From Alphaproteobacteria bacterium (lineage in GTDB: Bacteria > Pseudomonadota > Alphaproteobacteria > UBA828), in contig CBDEFM010000002.1 in assembly GCA_965237415.1 (NCBI GenBank), positions 2,240,001 to 2,304,000 of the forward strand: 64,000 nt of DNA, in the 5' to 3' direction. This document shows, in pieces, positions 1 through 64,000 of this stretch. Numbering within the stretch: the first letter of the stretch is position 1; each line of letters starts with the position of its first letter. The notes below the pieces were generated by a model that made no database searches, had not been told where the DNA came from, and saw nothing but the letters and a program-made list of their open reading frames with translations. The translations under genes and the position numbers were made by a program.

Positions 1-2
1 CG

Positions 3-2267
3 TTCAGATTTGATGCAATTCCTGTAGAGCTTATCAGCTCAATATATGAAAAATTTGCCCATTTGGCCACCACAGACGGGATCTCCACTTCCGGCATTCA
101 TTACACCCCAATAAATTTGGTTGATTTCATTCTGGATCCGTTATTTGAAAATGTCGACGCTAGTGCTCGTGTGCTTGATCCCGCTTGCGGCTCGGGTGTG
201 TTCTTGGTCGAAAGTCTTCGTCGACTCGCATGGCTAAGATCTAGAAGTAAGACTCTCACACGAGAAGTAGTTAACGACATTCTTGTTAACCAAGTTCGCG
301 GTGTTGATATCAGTCCTGCGGCACTCTCGATTGCCGCATTTAGTCTCTATCTCGCTGTGTTGGAGTTGGACCCGGCACCGCCTTCAGGAATTGACGCCCT
401 CGAGTGCCTTCGATTTGAACCCTTGCAGAATCGCGTTTTGTTTGCAACGAGTGCGTTTAGCCAAGAACTTGAACAGGACCTTCTCGCTGACGGTCCAAAC
501 CAAAAGTTCGATCTCATTGTTGGCAATCCGCCATGGACCTACGACCGGGATGAAAAGGCGGCTGATCGGGAACTAGTGAAGGAACGTAGGATCGACGACA
601 CGTCAGTAGACCCGCAACACACTACCGTCCCTGCTGAGGAGAATCGTTCCGGCACCACTTATGCACGACTTCACGGCCTTGCGATTCCGGCACGCTCGCC
701 AGATTGGGCGTTTCTTTGGAGATGCCGGGATTTCGCTCACAGTGAAACTAGAATCGCTTTAGTGATGAAGGCAACACCATTTTTTAGTCTGGCACCTAAC
801 ACAGTATCTGCGCGCGAGGCACTGTTGCGCAGTTTTCCAAACGTCGCGATCATTAATCTATCTCAGCTGCGAACTTCTCGTTTGTTTCAGGAATATAGAG
901 ACGAGAACGACGAAACACTTAAGAAGCGGCCACGAGCAGGACCGGCACTTTTGTTCTTCTCGAACTGTATTCCAACCAACTCTGATTGTATTTCAGTAAT
1001 GGAGCTGCCATGGTCTTCAACTTTCGCGCGTACTGGTGTTTTCCAGTTGCCGGCAGAACCACCAAAGGTGCTACAACTAAGTCGCCTGAGGGCCTTGCCC
1101 GGATTGCTAAAAGCGGCCGCGTTCGGTACAGAGCGGGACGTCTGGTTTCTGGAGCGCCTTTCTCGAAACGAAGATTTGTGTACGCTTGGCGCCTGGCTCG
1201 AAACGGTTCAGCTTCCCGCGGGCAACGGGTACCAGACCGGACAAACCATGGACGCGGATCACCTCGTTGGTTTACCTCAAGCGACAGCAAGGGACATACA
1301 TTTCGGTCGCTTACGCACACAACTACCACGATTCTCCGACGCTCAGGTGCATCGGTCTCGTAATGCTTCCCAATACAAGGGACCGCTTGTCCTTCTTCCG
1401 GAAGGCTCTCTCGCAAGATCCCCGTTGCGTGGACGGTACACAGCCGTGTTTGACCCGCGCGATATTGCCTACAATGAGTCCTTCTTTGGAATTTCATTCG
1501 TAGATCATGACTCAACATTTGCACGCGCCTTAGCGGCGGTGATGCACTCTCGGCTCGTAGGTTATCAGTTGGCATTGACGGCCGGCACTGTTGGGGTTAA
1601 GCAGACGAAGGTGGAAGTTGTTGACCTAACAAATATTAGAATTCCCCGAATCGATAATTGTAGCGACACTCTACTTCAATCCCTTGCAGACGCTTTTGAT
1701 GCACTTACCAAGTGCCCCAATTCAGACGTAGCGAGAATTGCAGGTTCCTCCATTGATCGTATTGTCGAGGATATGGCGGGGTTGAGTGATAATGACAGAA
1801 ATTTACTAGGTGACGCTGATAGACGCGCTGCTGCTGTGTTTTTCGAAACACGGTCAGCGCGCAAGAGGATGGTCGATATACCAAGACACGCGGAAATTCG
1901 ACCTTACGCTGAAAATGTATGTGCCATATTCAATGCCTTCGCATCAGAAGCTGACGACCATGTACTTGCGCCGCAATGCTACGCTCAACTCGCGCGCGAC
2001 GTGATAGTGGTCAAATTCGCACTGATTTCGCGAACGATTGTCACAACTGACCCAGATTTAAGGTCAGCTCAGTTGGAGAGCCTGGGAGACGGACTGAACG
2101 ATTTACTTGGCGGTGCAGAATTGCCATACGTGGCGCCAGCTAAGGCATTGAGGCTGTATGTGGGAAGTGAAATTTTTCTTATAAAGCCCGCTCAGTATCG
2201 GTGTTTTTCTCCAGCGGCGGGCCAGTCGGACGCCGATCGAATAATCGACGACCTCATGACCTCCTAG
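3..2267 (+). CDS. N6-adenine DNA methyltransferase (Type IIG/Eco57I-like R-M protein), 5' end outside window
   Basis: Frame is open from position 3 (FRFDAIPVELISSIYEKF). It has HYTP, motif I VLDPACGSGVFL and motif IV IVGNPPW, followed by a TRD-like C-terminal region. Confidence 0.88.
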   Translation, partial: FRFDAIPVELISSIYEKFAHLATTDGISTSGIHYTPINLVDFILDPLFENVDASARVLDPACGSGVFLVESLRRLAWLRSRSKTLTREVVNDILVNQVRGVDISPAALSIAAFSLYLAVLELDPAPPSGIDALECLRFEPLQNRVLFATSAFSQELEQDLLADGPNQKFDLIVGNPPWTYDRDEKAADRELVKERRIDDTSVDPQHTTVPAEENRSGTTYARLHGLAIPARSPDWAFLWRCRDFAHSETRIALVMKATPFFSLAPNTVSAREALLRSFPNVAIINLSQLRTSRLFQEYRDENDETLKKRPRAGPALLFFSNCIPTNSDCISVMELPWSSTFARTGVFQLPAEPPKVLQLSRLRALPGLLKAAAFGTERDVWFLERLSRNEDLCTLGAWLETVQLPAGNGYQTGQTMDADHLVGLPQATARDIHFGRLRTQLPRFSDAQVHRSRNASQYKGPLVLLPEGSLARSPLRGRYTAVFDPRDIAYNESFFGISFVDHDSTFARALAAVMHSRLVGYQLALTAGTVGVKQTKVEVVDLTNIRIPRIDNCSDTLLQSLADAFDALTKCPNSDVARIAGSSIDRIVEDMAGLSDNDRNLLGDADRRAAAVFFETRSARKRMVDIPRHAEIRPYAENVCAIFNAFASEADDHVLAPQCYAQLARDVIVVKFALISRTIVTTDPDLRSAQLESLGDGLNDLLGGAELPYVAPAKALRLYVGSEIFLIKPAQYRCFSPAAGQSDADRIIDDLMTS

Positions 2268-2292
2268 TTGCAGACAGCGTCGTTGCGGGTAC

Positions 2293-2982
2293 ATGAGCGT
2301 CATAAACAAACACTTGGCGGAAGGACTACGAGGGCGCCCGCGTGGCTTCTATCGCGCTAGGCCCCAAGTACTTCGAGTTGTGCTTCAAACCTTGGAACGT
2401 GCGCTCGCTAACACGATTGCGGCTATTGGCAACGAACGCATTTATGAACCTCGCTTTACACGTCAACTATTGATTGACTTCGAACGTGCGCGGGATCAAA
2501 CTCCCGGCACACCGCGATATGACATCACTCACCAGCCGGAGTTACCGATAGCAGATAGTGATGGAGTTGTCTCCGCACTCCGGAGACTGGACTTCCGTCT
2601 TTTGTTCGTACCGCAAGTAGGGCGGACGGGGGACTATCTCTGCATCGAGTTCAAATATCTTGAGGTGACGGACCGCAGTACGGATCGTGAGTATGTAGGT
2701 GACGGCGTTGAACGTATCGTAGTCGGCGACTACGCTAGGAATCATCCATGGGCCATTATGGTCGGGTTGGAAAGAGTCGGGCCTCTTTTGCGTTCCGTTC
2801 AGAACGTCAACTCACGCCTTCTCACAACGTACGGGCACCTCCATGGGCTAAGAATCGCTCCTGATGTCAAGTTACCCCATGTCTACGCAAGTCAACACGA
2901 ACAAGGCGGGGGACCTCATGAAATTACGATCATCCATGCGTTCTATTTAATACTCTCCGAGCCGAAAGTTATAAACACATGA
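2293..2982 (+). CDS. Putative PD-(D/E)xK nuclease partner of the methyltransferase
   Basis: RLDF...CIEFK motif; starts 25 bp after the MTase stop on the same strand, with similar composition. Confidence 0.55.
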   Translation: MSVINKHLAEGLRGRPRGFYRARPQVLRVVLQTLERALANTIAAIGNERIYEPRFTRQLLIDFERARDQTPGTPRYDITHQPELPIADSDGVVSALRRLDFRLLFVPQVGRTGDYLCIEFKYLEVTDRSTDREYVGDGVERIVVGDYARNHPWAIMVGLERVGPLLRSVQNVNSRLLTTYGHLHGLRIAPDVKLPHVYASQHEQGGGPHEITIIHAFYLILSEPKVINT

Positions 2983-3485
2983 TTCGAGCTGCTCTACCTT
3001 TTGGATGCCATGAGGGCGTTCAGTGGAGATGGCCGATGGCAAACACTTATCGGCGGTACGCTGGGGAGTATTGACGAGAGATGGTAGAGCTGCTGCGTTC
3101 GGGCCGCATAGCCGGGAAATGTATGGCGAGCTCGGATGCTCGGCGGAAACGAACGGAATTTGAGGTCGGCTGGCAGAATATTGGTTGGCGACAAGCGAGG
3201 TTTCCGGGCCCGTAGCCTAACCGATGATTGCCTCGAATGTATGCATTGCCAAGACCGGATTGTTTGAGAAATGCGCGAGCGCATAACGGTTGTACGAACT
3301 TGTTGGCATTTGGCGCCAAGCACTTCCCCGCCGCTCCCATCCACCGGAACGACCTTCCCGTGGCGTTGAGCCTCAGCTCGAGCGCCGCCGGCCCACCGAC
3401 GTCACGCCTAGGCCTCGCAGCCTCCACACGCAAGCGATACCGCCGCGCAGTCGGCCAACCCTGCCGGCCCGGTCGCGCCGATGAG

Positions 3486-3788
3486 TCATTCCCGTTTCGC
3501 ATGGGCTCCCGCTCTGCGTAGCAGCCGCCGCACCCGCGAGCGCAAGACGCCGTCCGGACTCCACTGCGCCGCGACACTCTCCGCGCCGCACAGATCCTCG
3601 GCGACCTCGCGCGTGCTCTTGCAGGCCGCGTGCCCGTCAAGCGCAATGAGAAGCTCCCGATTCCCGTCGGCCGTTGCCTCGTTCCTTGTCAATTCCCCGT
3701 CTCCCTTGAACCGCATCCCATCGAGCCCGCACCAGGACCGAACCTCCGCTTCCACCCTCCTGACGACCGTCTTGCCGAGGTTCGGCAT
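3486..3788 (-). pseudogene. Remnant of a DUF2285 (FseA-like) transcriptional activator C-terminal HTH
   Basis: LIALDGHAACKSTREVAEDLCG...W...LRSRVRRLLRRA resembles the DUF2285 C-terminus; the upstream part is degenerate. Confidence 0.55.
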
Positions 3789-4189
3789 CCGGCGTCAATA
3801 CTCACGGCGTGGGTTCGTCAATAGCTGGCGCCGCCGGTTGTTGACCGGGATTCGGTGAACGACGCCGCCGCGAGGATTGCCGACAGCCTCGGGACCCACA
3901 TGGACCCGCCGCCGCGCGTCCCCCGTGCCCGGGCGGCCTGACGGCGTACAGGCGCTCGACGCAGGCCCAGCCGCTGCCGGGGGAACGCATCGACCCGTCC
4001 CCCAATCTCGAGGCCGCTTCGCGCCGGGTCGAAGTCGCTTGCGTCGGCCACCCGTATCTGTTCGGTCTTGCGCCGCCGCGCGACCTTGATGATGAGACCC
4101 CCGTCGGGAAGCCACAGTCCGGTGAACGTCGCCCCGGAATCGCGCACGATGCGAAACAGCGCATCCCCGCCGCAATCGGCCGGGTCGCC

Positions 4190-4893
4190 CGTTCCACGCG
4201 CCCCTTCTCATTGCCGCGCGCGATCGCGACGGGCTGTGCCAGGAAACGGTAGTGGCCGGCGAAGTCGAGGAACTGGGGATTGAAGCGGATGGCGTCGCCG
4301 CGGCGCTCCAGCACGACGCTCTTCAGGTTGTCGTACCAGAGCTCGCGGGGCACGCCCTGCCACGCCTCGAAGGCGTCGATATGGCCACGCAGGAAGTTGC
4401 TCATCGCGGCGTTGAGGTAGAAGCGCAGGAAGATGCGTCGCGAGAAGCTCAGAACCATCACGAAGCCCATCAGCGGGCGCTCCGCGCGACCGAGCTTCAC
4501 TTTGCCGAAGTGTCCCCAATCGACCTGGGCCTGCTCGCCGGGAAGGGTCTTGAGACGCAGATAGGCCTCGGCCACAGGCTTCGGCCGCTCGGGGGCGATC
4601 ATGTTGCGGAAGTGGCTCTGGCTCCCCTGGTAGCCGCGCTCGCACGCCATCTCGTAGAGCCGGCTGGCGGTCAGCTTCGGATAGTGAGCCAGTGTCTGGC
4701 GGATGAAGGGCATGAAGGGATCGAGCTTCGAGCGCCGGTGCCGCCTCATATGCCGAGGCACCCCGTCGTCGGCCAGAACGCGGCGGACCGTGATGTGATG
4801 GACGCCGAGTTGGTTTGCGATCGTGCCGATCTTCCACTTCTCGGCGTAATGGAGGCGCAGGATCTCCGCGCGCGTCTTCTTGTCGATGGTCAT
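4190..4893 (-). pseudogene. istA: IS21-family transposase IstA, C-terminally truncated
   Basis: N-terminal [27 protein letters not shown] and EKGRVER motifs; homology stops right after RVERA and no istB follows. Confidence 0.85.
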
Positions 4894-4894
4894 C

Positions 4895-5341
4895 TCACCC
4901 TTCTCGTGCCGGATGCCGGACCGGGCGCAGGCCCGGATGGACAAACTGCGCGCAGAACCGGCCGCAGCGATGGCAGCGGAAGACCCTGGCAGGCCGCCCG
5001 TGCCCAAAGGGTTGTGTCCCGCGACGCGTCATCGGCGTCTGTGGCACAACAGGACGACGGTGCCCGCGGGTCAAAGGGTGATGCGTCACTTTCTGCGCGC
5101 AGACCTCATTCTCCGGCACCCGACGCCGGTGCCGATCGCGATAGCGCTGCTGCCGCTGCGCGTGCTTGCGACGACCCTGGAGGCTGTCCTGATAGCGCTG
5201 CCCGCAAAGACGCTGCGCCTGCCTGCGCGCCGTCTCGCGGCAGTCCGCTGAGCAGTACATGTTGCCGTGGTCGCAGCGCGGGCAGAGAACCACCTGCCGA
5301 TCGCAGTGGGCGCAGTTGAACAGGCGGCCGAAGTTCCTCAT
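4895..5341 (-). CDS. Cys-rich (Zn-ribbon-like) accessory protein found upstream of some IS21 istA genes
   Basis: CAHC...CPRC...YCSADC and CHRCGRFC motifs; abuts the istA start. Confidence 0.6.
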
Positions 5342-5686
5342 CGCGGCGGTCGATGAGAACGGGCTCGACCCCCGCCAAAACCCGCACGATACTGTGCATC
5401 TGGGCCGTGCCGAGCATGGCTCGGGGGGTGCGGCGCCGGCTCTTGCCACCAAGCAGACGTGGCCGGCGCCGCATCGTTCTCAGCGGCCCGAGTGTAGCCC
5501 TACCGATCTTGCTGTTCAGGTCCGAGGGGCTGCCGCCAGTTCGCCCGCCGCCACCGGAATCGCGACGCCTGCCCGCTGTGGATAGCCGGCTTGCCTTGCC
5601 AGACTCGAGGGAGTGGACGCCCCCTCCCGACGGCAGCGAATCGTGCCAAGGTGGTGGTGTCGAACCACCTGAGGGAGGAGGCCTCC

Positions 5687-6712
5687 ATGGATCAGGCTAG
5701 CATCATCGGGATCGATCTGGCGAAGCACAGCTTTCAGTTGCATGGTGCGCGGGCAGACGGGTCCGTTGTGTTCCGCAAGAAGCTGAGCCGGGGCAAGCTA
5801 CTCGACTTCCTCGCCTCGCAACCGCCCTGCGTGGTGGCGATGGAGGCCTGCGCGAGCGCTCACTATTGGGGTAGAGAGACCGAGATGCTCGGACACGAGG
5901 TCAAGCTAATCCCACCGATATATGTCAAGCCATTCGTCAAACGGCAGAAAAATGACGCGAGGGACGCGGAGGCGACTTGCGAGGCCGCGCAGCGCCCCAC
6001 CATGAGCTTGGTGGCCGTGAAGACGGAAGAGCAGCAGGCTCGAGGGATGCTGTTCCGCACACGCGACCTCCTGGTGCGCCAGCGCACGCAGACGATTAAC
6101 GCGCTACGGGGTCACCTGGCGGAGTTCGGCGTCATCGCTCCACAGGGGCCAGCTCATGTCAAGCGGCTGGAGGCGGCACTCATGGATCCGAGCTCGGGGC
6201 TACCGGAGCCGGTTCGCGAGCTGGGTGACCTACTGCTCGGTCAGGTCTCAGACCTCGATGCGAAGATCTACGATTTGGAGAAGGAGCTCCGCGTTTGCGC
6301 ACGCCAGGACGAAGAGGCGGCACGGCTCATGACGATCCCGGGCATCGGGCCGATCACGGCCATGGCAGTACAGGCTTTCGCCCCACCGATGGAGAGCTTC
6401 AGGCGCGGGCGCGACTTCGCCGCCTGGCTAGGCCTCGTGCCGCGACAGCATACGACTGGCGGCAAGCCAAGGCTTGGCAAGGTATCGAAGATGGGCCAGC
6501 GCGATCTCAGGCGGCTCTTGATCACGGGTGCCATGTCTGTAATCCAAGCGGCGGAGCGCCGTGGTGGCGAGACGAGGGATCCTTGGCTGGCCGAAATGCT
6601 GGCGCGCAAGCCGAAGATGCTCGTCGCGGTTGCGCTGGCCAACAAAATGGCGCGCGTCGCCTGGGCGGTGACGGCGAAGAAGGAGATCTATCGGGTTCCC
6701 GCAACCGCCTGA
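5687..6712 (+). CDS. IS110-family DEDD transposase/recombinase
   Basis: IGIDLAK, MEAC, KNDARDA, TIPGIGP and GLVP motifs; GGAGG RBS before ATG 5687. Confidence 0.95.
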   Translation: MDQASIIGIDLAKHSFQLHGARADGSVVFRKKLSRGKLLDFLASQPPCVVAMEACASAHYWGRETEMLGHEVKLIPPIYVKPFVKRQKNDARDAEATCEAAQRPTMSLVAVKTEEQQARGMLFRTRDLLVRQRTQTINALRGHLAEFGVIAPQGPAHVKRLEAALMDPSSGLPEPVRELGDLLLGQVSDLDAKIYDLEKELRVCARQDEEAARLMTIPGIGPITAMAVQAFAPPMESFRRGRDFAAWLGLVPRQHTTGGKPRLGKVSKMGQRDLRRLLITGAMSVIQAAERRGGETRDPWLAEMLARKPKMLVAVALANKMARVAWAVTAKKEIYRVPATA

Positions 6713-6969
6713 CAGGGCGGACAATCGCGGGAAGCCGTCGGGGATGTGGGCAGGTCGGAGGACAGGTAAGGAGGGCATACGGTCAATGAGACCGGATCGG
6801 GAAAACCAGCACCATCCTGAGAGCGTTCAAGCTCGCAGACTCGATTTTGGACCCGGTTCGCGTATCTCCATACGGGCCAGCGGCGATCGAAATGCCGCAT
6901 CAACAGGCCGGATAGACGACAGCACCTGACCGCATGCACCGTGCCGTTCAAAGAAAAGCTTGCATTACC
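6713..6969 (+). ncRNA. Predicted bridge/seekRNA of the IS1111 element
   Basis: 3' non-coding region contains CAGACTCGA (6836-6844), identical to the left target flank (5600-5608), and ATAGACGA (6912-6919), identical to the element right end (6980-6987); each lies next to a hairpin. Confidence 0.7.
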
Positions 6970-7461
6970 GGGGGCGTCCATAGACGAGGGCGGTCGCTGC
7001 GACAAGCCGCCTATCCACAGCTCCGACGAGGCACGCTTCCACCCGCCAAACAAGCTGCTACATCGTCACCGCACTCACGTGCTGAATGCAGCGAATAGGC
7101 GCACTTTTGGACCGTCATCGACACGCGGGACGATGGAAGAGCACCGCGATGGTCCACCGCTACGGCGAGCGGCTGCTCGCGCGGCGAAGCGGCGCGGCGC
7201 AGCTCGCGCGTCTTCAGCATCGCGCGTAGGGGCGCGGTGGCGTATCATTGGGTGTATCGCGCCGGTGCCCGTCGGCGTCGGACCGCCCTGAATTGGTGCA
7301 AGGGGCGGTTTTCCACAGAAACGTTATCGCGAGCCAAAATCGCCGTCCGGCGCAGGGAGCGTCTCCACGCACGCAGGGCGCGGATGACACGGCGCCCGTG
7401 CCTCGGCAGGATGAAACCGTCGTCGATCCAACAGGTTGAATTGCGTTTCGGAAGGACCTAG

Positions 7462-9531
7462 CCCAAGTTTAACAACCCGTTTCGAAGTCTGTTGTTTATC
7501 AATGCGTTGGGGAGCAGGAATTCCGCGTATGGCACTACATTTCGGTTGCCTGTGCCGGATTCGGGGTCAGACGATCATCTTCCTGATGCCTCCGGGAACG
7601 GGGTCTGCGCCGAGCGCCTGATAGATGGCCCGTTGTCGGAGCTCCGCGCGCGTCGGTTTGCGCACATGAAGGGTGCGGCCGTCCTTGCGCCGGAAGGTTG
7701 CCGTGACGCGCTGCTGGCCTTCGAGGATGCGTCGCAGGCTGGCCCAGCTTGCGCGCTCCCCCTGCTCGCCGAGGCGCCGGCGGATGGTCTGCACCAGCTG
7801 GTAGGCGATCACGGTGATGAACAGGTGCCCGTCGGAGCGCTTCTGGGTCTGGTGGAAGATGGGGCGCAGGCCGAGTTCGGATTTGAGCGAGCGGAACACG
7901 GCCTCCACATCTGTGAGCGCAGTATAAGTGCGCCACAACGTCTCCTCGTCCCAGTCCTCGACGTTGGTGCGCAGGCAGTAGACGCCGGGATGGGTGATCA
8001 TGGTGCCGGCGAGCGGGCGGCGTTCCCAAGTGACGGCGCGGGCCTTCTTTCCGCTGTCATCGGCGATGACATCGATGACGTAGTGCGCCCCGACACCGCG
8101 GCTCTTCTCCTTGATCCGGCCGATCCGCTGCCAGACATGGTCGAGCCGCTTGCGGGTGCGCGGGCGCTTGAGGCCGTCGTGGAGCTTGCGCAGCTCACCC
8201 TCGAAGCGCGCGGCGAAGCGCGCGGCAATGCCCTGTTCCGTCTTCGCCCGCGCCTCGGAGTAGCAGTAGAGCCGCACCTCTCCCCCGTCCGCCTCGACCA
8301 CCTTGTGCACATGGACCGTCTGGCGCGACCGGGTCTCGAGGGCAATCGCCAGGTCCGGGTCGAAGCGGCGGGCGCGTTCCCGGCTGACGACCAGATAGCG
8401 GTAGCCGTTCTCGCGCAGCCAGACGACATTGGCCTCGGTGGCGACCCCCGCATCCATCACCACCAGAGCGTCCGCCGGAGCATGCAAGGCGTCGAGCATG
8501 GGCGCCAGGGTCGTGTCTTCGTTGACCGCGCCCGCGAACACTTCGGACCGGCGCACGAAGCCCGCGCCGTCGAGCACCAGGCCCAGGGTGAGCAGCGGGC
8601 AATCGCTGCGCTTCTCCTTGGAGTGGCCGCGTTCGGCCTTGGGCTGGGCCGCCGCCTCACCCTCGAAGAAGGTGTTGGTCAGGTCGTACAGCGTGACCGT
8701 TTGGGGCAAGGCGAACAGGTCCGCCACCTGCTCGAACAGGTGGGCCTCGATCGCCGCGCGCCGCGCCAGCAGGGCATCGGAGGCCCGGTAGAGGCGCATC
8801 ATACTCATCCGCTCGAAGTCCACGCCCAGCAACTCGCCGAGGGCCGAACGCTCGCACAGCCAGCGCCAGCTGGCGCGCTCCGAGCCCGGTGCTGCCATGC
8901 GCGCGATGATGGTGGCCATGGCCAGCGCGCGTTGCGTGCCGTTGAAGCCGAGCCGCTCCAGCAGAGCCTCCAGGCCGAGCTGCTCCATGGCCCACAGCCC
9001 GACATTCTCGACGCCGACCGAGCGCGGGCGGATCAACTCCAGGGAACTCACATCCACCGTCTGCAGGTCGGGGCGCTCGACTGCGGCGGGCGGTGCGCGA
9101 TTGAGGAGTTGCGCGGCGATGCGCTGGGCATCCCGCTCCACCTCTTGCGGACAGGACAGCGGCACCAGTTCGCCCTGGCGCTCGAGCAGCTGCTGGATCC
9201 GGGCGCACAGCACGGGCCAGTGCCGTCGCTCGAGCGGGAAGTCGCTGCCGAGGTTGAGCAGGGTGTGCTGGCGGACCCTGTCTCCGCTGCGCTCGTTGCG
9301 CACGAGGCGGTACGAGTAATAGACGTCGCCGCGTTCGGTTGTGCGTATCTTGGCGTGCCGGATGAACATGGGCGGAGGATAACGGCGGGCCCGGCCTTTG
9401 ATAACCCCCTGACTCGAATATTATGTCACTACATCGCGCCCGTGAAACACGAAAACAAGCAAAATCAACGCGTTAGCGGATACCCGGCGCCCAAATACGC
9501 CAATTTCTGCCTCCCGAATGTTAAACTTGGG
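7462..9531 (-). mobile_element. IS1634-family insertion sequence
   Basis: TIRs CCCAAGTTTAACA / TGTTAAACTTGGG, flanked by CTAG on both sides (7458-7461, 9532-9535). Confidence 0.88.
7567..9369 (-). CDS. IS1634-family DDE transposase
   Basis: 600 aa with YRLV...RQHTLLNLG, LYDLTNTFFEG, GHSKEKRSD, VMDAG and VEAVFRSLKSELGLRPIFHQ. Confidence 0.92.
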   Translation of the reverse strand: MFIRHAKIRTTERGDVYYSYRLVRNERSGDRVRQHTLLNLGSDFPLERRHWPVLCARIQQLLERQGELVPLSCPQEVERDAQRIAAQLLNRAPPAAVERPDLQTVDVSSLELIRPRSVGVENVGLWAMEQLGLEALLERLGFNGTQRALAMATIIARMAAPGSERASWRWLCERSALGELLGVDFERMSMMRLYRASDALLARRAAIEAHLFEQVADLFALPQTVTLYDLTNTFFEGEAAAQPKAERGHSKEKRSDCPLLTLGLVLDGAGFVRRSEVFAGAVNEDTTLAPMLDALHAPADALVVMDAGVATEANVVWLRENGYRYLVVSRERARRFDPDLAIALETRSRQTVHVHKVVEADGGEVRLYCYSEARAKTEQGIAARFAARFEGELRKLHDGLKRPRTRKRLDHVWQRIGRIKEKSRGVGAHYVIDVIADDSGKKARAVTWERRPLAGTMITHPGVYCLRTNVEDWDEETLWRTYTALTDVEAVFRSLKSELGLRPIFHQTQKRSDGHLFITVIAYQLVQTIRRRLGEQGERASWASLRRILEGQQRVTATFRRKDGRTLHVRKPTRAELRQRAIYQALGADPVPGGIRKMIV

Positions 9532-9589
9532 CTAGGATTGCCGGTACGAGACAGGGCGGCTTCCGGGTCGCCCGTCTAAAATGGCGGAT

Positions 9590-9631
9590 TTGACACTTTG
9601 GCTCGCGATAACTACAGTTATCGCGAGCCAA
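9590..9631 (+). promoter_or_regulatory. Sigma70-like promoter overlapped by a 15-bp-arm perfect palindrome (operator)
   Basis: TTGACA (9590-9595)-N17-TACAGT (9613-9618); palindrome TTGGCTCGCGATAAC-taca-GTTATCGCGAGCCAA at 9598-9631. Confidence 0.6.
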
Positions 9632-10787
9632 TCGATACCGGACAGACCCGTCCCGCAGCGCCCGTATTCCGCTGCAAGCAACTGTAATTCCGAGAGTAAT
9701 CGACCCGAGACCGCCTCCGCGGACACAGCGGGCGGCGCCAGCGGCTCTCGTCGCTCCCGCAAGCTCCTCGGCGCCGCGTCCCGGCGCCCTGGGCCAAGCC
9801 GCTTCACCCGGGCGGTTCCGGTGCCGGAGCGCGCTTGCGGCCGTCCCCGGATTGGCCCTCAACTCACGGAACGGACCCTGGCGCCGCCGCCCTGAACCCA
9901 GCCAGGCGACCCCGGATGTCCGCACCTTGCGCGCTCCGCGTCCCGTCATGGTCCTGCCGCCTGTCGAAGACCTCCCGCCGCCGCTCGCCGGACCGACTCC
10001 ATTACCGCCGTCCGGGGCCGAAAGAAAATGCTTCCGCAGGGAGAATCCATGCCCGTGACGCATGCGCCCGCGCATCGTCCACCGCTTTGCGGTCCGTTCG
10101 TTCGCTGCCTCGTGCAGACCCGCTTCGCCGGTCATCGCCCCCGCATCCGTGCCGGGGCCGCCAGTCGCCCCGCGGTGGATGTCTCCTGCCATGCGCACCG
10201 TATGGCCGGTCTCCTCGCCGACGCCAGATACACTCGACGGAGGCGCGCGCGGACTGTGCCGTCCGCACCTTCGGTACAGTACGCACGCCACGCTGCCGGG
10301 CGCACCACGCGACGGCCCACTTCGTCCTGTCCGGAAGGCGCGCGAGCGAACGCCCGGCGAGTGTGGACGGCTTCACCGCCGTGCCGGTCCTTCGCGTTCC
10401 GGCGACGGCGAAACCGCAGATGACGTACCTTCTCTTCTCCACCATACCGCCGGTTCCTGTGCGGAGCCGCCGGGTGCATGTGCTCTACCGATCGATCTGA
10501 GGCGGCCGCCGCGACATTCAAGGCCCTCGCGCGCCACGGCTCTCGCCGGCACGCGACCTACTCCGGGGCGCTCTGACTCCGAGGCGACACGCGAGCGCCA
10601 CGAGCCGCCCCGCGGCGCTCTACCTCACCACCGCAACCTCCACGCCCGGAACGGCGGCCCGCTCCACCGGCACCGTTCGTCGTACGGCCGTTCCGGCCAC
10701 CGGTTGCATGGCGTTCGCGAAACCGGCACGCTCATCGCACGCGCACCGTTGTTGCCGAACCCGACCGCTGTTCGAGAGGACGAGACG

Positions 10788-11063
10788 ATGAACAAGGCCG
10801 AGCTCGCCTCGCACGTCGCCGCCGAGACGTCCGTGACCAGGGCCGACGCCCAGCGGATGGTCGAAGCCGTGTTCTCCGCCATCGGCGACGCGCTTGCGCG
10901 CGACGAGCCGGTGGCCATCGCGGGGTTCGGGAAGTTCGCCGTGCGCAGCCGCGCCGCACGTAGCGCCCGCAACCCGCAGACCGGCGAGCCCGTCGCGATC
11001 GCCGCCTCGAAGGCGCCGTCGTTCAAGGCTGCTAAGGCCCTTCGCGACGCGGTCAACGTCTAG
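10788..11063 (+). CDS. HU-family DNA-binding protein
   Basis: MNKAEL...IAGFGKF...ARNPQTGEPVAIAASKAPSFKA; 91 aa. Confidence 0.92.
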   Translation: MNKAELASHVAAETSVTRADAQRMVEAVFSAIGDALARDEPVAIAGFGKFAVRSRAARSARNPQTGEPVAIAASKAPSFKAAKALRDAVNV

Positions 11064-11217
11064 TGGGGCGGGCGAGGCGGTCCGGTTTCCGCCGTCCGCT
11101 CCGGCAACGCATCGGCCGCAGATACGCGCCGTCGCACTCGGCGCTACCCCAGCCAGGCGAACCATCGTCGCCCGGCGCGCGCCGCGCCCCGGGACGTTGG
11201 TCGCAGGGAGGAGACGT

Positions 11218-11693
11218 GGGGGATTTGTCGATTCAGTCAAACGTGCGAACATCTGCGCAGTACCGGCGCGGACATCGGATGCCTCCGGCGCAGCGACTCC
11301 TTATATGGGGAGACGCGAATTGGCTCCGACGACGCCAGTGCGCGTGAATGCGCAAGCCAAATACTCGCAGCGTTTCCGCGCCGCTTACGGCCAAAACCGC
11401 TCACGAGCCAGAGCACCGCGTTGTTTGGCAACCACGAAGTCCCCGGCGCCACGTATCGACCGGCCCCGAGAAGCTGCATATCCGCTCACCGTCACGTCCA
11501 TCGCACAAAGAAGACTTGGGGGCTTGGTCGATTCAGTCGAATGTGTCAAGATTTGCGCAGTCGACGCCCGGACATTGGATGCCCCCCAGCCCGGCGTCAC
11601 TTTACATGGGGAGACGCGAATTGGCTCCAACGACAGCAGTACGCGCGCGTGCACAGGCCGAACACGCAAGACGTTTCCCCGCTGCTTACGGCC
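11218..11693. repeat. Two diverged ~175-bp direct repeats, ~300 bp apart
   Basis: Copies at ~11218-11392 and ~11518-11693 share GTCGATTCAGTC, TGCGCAGT, ATGGGGAGACGCGAATTGGCTCC and GCTTACGGCCA in the same order. Confidence 0.75.
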
Positions 11694-11847
11694 ACCATCG
11701 GTCATGATAACCCATTGAGTCTCATGTACTTTCTCCATACTATGGACAGAGGATTCCAGACATCATTGGCGGCACCACACCTCGGTACGGATGTACGTTA
11801 GGATCGGCTCGCAGTCATGACGTTTTCTTGATTGGAGGAAGCCCATA

Positions 11848-13779
11848 ATGGTCCAACGTAACCAGACAAGTTCCTCATCGAAGAAGCGAGTGAAATCAAC
11901 CACGTCCGCAAGTCCTTTTTCAAAACTAGACCCAACTCTGTTGTTTGCCGCCAGCCATACGAATTCTGAACACACGCATGGGAAAATCGACAAATCGACT
12001 CCGGATGCACACGCTGAAATCTCAAAAGTCGAAATTGGCATTTATTCCTTAGCCGATCGAATGTCAGTGAGAGCAGCAAGTGATTATGTCCAAAGAGACC
12101 TTGTTCCGGTACTGATTGAAGGCAGAAACTGCACCGATATAGAAAAGAAAGTGAAGTCACTCGGTGGGACCGCAATACCGTTGACGTCAACGAAAGCGGC
12201 CGTGAGGATTCCGCGCAACAAGCTAAACGCTCTGGCGCGTCACGCGAGCGTGAGTTATGTAGAAGCCAGCACCCTCCTCAAACCAACATGCGATCTGGCG
12301 CACGAATCGACGGGACTTTTGGGCGACAGCGGGTTCACCGTATCTGAGACTGGTCGCGGAGTCTTGGTTGGTGTCGTCGACACCGGTATCGACGTTGCAC
12401 ACCCAGCTTTCCGAACCAACGGCTCAACACGCATCGTGAACTATCTGGACCAGGACGTGGGCCACGAATTCACAGAAGCCGACATCAATGCCGGAAGAGC
12501 CAATGGTTCGCTGGACGTTTGCGGTCACGGGACTCACGTCGCGGGAATCGCTGCCGGAAATGGCTCTGGATCACCCAACAAGAATTGGCGCGGCGTTGCA
12601 CATGAGGCAGATTTGGCCATTGTCAAGACGACTTTTGACACCGCGGATATCGCCGTTGCAATCAAGCACATTTTCAGTGTCGCTGACAGTCGGAATCAGC
12701 CCTGCGTGGTGAACCTTAGCCTCGGGGGACATTTCGGTGCCCACGATGGCTCTTCAGTTGTCGAGCGCATGATTGACGACCTTTCAGGGGACGGCCGTGT
12801 CGTGGTTGTATCCGCCGGTAACGAAGGTGGTGACGCAATACACGCGAGTACAACGCTACGGAGCCAGCTTGCACCGCCGGATCGATGGGTGGCGGACCTT
12901 AGGATCAATCAGCGCACCTTCCAAACTCGCACTGGCCCAATGAATGCTGGGTTGGTTCGTGTACAGGTGTGGCATCAGCGGGAAGATGCGGTATCGATAT
13001 CCCTACGTTCTCCAACCGGTAGTCGGTTTCAAGCTCCGCCAAACACTAAGAAGGACTTCAATCTCGGAGACATTTTTGTCGAAGCAAGTCATCAACAACA
13101 TCCCTACAGCCAAGATCACTCTACTTCCTTTTTTGTTGTTACCGACCCCAAGCCATCTCTTCTGAAGGGCTGGAGTATCATCGCAGAAGATGATCAAGGA
13201 AGCGGTGGCGTCAAGGCGGGCCGCCTCCATGCATGGATTATGGACACCGCGATGGGACATTTCACAAACGGGTCGGTGGCATCGCATTTGATTGGAATGC
13301 CTGGAACATCGTTTTCTGCGGTGACCGTGGCGGCTTACGCTTCACGACGGGAGTGGCCGAGTCAGGCACCGAATGAGCCCGGTGGAATCTTCCGCGCGTC
13401 CGCAATGAATGTTAGCGACATTTCATATTTCAGCAGCACCGGTCCTACCAGAGACGGCCACAACAAGCCCGAGGTCGCCGGACCAGGTCAGTACCTTCTA
13501 GCCCCACTTTCCAGTAACGCGACAGGGACTCCGGCATACCAGCGCGTTCCAAATCGTCCATACGCCGCAAAGCAAGGAACAAGCATGTCAGCACCATACG
13601 TGGCCGGTGCAGTCGCACTATTGCTGGAAAAGAATGGGAATTTGAACTGGTCGGAAATCAAACGACGCCTTATTAAATCTGCTAGCCAGGATGAGTTTAC
13701 GCAACCTTGCTGGAACCCGCGATGGGGATACGGTCGCTTGAATGTTCAACGCCTCCTAGAAATTGACCCGGGGAGTTAA
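11848..13779 (+). CDS. S8 subtilisin-like serine peptidase with prodomain and internal insertion (Csp-like architecture)
   Basis: Catalytic triad motifs GVVDTG, HGTHVAGIAAG and GTSMSAP, plus oxyanion SAGNEG; no obvious signal peptide. Confidence 0.9.
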   Translation: MVQRNQTSSSSKKRVKSTTSASPFSKLDPTLLFAASHTNSEHTHGKIDKSTPDAHAEISKVEIGIYSLADRMSVRAASDYVQRDLVPVLIEGRNCTDIEKKVKSLGGTAIPLTSTKAAVRIPRNKLNALARHASVSYVEASTLLKPTCDLAHESTGLLGDSGFTVSETGRGVLVGVVDTGIDVAHPAFRTNGSTRIVNYLDQDVGHEFTEADINAGRANGSLDVCGHGTHVAGIAAGNGSGSPNKNWRGVAHEADLAIVKTTFDTADIAVAIKHIFSVADSRNQPCVVNLSLGGHFGAHDGSSVVERMIDDLSGDGRVVVVSAGNEGGDAIHASTTLRSQLAPPDRWVADLRINQRTFQTRTGPMNAGLVRVQVWHQREDAVSISLRSPTGSRFQAPPNTKKDFNLGDIFVEASHQQHPYSQDHSTSFFVVTDPKPSLLKGWSIIAEDDQGSGGVKAGRLHAWIMDTAMGHFTNGSVASHLIGMPGTSFSAVTVAAYASRREWPSQAPNEPGGIFRASAMNVSDISYFSSTGPTRDGHNKPEVAGPGQYLLAPLSSNATGTPAYQRVPNRPYAAKQGTSMSAPYVAGAVALLLEKNGNLNWSEIKRRLIKSASQDEFTQPCWNPRWGYGRLNVQRLLEIDPGS

Positions 13780-13782
13780 GCG

Positions 13783-14061
13783 ATGGCTGGAACGTTGCGA
13801 ACATTATTCGATGGGGGCAAGCCGAACACGGAGGATACTCGGGTTGTCAAGGTTCTCGTGTCGCTGAAGTCGCCACCGGACGAAACATGCCTAGCCAGCA
13901 TCGAGATGAGAGGTCTTTACATAAGGTCGATCAACGGAAATAAGTTAATCGGCGAGATCTCTTCGCAGCATATGGCGACGCTTGAAGAACACGATGCGGT
14001 GGTCTATGTGGAGCGCTCGGTAAAGCTGCAGCCGACGGACGTTTCTAAAATGCAAGGATGA
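13783..14061 (+). CDS. Small protein resembling the subtilase prodomain (putative inhibitor/chaperone)
   Basis: Its LEEHDAVVYVERSVKLQP aligns with LARHASVSYVEASTLLKP in the S8 N-terminus; starts 3 bp after the S8 stop. Confidence 0.6.
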   Translation: MAGTLRTLFDGGKPNTEDTRVVKVLVSLKSPPDETCLASIEMRGLYIRSINGNKLIGEISSQHMATLEEHDAVVYVERSVKLQPTDVSKMQG

Positions 14062-14391
14062 CCGGAGCTCGTAGAGAACCCAATGCCTGATTGTGCGCGC
14101 GTGTTCCTCCTCCACAGCGAGAACAGCCACACCACCTAGATCTGGTCCGGCTCCTCGGTGAACATGATCGCTGACTGCGCAAACTCCACCAGACACAAGC
14201 CCGACGAGGTTACTCTCCAGCCGCACTTTGAACGCCTAATGCTCACTTCGTGGGGACTCGGCGGGCATGACAAGTTGGTCGGAATGACGGAGGAAGAGTT
14301 CGTTGGTTCAACACAGAGCCGCCATCGCCATTAGTCCAGCCATTCAACAGCAGGCACATTACGGGACATACTCAAGCCGAGGACATACTCC

Positions 14392-15666
14392 ATGAGCGGT
14401 CTGGCCTATGCACCACCTGCGTTTGTAAATGCCGACGGTCAGCGAGTCATATTTGTTGACTTTGCCCATGCAAAGTACCATCTTGAATTCGACGTCAGAG
14501 CATGCCACGCCTCTGCCTTCTCCCAGATCACCTTTGCTGCGGACGCCGAAGGTCTGCCCGCTATAAGCATTAATCAACCTGTGATCTCCGCGTGTCTCGA
14601 CGGACGTGACGTCAAGTTAATCGATCAATACTCGCCAGATGGCCAGACATCGTTCAAGATTCTGTCTACGCCCGTCTCCCCAGGCATTCACGTGCTTGGC
14701 ATCAAAAGCGAGCTTACAAACGAAGGCCCGTACGGACACCCAATTGCATGGCTGTCCGACCCTGAAGGCATTGATTGCACTTTTCACATGTCTGATCTTC
14801 GTCGGGCGAACGGTGGCTATCTCGAGTCATTTTTGCCATCAAACCATAACTTTGATCATTTTCGAATGTCACTTTCCGTAAGGATCTTCGGCACAAGAGC
14901 AAACTATTCGGTGTTTTCCAATGGCTCCGTTTCCAATCCCTTCCGTGGAAGCTGGCATGTCGAGTTTCCGGCTTTCTTTAGCAGCTCCTGTCCTTGGTTT
15001 CATCTCTGTCCTGCCGAAAAGTATCATGACCACCCGGTGACATTCTCTTCCCCAGAAGGACGCACAATACCCATAACAATTTACACAGAATCAATCGAAC
15101 GATCCAAGGTTGTTTTGCAGGATTTTGCTGACGAAGCTAAGAAGATCCTCTCTGACCTCGAATCGAAGTTCGGCCCCTTTCCACATGACTCACTCGTCAT
15201 CTTCGCGAGACAGGACAAGCAGATCGCTATGGAATACGCTGGCGCCACAGCCACATATCTCGATGCACTTCGCCACGAGCTAGACCACAGCTATTTCGCC
15301 AGGTGCGTTATACCTGCCAACGGAGATGCAGGCTGGATTGACGAAGCTATCGCTAGTTGGGGGGATGAGGGTTATCTTCCGTCAGAAAATCTACCGGATC
15401 GAACAGCTAATCTTGGTGGTCGCTCGCCGTACATCCGGACTACGAGCCGAGATGCATACACGGTTGGACGAGACTTTCTCGCGTATCTGGACCATCTTCT
15501 CCGAGGCCGTGGCGGTCTCAAACCGTTTCTCAAGCAGTACGCATTTCAGAAGCGCCACCAATCAGTCACTACGTCCGAGTTCCAAGAGTTGGTGGAAGAC
15601 TACCATGGTTCTTCTCTTCAACAGCTCTTCGAAACCTATGTCTATACGGAACACACGAGTCCATAG
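14392..15666 (+). CDS. M1-like gluzincin zinc metallopeptidase
   Basis: AMEY exopeptidase-like motif, HELDH and a downstream WIDEA glutamate. Confidence 0.8.
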   Translation: MSGLAYAPPAFVNADGQRVIFVDFAHAKYHLEFDVRACHASAFSQITFAADAEGLPAISINQPVISACLDGRDVKLIDQYSPDGQTSFKILSTPVSPGIHVLGIKSELTNEGPYGHPIAWLSDPEGIDCTFHMSDLRRANGGYLESFLPSNHNFDHFRMSLSVRIFGTRANYSVFSNGSVSNPFRGSWHVEFPAFFSSSCPWFHLCPAEKYHDHPVTFSSPEGRTIPITIYTESIERSKVVLQDFADEAKKILSDLESKFGPFPHDSLVIFARQDKQIAMEYAGATATYLDALRHELDHSYFARCVIPANGDAGWIDEAIASWGDEGYLPSENLPDRTANLGGRSPYIRTTSRDAYTVGRDFLAYLDHLLRGRGGLKPFLKQYAFQKRHQSVTTSEFQELVEDYHGSSLQQLFETYVYTEHTSP

Positions 15667-15776
15667 GGGAGGGATTAGGGTTCTAGTGAAGGGAGGACTT
15701 CGCCACAGATCATCCTCGTCACCTGAATCTGAAGTTCGTTACATAGCGATGTTTCCGTTGCACGATCAAATTTCTT

Positions 15777-16807
15777 CCTAATTACCCTTGAATCTAAGCT
15801 ACACTTAGTATAGAATATCGCCATGTAATTACCTGATAGAAAAGGAAAATTCCATGGCGCGCAACCCGGTACAGTTCCAGAAAGGAATCAGCCTCAACGA
15901 ATTCCTCTCGCTCTACGGCACCGAAGACCAATGCTTTGACGCCCTGTATCAATGGCGATGGCCCAATGGGTTTCTGTGCCCGCACTGTGGCCACGACCGA
16001 TGCTGCCAACTCAACAGCCGCAAGCTCCAACAGTGCAATCGCTGCCACCGCCAGACCTCGATCACCGCAGGAACCATCTTCGACTCCACCAAGCTGCCCC
16101 TGACGGTGTGGTTTCAGGCCATCTACCTCATGACCCAGGACAAGAAAGGGGTCTCGGCGATGAAGCTGCACCGCCATCTGGGTATCTCCTACAACGCCGC
16201 GTGGCGCATCAGACACAAGCTGATGCAGGTGATGATGGAGCGCGACCGCGAGCACCCGCTCAGCGGGTGGATCCAGCTCGACGACGCCTATCTCGGCGGC
16301 GAGCGAAGCGGCGGCAAGCGCGGTCGTGGCGCGCCCGGCAAGACGCCCTTTGTCGCCGCCGTCCAGACCAACGAGCAGGGACACCCGTTGCGCATGAAGC
16401 TCACCGTCGTGGAGGGCTTCCGTCTCACCGAAATCGCCGCCTGGGCGCAGCTCCACCTCGGTACAGGCACTCGGGTCGTCTCCGATGGGTTGGCCTGCTT
16501 TCATGGCGTCACCGCGGCGGGCTGCGTTCATGACCCGGTGGTGGTGGGCAGCGGGAAAGCCGCTGTTGAGCGCCCCGAGTTTCGATGGGTGAATACGATT
16601 CTCGGCAACATCAAGAACGCCTTGCGCGGCACCTACCATGCGATTCGTCCCAAGTATGCTCAGCGATATCTCTCGGAGTTCGAGTATCGTTTCAATCGTC
16701 GCTTCGACTTGCCTGACATCATCCCGAGACTTGTCTACGTGGCGCTCAGGACACCGCCGATGCCGGAACGGCTACTCAAGTTACGCTTAGCTTGAGTGGT
16801 AATTAGG
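15777..16807 (+). mobile_element. IS1595-family insertion sequence (intact)
   Basis: TIRs CCTAATTACC...CTAAGC / GCTTAG...GGTAATTAGG; 8-bp TSD AATTTCTT at 15769-15776 and 16808-16815. Confidence 0.93.
15854..16795 (+). CDS. IS1595-family transposase
   Basis: Zn ribbon CPHC...CNRC, QLDDAYLGG, SDG and YLSEFEYRFNRR. Confidence 0.93.
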   Translation: MARNPVQFQKGISLNEFLSLYGTEDQCFDALYQWRWPNGFLCPHCGHDRCCQLNSRKLQQCNRCHRQTSITAGTIFDSTKLPLTVWFQAIYLMTQDKKGVSAMKLHRHLGISYNAAWRIRHKLMQVMMERDREHPLSGWIQLDDAYLGGERSGGKRGRGAPGKTPFVAAVQTNEQGHPLRMKLTVVEGFRLTEIAAWAQLHLGTGTRVVSDGLACFHGVTAAGCVHDPVVVGSGKAAVERPEFRWVNTILGNIKNALRGTYHAIRPKYAQRYLSEFEYRFNRRFDLPDIIPRLVYVALRTPPMPERLLKLRLA

Positions 16808-16984
16808 AATTTCTTTACAATGGAGCGACTTAGTGAGGCGACACTGCTAACCAATAACGAATTCTACTTCAGTGTCAGGAGACTAGGGCCGCGACGACAA
16901 AAGTCGGGTCGCTTCCGGTTCGCTGTCGCACACAATCTCGTTTCATAAGCTAAGCACGGACCAATGCGATGCCGGAGGATGGGT

Positions 16985-18120
16985 TGTCAAGGGCGGAGAG
17001 AAACCAGACCAAAGGGCGGAGCAAAACACTGCCACCGCAGCCGTGGGGGTGAGGTGGTCCGAGGGGGTCGGGATTCGGCTTGGGGCGGCGGGAGCCGGAA
17101 ACGCAGGGAGGGCGTAGCCCGACCGGAGTTTCCGGCTGACGACGGTATGGTGATCAGCCCGCGGGGGCCATTTTCCGCGCGCGGCTGTGGTTGAGGCGGA
17201 AGCTTTCCCCGTTCATTTCGAGGATATGGACATGATGGGTAAGGCGGTCGAGCAGCGCCCCGGTCAGGCGCTCCGAGCCGAACGTCTCGGTCCATTCGTC
17301 GAAGGGAAGATTCGAGGTGATGAGGACCGCCGCGCGCTCGTAGCGTTGCGAGACGAGTTCGAACAGCAGCTCCGCCCCGGTCTTCGATAACGGGACGAAC
17401 CCCAGCTCGTCGATGATGAGCAGCTTGTGGTTGGCGAGCTGTTTCTGCAGTCGCAACACCCGTCGTTCGTCGCGCGCCTCCATGAGCTCGTGCACGAGCG
17501 CCGCGGCGGTGACGAAGCGTACTGACATTCCTTGCTGGCATGCGGCCAATCCCAGCCCTTGGGCCACGTGACTCTTCCCCGTCCCGCTCGGCCCCAGAGC
17601 GATCACGTTCTCGCGACGCTCGATCCATTCGCACCGGGCGAGTTCCAGGACCTGGGTGTTGTTCACCGAAGGGATGGCCTTGAACTCGAAGCTGTCGAGG
17701 CTCTTGACGGTGGGGAACTTCGCCGCCTTGATGCGCCGCTCGACCAGGCGCCGTTCACGGTCGATGAGCTCGAGCTCGACCAGGCGCGAGAGGAACTGGA
17801 CGTGGTCCAGGCCCTCTTGCGCCGACTGGCGCGCCACCTTCTCGTACTCGCGAAGGAACGTCGGGAGCTTGAGCATCTTGAGCCGATGTTCGAGCAGGAT
17901 CCGGGGCGGCTCGCTCATCACGCACCTCCGGACATCAAGCACAGGTAGCTCGCGGCGGAGGTCTTGGCGACGTTAGCCTTGGGAAGGTACGGATAGACGT
18001 CGAGGTCGAGCCGGGGCGGGCGCTTCTCGACCCGGCACAGGACCAGGTGCTTGACCGCATCGAAGCCAATGGCGCCCAAACGAAGGGCGTGCTTGACGGC
18101 CGCGTGCACGTCGTCCATCC
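16985..18120 (-). mobile_element. Right part of an IS21-family element (end, istB, istA 3' fragment)
   Basis: Terminus TGTCAAGGGCGG with a repeated AAGGGCGGAG; the istA tail RPPRLDLDVYPYLP overlaps istB via TGATG. Confidence 0.82.
17154..17918 (-). CDS. istB: IS21 helper ATPase IstB
   Basis: GPSGTGKS Walker A, LLIIDELGF Walker B, ITSNLPF and ALLDRLTHH. Confidence 0.93.
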   Translation of the reverse strand: MSEPPRILLEHRLKMLKLPTFLREYEKVARQSAQEGLDHVQFLSRLVELELIDRERRLVERRIKAAKFPTVKSLDSFEFKAIPSVNNTQVLELARCEWIERRENVIALGPSGTGKSHVAQGLGLAACQQGMSVRFVTAAALVHELMEARDERRVLRLQKQLANHKLLIIDELGFVPLSKTGAELLFELVSQRYERAAVLITSNLPFDEWTETFGSERLTGALLDRLTHHVHILEMNGESFRLNHSRARKMAPAG

Positions 18121-19621
18121 GGCTCCTCCCTTGGGTTCCGCCCCGCATAGCGCTGACGGCAAATCGTTGGTCCGGCCACGGGTGTCGGATTTCCAGCCTG
18201 GGCCAATAGGTCTTGGTCAGTGCCGTGATATCGGCCCATGTCGTGCGGTCCTTCTGCGACCGTAGGCGTAGCGTGCGCAGCCACAGACGCTTCAGGCGGC
18301 TCGCAAAACGGTCGAGGTATCGGTAGCTGTTCGGGACTGCGTAGAAGTTGAGCCATCCGTCGAGCACCTTCCCCAGCCATCTTGCCGTCGCTTTGGACTT
18401 GCAGTGCATCCGCCAGCGTAGCGCCTCCTTGATCCGCTTCAGTGTCCGGCTCATCCGGCTCGCGACCGGTTTGCGCCCCAACTGGAATCTCCCTCGTCTG
18501 TCCTTCGCGCAGTAGTGCGTGAAGCCCAGAAAGTCGAAGGTCTCCGGTCTGCCCTGCCCTCGTTGCCGACGGTCTTTCAGGGCAAACCGCCCGAACTCGA
18601 TGAGCCGGGTCTTGTCGGGGTGTATGTCCAGCTCGAACCTTCCGAACCGCTCCTTTACGGCGTTCAGGAAGCGCTCCGCGTCCCGCTTGTGCTGAAAACC
18701 CACCACGAAATCATCGGCGTACCGCGCGATGATTGCGTCGCCTTCGACCTCGTGGCTGCGCCACTTCTTCTGGAACCACAAGTCAAGGACATAGTGCAGG
18801 TAGATGTTCGCGAGAATCGGTGAAGCCACCGACCCTTGCGGCGTCCCCCGCAGGTTGTCCCTCCACTCTCCAGCTTCCATGACGCCGGCGTTCAACCATT
18901 TGATGATGAGCCTGATAACCCGCTTGTCCCCTATGCGATGCTCAAGGAACCGGACCAGCCAGCCCCTCGACACGCTGTCGAAGAACGCGCGGATGTCACA
19001 GTCCACCACCCAGTTGATCTTGCGCCGCTTGATGCCGACCGCGAGGGCATCGAGCGCATCATGCGCACCCCGCCCGGGCCGGAACCCGTAGCTGAACCCC
19101 AGGAACTCCGCCTCGTAAATCGGCGTCAGGATTATCTCCGTCACCGCCTTCTGGACTATCTTGTCCTCTATGGCCGCGACGCCGAGCGGTCGTGTGCCGC
19201 CATCCGGCTTCGGGATGTTCACCCGCCGTGATGGCGTCGCCCGGTACGCTCCCGAGTGCACGCGGTCGTGAAGGTCGGCCAAACGGCCTTCCAGCCCTTC
19301 CTCGTACATCCGCCACGTCATGCCATCCGCGCCTGCCGCCACGTCCCTCTTCAACGCGAAGAACGCCCAGCGTAGCGCTTCGACCGTGACATGGTGGAGA
19401 AGCGCCGTCAGACGCTCCCGTGGCTCCCGTTGTACAAATTGCCGTATCCGGTCAGCCGCCTGTGTCACGCTTTCCCGGTGCTGCGCCCGGCGCGTGCTTT
19501 GGCTTTCCAGATTCCCCTTGGGCTCGGTCCTTGGCTCCATCGGCTCCGCCGGGACTGGCGTCCCTTTGTTCGCCGACTTCACGGCTACTATGACCGAGTC
19601 AGACTTCTCCATGCCGTTCAT
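17918..19621 (-). CDS. ltrA: Group II intron reverse transcriptase/maturase, fused in frame to an IstA C-terminal fragment
   Basis: IPKPDGGTRPLG, SYGFRPGR, GTPQGS, RYADDF and FDFLGFTH motifs; no En domain. Confidence 0.9.
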   Translation of the reverse strand: MNGMEKSDSVIVAVKSANKGTPVPAEPMEPRTEPKGNLESQSTRRAQHRESVTQAADRIRQFVQREPRERLTALLHHVTVEALRWAFFALKRDVAAGADGMTWRMYEEGLEGRLADLHDRVHSGAYRATPSRRVNIPKPDGGTRPLGVAAIEDKIVQKAVTEIILTPIYEAEFLGFSYGFRPGRGAHDALDALAVGIKRRKINWVVDCDIRAFFDSVSRGWLVRFLEHRIGDKRVIRLIIKWLNAGVMEAGEWRDNLRGTPQGSVASPILANIYLHYVLDLWFQKKWRSHEVEGDAIIARYADDFVVGFQHKRDAERFLNAVKERFGRFELDIHPDKTRLIEFGRFALKDRRQRGQGRPETFDFLGFTHYCAKDRRGRFQLGRKPVASRMSRTLKRIKEALRWRMHCKSKATARWLGKVLDGWLNFYAVPNSYRYLDRFASRLKRLWLRTLRLRSQKDRTTWADITALTKTYWPRLEIRHPWPDQRFAVSAMRGGTQGRSRMDDVHAAVKHALRLGAIGFDAVKHLVLCRVEKRPPRLDLDVYPYLPKANVAKTSAASYLCLMSGGA

Positions 19622-19979
19622 CTTCGGTTACGGATTTCTCCTTTCCTCAGCGATCCCGCCACAACAGCGGGATGGCATGGAGACCTCCCAGGTCCCGGTG
19701 CAGTGCATACGTACGTGCATGGGTTCTCAGACACCGCGGGATTCTGACCCCCCTCGCCATATCGGTGGGCCTGATGCTACCTTCGGCCTATGAAAAAGCC
19801 TCGGCATCCCGGATGAATCTCTTTCGGTGCTCAATAGCCCTGCCCACACGCGCCCCTGTCAACGCTTAACCCCTATCCTCGCAGATGGCGGCCCATGACT
19901 CGGGGTGGAAGTGGTGGCTTGCCTTCTCCTTCCCGCCGGACTTTCACCGGCTGCACTGGCACCAGTTAGCCTGGCGCTC
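18118..19979 (-). mobile_element. Group II intron, truncated at the start of domain V
   Basis: 5' RNA begins GAGCGCCAGG with domain I-like AAGCGTTGACAGGGG and GCTATTGAGC; RT ORF follows; GAGCCGGATG (DV start) runs straight into istA sequence. Confidence 0.8.
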
Positions 19980-20728
19980 TCCACATCGATCCCTCGCGCT
20001 CAGCCGAGGTCGCGAAGGCCCTGTTCGGCGGCGTCATCGGTGTCGTGTTCCTGGTCTGCGACCGCCTCTCGACCTACAAGAGGCTGGCCCGAGAGCTCGA
20101 CGGCAAGGTGATCCTCCAGTGGTGTTGGGCGCACCAGCGCAGATCGTTTATCGACTGTGCCGCCGGCCACGTGCGGCTCACCCGCTGGTGCCAGGGATGG
20201 ATCGAGCGGATCGCAGCGATCTACCGGCTGAACGATGCGCGGCTGGAGCATTACGACCCCGCTCTCGAACGCCAGACACCAGAGTTCGACGCGGCGCAGG
20301 GCGAGCTGAACAAGGCGGTCGACGACCTGTTCGCGGACACCGAAGCGGAACTGGCCGGCCTGTCGGCCAAGGCGCTCAGGGCCAAGCCGCTGCGCTCGCT
20401 GCTCAACCACCGCGAGGGGCTGAGCGTCTTCGTCGATCACCCGCAGGTGCCGCCCGATAACAACCGCGCCGAGCTTGCCCTCAGGAGTGCGGTCATAGGA
20501 CGACAGCTCTCGTTCGGTTCCGACAGCGAGACCGGCGCCAGGTTCACGGCCATGATGTACTCGGTGGCGGGCACGCTCGCCATGAACGGCATCGATGTTC
20601 GGCGCTGGCTCGAGGAATGGCTGTCAGCGTGCGCGAAAAATGGCGGAAAACCGCCGGACGACCTGTCGCCCTGGCTGCCATGGTCGATGAGCGAGGGCCG
20701 CAGGCGTGCTCTCGCGGCGCCGGGATGA
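19980..20728 (+). pseudogene. IS66-family transposase C-terminal part
   Basis: VCDRLSTY, CWAHQRR and PPDNNRAELALR...SFGSDS motifs; the N-terminal part is replaced by the intron. Confidence 0.8.
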
Positions 20729-21267
20729 CCGGCGAGATCGAGTGCCGCTATTACGGGCGCGAGTTCACCGCCGAAGAGATGGCGCTTCTGCGCGTCCTGG
20801 TGGCCGGTCCCGCGCGGCTCACCCGCCATGCCCTGTCGAAGGAGTTTTGCCGGCACATCGGCTGGTTCAGGCCCGACGGCGGGCTCAAGGACATGATGGC
20901 CAGGGTCACCATGCTGGCCATGCACAGGGACGGCCTGATCACCCTGCCGCCGCCCAGGTGGCAGCAGGGCCAGCAAAAGCCGATTGTCTTCGGGCCTGAC
21001 ACCGAAACGCCGCTGTTCCCGGCGCCGACAACCCTCGACGAAGTCCGCCCGCTCGAACTGCGCACCGTCGTGCGCGGCATCCACGACTTGCGTCATACGT
21101 TCGCTTCCGAGGCGGTAATGGGGGGCGAGAGCTTGCCGATGGTGGGGCGGATCCTGGGCCATACGCAAGCGCAGACGACCGCGCGTTACGCCCATATCGC
21201 CGACGATCCCCTGCAGAGGGCGTCGGAGCGGATTGCGTCATCTCTCAAGCAGGCGATGGACGGATAG
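20725..21267 (+). pseudogene. DUF4338-like N-terminus fused to a copy of the tyrosine integrase C-terminus
   Basis: RYYGREFT...LSKEFC...W...G.LKDM...LITLPPPR, followed by IHDLRHTFAS...AMDG, which matches the end of the 49339-50481 product. Confidence 0.65.
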
Positions 21268-21652
21268 GACAAGGTCTTATCGGCGCAATCTGGAAAACTT
21301 CCATGCCCTGGAAATTTCAGTGGAGCGGAATAGTTCCCGGGTTATTGCCAAGCGATGGAGTGCCGGTGCGCGGGGTGAGGATCGGTATCTAAGAGGCGTT
21401 GGTGCGAAGCGGACGAGGCGGTCGCGCTGGTCGCACGGGGTATGGCTACGGCCATCGAGGGAGCGAGGTTAGCGCTGTTGAACAGCGGCGGCGTGAGCGT
21501 GGGTGCGGTTGCTGAAGCTTCCCCCTTCGGCAGAATCGCCGGGTGGGCGCCGCTATGTGTGGCCGGCATGGATTTTTCCTCAATTGGCATTTTCAATTTC
21601 AGCCCGGTGCCATTAATCGGCTCGGTTCTGCCCTTGGCGAAGGCGGCTTCCC
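21077..21652. repeat. 576-bp near-identical inverted duplicate of 48954-49529
   Basis: Reverse-complement match read by eye, with one mismatch noticed; the ORF track shows matching translations. Confidence 0.9.
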
Positions 21653-21840
21653 CAGCCGGCTGGCAGGACATCGGCGAACAGGCGTCGGCACCCACGCGCT
21701 ACGCGGCCGCCCCGGCGGGCATTGGCGCGAGCGTGCCCGGCGCCCGCGACTGAACAGGCCCGGCCGCGCTGCGGCGGCCGCTGCGACGGTGTCCGTTCCC
21801 TGCCCGCCCCCGATGCCAGGTGCGCATCGGAGGTGGTGTC

Positions 21841-23397
21841 ATGCATGTCGTTGTCGTCGAGTCCCCGGCCAAGGCAAAGACCATCGGGCGGTATCTCGGC
21901 GACGGCTACAGGGTCTTCGCCAGCTACGGCCATGTGAGCGACTTGCCGGCCAAGGACGGCTCGGTCCGGCCCGAGGACGGCTTCGCCATGACCTACGTGA
22001 CGGCGCGCCGGGCGAACCGGGTGCTGAGCAGCATCAGGGCCGCGCTCAAGGACGCCGAGAGCCTGATCCTCGCCACCGACCCGGACCGCGAGGGCGAGGC
22101 GATCGCGTGGCAGGTGCTGACCTGGCTCCAGGAGAAGGACGCGATCGGGGAGAAGCCGGTGTGCCGCGTCGACTTCCACGAGATCACCGAGCATGGGGTG
22201 CGCGACGCGATGGCGCATCCGCGCGACCTCGACATGGACCTGGTGCGGGCGCAGCAGGCGCGCAGGGCGTTGGACTACCTGGTGGGCTTCCACCTCTCGC
22301 CGGTGCTGTGGCGCAAGGTCCCCGGAAGCCGTTCGGCCGGGCGCGTGCAGTCGGTGGCGCTCCGCCTCGTCTGCGAGCGCGAGGCGGAGATCGAATCCTT
22401 CGTGCCGCAGGAGTACTGGACCGTGGACGTGCAGCTGGAGGCGGCCGGCGGCGGGAGCTTCACGGCAAGGCCGGTCATGCTCGACGGCAGCGAGCTCGAC
22501 CGGCTCGGGATCGGCACCGGGACCATGGCGGAGGACGCCGCACGGCGCATTCGCGAGGGGCGGTTCACGGTCGCGACGGTCGAGCGGAGGGAGATCGGGC
22601 GCAACCCGGTGCCGCCCTTCGACCAGATCGCCACCGCCGACGTGATGGCCGTCCTGATCCCGCACTGGCACACCAAGAACGAAACCATGCGGCGCGTGCG
22701 CCAGCGGACCGGCGCGGTGATGAAGTGGGCCGTCGCCCAGGTCTACCGCGACGACAACCCCGCGGGAGACGCGATCTCGGCCGCGCTGCCGAAGACGGGA
22801 ACCATGCGCAAGCACCAACGCGCCCTCCCCTTCGCGGAGGTCGGCGCCGCGCTCGACAAGGTGAGGGCGTCAGGCGCGTTCACGAGCACCGTGCTCGCGC
22901 TCGAGTTCCTGGTGCTGACGGCCTGCCGGTCCAGCGAGGTCCGGCTTGCCAGATGGGACGAGGTCGATCTCGAATCGGAGACCTGGACGGTCCCGGCGAG
23001 CCGCATGAAGGCGAAGCGCGATCACCGGGTGCCGCTGCCTGCGCGCGCGCTGCAAATCCTGCACGAGGCGCGGGAGCTCTCGGGCGGCTCGGGCCTGGTC
23101 TTCCCCTCTGCGCACGGCCGCGCGCTCAGCGACAGCACGATCTCCAAGCTCCTCCGGGACCTCGGGATCGAGGCCGTGCCGCACGGCTTCCGCTCGTCGT
23201 TCCGGGACTGGGCGGCGGAGTGCTCGGATGCGCCCCGCGAGGTCTGCGAGCTCGCTCTGGCGCACGTGAATTCGGATAGGGTGGAGGCGGCGTACCGCCG
23301 GACGGACCTGTTCGAGCGCCGCCGGGTGCTGATGGAGGAATGGTCGCGATTCGTGGGGCGATCGGCTGAAAGCGGCGAATATCGAGGCGAGCGGTAG
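21841..23397 (+). CDS. Chimeric ORF: topoisomerase IA N-terminus (Toprim) fused to a P4-like tyrosine integrase catalytic domain
   Basis: VVESPAKAKTI, ATDPDREGEAIAW and SAGRVQSVAL up to NPVPPF; then TACRSSEV, HGFRSSFRDW, LAH and AAYRR. Confidence 0.75.
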   Translation: MHVVVVESPAKAKTIGRYLGDGYRVFASYGHVSDLPAKDGSVRPEDGFAMTYVTARRANRVLSSIRAALKDAESLILATDPDREGEAIAWQVLTWLQEKDAIGEKPVCRVDFHEITEHGVRDAMAHPRDLDMDLVRAQQARRALDYLVGFHLSPVLWRKVPGSRSAGRVQSVALRLVCEREAEIESFVPQEYWTVDVQLEAAGGGSFTARPVMLDGSELDRLGIGTGTMAEDAARRIREGRFTVATVERREIGRNPVPPFDQIATADVMAVLIPHWHTKNETMRRVRQRTGAVMKWAVAQVYRDDNPAGDAISAALPKTGTMRKHQRALPFAEVGAALDKVRASGAFTSTVLALEFLVLTACRSSEVRLARWDEVDLESETWTVPASRMKAKRDHRVPLPARALQILHEARELSGGSGLVFPSAHGRALSDSTISKLLRDLGIEAVPHGFRSSFRDWAAECSDAPREVCELALAHVNSDRVEAAYRRTDLFERRRVLMEEWSRFVGRSAESGEYRGER

Positions 23398-23624
23398 GTC
23401 TTGCCTCCGACGAAGTTCGCGAGGGCTGGTGTGAAGGGGTTGAAGCCGCGGGTCGGAGGCGTGAGGGTGGAAGGAGTGGCGCCAAGCGGCCGCTGGTACG
23501 CGTCGATGGCGCTCGACGGTGCGATTCAGAAAATAGCATTACCCGCTATTTGCGAATTCTCTGAGATTCGATAATATCGAGTCGCGCTATTTTCACTCCC
23601 GAAAATAAGGGATGTCGTCTGTCG

Positions 23625-24824
23625 ATGGCGGCTGATCCGAATCGCCGGCCACATGGCCGCGTCGTGCGAGGCTCTGGCGGCTACACCGCATTCGTGCCCG
23701 CACCGCTACCCCCACCGCTGGCGTGGGACGGAGAACTCGTGGCTGCGCTCTCGAACGCAGACCGGGCGATCGGCCGTCTGGCCGGCGAGGGCTGGCGGTT
23801 TGCCAATCCCGAAATCTTTATCATCCCCTTCCTTCGGCGGGAAGCGGTGCTGTCAAGCCGCATCGAGGGTACGCGAACGACGCTTGAAGAATTGCTCGCC
23901 GCGCAGGCGGGCGTGCCGGTGGGGCGAGGCTCTGAGGATCTCGAAGAGGTCGTGAACTACGTGGATGCGCTGGAGTACGGGCTGGAGCGCCTGGACACGC
24001 TGCCGCTGTCCTTGCGCCTGATCCGAGAGATCCACGAGCGGCTCATGCGCGGCGTGCGCGGCGATACGGCAACCCCCGGAGAATTCCGGCGTAGCCAGAA
24101 CTGGATCGGACCGCCCGGATGCACGTTGAACGATGCGAGTTACGTGCCACCGCCCGCCGATGAGTTGATGGGATGCCTCGACGCGCTGGAACGATTTCTG
24201 CACGACGACACGCTGCCACCGCTGGTCCATGTCGGCATCGCTCACGCGCAGTTCGAAGCCATTCACCCGTTTCTTGACGGCAACGGGCGGGTGGGTCGTC
24301 TTCTCATCACGCTGCTGCTGGTCGAACGTGAGATTCTGCCATCGCCGCTCCTTTATCTGAGTGCCTACTTCGAGGCGTCTCGCGAAGAGTACTACGCGCA
24401 TTTGCTGGCGGTGACCCAGGAAGGCGCGTGGGAGCGTTGGTTGGCCTATTTCCTTCGAGGCGTCCAGGTCCAGGCTGAGGACGCAATTGACCGGATGGTA
24501 GAGATAAACGACCTGTTCGAGGAATGGCGGGAGGCGCTCGCTGGCGTTCAATCCGGGCGGCCCGAAGAGGTGTTGCGCCTGTTCATCGGAAATCCCTTTT
24601 GGACGGCGAGCGGGATCGCCGAAGAAATGGGGGTCGCCTACACGACGGCGCGGCGGGCCATTGAACGACTGGAAGAGGCTGGAATCGTGTCACAGACTGG
24701 GACGTCGAAGCGTAACCGTGTCTACTGCGCCCGCGACATGCTCGAGGTATTGGAAGCCCCCCGCGCGGCAACGCGGACAGCTTCGACTAAGGATAATATC
24801 CAAGCGGTGGACGAATTAGCATGA
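23625..24824 (+). CDS. Fic-family protein (AMPylase) with C-terminal HTH
   Basis: HPFLDGNGRVGR motif; SSRIEG inhibitory helix. Confidence 0.92.
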   Translation: MAADPNRRPHGRVVRGSGGYTAFVPAPLPPPLAWDGELVAALSNADRAIGRLAGEGWRFANPEIFIIPFLRREAVLSSRIEGTRTTLEELLAAQAGVPVGRGSEDLEEVVNYVDALEYGLERLDTLPLSLRLIREIHERLMRGVRGDTATPGEFRRSQNWIGPPGCTLNDASYVPPPADELMGCLDALERFLHDDTLPPLVHVGIAHAQFEAIHPFLDGNGRVGRLLITLLLVEREILPSPLLYLSAYFEASREEYYAHLLAVTQEGAWERWLAYFLRGVQVQAEDAIDRMVEINDLFEEWREALAGVQSGRPEEVLRLFIGNPFWTASGIAEEMGVAYTTARRAIERLEEAGIVSQTGTSKRNRVYCARDMLEVLEAPRAATRTASTKDNIQAVDELA

Positions 24825-24937
24825 ATGCTGCATTTCTGCGAAGACTCCTCTGTAAAGAGTTTTAATGAACCGGGAAGTCCGACACAACTGACGGGCACAA
24901 GGGATGAAATGTGTACTAAATCAGCGAACTCCAGACG

Positions 24938-27900
24938 ATGACTAGCATTCCTGAGGAGACTGCTGTGCCGCGGGGAGACCTATCCCGGCAAGCTGTAGCG
25001 TCCTTAGGCGGTTACACTTATCAAATCTATTTGAGCGCTTTGGCGTGGGCTGAATTGAAGCCACACGAAATTCTCTTTCTTGAGATTGCTGAAGATTTCG
25101 CCGTTGTCGCACGAGACGCATTGCAGGCCGTTCAGGTTAAGTCATCGAGGAAAAGTTTGACGCTCAACTCCAAAGAAACTATCGCGGCAATTGAAAGCTT
25201 CATTAGCTTGCAAAAGAAAAACAATACGAGTCGAGTACATCTTGTCTATCATACTGCCGCAAATGCGGGTAAGGAGAGACGAAAAGTCGACCGCATAGAG
25301 GGAAAAGGTGGAATAGAATACTGGCGAGATGTTCAGAATGGCGCAGACGCAAAGCCGCTTCTTGATAGAGTGCTCGCGTTAGACCTAAAGGCAGAGACCA
25401 AGCAATACATTAGTAACTTATCCTTGGGAAGGTTCAAGACAGAAGTCGTTTCAAGATTGGAATGGCGCTGTGGTCAAAAATCATTGACTGAAGCTAAGGA
25501 AGAACTAGAACGAGTTATGGTTGAGTACGGAACAGCGTTAGACGTGCACCCGGAAGATTGCGCTACAGCCATGCGAGTTGTTGTCGGCACCGTGCTTGAA
25601 AGAGCCAGTGAGAAGGGCACCAGGAGGCTTGATATAGAGGATTTCGGGTCAGTTTTTCGCAGAGCAACCTCGATCCGCATTGATAACAGGCACTTGCGTG
25701 CGTTGGCGGAGGATATAGTACAGAACCAACCCACCGAGTTGGTGGACCGAGAACTCATCTGCCTGTGCGAAGAGCTGAGATTGCTTCGATTTTTTGAGGA
25801 ATTTGCTAGCAAGACGAAGGCAGAAGCACTTCTGCAGCGAGTGCTGAACGGCACCCTCTGCGGGGGTAGTCCGTCGGTGCGTTCCCGAGCATTGGGTTGG
25901 TGTGCACGAGTACTCTATATCGATCCTCAGGAGTATGACTTGAAAGACTGTCTAGATGCAATATCGCGCATGGCGCCCACTCCCGAGAGCCAAGTGGCAA
26001 AGGTGTTGTGCGAACACAGAGACAGTCTAGAAGAGACAGTGTCGTTGCTGACTACTCAAGGATCGAAGGTGGCACGATCGGCAGCTCTCATGCGCATCGT
26101 GAATGAGCAGGGCCCCGAGGCCGGTCTTGAATGGTTCAAGGCTGTATGTGCATCAGTCACTGAAATAGATGGCTGCGGAATGACCTCTCTTCTTGCTGGG
26201 TTATGTCAAGCCAGTAAGTGGGACAAAGCCTTCGCACTAGCAGATCAAATTGATTTGGCGGATGCCCGGGAATACCCTGCCCTATGTCAAGTGCTGACGG
26301 TAGCTAAAGTTGCGCGCACTGCGCCCGACGAATTTCGATTTGTTCTGTTGGCGGGTGTCCCCTTTGATGCGGAGAGCTTCAAGCTGTCCGAGGACGCTGA
26401 GGATCAAGAGCACCGAAATGCTGCCGCGGAACTTTTGGATCACGTACAAGAATGCGCGATGGCAGCAAGTCTGCCGGATACGGCAAGATATGCTAAGCAG
26501 TTCGCTCTTTGGCTCCGACTGCGCTCGCCGACGCAACGTGATGAAGCCAGACGACAACTGCGTGTAGACCTTAGCGATCCTGATAAATCGCTGTCGGTGG
26601 TAAACCTCGCGCTTTGCTTTGGTGTGGAGGTGGATGCAGAGGAGGTAGAGAAGGCCATTCGCCAGTCCACAAGTCAAAACCTTGGAAAACTAACCATGGA
26701 TGGCGCATGTGCGAGGCTTGCGCTGATACTTTCAAGTGGCGACGCGAACGTGGTAGCAAACGAGCTTCGAGAGCATCGAAATGCTCTTTCGGAGCGACTG
26801 GACGGAGATCAATTGTTTCTCTTGGAGTTTGGAGCGCTTTGTAGTGCGGGACGCCGAACAGAGGCAAAACATCTTCGAGAGAGATCTGGTGAGCGCGGTG
26901 AGCATGTAGAACGGCTGGCGAGCCATATGCTCGCGGAGGCGGAAGGAGCCGACGCGCTAGAGCTTCGTCTTGCTAGATTTGAAGAAACCCTAAGGACCGA
27001 GGACCTTGAGGCGGTTATTCAAGCTCTGCGCGATAAGGACGATCACAGACAGCTGGCGGACTATGCGGAGCGTTTGTACGAGAGAACGCATGATCTAAAC
27101 GATGCCAAGCAATTCGTGAGAGCATTGGATGATTCTAAACAGTTCGATCGCGCGGACAAATTTCTTGATAGTCATTTGGGGATGGTAGACGAGAACGCCG
27201 AATTGTCTACTCGGTATTGTATGTCACAGCATCAACGTGGCGATGTTAATGGTGCCTGGGCGAGAATTTTGAAACTGAGGAAGATATCGGACACAGAAAC
27301 ACGCCGAGGGCTTTTCGTTTCGATTTGTATTGCTTCAGGCCGATGGAGCGAACTTGAGCAATTCGCCAGTGCTGAATATGAGTCTAGGGCCGATCGTAAG
27401 CCTGAAGAACTGGTTCGAGCCGGTCATCTAGTCGCGAGAAGCGCGCCACGTGTGTCACGTGAATTGGTGGAGGCCGCAGTGCAGGCGGCGGCTGACGAGC
27501 CGAATATATTGGCAGCAGCTTACTTGATTGCATCCAACTCCGGATGGGAGGAGGAGCCGGTAGTCGGGGAGTGGCTGAGAGGGGCAATCGCTCGATCGGG
27601 AGAAACGGGTCCTTTTGTTAAGATATCATTGGAGGACTTTGTTCGCAGTGCGCCGGAGTGGAATGAACGTGAAGCAAAGATTTGGGAGGCTCTTCAGTCG
27701 GCTCACATACCCATTTCACTTGTTGCGGCCGCTCTGAATCGACGCCAGACAGACTTGACCTTAGGCGTAGCGGTGGCCAACCGGAAGATCGCAGATCCTA
27801 GACGGAGGGGTATTATCCCAGCATTCCACGGGCATGGGCGTTCACCAAGTATTGAGTCAGTTGAAAGGGTAGTGATCGATCCTTCCGCGTTACTGACTCT

Positions 27901-30900
27901 TTCTGACTTAGGAGTGCTTGAGAAGGCCCTGAAAGTTTTCGATTGCGTTTACATTCCCTTTGAAACATTGCCGCAATTGTACGAGGATCTAGATCGAGCC
28001 CAATTTCATCAGCCGAGCCGGTTACGCACTGCGCGCGCGGTGCTTGATGGGGTGCTAGATGACGTTCTAACACCTTTGGACCCCGCACCAGCGGTCCAGG
28101 GTTGGCTGATTTCTCAAGTTGGACGTTCAATGGCTAGGCTGCTAGGTGCTGCCAAGAGTGTCTCTATGGAGGGTGACGTCTTCGGATATGTCGTTCACCC
28201 TGGAACAATAACTAAACCAATTACTTTAGGAAAAGACCCCGCGAACTTGGGTGAATTGGGAGCGCATGTGATTAGCTGCACAACCCTAGTGCAGCACCTA
28301 CGGCATATAGGGAGCATGTCGTTTGAAGACGCATCGAAGGCGATGAATCTACTTACGTTGCGGGGTGATTGTCCGCCCAGCGATGAAAGACTACAGGCCA
28401 ATTGCACTATATTCCTTGATCGTTTGGCCGCGGAGTACTTGGTGGAGTTAGGTGCTCTTGAGACGTTACGGCGTGCAGAACGGCCCGTCTACATTCTTGC
28501 AGACGAAGTGGATAGTGCAAAACAGCTCCTGGAGTACGAAAAGCGAGCGGATCAGGTGAAGTCTAGCATAGAGCGCATGCGTTTCCTCTTAGCAGAAGGT
28601 ATAGAGAGCGGTCGCATCATTGTGGGTGCTAGTGCGGATACGGCGGGTCGTGAAGAGGAGCTCGGAAAAGCGGGTAACGTGATTGCATCAGCGTTGCAAT
28701 TGCTCGAACACGTTGATGCGTTTGTCTGTAATGATCGAGCGATCAACAAGAATCTGAGTGTTACTAACGAGGGTGTGTCGCGGCCTGTCATCAGCACGCT
28801 CCAACTACTTGGCCGACTAGTCGAACGTGGAGAGTTGAGCGAAGAAGACGAAATCCGTTGCAGACACATGCTTCTGAGTGCGAACTACTTTTTTGTGCCC
28901 CTTAACGCGGAGGATTTAGACTATTGTCTCGATCGAGCCGTAATGATTGATGGAGAACTGGTTGAAACTGCCGAAATGCGGGCACTGAGGGAATATCTTG
29001 CGGCTTGTGCAATGTGGGATTGGCTTCAATTGCCCGAGGAAGGAGCTTGGTTGAAGCAGTCACAGTCGGCAGTTCGATCTTGTATATGGAGACAGTGGGA
29101 GAGAGCGGAAGGTGTTGAGGTGGCCAAGGTAAAGTCGAAGTGGCTGTTAGAGTTGTTTGACTTTCGTGACTGGGCGCGGTTCAGGCCATTCGAAGGTGAA
29201 TCTTCGATTTCAATTCGAGCCGTACAATTGTTCCTACTAACGATACCGCTCGGAACAATGCCCACGAAGGCTCGTACCGTATTCTTGGATTGGCTTGAGC
29301 AAGGGTACATCGCTGGCTTGCGGGATTCATGTCCACCATTATTCAATGAACTCGTTTCATCGGCTAAAGAGCTTATAGAACGAGCTGTTGAAGGTGTGGA
29401 CGAGGAGCATGGCAAAACAATTGTAGCGATAGATGTACTTCGTGATTTTCCTAAGTCGCTATATCAGGCACTTCTGCAGGAGAAAGACCTGATAGCGAAT
29501 TTTTCTATCCCTCGGGAAACAATAGTTCGAATTGCAGAGCCAGCGCCTCATTTTAAACAAGCTGAATTGTATGAGGTAGCTAGAAAGCTGTTAGAGAGGG
29601 TTGGAAGTGTTCAAGTCCTGCCCGACAAGCGGGATGTGAACTGGGAATTTACATGTAGTGACACGCACATATTGACTTGTACTGATGGAACAACCACGGT
29701 CGAGATGCCAGAATTGCGTTATGTTGCATCTTCAAGGGAGCTTCGCATTAGGGGTTTTGAAGCTCTGGCCCGAGGGAGTCTACCTAAGTCCGCAATAGAG
29801 GGTTGGTTGCGTGGCCTTGAAAGAGGCCCATTGGAGAATGCGGACATTACGGCGCTCCACGACGATGTAAGAGCGACTCCAGGTACTGTGGGGCGCCACG
29901 TCCAACAAGCAGTGCAAGTGGGTTCCTTTAGGTGGAATGATTTGATCCCGACCGACAGCCTGTATTGCACGCGCCTAGTGGGCAGACCGGATTTGTGCCA
30001 AACACTCGAAAGCTATCTGGAGAGTGGCTTCAGACGATGGTTTGAGGATCTTCCGGATGTGGCGATGGGCCAAGCAGCAAGGACGATGCTGTTGGCGTGT
30101 AATCTTGGTGAAATCTCGCAGGAAGCCTCTAAATTTATTCGTGGCAAGGTGGATGCGCTGGAGGTATTGAATTGGGCAGGAGAGCAAGATGTACCTGCAG
30201 TGCGGGTGGCGGCGCTTGAGGTGTTCCTCCCGTGGAGCATCGACGACGAGAGCTTGCGGCAACCGCTTTCGCAATTGCTAGAAACGGTGGTCGACACGGA
30301 TGTGTCGAAGGAGAGTAGTTCATACCGGTTCTATGTAGATCTCTATTTGGCGATTGCCGGTCACGTCGCATCGGGACTATGTCTTCGGGAGCAGAGTACA
30401 TTTTACCGACATCTCTATATTGCTGCAGAAGTCAATATACTTCAACAGTGCTTCTCGGCGTCTGCTGTTGATACCACAACATTAGCGCGAGGGATGCGGG
30501 AGGACAAAGCATTCGCGTTTAGTATGCGGGCGCTGGTAGACATGGCGGAATGGCCAAGGTGGCATACGAAATATATGACCCCAGAGATCATGCATGCCGA
30601 TCACCTGGGGAGAATATGGATCGCTGCAGGGGAGCTTGAGGATAAGTTGCCCGAATGTGAGTTAAGGAATCTCCTGTTTGGTGATCTGGAAGACTGTCTG
30701 AAGCCCAATGTGGTGTTTCCGTTGTCATATTTGCCGGGGCCTCTTGAGGGTCGTCGTTCTGATGTATGCAATCAGTCGGAGGAAACAAGAACGGCGATCA
30801 ACGATCAACTAAATGAACGACCGGTGTCAGATCGTACCTTTGCTGGATTGATCACTGCTGGCATGACCTGCGGGGTGTTTGCCGATCAATGCGAGAAGGC

Positions 30901-31321
30901 CAGAGAAGCACTGGAAACAGTGGATATGTGTTTCTCCGATATGGAGGACGATGATAACTTGTGGATCATGCTTGATGGTTTGGCTCAGATGTCGGCACAG
31001 TCTCAAGACCCCCTATTGGCCAAAGAGATAGCTCGACTGTGTCGAAACCATTCGAGCGAAGTAGAAGGTTCTATAGGTTATGCAAATGCTTTGGGGATAG
31101 CGCTGGCAGCCTCTGCGGCCATCGACCAACCTATGGAGAGGTTTAGGTTCTTTGGAGAGTTTGTGGAATATTTCGCGTTCCGAGAGCTGACCAAAGAGGA
31201 GTGTGCAGAACTGGTAGGTAACCTTGCCACGATATGCCGGGTCGAGCCTGATCTCTATCCATTTCTCAGCAAATCAATGAGCGCTTTGCAGGCTTACATG
31301 AAATCACCGACAGGGCGCTAA
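24938..31321 (+). CDS. 2127-aa putative defence protein: N-terminal Cap4/DUF4297-like endonuclease, helical/TPR-like repeats, PIN-like region
   Basis: GYTYQ...EIAEDF...VQVK at the N-terminus; VVIDPSALLTL, IFLD and CNDR in the middle; lower GC than the flanks. Confidence 0.6.
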   Translation: MTSIPEETAVPRGDLSRQAVASLGGYTYQIYLSALAWAELKPHEILFLEIAEDFAVVARDALQAVQVKSSRKSLTLNSKETIAAIESFISLQKKNNTSRVHLVYHTAANAGKERRKVDRIEGKGGIEYWRDVQNGADAKPLLDRVLALDLKAETKQYISNLSLGRFKTEVVSRLEWRCGQKSLTEAKEELERVMVEYGTALDVHPEDCATAMRVVVGTVLERASEKGTRRLDIEDFGSVFRRATSIRIDNRHLRALAEDIVQNQPTELVDRELICLCEELRLLRFFEEFASKTKAEALLQRVLNGTLCGGSPSVRSRALGWCARVLYIDPQEYDLKDCLDAISRMAPTPESQVAKVLCEHRDSLEETVSLLTTQGSKVARSAALMRIVNEQGPEAGLEWFKAVCASVTEIDGCGMTSLLAGLCQASKWDKAFALADQIDLADAREYPALCQVLTVAKVARTAPDEFRFVLLAGVPFDAESFKLSEDAEDQEHRNAAAELLDHVQECAMAASLPDTARYAKQFALWLRLRSPTQRDEARRQLRVDLSDPDKSLSVVNLALCFGVEVDAEEVEKAIRQSTSQNLGKLTMDGACARLALILSSGDANVVANELREHRNALSERLDGDQLFLLEFGALCSAGRRTEAKHLRERSGERGEHVERLASHMLAEAEGADALELRLARFEETLRTEDLEAVIQALRDKDDHRQLADYAERLYERTHDLNDAKQFVRALDDSKQFDRADKFLDSHLGMVDENAELSTRYCMSQHQRGDVNGAWARILKLRKISDTETRRGLFVSICIASGRWSELEQFASAEYESRADRKPEELVRAGHLVARSAPRVSRELVEAAVQAAADEPNILAAAYLIASNSGWEEEPVVGEWLRGAIARSGETGPFVKISLEDFVRSAPEWNEREAKIWEALQSAHIPISLVAAALNRRQTDLTLGVAVANRKIADPRRRGIIPAFHGHGRSPSIESVERVVIDPSALLTLSDLGVLEKALKVFDCVYIPFETLPQLYEDLDRAQFHQPSRLRTARAVLDGVLDDVLTPLDPAPAVQGWLISQVGRSMARLLGAAKSVSMEGDVFGYVVHPGTITKPITLGKDPANLGELGAHVISCTTLVQHLRHIGSMSFEDASKAMNLLTLRGDCPPSDERLQANCTIFLDRLAAEYLVELGALETLRRAERPVYILADEVDSAKQLLEYEKRADQVKSSIERMRFLLAEGIESGRIIVGASADTAGREEELGKAGNVIASALQLLEHVDAFVCNDRAINKNLSVTNEGVSRPVISTLQLLGRLVERGELSEEDEIRCRHMLLSANYFFVPLNAEDLDYCLDRAVMIDGELVETAEMRALREYLAACAMWDWLQLPEEGAWLKQSQSAVRSCIWRQWERAEGVEVAKVKSKWLLELFDFRDWARFRPFEGESSISIRAVQLFLLTIPLGTMPTKARTVFLDWLEQGYIAGLRDSCPPLFNELVSSAKELIERAVEGVDEEHGKTIVAIDVLRDFPKSLYQALLQEKDLIANFSIPRETIVRIAEPAPHFKQAELYEVARKLLERVGSVQVLPDKRDVNWEFTCSDTHILTCTDGTTTVEMPELRYVASSRELRIRGFEALARGSLPKSAIEGWLRGLERGPLENADITALHDDVRATPGTVGRHVQQAVQVGSFRWNDLIPTDSLYCTRLVGRPDLCQTLESYLESGFRRWFEDLPDVAMGQAARTMLLACNLGEISQEASKFIRGKVDALEVLNWAGEQDVPAVRVAALEVFLPWSIDDESLRQPLSQLLETVVDTDVSKESSSYRFYVDLYLAIAGHVASGLCLREQSTFYRHLYIAAEVNILQQCFSASAVDTTTLARGMREDKAFAFSMRALVDMAEWPRWHTKYMTPEIMHADHLGRIWIAAGELEDKLPECELRNLLFGDLEDCLKPNVVFPLSYLPGPLEGRRSDVCNQSEETRTAINDQLNERPVSDRTFAGLITAGMTCGVFADQCEKAREALETVDMCFSDMEDDDNLWIMLDGLAQMSAQSQDPLLAKEIARLCRNHSSEVEGSIGYANALGIALAASAAIDQPMERFRFFGEFVEYFAFRELTKEECAELVGNLATICRVEPDLYPFLSKSMSALQAYMKSPTGR

Positions 31322-31441
31322 CGAAAATCACTCAAATAGGGTTGTGTCATCTATGCTGGGCCCCTTCACTAGTAGCCAGCTTGAGTCACATTTGGCAACT
31401 AAAGGGAATTCCTGATGATTGTCTCAATGACGGATATGCTC

Positions 31442-31473
31442 TAAGTGTCCACCTAAATAGAAGTGGACACTTA
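31442..31473. terminator. Perfect 11-bp inverted repeat between convergent genes
   Basis: TAAGTGTCCAC-N10-GTGGACACTTA; no U-tract, so it may instead be an operator or an element end. Confidence 0.35.
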
Positions 31474-31672
31474 CGAGGCGCCCATTTCCCGATCGCTTAG
31501 CCCGCCAAGAATCCTAGCACCAGAACAGGCGGCTTTCGACGGTTGGTTACCCACAATTGTCCTAGTCCGCTAGTAGAGGAGCGGCTGCCCTTTAGCGAAA
31601 ATGAGCGTCCTGCCGACACTCTGGGAAGTGAGAGAAGGTGGTGAAGGTAAAGCTAGCCCTATGGTCAAGGCG

Positions 31673-33169
31673 TTAACGCAGTCGCCAACTACCTTGGGCG
31701 TCGCGCTCGGGCAAGCGTTGTGGGTGGAAGAGCCGTTCACCGACGGCATCGGCGAACAAAGCTGCCCAACGATCAACGAGACCGTTGAAGGTGTCGCGAT
31801 TCAACGGTTCAAAAGGCCACGCTACCTGGTACTCGGCTAGGCCTCGCCAGAGAGCTTTGGCGGATTCTGTGCCAGGCGAGAGTGCGAAAGGGGCTTTGGT
31901 GCGGTGGTTGCGAGCGAGGAGTGACATGAAGGCCGTCTCGAACCATTGAAACCTTCCCTCTTCTCGAGCATCGCAGTACCAGAGCGAGTGGCTGCGGCCC
32001 TCATAGTCGTTGTGCCGCGGGATGGTGACTGCGATATGCGCGTGGGCAATGACGGTGAATGCGGGCGCCTCCCATGCCCAGGGATCTGTGGGTGTCTCGG
32101 AGAGCGATCCCATCTCCAGGTGGGCTCGACCAAGGCTGATAGTCCAAGCGTTGTGGGAGTGTGCTAGCCGGGCAGCCGAGGCAGACGCCAGGATGGCCTC
32201 ACACAACGAGTCCGAGAAGCCCTGAAATGCTTGTTGGGCGGACTGCACAAGTTGTGCACGTTGATCCTCGGCCGACTGGGTGGCAGAAGCTTCTCTCGCG
32301 GCTTCGGCCACTCTTCTCACCTCGCGGAGATTGGTGTCTTGCAATCTCGCGAGTCCGGCTGGCAACGCATGTCGTTGATTGGTGGCGTGATGCTCGAGCC
32401 TCGTCAATATGGTCCGGGCGCTGGGGCGAGCGCCTGGGGCCTTGTACAGGCATTCCGTAATCAGCGCGGACAGTTCGGGGTCGACGCCTTCCAACGGCAG
32501 AGGAGCCCGATGCAGATGCAAGTCGCGGAGATCTTCCGGTGAGCCAACAAATGGAAGGGCACCCGAAATCATTTCGTGAGCCATGACGCCGAGCGAATAG
32601 ACGTCCGAGGCACTGGTCGCACGTTCCGAACGCCAGCGTTCCGGCGCGGCATATGCCGGTGTGAGGGCAAATTTGCGGGTGTCGGGGGCCGTGGTCGACT
32701 CTGCATATCGCGAGATTCCAAAGTCAGCCAAACACCAACGCCCTTCTAGGCACAGTGCATTTTCTGGTTTGATATCGCGGTGTACGACACGGCCATCGAG
32801 ATCGGCGAGCGCGGTGGCAACGTCTGTGATGGCGGCCAGGGCATCCTCGACAGACAGGTGATCGGCTTCAAGGCGATCTCGTAGGGAACAGTCTGCCCGA
32901 GGCATGATTAGCACCCATTGATCGCCGGATTCGCCACTATCGATGATCGGCACGACGTGGCGCACGTCTCTCAGGTCGACAAACAGCAACTCGCGTTCTG
33001 CGCCCGGATACTTAGGTACGAGTTTTGCCACACAGGCTGGCAAACCGTTGGCCAAGGCCTCAAAAACGCGGCCGAAGCCACCGCCTCCAATCTGTCTCCC
33101 GAGTTCCCAGGATCGTTCAAGTTGGACTTGCATGATGGATCTCGGGCGATCGTTTGGGCCGCGTGGCAT
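31673..33169 (-). CDS. Hanks-type Ser/Thr protein kinase with uncharacterised C-terminal domain
   Basis: IGGGGFG, VAK, HRDIKPEN, DFG, YAAPE and SDVYSLG motifs; the start could be slightly downstream. Confidence 0.9.
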   Translation of the reverse strand: MPRGPNDRPRSIMQVQLERSWELGRQIGGGGFGRVFEALANGLPACVAKLVPKYPGAERELLFVDLRDVRHVVPIIDSGESGDQWVLIMPRADCSLRDRLEADHLSVEDALAAITDVATALADLDGRVVHRDIKPENALCLEGRWCLADFGISRYAESTTAPDTRKFALTPAYAAPERWRSERATSASDVYSLGVMAHEMISGALPFVGSPEDLRDLHLHRAPLPLEGVDPELSALITECLYKAPGARPSARTILTRLEHHATNQRHALPAGLARLQDTNLREVRRVAEAAREASATQSAEDQRAQLVQSAQQAFQGFSDSLCEAILASASAARLAHSHNAWTISLGRAHLEMGSLSETPTDPWAWEAPAFTVIAHAHIAVTIPRHNDYEGRSHSLWYCDAREEGRFQWFETAFMSLLARNHRTKAPFALSPGTESAKALWRGLAEYQVAWPFEPLNRDTFNGLVDRWAALFADAVGERLFHPQRLPERDAQGSWRLR

Positions 33170-33235
33170 CCATGACTGGGATGGGTGGAGTCTTCTTGGC
33201 TCGCCTGCTGAACGGTGCGTTGGCGCACTGCAATA

Positions 33236-33664
33236 TCAGATTAGAGGATTAGTCCAACGCAGCCCAGGAAACCTCGCCATGTCGGCGTCCGTAGAGTGCA
33301 GTTCTGCCTGGTGCTCGATCGCCAGGGCGGCAAGATGTGCATCGGTCGTCAGATTGCCGGCCGATCCGGCCGCCTCCAGGAGATCGAACAGAATGTCCGC
33401 ATGACGGTCTCCGGGGTGGATCAGTGCTGTCTGCGGTCGGGAAAGCCAGGACCGGACGCGAGTGCAGGCGCCACTTACATCGAGAGGGTTGTCGAGTATC
33501 TTCGGATTTGTGGCGATGCGGATAAACCCCAGGATCGCAACCCAAGGAAGGCCGACGGTGCCGGTGCCGTTCATCAGCGCTTCCCACCACAGCCGAGCCG
33601 CCTGATGACGGCGAGACTGAGAATCGTGGGCGTGCAGCAGCAAATTGACGTCGGGGACAATCAC
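33236..33664 (-). CDS. vapC: VapC PIN-domain toxin
   Basis: MIVPDVNLLL...DAHLAALAIEH...STDADMARF. Confidence 0.9.
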   Translation of the reverse strand: MIVPDVNLLLHAHDSQSRRHQAARLWWEALMNGTGTVGLPWVAILGFIRIATNPKILDNPLDVSGACTRVRSWLSRPQTALIHPGDRHADILFDLLEAAGSAGNLTTDAHLAALAIEHQAELHSTDADMARFPGLRWTNPLI

Positions 33665-33921
33665 TTCGCGAGCTTGCGGGCGAGCTCATCCGCCTCCATC
33701 TCATCGACGAGCTGATTGAGCCGATCTGTATCGATGCCCGCCTTAAAGCCGAAGGCATGAGGCTCCACCTCGAAGCGAGGCACCCTGGGCGGTTTGCCGC
33801 GTATCCCCAGGCCGACGCGCAATGCATCGTTGACGACGGCCTTCATACTCCTGCTGGTCCGCCTCATTTCTCGTTGCAGGAGCTGCTCGACATCGGAGTC
33901 GATGGTCAATGTGGTTCGCAT
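33661..33921 (-). CDS. vapB: VapB-type RHH antitoxin
   Basis: MRTTLTIDSDV...VVNDALR; 4-bp overlap with vapC; palindromes upstream at 33928-33960. Confidence 0.85.
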   Translation of the reverse strand: MRTTLTIDSDVEQLLQREMRRTSRSMKAVVNDALRVGLGIRGKPPRVPRFEVEPHAFGFKAGIDTDRLNQLVDEMEADELARKLAK

Positions 33922-34095
33922 GACTTACATCGTGATGTGCATAGCTCTTGATGTCAAGATATCGAACCGCGTAAGGGTGTCTGGCGTGCCATCACGGATT
34001 GTCGCGTGGTGACGAAGTGCTCACCTGCTTCTGTTGCCGAGCAACGCGAGGTGATGGCGGTGACAAACCTACCGAACACCGCGCGGCGTTGGGAG

Positions 34096-37000
34096 TTAGA
34101 TGCTGAGGCCCCGGCTTCTCTTTTGGTAACGGCCGAGCTTGCGCTCGCGCTTCTTGAGCTGATCCCGCAGTTCACGGAGCTTATCGGGATCTTCGAGGAT
34201 GTAGGCGATGCCTTCTTCCTGCCTGGGCGCCGGGTCGCGGCGCACCTCCGGATTCTTTGACTTGGCAGTCTGGACGCGGCCGTCCTCGATGCGGCTCCGC
34301 AACTGGTCAACCATGCGGCGCGCGCGACGCTGGCCGTCTTCAATTGCGTCGAGATACGCGCCGTAGGTGTCATCGTCCGCTAGGATGGTTCTCCCGGCCC
34401 TTTCCAGTTGGCGCGCTTCCTTGAGCCACTCTGGCCAACCGGGAACGTCCGCGATGTGCACGTTCAGACGCGCGGCTTCGTGCCGGAGGGGTTTCCCGGC
34501 TTTCACGTGTCGCTCCGCCGCTTCGAGGTAGTCGTGGACGGCTTGGCGCGCGGCGATTTCGCTCCGGTGGTAGTCGAGCAGTCCGGCCAGCTCTTCCCGT
34601 TCCGTCGAAGGGAGCTCCGGATGATCTGCGAGGTCCTGCACGCGCTCGATGAGTTCCTCGTACCCGCGTACCAGGGGAAGGGGCAGGGCGTTCTGATTAG
34701 CGACGGTGACAAGCTCGTTCCAGTCACGCTCCAGTCGGTCATACAAGGGCTCCCAGGTGGGTTCGGTGTCGTGCCTGCGGTCGGGAGCGGCCGGCTCGCT
34801 CGGCTGGACCTGTGCTTGCTCTTCGGAAGCGGGTTCGGCAGCCGGGGAGGCTGTCTCGGCTACGATGGCCTCGACGATCCCGGGCTCTTCGTGCGTTGCG
34901 TCCTGCCGTGCGGCATGAGCTGTCCTGGCTTTGACGGACCGCAGATACGTGCCGGCGCGGGCATGCACTTCCCGCAGCTCATCGAGTTCACCATCGCCGA
35001 TGCCGGCGCGTTCGGCCAACACGCGCTCGAAGACCTGCGGCTTCGCACGGAACACTTGTGCCTGCTTCATCAGCGCACCGTGGCGATCGAGGGTCTCGCG
35101 GAAGGCCGGGCTGAGCGCCACCGCGTCGCCCTCGTCGCGTGTCCGCTCGCGCAGATCGTCCCACGCCGCCAGAACCTCGGCGCGCTCGGCCGCGAATGCG
35201 TCCACCGCCGCGCCGTGGCGCCAGCCGTTGACCGCATGGCGGATCTCGTTGGCGATGCGCTCGCGGAAGTTGTCGTTGGCGGCTTCGCGGGCCTCGACTG
35301 TTTCCTCCTGCCCGTCGCCGGGACCATCATGCTTCTTGCCGTTCGAACGGCTACCGCCGTTCCCGACGCCGGTCCGCCCAAACTGCGCGCGGAGCTGAGC
35401 TCCTTCGCTCGCATCCCGCCATTCGCCGTCGGTGATGTAATCGAGCGCCGCCTCCTTGGGCTGCGAGCGCGACCAGCGCTCGGCCAGATAAGCCCGCACG
35501 TCCGAGTCCGTCACCGGCATGTCCGCCTGGTCCTCGGGCCGGTGTTCGGCGATATCGAAGGCCAGCGGGGAGCGGTTGACGTAGATGTCGAGGCTCTCGC
35601 GATGCCGGGTCGCGGCCGGATAGATCGTCTCCCGCGCCGGCCGCTCGTCCGCCAGCAGGAAGGCGCAGGCGACCGTCAGCCCCTGGGCCGAGGCGATGGT
35701 CATGGCGTAGCCGTAGTCGAGACGGATGTTGTCGTGCCAGTCGCGGATCTCGTCATGGCGGAAGGTCACCCGCCGCCCGTCGTCGGTGCGCGCCGTGATA
35801 TGGACGGAAAACTCAGGCTCTGGAGCGCCGCTGTCCGGCTCCGCCATGCGCCCGCCGGCTCGCCGGTTCCGGGCCTTGCGCGACACCGCCGCGGCTTCCG
35901 CGCGCCGAACCTCAAGGTCCTCTATCGTGACCACGGTGCCGTTGAAGAGCTGCTTCTCCCACTGCGTCGCCCCGATGCGGAGACGGTCGCCGACCGCGAT
36001 CTCCAGCGGCTCGGTCACCCTCCCGTCCAGGTCCCGGCTCACCTCGATGACGGCGCGCTTCGCGTCGGGTGTCGGGGTAAGCACGCGTTGGCGCATCAGC
36101 CACGACAGCGCTCGTCCCTCGGCCTTCGTGCGCGCGAGCACGACGGTGGATGCGCCGGACTGTGTGCACACATGGCGCTCCCAGTCGTCCACCAGACGGG
36201 TCAGCGTCTTCTCCTCGTCGTGGCAAAGATGAAGCCGGTTGCGGAGATGCCACGCCTCGATGGCCTTCTCCGCCTCCCCGTCCCTGAGCGCCTCCGAGAC
36301 CGCCACCTGCCACGGCGTAAACAGGGGCTTCTTCTCCATCGCCTCGTACTCGGCGAGGATGGTGTCACGCTCTTTCAGGTTCGTGAGACCGGCCCGGAAC
36401 CGCGCCTGCTCCGGCGTCTGCTTGTGGACATGGACCAGCACGTCCTCGAGGTCCGCCTTCTGGCGCCGGATGCGGTCGACGCGCACGCTGCCCGCGACAT
36501 CCCGGATCAATCTCAGCCCCGGCCCGGCCTCCACCGGCTGTTGCTGGCGCGTGTCGCCGGCGAACACCACCTTCGCCCCGTGGCGCTCCGAGAGCTGCAG
36601 GATGTGATGGGCCTGGCGCGTCGACAGCATCCCCGCCTCGTCCACCACGATCAGCGTGCGCCTCCCGATCTCGACCTGCTCCTTGGCGGCCAGCTTCAAT
36701 AGCTTGTCCACGCAGTAGGCGCGGGCGTCGCAGTCGTCGCCCAGCGCCACCGCCGTCCGCCAGGCGACGGCGGTGGGCACGATCTCGTAGCCGTGCTCCT
36801 TGTGGAGGTCGGTAATGGGCCGCAGCGTGGTGGTCTTGCCCGAGCCTGCCGCCCCTTCGATGACCGCCACTCGGCCAGCCCGCAAGGTGGCATGGCGGAT
36901 CGCCAGCGACTGCTCCTGGCTCAGCGGATATCCCTGCTCCAGCAGGGTCTCCACCTTCTCCTTGACCGCCTCTTCCGGCAGCCCGTGGCCGGTGTCCGCG

Positions 37001-38256
37001 GCCATGGCCGCCGTCATGTCCTTGACCGCCTGCTCCAGCCCGAGGTTGTGGCGGGTGGAATAGACCTCGGTGTGAGCCATGCCCGCCAATGATTCTGCGG
37101 TGGGCTTCTTCGGCTCCAGCCGCTCGATCTCGGGGTTGCGGCGCAGCCGCTCGATGGCGGTTCTCAGCGCTTCAGGGCCGATCAGGCCTGCCGCCGCATT
37201 TGCCGCCGCCTCCACCATGTCCGGGCGCCGGAACACGGCCTCTTGCCGGGCCAGGTGGGCGGGAAGATCATCGAGGCGGCTGGTCAGTTCCCGGATCGCC
37301 TCTCGCGTGATCTTCACGTCATGGCCGGTCACGGAGGCGATCAGCTCCTCGCGCTCGACGAAGCTCTGCGCTTCCTCCCCCCAGCGCCGGTGGCGTATCT
37401 CGGGGTCGTTGTCGTGCGATTTGCCGGCCCGAGTCAGCTTGTTGACGCCGGCCATGCGCGAGGCGTTGCCGAGCGACGGAATGCCCAGCTCTCCGGCCTT
37501 GGCGACGATCGCCTTCCGCCGCTTCGACCAGAAGACCTGCAAGTCTTCCGGCATGCCTTCGATGCGGGTGAACCCGGCATTGGGACCGTACTGCTCCATC
37601 GGCACGCCGAGGCGCTCGCGGAGGTTCCAGGCCAGGGCATTGCGGTAGACTGCGCCCGCGGCCTTGGCCCAGCTGTAGACCGGGTACTGGTGCATGGCCC
37701 GCCACTTGCCGTCCTCGCGGGTGCGGGCCGCATTGAAGATGACGCAGTGGGTATGAAGCTGCGGGTCGTTCTCCCGGCTGGTGCCGTGTGGGAACATCGC
37801 CACCGAGATATCGGCAGGCAGGACCCTGATCCGCCCCTCCCTGTCCCGGATCCGCGTATACGAGCAGTAGCGGAACACGGTCTCTTCCAGCGCCACCCGG
37901 GCGGCGTCGTTGTGCGCTTCCTCGATCCGGGCGCGCAACTCGGGATCGGCGATGGCCCACAAGGCGGAGACGCTCTTGTCGGCCGAGAAGGTCATATCCA
38001 CACCCGGCGAGCGCTGGTCGCTGCCCGCGTTTCTGGTGAGCTTGCTGGAGCCGTCCGGCGCGAAGCCGTGATAAAGCCGGTGGAAGTCGCCGCTGTCGAC
38101 CTTGCCGCCGCTCTCGAGTCCGAGCAGGCCCTTGGGGTTGAACCACACCCCGTCCGGTTCCTCCCCGGCCGTGTAGTACTCGTTGGGATGACGGAACGAC
38201 CGCTGACTCTCCAGATAGTACGAGGCTGAGGCGGCCTGAGCGAGGGTGGCTACCAT
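34096..38256 (-). CDS. MOBF (TrwC/TraA-like) relaxase-helicase
   Basis: YY...YY tyrosines, DMTFSADKSVS, H-x-x-SRENDPQLHTH, Walker A GAAGSGKT, DEAGM and YGYAMT. Confidence 0.92.
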   Translation of the reverse strand: MVATLAQAASASYYLESQRSFRHPNEYYTAGEEPDGVWFNPKGLLGLESGGKVDSGDFHRLYHGFAPDGSSKLTRNAGSDQRSPGVDMTFSADKSVSALWAIADPELRARIEEAHNDAARVALEETVFRYCSYTRIRDREGRIRVLPADISVAMFPHGTSRENDPQLHTHCVIFNAARTREDGKWRAMHQYPVYSWAKAAGAVYRNALAWNLRERLGVPMEQYGPNAGFTRIEGMPEDLQVFWSKRRKAIVAKAGELGIPSLGNASRMAGVNKLTRAGKSHDNDPEIRHRRWGEEAQSFVEREELIASVTGHDVKITREAIRELTSRLDDLPAHLARQEAVFRRPDMVEAAANAAAGLIGPEALRTAIERLRRNPEIERLEPKKPTAESLAGMAHTEVYSTRHNLGLEQAVKDMTAAMAADTGHGLPEEAVKEKVETLLEQGYPLSQEQSLAIRHATLRAGRVAVIEGAAGSGKTTTLRPITDLHKEHGYEIVPTAVAWRTAVALGDDCDARAYCVDKLLKLAAKEQVEIGRRTLIVVDEAGMLSTRQAHHILQLSERHGAKVVFAGDTRQQQPVEAGPGLRLIRDVAGSVRVDRIRRQKADLEDVLVHVHKQTPEQARFRAGLTNLKERDTILAEYEAMEKKPLFTPWQVAVSEALRDGEAEKAIEAWHLRNRLHLCHDEEKTLTRLVDDWERHVCTQSGASTVVLARTKAEGRALSWLMRQRVLTPTPDAKRAVIEVSRDLDGRVTEPLEIAVGDRLRIGATQWEKQLFNGTVVTIEDLEVRRAEAAAVSRKARNRRAGGRMAEPDSGAPEPEFSVHITARTDDGRRVTFRHDEIRDWHDNIRLDYGYAMTIASAQGLTVACAFLLADERPARETIYPAATRHRESLDIYVNRSPLAFDIAEHRPEDQADMPVTDSDVRAYLAERWSRSQPKEAALDYITDGEWRDASEGAQLRAQFGRTGVGNGGSRSNGKKHDGPGDGQEETVEAREAANDNFRERIANEIRHAVNGWRHGAAVDAFAAERAEVLAAWDDLRERTRDEGDAVALSPAFRETLDRHGALMKQAQVFRAKPQVFERVLAERAGIGDGELDELREVHARAGTYLRSVKARTAHAARQDATHEEPGIVEAIVAETASPAAEPASEEQAQVQPSEPAAPDRRHDTEPTWEPLYDRLERDWNELVTVANQNALPLPLVRGYEELIERVQDLADHPELPSTEREELAGLLDYHRSEIAARQAVHDYLEAAERHVKAGKPLRHEAARLNVHIADVPGWPEWLKEARQLERAGRTILADDDTYGAYLDAIEDGQRRARRMVDQLRSRIEDGRVQTAKSKNPEVRRDPAPRQEEGIAYILEDPDKLRELRDQLKKRERKLGRYQKRSRGLSI

Positions 38257-38642
38257 GGTGCGGTATCCTTACCCGGAAGATACGCAGCGACCGTACTCAC
38301 ACGCAAAGCCTCAGCCGAGAGTGCCGATGGCGGAATCCTCATAGGTTTCACATCGTTACACATTGGGGTCGTGACATCCGTCAGTTACCGACTGTATCAT
38401 CCGTTATCCTTCTCGGCAACCGGCACTTTAGTGCATAGGTGTGAAAAGAAAAACGTCCACGTATACGGTTCGTGATGAGCGGACATCCATGATAGCCGCT
38501 GTGCTATAGCGGGGACAACAAGAAATTGCAGAAAGTGGGGCGCAATGCGAGGTCCGAAACGGGCGTTCCGTTGACACGGTGGGGCCGCAGGTCGATCATG
38601 TGGAACCATCCGCAATTGCAGGAATTGGAGGAGGATACGGGC
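38257..38642. promoter_or_regulatory. Probable oriT / divergent promoter region
   Basis: Less GC-rich gap between the relaxase and a divergent small gene; the nic site was not pinpointed. Confidence 0.45.
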
Positions 38643-38945
38643 ATGGTGGCGAGACGCTTCAACGAAGCGGATGTCGACTTCGAGGCTATCGACGGCGACC
38701 TGTCGAAGCTGGCGCCTCCGAAGCTGTCGCTGAAGGACGTCCTGGACCGCTTGCGAGAGCGGATGCTCGAGCAACGGGCCAAGGGCGTGACCGTGGCTCA
38801 GATACACGAAGTGCTGAAAGCACGAGGTATCGAGATCGGGGAGCGAAGCCTCAAGACGTTCCTGGACAAGGGGGAGCTGCCCGGTCGAAAGGCCAAGGCC
38901 GTGGCGCAGGCGGCGGGAGCGGAGGAAGGCAGAGATCCGTTCTGA
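38643..38945 (+). CDS. Putative relaxosome accessory protein
   Basis: Divergent from the relaxase, GGAGGAGG RBS, HTH-like KGVTVAQIHEVLKARGIEI. Confidence 0.5.
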   Translation: MVARRFNEADVDFEAIDGDLSKLAPPKLSLKDVLDRLRERMLEQRAKGVTVAQIHEVLKARGIEIGERSLKTFLDKGELPGRKAKAVAQAAGAEEGRDPF

Positions 38946-39734
38946 GACCGGCTGGAGCGAAGGCGCGGAGCGCCGAGCGAGAGACGGCGAAGCGTCGCTC
39001 AAAGAGAGGCGAGTCGTTTTGCGATGAGCAGGATTGAGAGTGGGGAGGGGCCGCGAGCGTCGGGCGATGGCGCGTAAGCGCCGAGCCGGACGCGAGGCGG
39101 GAGGAGCGCAGGCGGCGGAGCGAAGCGACGCGCCGCGATGCGGGCTTGCACGGGATCGGAGAGAGCCGCCGGCGAAGGGAGCGCAGCGACCGAGCCACGG
39201 CGGCGGAAGGCCACGGGTCTGGCTGCCTGCACCCGCAAGCGAAGCGCGCAGCGAGCAACGCGAGCGAAGGCGCCAGGGATCGTCACCCGAAGGGCGAAGA
39301 CCGCGTCAGCGGGCTTCGTGGAGCCGGGCGGGGCGAAGCCGCGCCCGGCGGAATAGAGCCCGGCGCCCGGTCCCTGGACCGGGCGGGCGCACCGATCATG
39401 TAGGTGGAAGAGAAGGCGATATCGGGTCGTCATTGTGGACGACTGCGAACGGACCACGCCGGGATGCAGGGGCAACGAGGCGAAAGCATTGTGGCGTGGG
39501 ATACGGATCTCGGGAGATAGAGCTGACGAGCGTCCGGCGACGGCGCGTCAGCGCCGAGCCGGACGCGAGGCCGCGCTTTGGCGGTGTGGGGCACGGTGGC
39601 GGTGCCGGGAGCGCGAGCGGCGCCGGCGCGAAGCGCCGCGCCGCGAAGCGCGACACCGGGCACGGCGCAAAAAAAAGGGGCCGATCCCTCGCCGAAGCGG
39701 GGACCGGCCCTGGCGGGTGACGGAAGCGCCGTCC

Positions 39735-40250
39735 TCACGCGGCGACGTTCATGACGGGTATGCCGAGCTGACGTGCCTTGTCGACGAGGTTCCCTGTGAT
39801 CCCGCTGCCGGGGAAGGCGATGACGCCCTTCGGCAGCAGGTTCAGCAGATCGTCGTTGCGCCGGAAGGGGGCGGCCTTGCCGTGCGCGTTCCAGTCCGGG
39901 CGGCAGACGACCTGATCGACGCCGCGCGCCTCCGCCCAGCTCGCCGCGATCTTCTCGATGCCGGGGCCGCCGCCGTGCAGCAGAACCATGTCGCCGTACT
40001 TCTCGCGCGCCCGGTCGAGCGTGGTCCAGACGGAGTCCGCATCCATGACCTGCTTGCCGCCGGTGATGGCCACCAGGGTTCCCTCCGGCAGGTGCGCCCG
40101 GGTCTCGCGGTCCTTCCGTGCGCGCTGGAAGTCCCGGGCGTCGATCGCGGCCGATGTGAGCTTGCCGGTCTGGCTGGCGTGCGATCCGTGGCGCGGGCGC
40201 CAGACGTCGCCGGTGTGGACGCGGTAGGCTTCGGCGGCCGTATCGCGCAT
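39735..40250 (-). pseudogene. DUF2493 (SLOG) protein, C-terminal part
   Basis: LLHGGGPG...AAPFRRND...[16 protein letters not shown]. Confidence 0.75.
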
Positions 40251-40430
40251 CGCCGCTGGGGTGCGGGTGGAGTACTACGAGGGCGGACGCGCCCACCTCC
40301 AGCGCGCGGACGCAGACCTGGCGGGGATAGACCGGGGTGTGGTTGACCGTGCCGGTTTGCAGCAGTTCGTCGCGGATGAGCCGGTTCTTGGTGTCGAGGT
40401 ACAACGCGCGGAACTCCTCGACGTCGCGGT
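40250..40430 (-). pseudogene. RadC/JAB fragment
   Basis: [15 protein letters not shown]...[11 protein letters not shown]...HPHPSGD. Confidence 0.8.
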
Positions 40431-41070
40431 GCGCCGCGAACTCGATGTCGAGCCGGGCTACGGTGGCTTCGAGCTCCGGCCGGGCATCCGCCTCGAATGC
40501 GAGCTGGCCGTTGACAGTGCGGGCGACGCAGGCGGCGAAGAGGTTCTGCTTGTCCGACTCGGGCAACGCGCGGAGCGCCGCGAAGGACTCCTGGCGGTCC
40601 TCGATCTCCAGCCAGTCGAAGGAGAGCGACGAGCGGTCGGCCAGCATGGCCTCGCCCGGGACGGACCCGGCCGAAACGGGCGAGGTCGGACCAGTCGACG
40701 TCGAGGCGGGCTTCGGCCCACTTCCAACGGGTCGCCAGTTCGTCCGCCGCGACCTGGAGGCGATCAAGGGCGAGCTGCATCAGAAGCGCCGGGTCCTCGA
40801 GCCAGACGCCGTTCTCGTACTCGTCGGCGAAGAGATCGCGGAGCACGGGACCGCCGGCCGCCTCATAGGCGTCCACGCCGACGTAGCGGGCGAGCGCGGC
40901 GCCGGCGGGAATGCGGTCCTCGGTCAGCATGCGCTTGATCTGCCAGTCGGACGGCCGGTAGCCCTGGTCGCTCACCTGCTCCCACACCGCCAACTGGCGC
41001 GTGCGGTCGGTGGTCACGGTGAAGGCCTTCAGCGTGGCGAGGTCGATCTTGTCCTCGCGGTAGGGGTAGC
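40430..41070 (-). pseudogene. Internally deleted ParB-like paralog fragments
   Basis: Two segments homologous to the 46349 ParB (IDLATLKAF...RFGRV; PGEAMLADR...LDIEFAAH) are joined together. Confidence 0.8.
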
Positions 41071-41108
41071 GGCTTCGTGGCGCGATCGCGCGATCGGAGA
41101 AATCGACA

Positions 41109-41681
41109 ATGAACAAATCGGCGATCGTCGCCCGCGTGGCCAAGCGGATGGGGCTGAACAAGTTCACCGCGGAAGGAGCGGTCGATACCGTTCTTGGGGC
41201 GATCGCCGAGTCCCTTGCGAAGGAAGAGGACGTGCGGATCGCGGGCTTCGGCACCTTCAGGACGCGGAAGCGCGCCGCGAGGACGGGCCGCAATCCGGGG
41301 ACCGGCGAGAGCGTGGCGATACCGGCCTCGAAATCGCCGTCGTTCAAGGCGGCAAAGGCGTTCAGGGAGGCGGTGAGGCGGGGCTGGCCACCAGTGGCGG
41401 AGGAGCCGGCGGAGGACGGCAAGGGTCGGCCGGGCAGCGCTGGCACGATGTTGGAGATGTCGGACTGGCCGGGCGGGGTCGAGCCGGTCTGGACCCTGCT
41501 GGAGGCGGAAAGCGCCCAGGCGCTGCGGGCCGAACCGTCGGCGGACAACCGCACGCTGCGCCTCGCGGCCGACTTGCCGGACGAGGCGGTAGAAGGCTCG
41601 GCGTTCGTGCGCAATGCCCTGATCGCGCTGCAGCGGATATCCGGCAGCGGGTCCGGCACGGTCGCCCGATGCACCATGTAG
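41109..41681 (+). CDS. HU-family protein with C-terminal extension (probably truncated)
   Basis: MNKSAIV...IAGFGTF...GRNPGTGE...PSFKA, followed by an extra domain. Confidence 0.75.
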   Translation: MNKSAIVARVAKRMGLNKFTAEGAVDTVLGAIAESLAKEEDVRIAGFGTFRTRKRAARTGRNPGTGESVAIPASKSPSFKAAKAFREAVRRGWPPVAEEPAEDGKGRPGSAGTMLEMSDWPGGVEPVWTLLEAESAQALRAEPSADNRTLRLAADLPDEAVEGSAFVRNALIALQRISGSGSGTVARCTM

Positions 41682-41791
41682 CGCGAGATATCCATGCCCG
41701 CGTCCGCTGCCAGTTCGCGAATGCGCGCCCATTCGCTCGCCGTCGCCATTACCGCGTGCTGGGTGCGGCGCTCCGCCGGCCGGCGGCTCAT
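41640..41791 (-). pseudogene. MobC/RHH-like fragment
   Basis: ATASEWARIRELAADAGMDISRYMV. Confidence 0.4.
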
Positions 41792-41859
41792 GAGGGCGCC
41801 CCAGGGACCTTGCAGCGAGGCCTGACGCACCTCGGCGCATCCGCATTCGGGCCCATACC

Positions 41860-42092
41860 ATCCACCTCTTCAACGCGGCGCGGGTTGGCTTGGCCAGTGG
41901 CGTGCAACGTTCCTTGCGTCCCTTGCCGATCACTCTTAGGTGGGCTCCGTTGACATGCTTCATGGTGGACTCCTTTCTTCCCGTGTGAGGGGGATGGCCA
42001 GAGTCCAGTATTATGTCGTGTCGCGACCGAGGACCCGCAGAAGCGACAGGGCCTAGGAAGACTCACCCGAGATAAGTAGGTGCCGGATATAG
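41860..42092 (-). pseudogene. Tyrosine recombinase fragment with possible RIT-type element end
   Basis: LRVIGKGRKERCTPL; upstream non-coding end that truncates the neighbouring gene. Confidence 0.45.
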
Positions 42093-42688
42093 TTCGCCAA
42101 CACTGGGATGGAACGGTCCGAGACGCTCGACTTCGTGGACATCTGCGGTCGAGAGTGGGGAGTCCAAATTGCCTGGCTGGAATTCCTGTGGGACGCCCCG
42201 CACCGGACGCGCATCGTGGATCACACCACCGCCGCTCGGAACGGCGAACCCTACGCCGCGCTGATCGATCGCAAGGGATTCGTGCCAAACGTGACGCTAC
42301 GCGCGTGTAGTGGCACATTAAAGAGAGACCGCATTGAGTCCTACGCCCGCCACTGGCTGGGCCTCAAGCGCTGGCACTCCGTCATCGGTCTCCGCGCCGA
42401 CGAGCCGCGCCGGGTGTGGCGCATGCGCGCCATGAACTGCGGCTCGCGCACCGGCGCCCACGCCGTGCTGCCGCTGGCCGACGCCGGCGTCCGCCAGGCC
42501 GACGTCATCGAGTGGTGGAAGCAGCAGCCCTTCGATCTCGGCATCCCATCCTATGCGGGGAACTGCACGCTCTGCATGCTCAAGGGCCGCGCCAAGCTGA
42601 TCCGCCTCATCCGCCAAGACCCCGCCCTTGCGGACTGGTAGACCGCAGTTAACTGCACCCCTTGGAAGCGTTGAGAGGCAAACGTTTC

Positions 42689-42996
42689 GGGTGACCCATC
42701 CGTTTCATCCTCTTTCCGGTCGCGAGTTCGGACTGGTCGAAGTCACGACGATACTGGGGGTGGGGTTGGTCCATTACAGGGGTGATGACGGGGCGTTGCG
42801 CACCATTCGTCAGGCCTGGACAAGCGCTGCGGTCGAAGACCCGTTTATCAGGGTGGCGGCGGGCCGGTCAGCATTCCGTGTCTCGGATCTGCTTGCGTTG
42901 GCGGCATTGCTGGACAGTCTGGACGGAGACGGTTGCGCCGGGAGGGGGGCCGGCGGCGGGACGCGCACTGTCAAGGAGATTTTGCCGCATGTGTAA
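42689..42996 (+). CDS. DUF5372 (Y4bD/Y4pK-like) small protein
   Basis: VTHPFHPLSGREF...W...DPF...GRSAFR...DLL; start uncertain. Confidence 0.6.
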
Positions 42997-43178
42997 GGAT
43001 ATTTTTGTCCATAAACGGCCAATGCGGGGTGTCCCGGCGACTAGAGATGTGGCAATGATTGACCGTGATGCACGGTATTGCAGCGTATTTTCGCCGATGC
43101 AGGGGAAGAAGGGGCTTGATGTGGTGCCAGAAGTGTGCATAAATATATTTACACTCCTTTCCCGATGGAGCCCGCGCG

Positions 43179-43640
43179 ATGGCCAGACGCCCCACCGACG
43201 CAAAGACCCACACCCTCAGGGAGCACAGCTGCCTGAACCCGCATGCCGAGACGGTGCGCGACGAGCTGTTCCTGTCGAACGCGTTCTTCGACCCGCGCGA
43301 CCTGCTCCAGGTCAGGTACGAGATGCTGCGCCGCGTGCGCGAGGACGGCGTGCCGGTGAGCCATGCCGCGGCCAGCTTCGGCGTCTCTCGCCCCACCTGG
43401 TATCAGGCGCAGCGTGCCTACGAAGCGGGCGGGCTGCCGGGATTGCTGCCGGACCGGCCGGGTCCCCGCCGGCCCCACAAGCTCAGCGACGAGGTGGTCG
43501 AGGCGTTGCAGGCGGCGAAGAGCGAACGGCCGGGGCTGACCGCCGCCGACCTGGTCGAGCTCGTGCGCGCGCGCTTCGGCATCACAATCCATCGCCGCAG
43601 CATCGACCGCGCCCTCGCGCGGGGAAAAAAACGCCGATGA
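43179..43640 (+). CDS. HTH DNA-binding protein
   Basis: FFDPRDLLQVRYEMLR...FGVSRPTWYQ...GPRRPHKL. Confidence 0.75.
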   Translation: MARRPTDAKTHTLREHSCLNPHAETVRDELFLSNAFFDPRDLLQVRYEMLRRVREDGVPVSHAAASFGVSRPTWYQAQRAYEAGGLPGLLPDRPGPRRPHKLSDEVVEALQAAKSERPGLTAADLVELVRARFGITIHRRSIDRALARGKKRR

Positions 43641-43939
43641 TGCGCCGCCCGCCGTGCGCCGTGCTCCCCGCAGCGGGCCATTCCGCCTACGGACAGGGCT
43701 ACGAGCGGATGCGCCGTCATGCCGTGGAGCCCGGTGTTGTTCACGACCGCCACGGGCTCGCCGTGGTGGCGCTACGCGGCGTCGCGGCTTGGTTGCACGC
43801 CTTCGTCGACCTGCCCACCCCGCCAGCGGCCGTGTGCACGAGCGCCTCGCCCGAGACGCTGCCCACCGGGGTCGAGACACCGGCGATCGACATTCTCATT
43901 GCCATGCTCAGCCGCCATATGGGGAGGGAGCCAGCATGA
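43637..43939 (+). CDS. Small hypothetical protein of the recombinase module
   Basis: ATGA overlaps with both neighbours; YERMR...GLAV...GVAAW. Confidence 0.5.
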   Translation: MMRRPPCAVLPAAGHSAYGQGYERMRRHAVEPGVVHDRHGLAVVALRGVAAWLHAFVDLPTPPAAVCTSASPETLPTGVETPAIDILIAMLSRHMGREPA

Positions 43940-46008
43940 GAGCCGTCCATCAAAAGGTAACCGCGAGCCATCTGAGCCGCGATGCCTACCTGTATGTGCG
44001 CCAGTCCAGCCTACGACAGGTGTTTGAGCATACCGAGGGCACACGCCGCCAGTACGCGCTGCGCGAACGGGCGGTGGCCTTGGGCTGGCCGACCGAGCGC
44101 GTCGTCGTGATCGACAGCGATCTCGGCCTCTCCGGCGCCGACGGCGACCGCGAGGGATTCAAGCGCCTGGTCGCCGAAGTCAGCATGGATCGCGCCGGGA
44201 TCGTGCTCGGGCTGGAGGTGTCCAGGCTCGCGCGGAACTCCGCCGATTGGCATCGGCTGCTCGAGATCTGCGCCCTGAGCGAGACGCTGATTCTCGATGA
44301 AGACGGCGTTTACGATCCCGTCGACTTCAACGACAGGCTCCTGCTCGGGCTTAAAGGGACCATGAGCGAGGCGGAGCTGCACATGATGCGCGCCCGGCTG
44401 CGCGGCGGATCGCTGAGCGCGGCCCGGCGCGGGGAGTTGAAGGTGCAGCTGCCGGTGGGGCTGGTCTACGACCCACTCGGCCAGGTGGTGCTCGATCCCG
44501 ACGCTCAAGTGCAGCACAGCTTGCGCCTGCTGTTCGACACCTTCACTCGGACGGGCTCGGCGCAGGCCACAGTGAGACACTTCAACAACGAGAAACTGCG
44601 ATTCCCGTATCGTCCACGTCGTGGGCCACATAAGGGCGAACTGCATTGGAAGGCCTTGAAGTTCTCGCAGGCCCTGCGGGTGCTGCACAACCCGCGATAT
44701 GCGGGCGCTTTCGCGTACGGGCGCAGCCGGAAGCGGCGGCGTCCCGGCGGCGGCTTCGAGACCAGGAGCGTTCCGCGTGAGGAATGGACGGTGCTGCTGC
44801 GCGATGCGCACCCGGGCTACATCACCTGGGAGCGCTTCGAGGAGAACGAACGGCAGCTCCGGGACAATGCGCAATCCTACGAAGCGAAGCGACGCAGCCC
44901 CCCGCGCGAGGGACCGGCACTGCTGCAGGGCTTGGCCGTCTGCGGCGTGTGCGGCCGGAACATGACGGTGCGATATCACACCCGCAAAGGGCGCCAAAAG
45001 CCCGACTACGTGTGCCAGCGCGAAGGTATTGAGACGGCGAGCGCCGAGTGCCAGAGAGTATCCGGTGCCCCCATCGACCGCGTGGTCGGCGAGCTGCTGG
45101 TGGAGCTGGTGACACCACTCACGCTGGACGTGGCGTTGCAGGTGCAGGACGAACTCGCCGCGCGCGCCGAGGAGGCCGATCTGTGGCGCGCTCAGCAGGT
45201 GCAGCGCGCCCTCGAGCAAGCGGATCTGGCGCGGCAACGATTCATGCAGACCCATCCCGACAACCGGATGGTCGCCGACGTGCTGGAGGCGGAGTGGAAC
45301 GCGAAGCTACGGGCCCTTGACGAGGCACAGCACGAGCTCGAGCGCAGCCGCGCCCAGCCGGGCCCAGGGCTGGACGAACAGCAACGCCAACGGATTCTCG
45401 CGCTGACCAGCGACTTCCCGCGCCTGTGGAACGATCCGCAGACGCCGAATCGCGAACGCAAGCGGATGGCGCGGCTGCTCATCGAGGACGTGACGTTGAC
45501 CAAGGCCACGCGGAGCCTGGGAGTGCGGCTGCGCGGTGGCGCGACCCGAGAGCTCACCTGGACGCCGGATCCACGCGCGTATGAGATTCGCAGGACCAGC
45601 GACGAGGTCGTTGCCGAGATCGACAGGCTGTTGGACAACCACACCGATGGCGAGATCGCATCGATTCTCAACGAGCGCGGATGCCGATCCGGACACGGCC
45701 TCGCCTTTACCATGAACTTGGTGAAATCAACCCGCTGGAACCGATCTCTCAAGTCTCGCTATGAGCGGCTTCGTGATCGTGAGCTGTTGACGGTCCGTGA
45801 GGCCGCCGACCGACTCGCGGTCTCGATCGACACAATCGGGAGATGGCGCCGGGCCGGGCGTCTGCGCGGACACGCCTACAATGACAGACCCGACTACTTG
45901 ATCGAGATTCCCGACCCCCCACCGATCAAACAGGGGAGTCGATGCCCCTCGCAACGAAAGCCGATCCCCAAGCCAGTGTCTCACCGGACTAATGGAGGTG
46001 TAGTATGA
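43936..46008 (+). CDS. Large serine recombinase (resolvase + recombinase + Zn ribbon + HTH)
   Basis: YLYVRQSS catalytic Ser, DLGLSG, SRLARN, NPRYAG and CGVCG. Confidence 0.92.
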   Translation: MRAVHQKVTASHLSRDAYLYVRQSSLRQVFEHTEGTRRQYALRERAVALGWPTERVVVIDSDLGLSGADGDREGFKRLVAEVSMDRAGIVLGLEVSRLARNSADWHRLLEICALSETLILDEDGVYDPVDFNDRLLLGLKGTMSEAELHMMRARLRGGSLSAARRGELKVQLPVGLVYDPLGQVVLDPDAQVQHSLRLLFDTFTRTGSAQATVRHFNNEKLRFPYRPRRGPHKGELHWKALKFSQALRVLHNPRYAGAFAYGRSRKRRRPGGGFETRSVPREEWTVLLRDAHPGYITWERFEENERQLRDNAQSYEAKRRSPPREGPALLQGLAVCGVCGRNMTVRYHTRKGRQKPDYVCQREGIETASAECQRVSGAPIDRVVGELLVELVTPLTLDVALQVQDELAARAEEADLWRAQQVQRALEQADLARQRFMQTHPDNRMVADVLEAEWNAKLRALDEAQHELERSRAQPGPGLDEQQRQRILALTSDFPRLWNDPQTPNRERKRMARLLIEDVTLTKATRSLGVRLRGGATRELTWTPDPRAYEIRRTSDEVVAEIDRLLDNHTDGEIASILNERGCRSGHGLAFTMNLVKSTRWNRSLKSRYERLRDRELLTVREAADRLAVSIDTIGRWRRAGRLRGHAYNDRPDYLIEIPDPPPIKQGSRCPSQRKPIPKPVSHRTNGGVV

Positions 46009-46348
46009 AGCGTACTCCTGGTGGATCGAGCAGGAAGCCAAGGTCGCCAACCGCACCGGCCCGGACGGCCGCGCCTGCGAATCCATGAAGCGCTTCCGCC
46101 TCGGCGAAACCTACGCCGAGCTCAAGGCCGCGGCGCTTGCCGACCGCGACCTGTTCGACGAAGACGCCGCATCTTCAGACGAGAGCGGCGACTCCCAGTC
46201 CCTCGATTGCCTCTGCACCGATTGAGCCCCCAAGCATGCGCCCGCCCGCCGCGCGGCGCGGAAAGGTCGAGCATGTCCGTCGTGGAGGCGAGCCGGTCGC
46301 CGTGGAGGGGTCCGGCCGTCTCCCAATCCACGCATTCCGGAGCACGCC

Positions 46349-48320
46349 ATGAACGATCCCGTCATCCGACCCATCCCGCTCGACCGCCTGGAGCGCTCGC
46401 CCGCCAACGTCCGCAGGACCGAGGCCGGCAAGTCCGCTTTCGCCGAGCTCAAGGCCTCCATCGCCGCTCACGGGCTGCTCGAGAACCTCGTGGCACGCTC
46501 CATCGGACCCGGTGAAGACGGCGGCGAGCACTACGCCGTCATCGCCGGCGCCCGCCGGCTCGCCGCCCTCAACGACCTCGCCGCCGAGGGCGTACTCGAG
46601 ACCGACCATCCCGTCCCCTGCCGCATCGTCGGCAACGGCGCGATCGACAGCGAGCTCTCCCTCGCCGAGAACGTGATCCGTGTCGCCATGCACCCGGCCG
46701 ACCAGGTGCAGGCCTTCGGCACGCTCGCCGATGCCGGCGCCTCCGTCGCCGATATCGCCGCCCGCTTCGGGGTTTCCGAGCGCATCGTCGAGCAGCGCCT
46801 GCGCCTCGGCAACGCCGCGCCCGAGATCCTCAACTCCTACCGCGAGGGCGAGATCGACCTCGAAACGCTGAAGGCCTTTGCCGTCACCGCCGACCAGGCG
46901 CGCCAGATGGCGGTGTGGGAGCAGGTCAAGGACCAGGGCTACCGGCCGTCCGGTTGGCAGGTGAAGCGCATGCTCACCCAGGACCGGGTGCCCGCCGCGT
47001 CGGCCATCGCCACCTTCGTCGGCGTCGACGCCTACGAGGCGGCCGGCGGCATTGTCGACCGCGATCTGTTCGCGGACGAGGACGAATGGGGCATCTGGTT
47101 CGAGGATGCCGACCTCCTCAGCAAGCTCGCCATGGACCGGCTCCAGGCGGCAGCCGATGAGCTTGCGACCCGCTGGAAGTGGGCCGACGCTCGGATCGAG
47201 GTGAACTGGTCCGACCTCGCCCGCTTCGGCCGCGTGCATCCCACCCCGGGCGAGACCACCGACGAGGAGAAGGCGGAGGTCGAGCGCCTTCACGTCCGCC
47301 ACGACAAGCTCGTCAACATGGACGAGGACGCGTGGACCGGAGAGCTCGCGGCCGAAGGAGAGGCGATCGAGACCCGGCTCGCGGAGATCGAGGCCGCGGT
47401 GGAAGCCCGCGCCGTCTTCCGTCCCGAGGACATCGCGATCTCGGGGTGCATCGTCACCGTCAGCGACGAGGGCAGGATGCAGCTCGTCCAGGGCCTGGTC
47501 AGGCCCGAGGACATCCCCGCTGCCCAGACCAATGACGCTGCCGGAACCGCGCAGGACGGCACCGGCGATGACGACGCCGCCAGCACCGGCACTGGCACCT
47601 CCGGCATCCAGGCTCCCGCGATCTCGGGTCCGGCCATGCCGCCCGCGCGTCCCGACGCTGAGGCCGAAGCGCGCAAGGAGGCGGGCGTGGGCATCGGGCT
47701 CGGCGACGATCTCCGGTCCATCCGCACGGCGCTGGTCAAGGCCCATTTGGCGGAGGATTTCGGGGCGGCCTTCGACCTCGTGCTGTTCCAGATGGGGCAC
47801 GCGGTGTTCACCCCCGGCTACCACGACCACGCGCTCGACATCGCCGTGCGCGAGACCCCGGACCGGCCGCCGCTCCGCGCGAACGATGACGCCTTCGGCG
47901 CCATGAGTCCCGGCGAGGCGATGCTGGCCGACCGCTCGCACCTCTCCTTCGACTGGCTCGCCATCGAGGACCAGGCCGAGTCCTTCACCGCGCTCTGCGC
48001 GCTGCCCGAGACTGACAAGCAGCGGCTCTTCTCCGCCTGCGTTGCGCGCACGGTCAAGGGCCAGCTCGCCTTCGAGGCGAGTGCCCGGCCCGAGCTGGAA
48101 GCCACCGTCGCCCGGCTCGACATCGACTTCGCCGCCCATGTCCGGCCGACCGCCGAGTTGTTCTGGTCGCGCATCCGCAAGGACCGGATGCTCGCCGTGG
48201 CCCGCGAGGTCCTCGGGGTGGAATGGGCGCACGGCCACCGCAAGGACAAGAAGGCCACGCTGTCCACCGCGATGGAGACCGTCTTCGCGAAGTCCGACAT
48301 CGTTCCACTCGGGGTCCCCT
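46349..48320 (+). CDS. ParB/RepB/Spo0J-like protein (ICE/plasmid type), 3' end fused to another gene
   Basis: NVRRT, GLLENLV, VIAGARRLAAL and SLAEN motifs; homology ends near 48320 although the frame runs to 48778. Confidence 0.8.
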
Positions 48321-48810
48321 CGACGACGTCCCGCTGCCGGAGCCGACCCAACCCTCCGCCGCCAAACTGCCGCCCCGCCCCGAGGCGATCCGCATGGACC
48401 TTGCCGTCCGGCCGGCGCGGGCACCAGGCCGCACGTTCGACTTGCCCGCCGACCTCGTGTTCGCCGGCGAACCCTGGGGCTGGCTCGGCGATGCCATGCC
48501 GCTGGTCGCCGTCGACAGCACGATCCAGCCGCACCAGCTCGCGGAACTCCTGCGCGCCGGGTTCTTCTCGCCGTCCGACGATGCTCAGGCTGACAGCTAC
48601 GAGACCCAGCGCGACCGTTTCGACGAGGAGGCGCTGCACATGGCGACCCGCCTGCTTCTGTCGGACGACGAAGCCTGCCGGACATCGATCGCCGAAGCCG
48701 TCCGTCGCGAGCTGCTCTGGCTCTGCCCCCGCGATCGGGCGGTCGATATCCGGATCCGCCGGCCCGACGTCACGGTGACGCTGGGCGACGCCGGGGAGGC
48801 CACGCCATGA
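48320..48810 (+). pseudogene. C-terminal fragment of a conserved ICE hypothetical protein
   Basis: Coding-like frame FFSPSDDAQADSYETQRDRF with no own start. Confidence 0.4.
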
Positions 48811-49338
48811 AAAAGCAATTCACTGTGCAGTGCGGCTATCCGGCCTACTACGCGAACACCGTGACGGTCGAAGCGGAGACACTCGATGACGCCCTGGAGA
48901 AGGCGATCGAGACTGCCAACATCAATGACGGCTGGCGCTCTATCGACCATTGCGGGAAGCCGCCTTCGCCAAGGGCAGAACCGAGCCGATTAATGGCACC
49001 GGGCTGAAATTGAAAATGCCAATTGAGGAAAAATCCATGCCGGCCACACATAGCGGCGCCCACCCGGCGATTCTCCCGAAGGGGGAAGCTTCAGCAACCG
49101 CACCCACGCTCACGCCGCCGCTGTTCAACAGCGCTAACCTCGCTCCCTCGATGGCCGTAGCCATACCCCGTGCGACCAGCGCGACCGCCTCGTCCGCTTC
49201 GCACCAACGCCTCTTAGATACCGATCCTCACCCCGCGCACCGGCACTCCATCGCTTGGCAATAACCCGGGAACTATTCCGCTCCACTGAAATTTCCAGGG
49301 CATGGAAGTTTTCCAGATTGCGCCGATAAGACCTTGTC

Positions 49339-50481
49339 CTATCCGTCCATCGCCTGCTTGAGAGATGACGCAATCCGCTCCGACGCCCTCTGCAGGGGAT
49401 CGTCGGCGATATGGGCGTAACGCGCGGTCGTCTGCGCTTGCGTATGGCCCAGGATCCGCCCCACCATCGGCAAGCTCTCGCCCCCCATTACCGCCTCGGA
49501 AGCGAACGTATGACGCAAGTCGTGGATGCGCACATCGTGCAGCCCGGCCGCCTTGCGCACCCGCCGCCAGGGCTTCTGCAAATCCGTCAGATGCGCACCC
49601 GCACCGGTCCCGACGACAACGTAGGGGTTTCCTTCCACACGCTTTGCGTCGGCCAGAACCTCCAGCGCCGGCCCGTTCAGCGGGATCGTCTTGGCTCCGG
49701 TCTTGGAATCCGGCAGGTGAATCCGGTCGCCCCGGATATGCTCCCATTTCAGGGTCTGGATCTCCGACAACCGTGCCCCGGTGTAGAGCAGGAGCCGGAA
49801 CGCCATCACCGCTGCCGGAGCGAACGATTCCTCCTCGTCCAATGCCTTGCCCAGCCGCGCCAGCTCCTCCGCCGTAAGGAACCGCTCGCGCTTGTTCTCC
49901 TTGTACTTGCGGATGTGATAGCAGGGATTGGAGCGGTCCGGCCGCAGGCCCCATGCTTCCGCAAGGTTCATCATCTTCGACACCACGCCCAGCGTCCGGT
50001 TCGCCTGATACGGCTTGCCCCGCAGGTCGTGGTGCAACGCCGCCACGTCGTCGCGCCCAAGCGCCACCACCTTTATCGATCCGAGAGCCGGCAGGATGTA
50101 TCTCTTCACCGCATGCCTGTATTCCACCTGGGTGCGCGGCTTGCAGTGGACGGGGACATATTCCTCCAGGAACCGTTCCGCCAGCTGCGCAACCGTGGGC
50201 GACAGGCGCTCGGCCTCCTTCTCCTGGTTCGGATTCCTGCCCTCGTCGATGTCGGCGATGATCTTGCGCGCCCTGGCCTTGGCCTCCTCGAAGGGCACGA
50301 CGCCGTGGCGTCCGATCTGGACGCGGATGGTCTTTCCCCGCCTGAAGGTCTGTGCGACGTAGCGCTTTCCGCCGTTGGGATAGACCCGGACGCCGAAGCC
50401 TTTCAGCTGGTCGTCCCATACGAAGTACTCCTTTTCGCGGGCGGGCAGGCCCTCCACGCGGCGCCTGGTCAGCTTGGGCAT
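49339..50481 (-). CDS. int: Tyrosine integrase with N-terminal arm-binding (DUF4102-like) domain
   Basis: WDDQLKGFGVRV, TGARLSEI, SKTG, HDLRH, LGH and TARY motifs; adjacent to the tRNA-derived att site. Confidence 0.92.
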   Translation of the reverse strand: MPKLTRRRVEGLPAREKEYFVWDDQLKGFGVRVYPNGGKRYVAQTFRRGKTIRVQIGRHGVVPFEEAKARARKIIADIDEGRNPNQEKEAERLSPTVAQLAERFLEEYVPVHCKPRTQVEYRHAVKRYILPALGSIKVVALGRDDVAALHHDLRGKPYQANRTLGVVSKMMNLAEAWGLRPDRSNPCYHIRKYKENKRERFLTAEELARLGKALDEEESFAPAAVMAFRLLLYTGARLSEIQTLKWEHIRGDRIHLPDSKTGAKTIPLNGPALEVLADAKRVEGNPYVVVGTGAGAHLTDLQKPWRRVRKAAGLHDVRIHDLRHTFASEAVMGGESLPMVGRILGHTQAQTTARYAHIADDPLQRASERIASSLKQAMDG

Positions 50482-50640
50482 TGGATTCTCTCGGAATGTA
50501 TTCGGAACTTGTCTCCCCGTAGTCCGAGGCTATATCCTGCGTCCTATGTCAGCAACAGGAAAACCTAAGTATCTGATATACAGGATATATGACAGCCTAT
50601 GGCAGTCTTCTGCGCTCTCTGTCAATGTACGATGATCTAC

Positions 50641-50685
50641 CTCATAACCTGAAGGTCGTAGGTTCAAATCCTACCCCCGCAACCA
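50641..50685 (+). other. att junction: 3' half of tRNA-fMet (CAT)
   Basis: CTCATAACCTGAAGGTCGTAGGTTCAAATCCTACCCCCGCAACCA contains the anticodon loop, T-arm and CCA; the 5' half is absent. Confidence 0.9.
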
Positions 50686-50688
50686 AAG

Positions 50689-50724
50689 AAAACGCCGCTA
50701 AGACAACATCTTAGCGGCGTTTTT
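50689..50724 (+). terminator. Intrinsic terminator after the tRNA fragment
   Basis: AAAACGCCGCTAAGA-caaca-TCTTAGCGGCGTTTTT. Confidence 0.8.
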
Positions 50725-50959
50725 CATTGTGCGGCGACGCCCACAATTTCGTATTGGGAATCTATTGGGAATCATCCGGATGGCAGTCTAAGGGCATGTC
50801 TGACACGTCATGACGGTATGGATTCGGTCGTGCCGTGGTGCCGTGGGAGGTGGGTAAGGATTCGGTCGTGCCGTGGAGGCGGGCGACATTGTGATCGTCT
50901 TCGGGCGGGGCTTCACAAGTTACTGGTAACGACTCCGGCCATGCGCTACGGGGCGGGTC

Positions 50960-51493
50960 GAGATGGACGACGCCTATCTCGGCGGGGTGCGCTCCGGCGG
51001 CAAGCGGGGCCGCGGCGCGGCGGGCAAGACGCCCTTCGTGGCGGCGGTCTCGACCAGTCGCGAGGGGCGCCCACGCAAGCTGAAGCTGGCGCCGGTCAAG
51101 GGCTTCCGCAAGCGCGAGATCGCGCGTGGCGCCAAGCACTGGCTGGCCCCCGGCGCGGCGGTTGTGACGGACGGCCTGGGCTGCTGGAGCGCACTCGACG
51201 AGATCGCCTGCAGCCATCAGGCAATCCGCACCAGGTCGGGCCGACAGGCGGCCCGCATGGCGCCGTTCAAATGGGTGAACACGACGCTCGGCAACATCAA
51301 GTGCGCGATCACCGGGACCTATCGCAAGCTCGGCCCCGATCACGCCGGGCGCTACCTCGCCAGTTTCGCCTGGCGCTACAACCGGCGCTATCAACTCGAA
51401 ACCATGATCCCGCGTTTCGTCCATAGCGCCGCACGCACCGAGCCCATGCCCTATCGCCTCCTCATTGCCGGATAACTTTCAGGGATAAGCAGG
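50960..51493 (+). pseudogene. IS1595-family transposase 3' fragment with right end
   Basis: MDDAYLGG, TDG, WVNTTLGN and YLASFAWRYNRR. Confidence 0.85.
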
Positions 51494-51648
51494 AAGGGTT
51501 TTCCCTCCATGAATGTTTCGGGGTAGGAAATCGTACCTTACCACGGCGCAACGGGTTATCTCGGTTACCTCCTGCCTACAAATCTGGCACCACCTCAGCA
51601 TACCGCGACCGGTCCAGAATTTTCGTTCGCTCTCGTCGCTGGCGATCG

Positions 51649-52155
51649 TTACAAACGGCGTTGCTGAGCGCTCACAATCATCCAGGTCAGTATAATGAAC
51701 ATCAGATAGAGACCATGTTCCAATAGTTCGCGCCGGTCACCGGAAACTATATCAAAGGCACTAAAGAAAACCAGCGTAGAGCCCGCCATGACAAACCCAA
51801 ACGATGAGACTCTGATGGTAACTGCACCAATCGTCCGCAAGAATGTGCCGATCAGTGTCGCAAGAAACAGGAACCCTACAAGCAGTTCCCATACGCCGGC
51901 GAAGAAGAGCACGGGTTTTGCCCAGCTTGCGGGGATATTCATACTGAGGAAATACGCGTCGAATTGTTTCTCCCTGTTATTTCCATACCAATGGAAAACG
52001 CCGAAATCGGTGCTGTGCAGAAACTTGTCAAGCCCGTTGAGTGTCCAGAAAATCACCCAGTATGTGAGGGAAACGATAACAAGGAGCCTACTGTCTAGCG
52101 CGTGGGGGCGGGACGGCGAAGCCTCGCCGACATTGAGGAATTCGTCCTCCGGCAT
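51649..52155 (-). CDS. Small integral membrane protein (about 4 TM segments)
   Basis: Hydrophobic segments, FWTLNGLDKF and FDIVSGDR; start uncertain. Confidence 0.55.
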   Translation of the reverse strand: MPEDEFLNVGEASPSRPHALDSRLLVIVSLTYWVIFWTLNGLDKFLHSTDFGVFHWYGNNREKQFDAYFLSMNIPASWAKPVLFFAGVWELLVGFLFLATLIGTFLRTIGAVTIRVSSFGFVMAGSTLVFFSAFDIVSGDRRELLEHGLYLMFIILTWMIVSAQQRRL

Positions 52156-52164
52156 CAGCGCCTC

Positions 52165-52340
52165 CTATGAGCTCCAGTTGCTCCAGACCCCGGGCCCCGT
52201 CTCGTGCCAGGCTTCGCCGCGCCGGGACTCGATCCGGTAGCCGAGGATCGGCCTGCCGCCGTCGTCGGCCGGTGCCGTCCAGCCGAGCATGATCCCCGAA
52301 TACCCGTCCGCCGTCGCCGTCAGCGCGCCCGGGGACGCGG
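52165..52340 (-). pseudogene. Fibronectin type III fragment
   Basis: PGALTATADG...LGWTAPADDGGRPILGYRIE. Confidence 0.55.
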
Positions 52341-52908
52341 CAAGGGTTGCCGGGACCGGGAACAGCGCCGCGCCGCAACGCCGCCAGCACCGGTCGCGCG
52401 AGACGTCCCGGACCGAATGCGCCCCCGGCCACCGTTGCACCGGGGTTCGGGGTCATCGTCGGGCCATCGTCAAACCCCGTGCCTCACCGGCCATCCGGGC
52501 GCCGAACGACGGCCTAGCCGCCGCCCCTGATCGCAACACCCTTGCCGTACCATCCTCTGCCGTCTTACCAGCGCGCCGTCGCACGGAATTCGATCACCGC
52601 CCTGTTGAGCGCACGCTCCATCGCGCGCTCACCGTCAACGGGGGTCATCTCGTCTGTTCCAGCTGGCCGTGCCGATGTCTTGCCTTGTTCCGTCGCTTCA
52701 GCCGCTCCGAATGGCGGTCCGGAAAGCATCGGCGAATAGCCCCCTCAAGGCCGCCGGGACAGCTGCTCATTCCGCGCACTCGGTGTGGTATCCACGCGGG
52801 AACTTGCTGAACGTATTCGCGATATTCTCGCCGATGGTCTGAAGATTTCTAGATGTTTGTTTTTCTGGCCCTAGACGGAATTAAATTCGGGGATACGATC
52901 ATTATTTT

Positions 52909-53555
52909 GGCTCAATTCGCGAACCGTATGCATGGTCTGGCCATCGCCGCCTCGAGACAGGCTCTGGGCGATGGCTGATCGCCGAGTTCGATGAGATGGA
53001 ACCACCTGAGATAGCTGTCGAGGTACTTGGTGGCGATGCCGCGGAAGCCCCGCAGGAAGCCCTTGATCTGGCTGCGGCGGCTGTTGACCGTCTGGATGTG
53101 CAGGGCGCCGCGAACCCGCTCGCCGGCGGCGCCGTTGATGCTCTCGTGAGGGATGTCCAGCGCCGCTGCGACGGGCGGATGGCAGCGGCCGGCGTCGGAG
53201 ACGAGCAAGGCATCGCGGGCGACGACCGGCTCCAGCGCCTGCTTCACGCTGTCTGCGTTGAGGGCGGGCAAGGTGTGGCTGAGGGTCGCGCCGGCGCGAT
53301 CGGCGGCGACCAGGATCGGCACCTGCTCGCGCGAGAGGCCGCGTTTGCGGGCCTTGCCGCCGCGCCGGCGCGGCTTGCGATCCAGCTTCCGCTCCCCCTT
53401 CCGGCTCTCGAGAACGAAGGTCTCGTCCGCCTCGACGATCCCGGCAAGCCGGTCCGGCGCTTGGCGCACCGCCGCCAGGAAGCGGTGACGCCAGCGATGC
53501 GCCGTGCTCGGCGCAATCCCGCAGCGCTCGGCAGCCTCTCGGATCGTCTCGCCTG
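52909..53555 (-). pseudogene. IS1595-family transposase, 5'-truncated
   Basis: GIVEADETF, LLVSD, HIQTVN and RGIATKYLDSYL. Confidence 0.85.
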
Positions 53556-53796
53556 TTGTTAGGCGTCGGCGCTTGACCCCCCAGATTCTCGGAACGTCAA
53601 TGGGTTAACATGCCTATCGGCGTTGAACACCCACGCCGAACAACACTCCTGCACGCCAAACCAAATTATCCAGCACTTCTCGGACTTGACCAGAAGAGCT
53701 CATCGTGTTCGTTGAGGCTAAGGGCGCCGCAGGACATTTTTAAAGCCGAGCCGAGCAAAGGTCATGACCGCGCCTCGCACGACGGGAGGTGCGTCC

Positions 53797-56700
53797 ATGC
53801 TGTTTAGCAACCCTCTCACGCCGCGCCCGCCATGCTGCGATATTCCGACACCCGGCACCGATCCGAAGTTCCACACGGCACGGCCTGCCGTGTCCGCTGC
53901 CGGGGAGGCTGGCGACCGTGGCGGTACCAGGCGCTGCGGAGGCTTCTCTCACTCCGTAGCCGCCCGTGCTTGGCGCCCGGCGGCGGAGCTGGTGTTTGCC
54001 TTCGCCGCACTGCTGGCCACATCGATGTCGGCGCTGGCGGCGACGCCCGTCACGCTCGTGTCGAACATCGACCAACCGGACAGTGCCCAATCTAGAGCAA
54101 TTCACGCGCAACCTTTTACCACCGGCCCTAATTCAGCCGGCTACGAGCTCACAAGCGTCGATGTCCAGCTAGGGGACCCCGTCCCTTCTGCCGGCGATAT
54201 CGTCGTCGAAATTCTTTCCCACAACAGTGGACCTGGATCAACGCTGGCCACACTGACCAATCCCACACCACTTACGAAGCAGTCTGCCAACACATTCACG
54301 GTGCCTGCCAACGACCAACTCACGCTCGACGCCGAGACGACCTATTACGTCCTAATCTACCACGCCGATGATGATGATGGCGGTGTTACCGTTATAGTTG
54401 ATGGTTTGGTGACTACACGGTTTGGTATCATTATAGATAGAACATATTCGAAGTCCGAGGACTCCGGCGCAGCAACGGGATGGAGCATCGGTAACCGCAG
54501 ATATTTTAAAGTCCGTTATGATGATTCATGGAGCGTCAGTATCATCCGTTTTGCCAGGATCGCGATCCGGGGAACCAGACTCTTATCCGACGACGCGACG
54601 CTGAGCGACCTGAGTCTGAGCCACGGATCGATTACGGTGCCACTCAATCGGGCCTTTGACGCGGCCACGACGCAGTACACCGCCTCGGTCGCGTACGGCG
54701 TGTCGTCGCTCACCGTGACGCCGACCACGAACGAGATGAACGCCACGGTGGGATAGTTCGACGCAAGCGACACCGACCTGGACGACGCCGACGCGAACAC
54801 CCCCAGCCATCAGGTGAATCTCGAACGGGGGTCGAACACCCTCAAGGTGAAGGTCACGGCCGACGACGGGAACACGACCGAGACCTACACCGTCGTCGTT
54901 ACCCGCGAGCCGCCGACCGTGCCCGAGGCGCCCGAAGGCTTCGGGGCGACACCGGTTTCCCCGACACAGATCTACCTGTACTGGACCGCGCCGTCGAACT
55001 TCGTCAACAGCGGCATTACCGGGTACCAGTACCGGATGAGCACCGACGGCGGGCACAACTGGAGGCGGCAGTGGCGGGACATCCATGGGTCCGGCAAACG
55101 CACGGACATCACCGAACACACGGTGCACTGGCTCGACAGCGCCAACGAATACACCTTCCAGGTGCGCGCGGAGAACGCTCTCGGCGGGGGCATCTCGGCA
55201 AGCGTCAAGGCGCGACCGGGCAAGCCAGCTGTCTCCCGGCCGAAGTTGACGATCGAGAAGGTGACAGGCAAGGACAACGTCAACGCGGGCAAGCGCGACG
55301 CCACCAAGCCCGTACAGCAGGGGTCGCTGGTGAACGGCGTCTTCGTGGGAAACGGCACTTACTGGGATTCGTGCCACGAGGACGCCTTCGCGCACTACCG
55401 GATCCGGGCCACCGGCGGGGACCATCTATGGCGGCCAGGCTCGCAGTTTCGGGGAGTCAGCGTCGGTGTCGAATATGTGCGGGCTGGAAGGAATAACGAG
55501 CGAAGCAGCGCCGGCGTTTCATCGAGCGTGACAGGCCTGGTGGGACGGAACGCCGAGTCCATCGTCCCCGGCAACCGGCACTGGGACCAGAAGACTTGTC
55601 GCGCTACACAGGGCGCCGACAGGCGACCGCTGATCATCCGGCTGGTTCCGGGAGAAGAGTACGACGTTGGCAGACCGCGCGCGATCTGCATCCGCGTCGA
55701 CCACGAAGACAACGGGACCGTCGTCACCGGAACGCCCTGCCCGAACGTATTGGAGGAGAACGCCGCCGACCCGCTGCCCGTGATGACGGTCAGCGACGCG
55801 AGCGCGAACGAGGAGAACGGGAGCATCGGCTTCCCGGTGAGCCTCGATAAGCCGGCCGCGGGGACGGTGACGGTGGACTACCGGACCGAGAACGTCACTG
55901 CGACAGCGCCGGGCGACTACACGCAAACGAGCGGGACGCTCACCTTCGATCCGGGCGAAACGCGGGAGATCGTCACGGTGCCGATCATCGACGATACGGT
56001 CACGGATAACGGGGAGACCTTCAAGCTGGTCCTCAGCAACGCCTCCGGAGCGGAGCTCGGGGACGCGGAGGCCGTGGGCACGATTCTCAACACCGAGACG
56101 GCAGTGCTGACGGGGTTCACGCTGGTGAACGCCGAGACCGGGAGCGACATCGGCGCAATCGACGACGGCGGCATGCTCACGCTCGACGATCCGGCGAACG
56201 GCAGCTTCGGGGTGCGCGCCGAGCCCGCGGCGGGCGCGGGGATCGGCAGCGTGCGCCTCGAGCTCTCGGGGGCGAAGACGGTCGCGCGCAACGAGAACCT
56301 CGTGCCCTACTCGCTCTACGGCCACGCCAACGGGCAGGTGCAGGGCGAGGGTCTCCCGGCGGGGAGCTACACGTTGCGCGCAACGGCCTACAACGAGGCG
56401 AACCTGCAAGGCGAGGAGCTGTGCACACTGGAGGTCGCGTTCACGGTGCTCGCGAGCACGGAGGTCGCGAGCACGGAGGTCGAGGAGCCGGGAGGACCGG
56501 CGGCGCTCACCGCGCGTTTCCTCGACGTCCCGCCCGCGCATGGCGGGCCGGAATCGGCGGCGTTCGTCTTCGAGCTGCGGTTCAGCGAGGCGCCGGCCCT
56601 GAGCTTCCGGGTGTTGCGCGACGAGTCCTTCGCGGTGACGGGGGGCGCGGTGAGGAAGGCGAAGCGCGTCGACGAGCGCGACGATCTGCGCGAGATCCAC

Positions 56701-58638
56701 GTCGAGCCATCGGGCTGGGGCGACGTGACGCTGACGCTCGCGGGCGGGCGCGCCTGCGGGACGACCGGCGCGATCTGCACGGCGGACGGGCGGGCGCTCT
56801 CGAACACGCTGACGACCACCGTCAAGGGTCCGGTGGCGCTGACGGTGGCGGATGTGCAGGTCGAGGAAGGCCCGGACGCGGTGCTGGCGTTCGAGGTCAC
56901 GCTCTCGCGGGCCGCCTCCGGGACGGTGACGGTGGACTATGCCACGTCGGACGGCAGCGCGGCGGCGGGGGCGGACTACACCGCCACCAGCGGCACGCTC
57001 ACCTTCGCGGCCGGCGAGACATCGAGGACGGTGAACGTCGCGGTGCTCGACGACGCCCATGACGAGGGCGAGGAGACACTGACGCTGACGCTCTCCAACC
57101 CGTCGGGGGCGTATCTGGCCGACGGCACGGCGACCGGCACGATCGAGAACACGGATGCGATGCCGAAGGCGTGGCTGGCGCGGTTCGGGCGCACGGTCTC
57201 GGGCCAGGTGCTGGATGCGGTCGAGGAACGTTTGCGGGCCTCGCGCACGGCCGGGGTGACGGTCCGGCTGGCCGGGCAGCCCATCGGCCTGACGGCGCCG
57301 CAGGATGCGAAGTCGGATGCGACGACAGAGGCGGAGAAGGAAAACCAGGCGCGCCTGGGCGTTTTGTCGGACTGGCTGCGCCAGGAGACGGAGGATCGCG
57401 AGCGGACCGGAATACAGTCGCGGACCCTGACGGCGCCCGAGGTGCTGATGGGATCGTCCTTCGCGCTGGCCGCGGAGACGGACAGCGGCGGTTCGGCCGC
57501 GGTCTGGGGCCGGATGGCGCGGTCGAGCTTCTCCGGCCGCGAAGCCGGGCTCAGCCTCGACGGCAACGTGACCACGGGCCTCCTGGGCGCGGACTATGCG
57601 CAGGGCCCCTGGACCGGCGGCGCGGTGCTGTCGCACAGCAGCGGCGAAGGCGGCTATAGCGGCGACGCCGCCGGCAAGGTCGAGGCCTCGATGACGGCGC
57701 TAACGCCGTGGGCGGGCTACAAGGTGACGGAGCGGCTGTCGGTCTGGGGCGCGCTGGGCTACGGCAAGGGCGGCCTTACCCTGACGCCGAAGAATCCACA
57801 GACGCAGAAGGACCAGCCGGCGCAGAAGACCGACATCGCCATGACGCTTGCCGCGGCCGGCGTGCGCGGAACCGTAGTGGACGGCGAAGGCCCGAAACTC
57901 GACGCGGTCGCGGATGCGCGCTGGGTCCGGACGACCTCGGAGAAGGTCACCGCGTCCGCCGAAAATGGCGGCAACCTTTCGGCGACGCAAGCGGACGTCA
58001 CGCGTCTGCGCCTCGGTCTCGAGGGCTCGTGGGCGGTGGCGCTCGACGACGAGGGGGCGACGATAACGCCGCGCCTGTCGTTCGGGGTGCGCCATGACGG
58101 CGGCGACGCGGAGACCGGGTTCGGCGTCGATATCGGCGGCGGCGTGACCCTGGCGATGCCGGCGCGCGGCCTCAGTGTCTCGCTGGAGGGCCGGGGTCTG
58201 CTGACCCACGAGGCGAAGGGGCTCAGGGACAGCGGCTTCGGCGGCACGATCGCCTGGGACCCGGCCCCGTCCTCGAACCGCGGCCTCTCGCTGTCGCTGC
58301 GCCAGAGCGTCGGCGGCTCGGCCACCGGCGGCAAGGACGCGCTGTTCTCGCGCGAGGTCATGGAGGGTCTGGCCGCCAACGGCAATGGCGGCAACCGGCG
58401 CCTGGAGGGCAGGATCGGCTACGGGCTGGCGGTATTCGGCGACCGGTTCACCGGCACGCCGGAGATCGGCTTCGGGCTGTCGGACGGCGGCCGCGACTAC
58501 AGCCTCGGCTGGCGCCTGACGCGCGAGGGCCGGGACGCCGGGTCGTTCGAGTTCTCGTTCGAAGCGACGCGGCGCGAGAGCGCCAACGACAACGATCCGG
58601 AGCACGGCATCGGCTTCCGGCTGACGGCGCGGTTCTAG
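53797..58638 (+). pseudogene. Autotransporter-like adhesin (signal region, cadherin-like beta sandwich, Fn3, 2x Calx-beta, C-terminal beta-barrel) with one in-frame TAG at 54754-54756
   Basis: ORFs 53764-54756 and 54814-58638 share a frame; SDDATLSDL...YTASV, PEAPEGF...YTFQVRA, TVTVDY...DY..TSGTLTF x2, WLARFGRTV and a terminal Phe. Confidence 0.85.
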
Positions 58639-58689
58639 GCGCTCGGGGACGGCAGCGGCGCGCCGGTTGCGGACCGGGTTCCGGGGGAC

Positions 58690-58850
58690 ATGGGCGCCGG
58701 GAACGGTATCTGGGCGTGGCAGATCCTCCGCTGCCGGGAAGATTACCTGGCGGCATGGGCGGGTCGCACGGCCCTGCCCCGGTACGAGCATGCGCCGTTT
58801 CCGGTGCGGGTGCAGTCGACGCGCGATCTCGCCGCGGCGCACTTCGTTCC
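58690..58850 (+). pseudogene. DUF6499 (FseA N-terminal-like) remnant
   Basis: WAWQILRCREDY resembles the AWEFLRRN..Y motif. Confidence 0.45.
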
Positions 58851-59280
58851 ACGCCGGTGCAGGCCCGCTGCGACGGCGTTCCCCCGCCGTGCGGTTCACC
58901 GCGCGGCGGACGCTGCCGCTCAAGCGCCGCTCGGGCTAACTGCCGGATACGAAACGGTTTGCATCGCCCGGTCGCTTGATTGGACAGGAAGCGGGATGGG
59001 GACGCCCTGCGGCGTTTTTTCTCACACCCGACGCATCCGAGATGCTATCGACAACGGCAAGTGACGGCGTGCATCCTCCCATAAATACCCTTTCTTTTCA
59101 GACACTTATCCCCGGCCATTGCCGTCCGCTCGTTTCCCTTTCGAATGCTTAACCCATTTCACCGTCAGGACACGACCCTAGTCCGACTTGTGCGGAGCCA
59201 GCAAGCACGAAAATCCTGCGAACCGTCTCAGCATCCACGATTCACCACCGGAGAACTCATCTGTAGGGCCGTCGCAGCAT

Positions 59281-59688
59281 CTATGTTGCAGGACTGCCGA
59301 ACCTGTGCCACGCATCTTCATATTTTTCTATACATTCCCTCTTTATATGTGGAAACTTACCGTCCAAGGATGCAAGCTCGTTTACTTTTTTGCTCGGCAC
59401 TACATAATGTTTGATAACTTCTCCTTTCTTAAGTTGAGCATATCTGACGAACACATATATATGCGTTCTTGATGTCTTTACTCCGTTCTTCCCAAGCAAC
59501 CAAAAGCTGCCGCCTTTGTCTGTTTTTACCTGCACAGTATAAACGTTTTGACATTCCTGATCGGTTACCAACAGGTCTGCGCCTTCTGCTCCCCGTGATG
59601 TTGGCGAAACAATAAATCCACGTTTGCTTAGCTCGGCGGCGGTGAGATAAACGCCCGTCATGCCCGATATAATCGCGTTCTTTGCCAT
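59281..59688 (-). CDS. Small PD-(D/E)xK-type nuclease
   Basis: G...AAELSKRG...GADLLV...VQVKT. Confidence 0.65.
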   Translation of the reverse strand: MAKNAIISGMTGVYLTAAELSKRGFIVSPTSRGAEGADLLVTDQECQNVYTVQVKTDKGGSFWLLGKNGVKTSRTHIYVFVRYAQLKKGEVIKHYVVPSKKVNELASLDGKFPHIKRECIEKYEDAWHRFGSPAT

Positions 59689-59785
59689 AAAACCGTCTTT
59701 CTCCCTGATGGGACGATAGCGAAGAAACCGGGCCAATATCGCTGAGATGATGTCAGCCCGGTCTCAATTCGACTACCGCCTGTCA

Positions 59786-59968
59786 TCATCCCTTGAACCA
59801 CGAAGGCGGTTTCGACCAAGCCGTCGGGGAACTGATCCAGCTTTTCACTTTTCCACCAAGGCGCATCTCAATCATCTTCTTTGCCTCGCTCGAACTGCTC
59901 GCCTCGACCTTGATGTGTTGGGCCGTTGATGTTCCCTCGATCTTTGCGCGCGCATAGAATGTTGCCAT
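59786..59968 (-). CDS. Small hypothetical protein (60 aa)
   Basis: GAGG RBS; compact basic protein. Confidence 0.45.
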   Translation of the reverse strand: MATFYARAKIEGTSTAQHIKVEASSSSEAKKMIEMRLGGKVKSWISSPTAWSKPPSWFKG

Positions 59969-60198
59969 CGTTCGCTTCCTCAAACTGGTTGCAGTCACGG
60001 AAGTATACACGTCGCCAGAGCATGGCAATAACCGCACAGCTAGCACCTTCGGTGATAGGGCGCCGGTGCCAGCGCCAGGCCCGGTGGTCCCCCAAATCCC
60101 ATCCCTGCTGTTCATCTTGTCTCGGACATGCGTATCTGGCGTACGCTTGAAGACAGTCCTGATAGAGATACTCGAATAGCGACGATGACGCCCTTCGA

Positions 60199-61359
60199 CT
60201 ACTCCGAGACTTCCAATTTTTGCCGCAATGCTACTGCCACCCGCTCAGCGGCTTGACTCAGGGTCGCGTCGTCGAGGTGTACGTAGCGGTTGGTCGTGGA
60301 CGCGCGCCGATGCCCGAGCAAGCGCCCCGCGACATGTAGGCTCTCGCCGTTCATGACCGCGTGCGAGGCGTGCGCATGGCGCAGGTCGTGAAGCCGCGCA
60401 TCCGCCACGATCCCAGCCGCGTTGCGCGTCTTGATCCAGAACATCCACAGGTCATTCGTACTCAACGGCCCGTTCCCCTTGTCGCCCGGAAACACCCAGT
60501 CGCCGGACGCCGTTTCGGCGAGGCCGTTCAGCAGCTCCCGCGCCGCCTCGCCGAGCAGAACGTGCCTCGGCCCGGTCTTCGTGTCGCTCAGGGTCAAGCG
60601 ATCAGGCTTGACCTCGCGCCAGCGCAGGCGGCGTATCTCGCCCGGCCTGCACCCGGTCAGCAGGAGCAGGCGCACCGCCGCGACGCACATCGGGTTCTCC
60701 TCTTCGTGCTGGCGCAGGACCGCGCCGAGCCTCGCAAGGTCGTCCGCGCCGAGCAGCCGCCCGCGCGGCGGTCGCCGGTAGCGGACGATGCCCGTGCACG
60801 GGTTCCCGGCGGCTTCGGGCCGATGGCCCCAGGCGATGGCGTAGTCGAACATGTTGCGCAGTATGTCATGACTTCGATTCGCGCCGCCCGGCTTTCTGCG
60901 TCCGTACTCGTGGAAGAAGCGGGCGATATCGGCGCGCACGACCGAGCCGACGCGCAGATGGCCGAGCGCGGGCAGGATGGCGCTGTTGAGATAGCTCATG
61001 GTGGCCTTCACCGTTGACGGCTTCCACGATGGCGAGCGCCGCTCGACGTATTCGGCGGCGAGCTTCGTCAGCGTCGGGCCGGAAGCGGGAAGGGGCACGG
61101 GACTCCCGCCGCCCTTCTCGCGCGCGAGGAACGCAAGCGCGGCGGCCCGCGCCTGGTCGGCCTTCACCGCGTCCGGCTTGCCGAGCGTGACCCGGCGCGG
61201 CTTGCCGTCGCGCCGGAAGCGGAACACCCAGGACCGCGCGTCGTTCGGCTGGACGCGGAGCATGAAGCCTTGCAGGGCGGTATCGTGGACCGCGTATTCT
61301 CGTTCGCGCGGTCGGGTAGCGAGCGCGAGCGTATCGGTCAGGCGGGCGCGCTCGGTCAT
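60199..61359 (-). CDS. Tyrosine integrase (second of tandem pair)
   Basis: HDTALQGFMLRV, TGCRPGEI, TKTG, HDLRH, LGH and TNRY. Confidence 0.9.
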   Translation of the reverse strand: MTERARLTDTLALATRPREREYAVHDTALQGFMLRVQPNDARSWVFRFRRDGKPRRVTLGKPDAVKADQARAAALAFLAREKGGGSPVPLPASGPTLTKLAAEYVERRSPSWKPSTVKATMSYLNSAILPALGHLRVGSVVRADIARFFHEYGRRKPGGANRSHDILRNMFDYAIAWGHRPEAAGNPCTGIVRYRRPPRGRLLGADDLARLGAVLRQHEEENPMCVAAVRLLLLTGCRPGEIRRLRWREVKPDRLTLSDTKTGPRHVLLGEAARELLNGLAETASGDWVFPGDKGNGPLSTNDLWMFWIKTRNAAGIVADARLHDLRHAHASHAVMNGESLHVAGRLLGHRRASTTNRYVHLDDATLSQAAERVAVALRQKLEVSE

Positions 61360-62498
61360 CGGCCCGCCTCCCCGCCGTCGAGCATGTCGGCAAGACCGCG
61401 CGAGACCCGGTTGGCCGCCTCGAACACGGAACCCTCGGCAAGGTGCGCATAGCCGAAGGTGGTCGCGATGTCGGCATGGCCGAGCAGCCCGGCGACGACG
61501 CGCAGGCCCTCGCCGCCGTTGACCGCGACCGCCGCATGCGAATGCCGGAGATCGTGAATGCGTAGCGTCGGCAGTCCCGCCGCTCCGCGGATCGCGTTCC
61601 ATTCCTTGTCCACTGTCGCAGGCCCGCCGCAAGGCGACGCGAACACCCAGGGGCAAATCGTGCGTCGCTGCCGCGCCGTGAGGACGGCGCGGGCGGGCGC
61701 CGCGAGCCAGATCGTGCGGGGACCGGTCTTGCTGTCCGGCAGTACCGCGCGGTCGCCGTGCAGATGCTCCCACTTGAGCCGCAGCGCCTCGGACTTGCGC
61801 GCGCCGGTGTAGAGCAGGAAGCGCAGCGCGGCGACGGCGACCGGGTGATCCGCTGCCGCGCCGTCGAGCGCCCGACCGAGCGCCGCAAACTCGTCATCCG
61901 TCAGGTAGTGCGCCTCGAAGCCCGTCTTGCGCCGTCGCAGTCCCCGGCACGGGTTGGAGTCCTCGCGCCGCAGTCCGAGCGCTTCCGCGTGCTTCATCAT
62001 CGACGACAGCACCGCTAGCGCCCGGTTCGCCGATCCCGTCCGCGTGACCGAGAGATCGTCGAACCAGTTGCGCACGTCCTTAGAGGTAACCGCATCGACG
62101 CGCCGATCGCCGAACGCGGGCAGTATGAACCGCTGCACGCCGTCCGCGTGCGCTCGCCTCGTTGCGGGCTTCCAGCGTTCGGCGCAGTCGGCGAGGAACG
62201 CCGGCGCGAAATTCCGAACCGTCGGGACCGTCGCCGGTGCGCGGCTCGCCTCAACATCGGCGAACAGCACTCGTGCCGCGTGCCGTGCGTCCTCGACTGT
62301 CAGCGCGTCGAGCGTACCGAGCGTCCGCTTGACGACGGAGCCGTTGCAGCGCCGGTGCACGATCCATGTCTTGCGTCCGTTCGGTCGCACCCGCAGTCCG
62401 AGCCCCGGTGCCGCGCTGTCCCACAGCACGGCCTCGCGTCCGTCCACAGGCACGAAGGCACGCGCCCGTGCCTCGGTGATCTTCGTCTTGTTCGCCAT
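61356..62498 (-). CDS. Tyrosine integrase (first of tandem pair)
   Basis: WDSAAPGLGLRV, TGARKSEA, SKTG, HDLRH, LGH and TFGY; ATGA overlap with the next gene. Confidence 0.9.
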   Translation of the reverse strand: MANKTKITEARARAFVPVDGREAVLWDSAAPGLGLRVRPNGRKTWIVHRRCNGSVVKRTLGTLDALTVEDARHAARVLFADVEASRAPATVPTVRNFAPAFLADCAERWKPATRRAHADGVQRFILPAFGDRRVDAVTSKDVRNWFDDLSVTRTGSANRALAVLSSMMKHAEALGLRREDSNPCRGLRRRKTGFEAHYLTDDEFAALGRALDGAAADHPVAVAALRFLLYTGARKSEALRLKWEHLHGDRAVLPDSKTGPRTIWLAAPARAVLTARQRRTICPWVFASPCGGPATVDKEWNAIRGAAGLPTLRIHDLRHSHAAVAVNGGEGLRVVAGLLGHADIATTFGYAHLAEGSVFEAANRVSRGLADMLDGGEAGR

Positions 62499-62823
62499 GT
62501 TCCGATCCCTTCCGTTCGTTTCGGTCGCGACCGGCGCGGCGCGGGCGTCCCCGTGTTGGGGAACACCCAGGACACGCCGGGTAACGGCGTCGGGTTCGAA
62601 GGTTGGAAGGGTCGGAAGGGCCGCGCTCAAACGCCGCGCGGGCTGCAAGCCCTTGTGGCTACCGGACTTTCAGCACATCGCGGATGCGTTGACGGGTTGT
62701 GATTTTCTACGCCCTGCGGCGCGGTTTCATCACACCCGACGCATCTCCGATGCAGCGCGCGCAAGGCTGCATTTGCGCCGCCTCCGGTGCCCCTGCGTAT
62801 GATCTTGCGCACCCCTGTCACCG

Positions 62824-62942
62824 CTTGTCGGCAGCTTCGTCGCCCGGCACGAGGGCGAGAGCGGGATCGTCTACTGCCTGTCTCGCCGGAAGACGGAGGA
62901 GACCGCCGCCATGCTGGCGGCGGACGGGGTCCGCGCGCTCTC
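62824..62942 (+). pseudogene. RecQ helicase fragment
   Basis: [19 protein letters not shown]. Confidence 0.55.
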
Positions 62943-63100
62943 AACGAGACGGCCCTCGGGGTGCGGAGGGATCTGGCTTTTCACATCCACTACGACAGAG
63001 CGCGGGCTAAGGGGAGTCGTTGAGATGACGCTCTGAAACGGCGCGATGGCACTCGGGGAGGAAGAGCATTCCACGAGGTCACTCAGCGTCAGGTATTTAG

Positions 63101-64000
63101 CCCGCTTTATTCGGCGCGGTCCGATGTTGCAGTGGCGGACATGGCGTAAGTCGTTGAGATTGGGTAGAAAGTCGGTGCGAAACGCATTTCTTCCCAGACA
63201 ACGAAAGCGCCACGCCCGCCATGACCGAAGATACCCTTCTCCCGTTCGATCTTCCAGCCGTTCGACGCAAGAAGGTGACCGCCGATTTCGAGGGCGGGCT
63301 GATCTCGTCCGACGGCGGGCTGGTCCTGTTGCGCGGGGCCGAACGCCGGCTCGGCCTGGCCGAGACGCTGGCGGGCTGCATCCGGGAGTGGCGGGACCCG
63401 GCGCTGGTGGTGCATACACTCCCGGCGATGCTGCGCTTCCGCATGTTCGCGATCGCGTGTGGCTACGAAGATGCCGACGACTGCGACGCCCTGCGCACCG
63501 ATCCCCTCTTCAAGCTGGCCGTGGGCCAGTCGCCGGAGAGCGGCCGCGCCCTGTGCTCGCAGCCGACCATGAGCCGTCTGGAGAACGCGCCCTCGCGGCT
63601 TGAGGTGGCGCGCATGACGGCGGCGCTGGTCGATCTCTTCTGCCGCTCCTTCCCGACCCCTCCCGCGGCCATCACCCTCGACATCGACGACACCTGCGAT
63701 CCGGTGCACGGTCACCAGCAGATGTCGCTGTTCCACGCCCACTACGACACCCGCTGCTTCCTGCCGGTCCACGTCTACCATGTGGAGAGCGGCAAGCCGG
63801 TGGCGGTGCTCCTGCGCCCGGGCAAGACGCCGTCCGGCGCCGAGGTCCGCACCCTCCTCAAGCACCTGGTCCGCCGCATCCGCCGGCACTGGCCGCGCAC
63901 CCGGCTCACCTTCCGGGGAGACGCCCACTATGGCCGGAGGCAGGCCATGACATGGTGCGAGGACAACGGCGTCGACTACATCTTCGGCCTGTCGGGCAAT
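63101..64000 (+). mobile_element. IS1380-family element (transposase from 63221, runs off the window)
   Basis: CCCGCTTTATT end; FEGGLISSDGG, GYEDADD, SQPTMSRLEN, LDIDDT and FRGDAHYG. Confidence 0.9.

Follow-up and report, generated by a model that had tools for sequence, protein, structure and literature searches.

Related RNA-guided insertion sequences

IS621 and ISCro4 (Durrant et al. 2024, PMC11208160) are elements with a DEDD recombinase and a single RNA that carries both target and donor guides sharing a 2-nt core. Their RNA gene lies 5' of the recombinase gene and their donor guides occupy an internal loop; for many IS1111 bridge RNAs, the same paper places the donor guides in a multi-loop. 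The IS1111 group is defined, in Siddiquee et al. 2024 (PMC11187229), by the motif GL-P----S(t)G and a transposase of about 330-350 amino acids. The examples ISEc11, ISPa11, ISKpn4 and ISPst6 have a non-coding end 3' of the transposase gene (tnp), subterminal repeats and a transposase of about 340 residues. In PMC11187229, IS1111 seekRNAs occur as a long species of 145-170 nt and a short one of 70-100 nt and hold two short target matches, the arm complementary to the top strand being 5' of the bottom-strand arm, and the two matches overlap across the core.

IS1111-type systems are less studied than IS621. The core of IS621 is CT, while that of the family described below is YG. IS4321 and IS5075, also of the IS1111 family, reportedly are site-specific, inserting into a defined sequence that belongs to another mobile element.

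The window, i.e. the whole 64,000-nucleotide stretch of alphaproteobacterial DNA that was analysed, contains at 5608-6986 what is very probably, judging from its sequence, an IS1111-group insertion sequence whose 3' non-coding end encodes on the + strand a structured guide RNA of about 150 nt (6781-6931). The element is an ordinary representative of an already known class, the IS1111-type RNA-guided insertion sequences. It resembles IS621 and ISCro4 in its DEDD recombinase and in having one RNA with target and donor guides around a shared 2-nt core, and differs from them in the position of the RNA gene (3' of the recombinase gene), in its long subterminal repeats and in the location of its donor guides, in a three-way junction. 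With the four seekRNA elements named above it shares the 3' non-coding end, the subterminal repeats, the transposase size and the GL-P----S(t)G motif, together with two short target matches in the same arm order. The RNA of 151 nt and its target arm of 66 nt, both predicted here, are close to the long and short seekRNA species. Unlike the matches described for the seekRNA elements, those of the window element overlap by one base, and its target, unlike theirs, lies in a hairpin loop carried by an IS21-family element. Like IS4321 and IS5075 it is site-specific in another mobile element; its site differs in being a palindrome loop about 138 bp inside the IS21-family element.

For genome biology this is an ordinary case of one insertion sequence nested in another. 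As a bridge/seek RNA of the IS1111 type, it is a cleanly delimited natural example with four guide segments, a core, an uninterrupted target and a covarying family of 48 members. Some 46 natural guide-target pairs on one scaffold could help define the guide length and register rules of IS1111-type systems.

The element, its relatives and its ends

The features of the element outside the RNA gene are as follows.

5608-6986 (+): element assigned to the IS1111 group (IS110 family), 1379 bp with the right-hand CG core copy counted in
5606-5607 (+): CG core, left copy, the same dinucleotide as the left-target guide core in 48 of 48 elements
5608-5613 (+): left terminal extension AGGGAG, on the right-donor side; 5609 is G, T in relatives
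5614-5624 (+): TGGACGCCCCC, left subterminal inverted repeat; its 11 bp are the exact reverse complement of 6970-6980
5687-6712 (+): transposase gene, 341 amino acids, DEDD/RuvC-like domain plus C-terminal domain (PF01548, PF02371, NF033542)
6959-6964 (+): conserved CTTGCA; C, T, G of the box invariant in alignment A1
6970-6980 (+): right subterminal inverted repeat GGGGGCGTCCA
6985-6986 (+): CG core, right copy

The transposase matches both Pfam families of the group, PF02371 (Transposase_20, E 4.8e-23) and PF01548 (DEDD_Tnp_IS110, E 4.2e-15), and scores 320.9 bits against NCBIfam NF033542, 'IS110 family RNA-guided transposase' (cut-off 140). Its length of 341 residues falls within the IS1111 range of 330-350, and GLVPRQHTTG at residues 249-258 corresponds to the IS1111 motif GL-P----S(t)G. 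Among proteins of known structure, sequence comparison finds the transposases of IS621 and ISCro4 (PDB 8wt6 and 9t56) as relatives; the similarity reaches significance mostly in the C-terminal domain (E 9e-14 and 1.2e-10), and IGID, AMEA and NDARDAE are motifs that can be aligned with ISCro4. The full-length ORF can be aligned with its relatives over its whole extent.

Relatives were collected by a scan of genome contigs, which yielded 80 loci whose proteins are 60-84% identical; adding the window element and two diverged copies from its own genome gives 83 elements. Sixty of the 83 passed a filter asking for a repeat match of at least 10/11, a repeat spacing of 1330-1420 nt and the presence of flanks. 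Removal of L040, whose repeat was mispaired, left 59 elements with 48 distinct target loops. The 24 elements left out (23 by the filter, plus L040) comprise some at contig ends and some that do not have a clean repeat pair, as well as four clean but longer elements (L031, L039, L043 and L044). Alignment A1 covers 251 nt of the right end in 48 elements. Guide loops were located by alignment columns, as regex anchoring and exact-stem hairpin finding failed on several elements.

The boundaries are fixed by uninterrupted targets, the 20-bp loop GCCAGACTCGAGGGCGGTCG, in genomes of the same genus, and the five sites fetched all agree. Empty and filled sites differ by exactly the element in each of the five, the core, here CGAGGG, being the only sequence common to both junctions; the insertion is therefore 1379 bp long, with CGAGGG at both junctions. 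The same comparison indicates that insertion is specific in site and orientation and proceeds without a conventional target duplication. All kept relatives obey one junction rule, LT-YG-ATGG...GTCCANNNA-YG-RT, which in full reads left flank, YG, ATGG(R)-repeat, then at the other end repeat-NNNA, YG, right flank. The left and right repeats covary among relatives (e.g., GGATGCC with GGCATCC). With 11-bp repeats and 6-nt terminal extensions, the element has ends of the IS1111 kind, for which subterminal repeats of 7-17 bp (the published range) and short extensions are characteristic. The distribution of non-coding DNA, 274 nt 3' of tnp (6713-6986) versus 79 nt 5' of it (5608-5686), is also the IS1111 layout.

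The predicted circle junction follows from these boundaries. By an idea taken from published work, CTTGCA at 6959-6964 is a possible -35 box of a promoter that would be completed at the circle junction. A scan of 5400-7200 for sigma-70 promoters and intrinsic terminators returned none.

To note, the right-junction dinucleotide is off by one base from the core of the guide and left junction in five of the 48 elements (L029, L049, L056, L083 and L090), reading CA or AG where CG or TG is expected. In L056, 10.2 copies of a 131-nt unit follow one another with 100% identity (L056:2669-4002), and the array reaches the limit of the fetched sequence. Each copy combines the right end with the donor-binding half of the RNA gene, as would result from recombination of the right end with an internal CG immediately 5' of the CCAU segment.

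Structure of the predicted RNA

The predicted RNA and its segments, in 5' to 3' order, are the following.

6781-6931 (+): predicted bridge/seek RNA core, 151 nt, from the RNAalifold consensus; closed by P1
6781-6785 with 6927-6931 (+): helix P1, GGUCA with UGACC; compensatory changes at 3 of 5 pairs
6794-6859 (+): target-binding arm, made of P2 (6794-6801 with 6852-6859) and the closing helix CCAG/UUGG (6806-6809 with 6847-6850)
6811-6818 (+): right-target guide ACCAUCCU, which complements 6987-6994 of the top strand; weak in the window copy
6821-6834 (+): hairpin GAGC-GUUCAA-GCUC between the two target guides; 3 of 4 pairs change on both sides
6837-6844 (+): left-target guide AGACU plus core CG, then A; identical to 5601-5608 on the top strand
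6867-6871 (+): right-donor guide UCCAU (CCAU invariant in A1), complementary to ATGGA of the family left end
6875-6909 (+): stem-loops P4 (GGCC with GGCC) and P5 (GCGGC with GCCGC), between the donor guides
6912-6919 (+): left-donor guide AUAGA plus core CG, then A; identical to the right end at 6980-6986 plus the first left-end base

The overall fold combines a target arm, formed by P2, the closing helix and a loop that contains the central hairpin, with a three-way junction that includes P4 and P5. Its six helices are those of the RNAalifold consensus of the 48-element alignment, to which the evident central hairpin was added. Over the 30 pairs, 95.3% of 1435 cells are paired, versus 89.8% in shuffles, and 14 pairs (90 cells) change on both sides; these observed values were reached in none of 500 shuffles. 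In the controls, where partners were displaced by 1-3 columns, pairing did not exceed 48%. The changes are spread over the fold: in P2, five of the eight pairs change on both sides; the closing pair flips from C-G to G-C in eight sequences; the stem of the central hairpin reads GAGC, GGGC, GUGC or GCGC among relatives; P4 and P5 are paired in 97.9% and 98.7% of cells, respectively, and P5 has two pairs with changes on both sides. In A1, the window element carries no disruptive change in this scaffold.

Neither a single-sequence fold of 6713-6987, which is not unusual (z = -1.68), nor an Rfam scan of 5000-7600 singles out the RNA: at E up to 10 the scan gave no matching family and three weak, unrelated matches.

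Among the 1435 cells, 115 are G.U and would become A.C mismatches if read on the opposite strand, so that the structure belongs to a + strand transcript. This bears on the idea that the guide segments work as DNA, with subterminal single-stranded DNA pairing to the target in the manner of IS200/IS605. The matches between guides, flanks and ends are indeed silent on which nucleic acid pairs. Nevertheless, the G.U pairs all lie in conserved helices and on the + strand, the protein scores as an IS110-family RNA-guided transposase, and RNAs from the non-coding end are reported as co-purifying with IS1111 and IS110 transposases and as needed for movement. A DNA guide is thus very improbable, and an RNA remains the reading followed here. 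The earlier note had described the locus as a bridge/seek RNA on the strength of one sequence; across the 48 distinct relatives, both the structure and the guides, compared with flanks and ends, covary.

Donor guides

The element's own ends are matched from the three-way junction. The earlier note had pointed to ATAGACGA at 6912-6919 as a copy of the right end following a second hairpin, and this is borne out: the segment equals 6980-6987 and comes after the GGCC and GCGGC stem-loops of 6875-6909, with a chance probability of 0.0042 for the 8-mer (here and below, chance was estimated by shuffling the non-coding end 20,000 times at the mononucleotide level). When the left-donor 7-mer (AUAGA+CG, 6912-6918) is compared with the right end of the same element, agreement is 7/7 in 43 of the 48 elements, 6/7 in four, and 4/7 in one that has a deletion, over 16 distinct end types.

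On the other side, the base before the invariant CCAU tracks position 5 of the left end, GCCAT occurring with ATGGC (2/2) and CCCAT with ATGGG (3/3). The window copy departs from its family here. Its left end reads AGGG, against ATGG in all 47 other aligned elements and in eight of eight further relatives of the same genus (55/55). Because of this T-to-G change at left-end position 2, the right-donor guide has one mismatch, losing a pair of its invariant CCAU. The AGGG at 5608-5611 is identical to the first four bases of the right side of the target (6987-6990), and the two junctions consequently share the 6 bp CGAGGG, where the family core is 2 bp. It may be a point mutation or the trace of a recombination event; the sequence fits either.

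Target guides

The left-target guide AGACT+CG (6837-6843) equals 5601-5607. Across the 48 elements, which hold 46 distinct targets, this guide agrees with its own left flank at a mean of 4.94 of 7 positions, versus 1.87 for the flanks of other elements; position by position, from LT-5 to LT-1, agreement is 0.73-0.96 with the own flank and about 0.27 with the others. Its core is that of the left junction in all 48, YG in the family and CG in the window element. The CG core that the earlier note thought probable is borne out, since left junction, left-target guide and donor guide all carry one and the same YG. The left-flank match given in that note, CAGACTCGA at 6836-6844, is confirmed as identical to 5600-5608, abutting the left end (P = 0.0016 for the 9-mer). 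As a guide it should be shortened: AGACT+CG stands, while C6836 belongs, by the family rule, to a conserved scaffold GC. The final A of CAGACTCGA, like that of ATAGACGA, is the first base inside the left end and hence follows the core at the circle junction; the right flank of this copy begins with that base too.

The right-target guide is a different matter. The segment ACCATCCT at 6811-6818 does match the reverse complement of 6987-6994 (AGGGCGGT) at 6/8, with the hairpin GAGC-GTTCAA-GCTC (6821-6834) lying between the two guides. The arm is the correct one, as in relatives it tracks the right flank: the mean match is 7.0/10 to the own flank versus 4.2 to others, with at least 7/10 in 36 of the 48. 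The window copy itself is weak and in an unusual register. Its 6/8 has a shuffle probability of about 0.09-0.17 and no core pairing, and unrelated pairs of guide arm and flank reach at least 6/10 in 9-10% of cases. In 29 of the 36 well-matched relatives both core bases are paired, and the usual spacer is 2 nt; the window guide abuts the hairpin spacer directly. An alternative alignment of the right guide proposed by a script (gap of 3, 6/10) was discarded because it uses conserved scaffold bases.

One position may account for part of this weakness. At 6814 the three full copies in the genome have A, while the truncated copy (G000 C2:3418278-3419092) has G, as do the covering contigs of three DNA runs from three studies (X1, X3 and X5). 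With G, the match to the right target rises to 7/8 (P about 0.02-0.04), or 8/8 with one G.U, and none of the flanks of the 47 other elements matches this guide as well. The A of the three full copies therefore looks derived.

Could the matches be chance, or leftovers of end repeats with no guiding role? Taken alone, the 6/8 right-flank match is within chance. The 9-mer (P = 0.0016) and the 8-mer (P = 0.0042) are not easily explained in this way, and across the relatives these arms keep in step with 46 different left flanks and 16 end types, which leaves this explanation with a negligible probability. The earlier note had made its reading depend on covariation of guides with flanks in homologs, and such covariation is what the 48 relatives display.

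Proposed mechanism

A guiding role for the four segments leads to the following model. The right flank would be read on its top strand by ACCAUCCU, the 5' arm of the target loop; the 3' arm, AGACU-CG, would pair with the left flank and the core on the bottom strand. The three-way junction would serve the element's own ends, UCCAU pairing with the left end on its top strand and AUAGA-CG-A with the right end and the core on the bottom strand. On the model of ISEc11 and IS621, the DEDD transposase and its RNA would then align the joined ends of the circularised element with the target CAGACT-CG-AGGGCGGT, and strands would be exchanged at the CG core. The target itself is the apical loop of a conserved palindrome located in an IS21-family element, some 138 bp from its end. 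From the described systems we infer that the RNA is made, that the transposase binds it and that the strand-exchange chemistry is of this type.

Contigs from three DNA runs and one RNA-library run contain, over 5400-7200, no joint between right and left ends and none skipping the element, although absence, starts, ends and expression levels are beyond what contigs can show. The RNA-library contigs that cover the non-coding end carry the guides of relatives (L005 and L026 types), which are other than those of the window element.

The IS21-family host and the copies in the genome

The element lies between two parts of a second mobile element.

4185-5605 (-): larger part of the IS21-family host, comprising a small Cys-rich ORF and the 5' part of istA; truncated at 4185
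6987-7124 (-): terminal 138 bp of the IS21-family host (ends ...CATCGACA), with the right half of the target palindrome; copies identical to about 7124

The genome has three identical full copies of the element and one 5'-truncated copy, all at one site of one IS21-family host element. Identity between the three full copies extends over the whole of 4185-7124 of the window, including 1421 bp plus 138 bp of host sequence, and the element thus sits inside a longer repeated unit, which NCBIfam NF033546 (205 bits, cut-off 160) assigns to the IS21 family. The window copy of the host is cut at 4185, within istA; copies 2 and 3 run 1829 bp further and are 99.9% identical to each other there. The small Cys-rich ORF, with CxxC motifs, occupies 4895-5341 (-) upstream of istA in the host and gives no Pfam or NCBIfam match. 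On the other side, the nested elements adjoin a gene for a 600-residue DDE_Tnp_1 (IS4-like) transposase, at 7567-9369 (-), making the region a cluster of insertion sequences.

The target (5565-5605 plus 6987-7020) forms the loop of a palindrome, about 138 bp inside the IS21-family end; from genome to genome (loci L107-L111) this loop is invariant and the stem covaries. The five empty sites fetched from same-genus genomes all read (G/A)CCAGACTCGAGGGCGGTCG, which is this palindrome loop with its covarying stem. Three diverged 'empty' sites in the genome itself (...CAGACTCTCGGCGGT...), which have CT in the core position, were rejected as true empty sites, being related palindromes.

Such a nested arrangement raises the question of how the copies arose. 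On one account the RNA gene is real and the copy a crippled passenger: the element would have entered the IS21-family host once, multiplied by transposition of the host, and no longer be excised or inserted. The identity over 4185-7124 with its 1421 bp and 138 bp of host, the further 1829 bp shared by copies 2 and 3, and the absence from the genome of any insert-free copy of the host's larger part, whether identical or closely similar over its length, all fit this account. So do the two changes described above, the left-end G that breaks a pair with the invariant CCAU where 55/55 relatives have T, and the A at 6814, private to the three full copies, that weakens the right-target guide. Against it, the ORF is full length and alignable end to end, and the RNA scaffold is undamaged. 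Moreover, a site-specific element would hit the same position in every host copy, and identical contexts therefore do not separate the two routes; repeated homing and hitch-hiking on the host each fit the data on the copies. We regard the passenger account as a serious possibility that falls somewhat short of an even chance. The earlier note's description of the recombinase system as intact is partly borne out: the ORF and the RNA scaffold are intact, and the left end carries a change seen in none of the 55 relatives.

Another reading, speculative and rather unlikely, makes the element a specialised RNA-guided parasite of IS21-family elements, which would home to the invariant loop of the leader hairpin and then ride on transposition of its host. 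The CGAGGG shared by the junctions may in that case record exchange or branch migration beyond the core, with target-derived conversion of the end; the 6-bp identity includes the T-to-G at left-end position 2, which copies the AGGG of the target.

The exact element was found in none of the 40 related genomes searched, where the best match has 82% identity. The same genome contains two more complete IS1111-type elements, at G000 C2:3700929-3702305 and G000 C2:3660209-3661593, which are 78% and 76% identical, and further fragments of such elements (e.g., G000 C2:1562026-1562359). These further IS1111-type elements come with guides and targets of their own, for example GTAAG-CG and TTCG.
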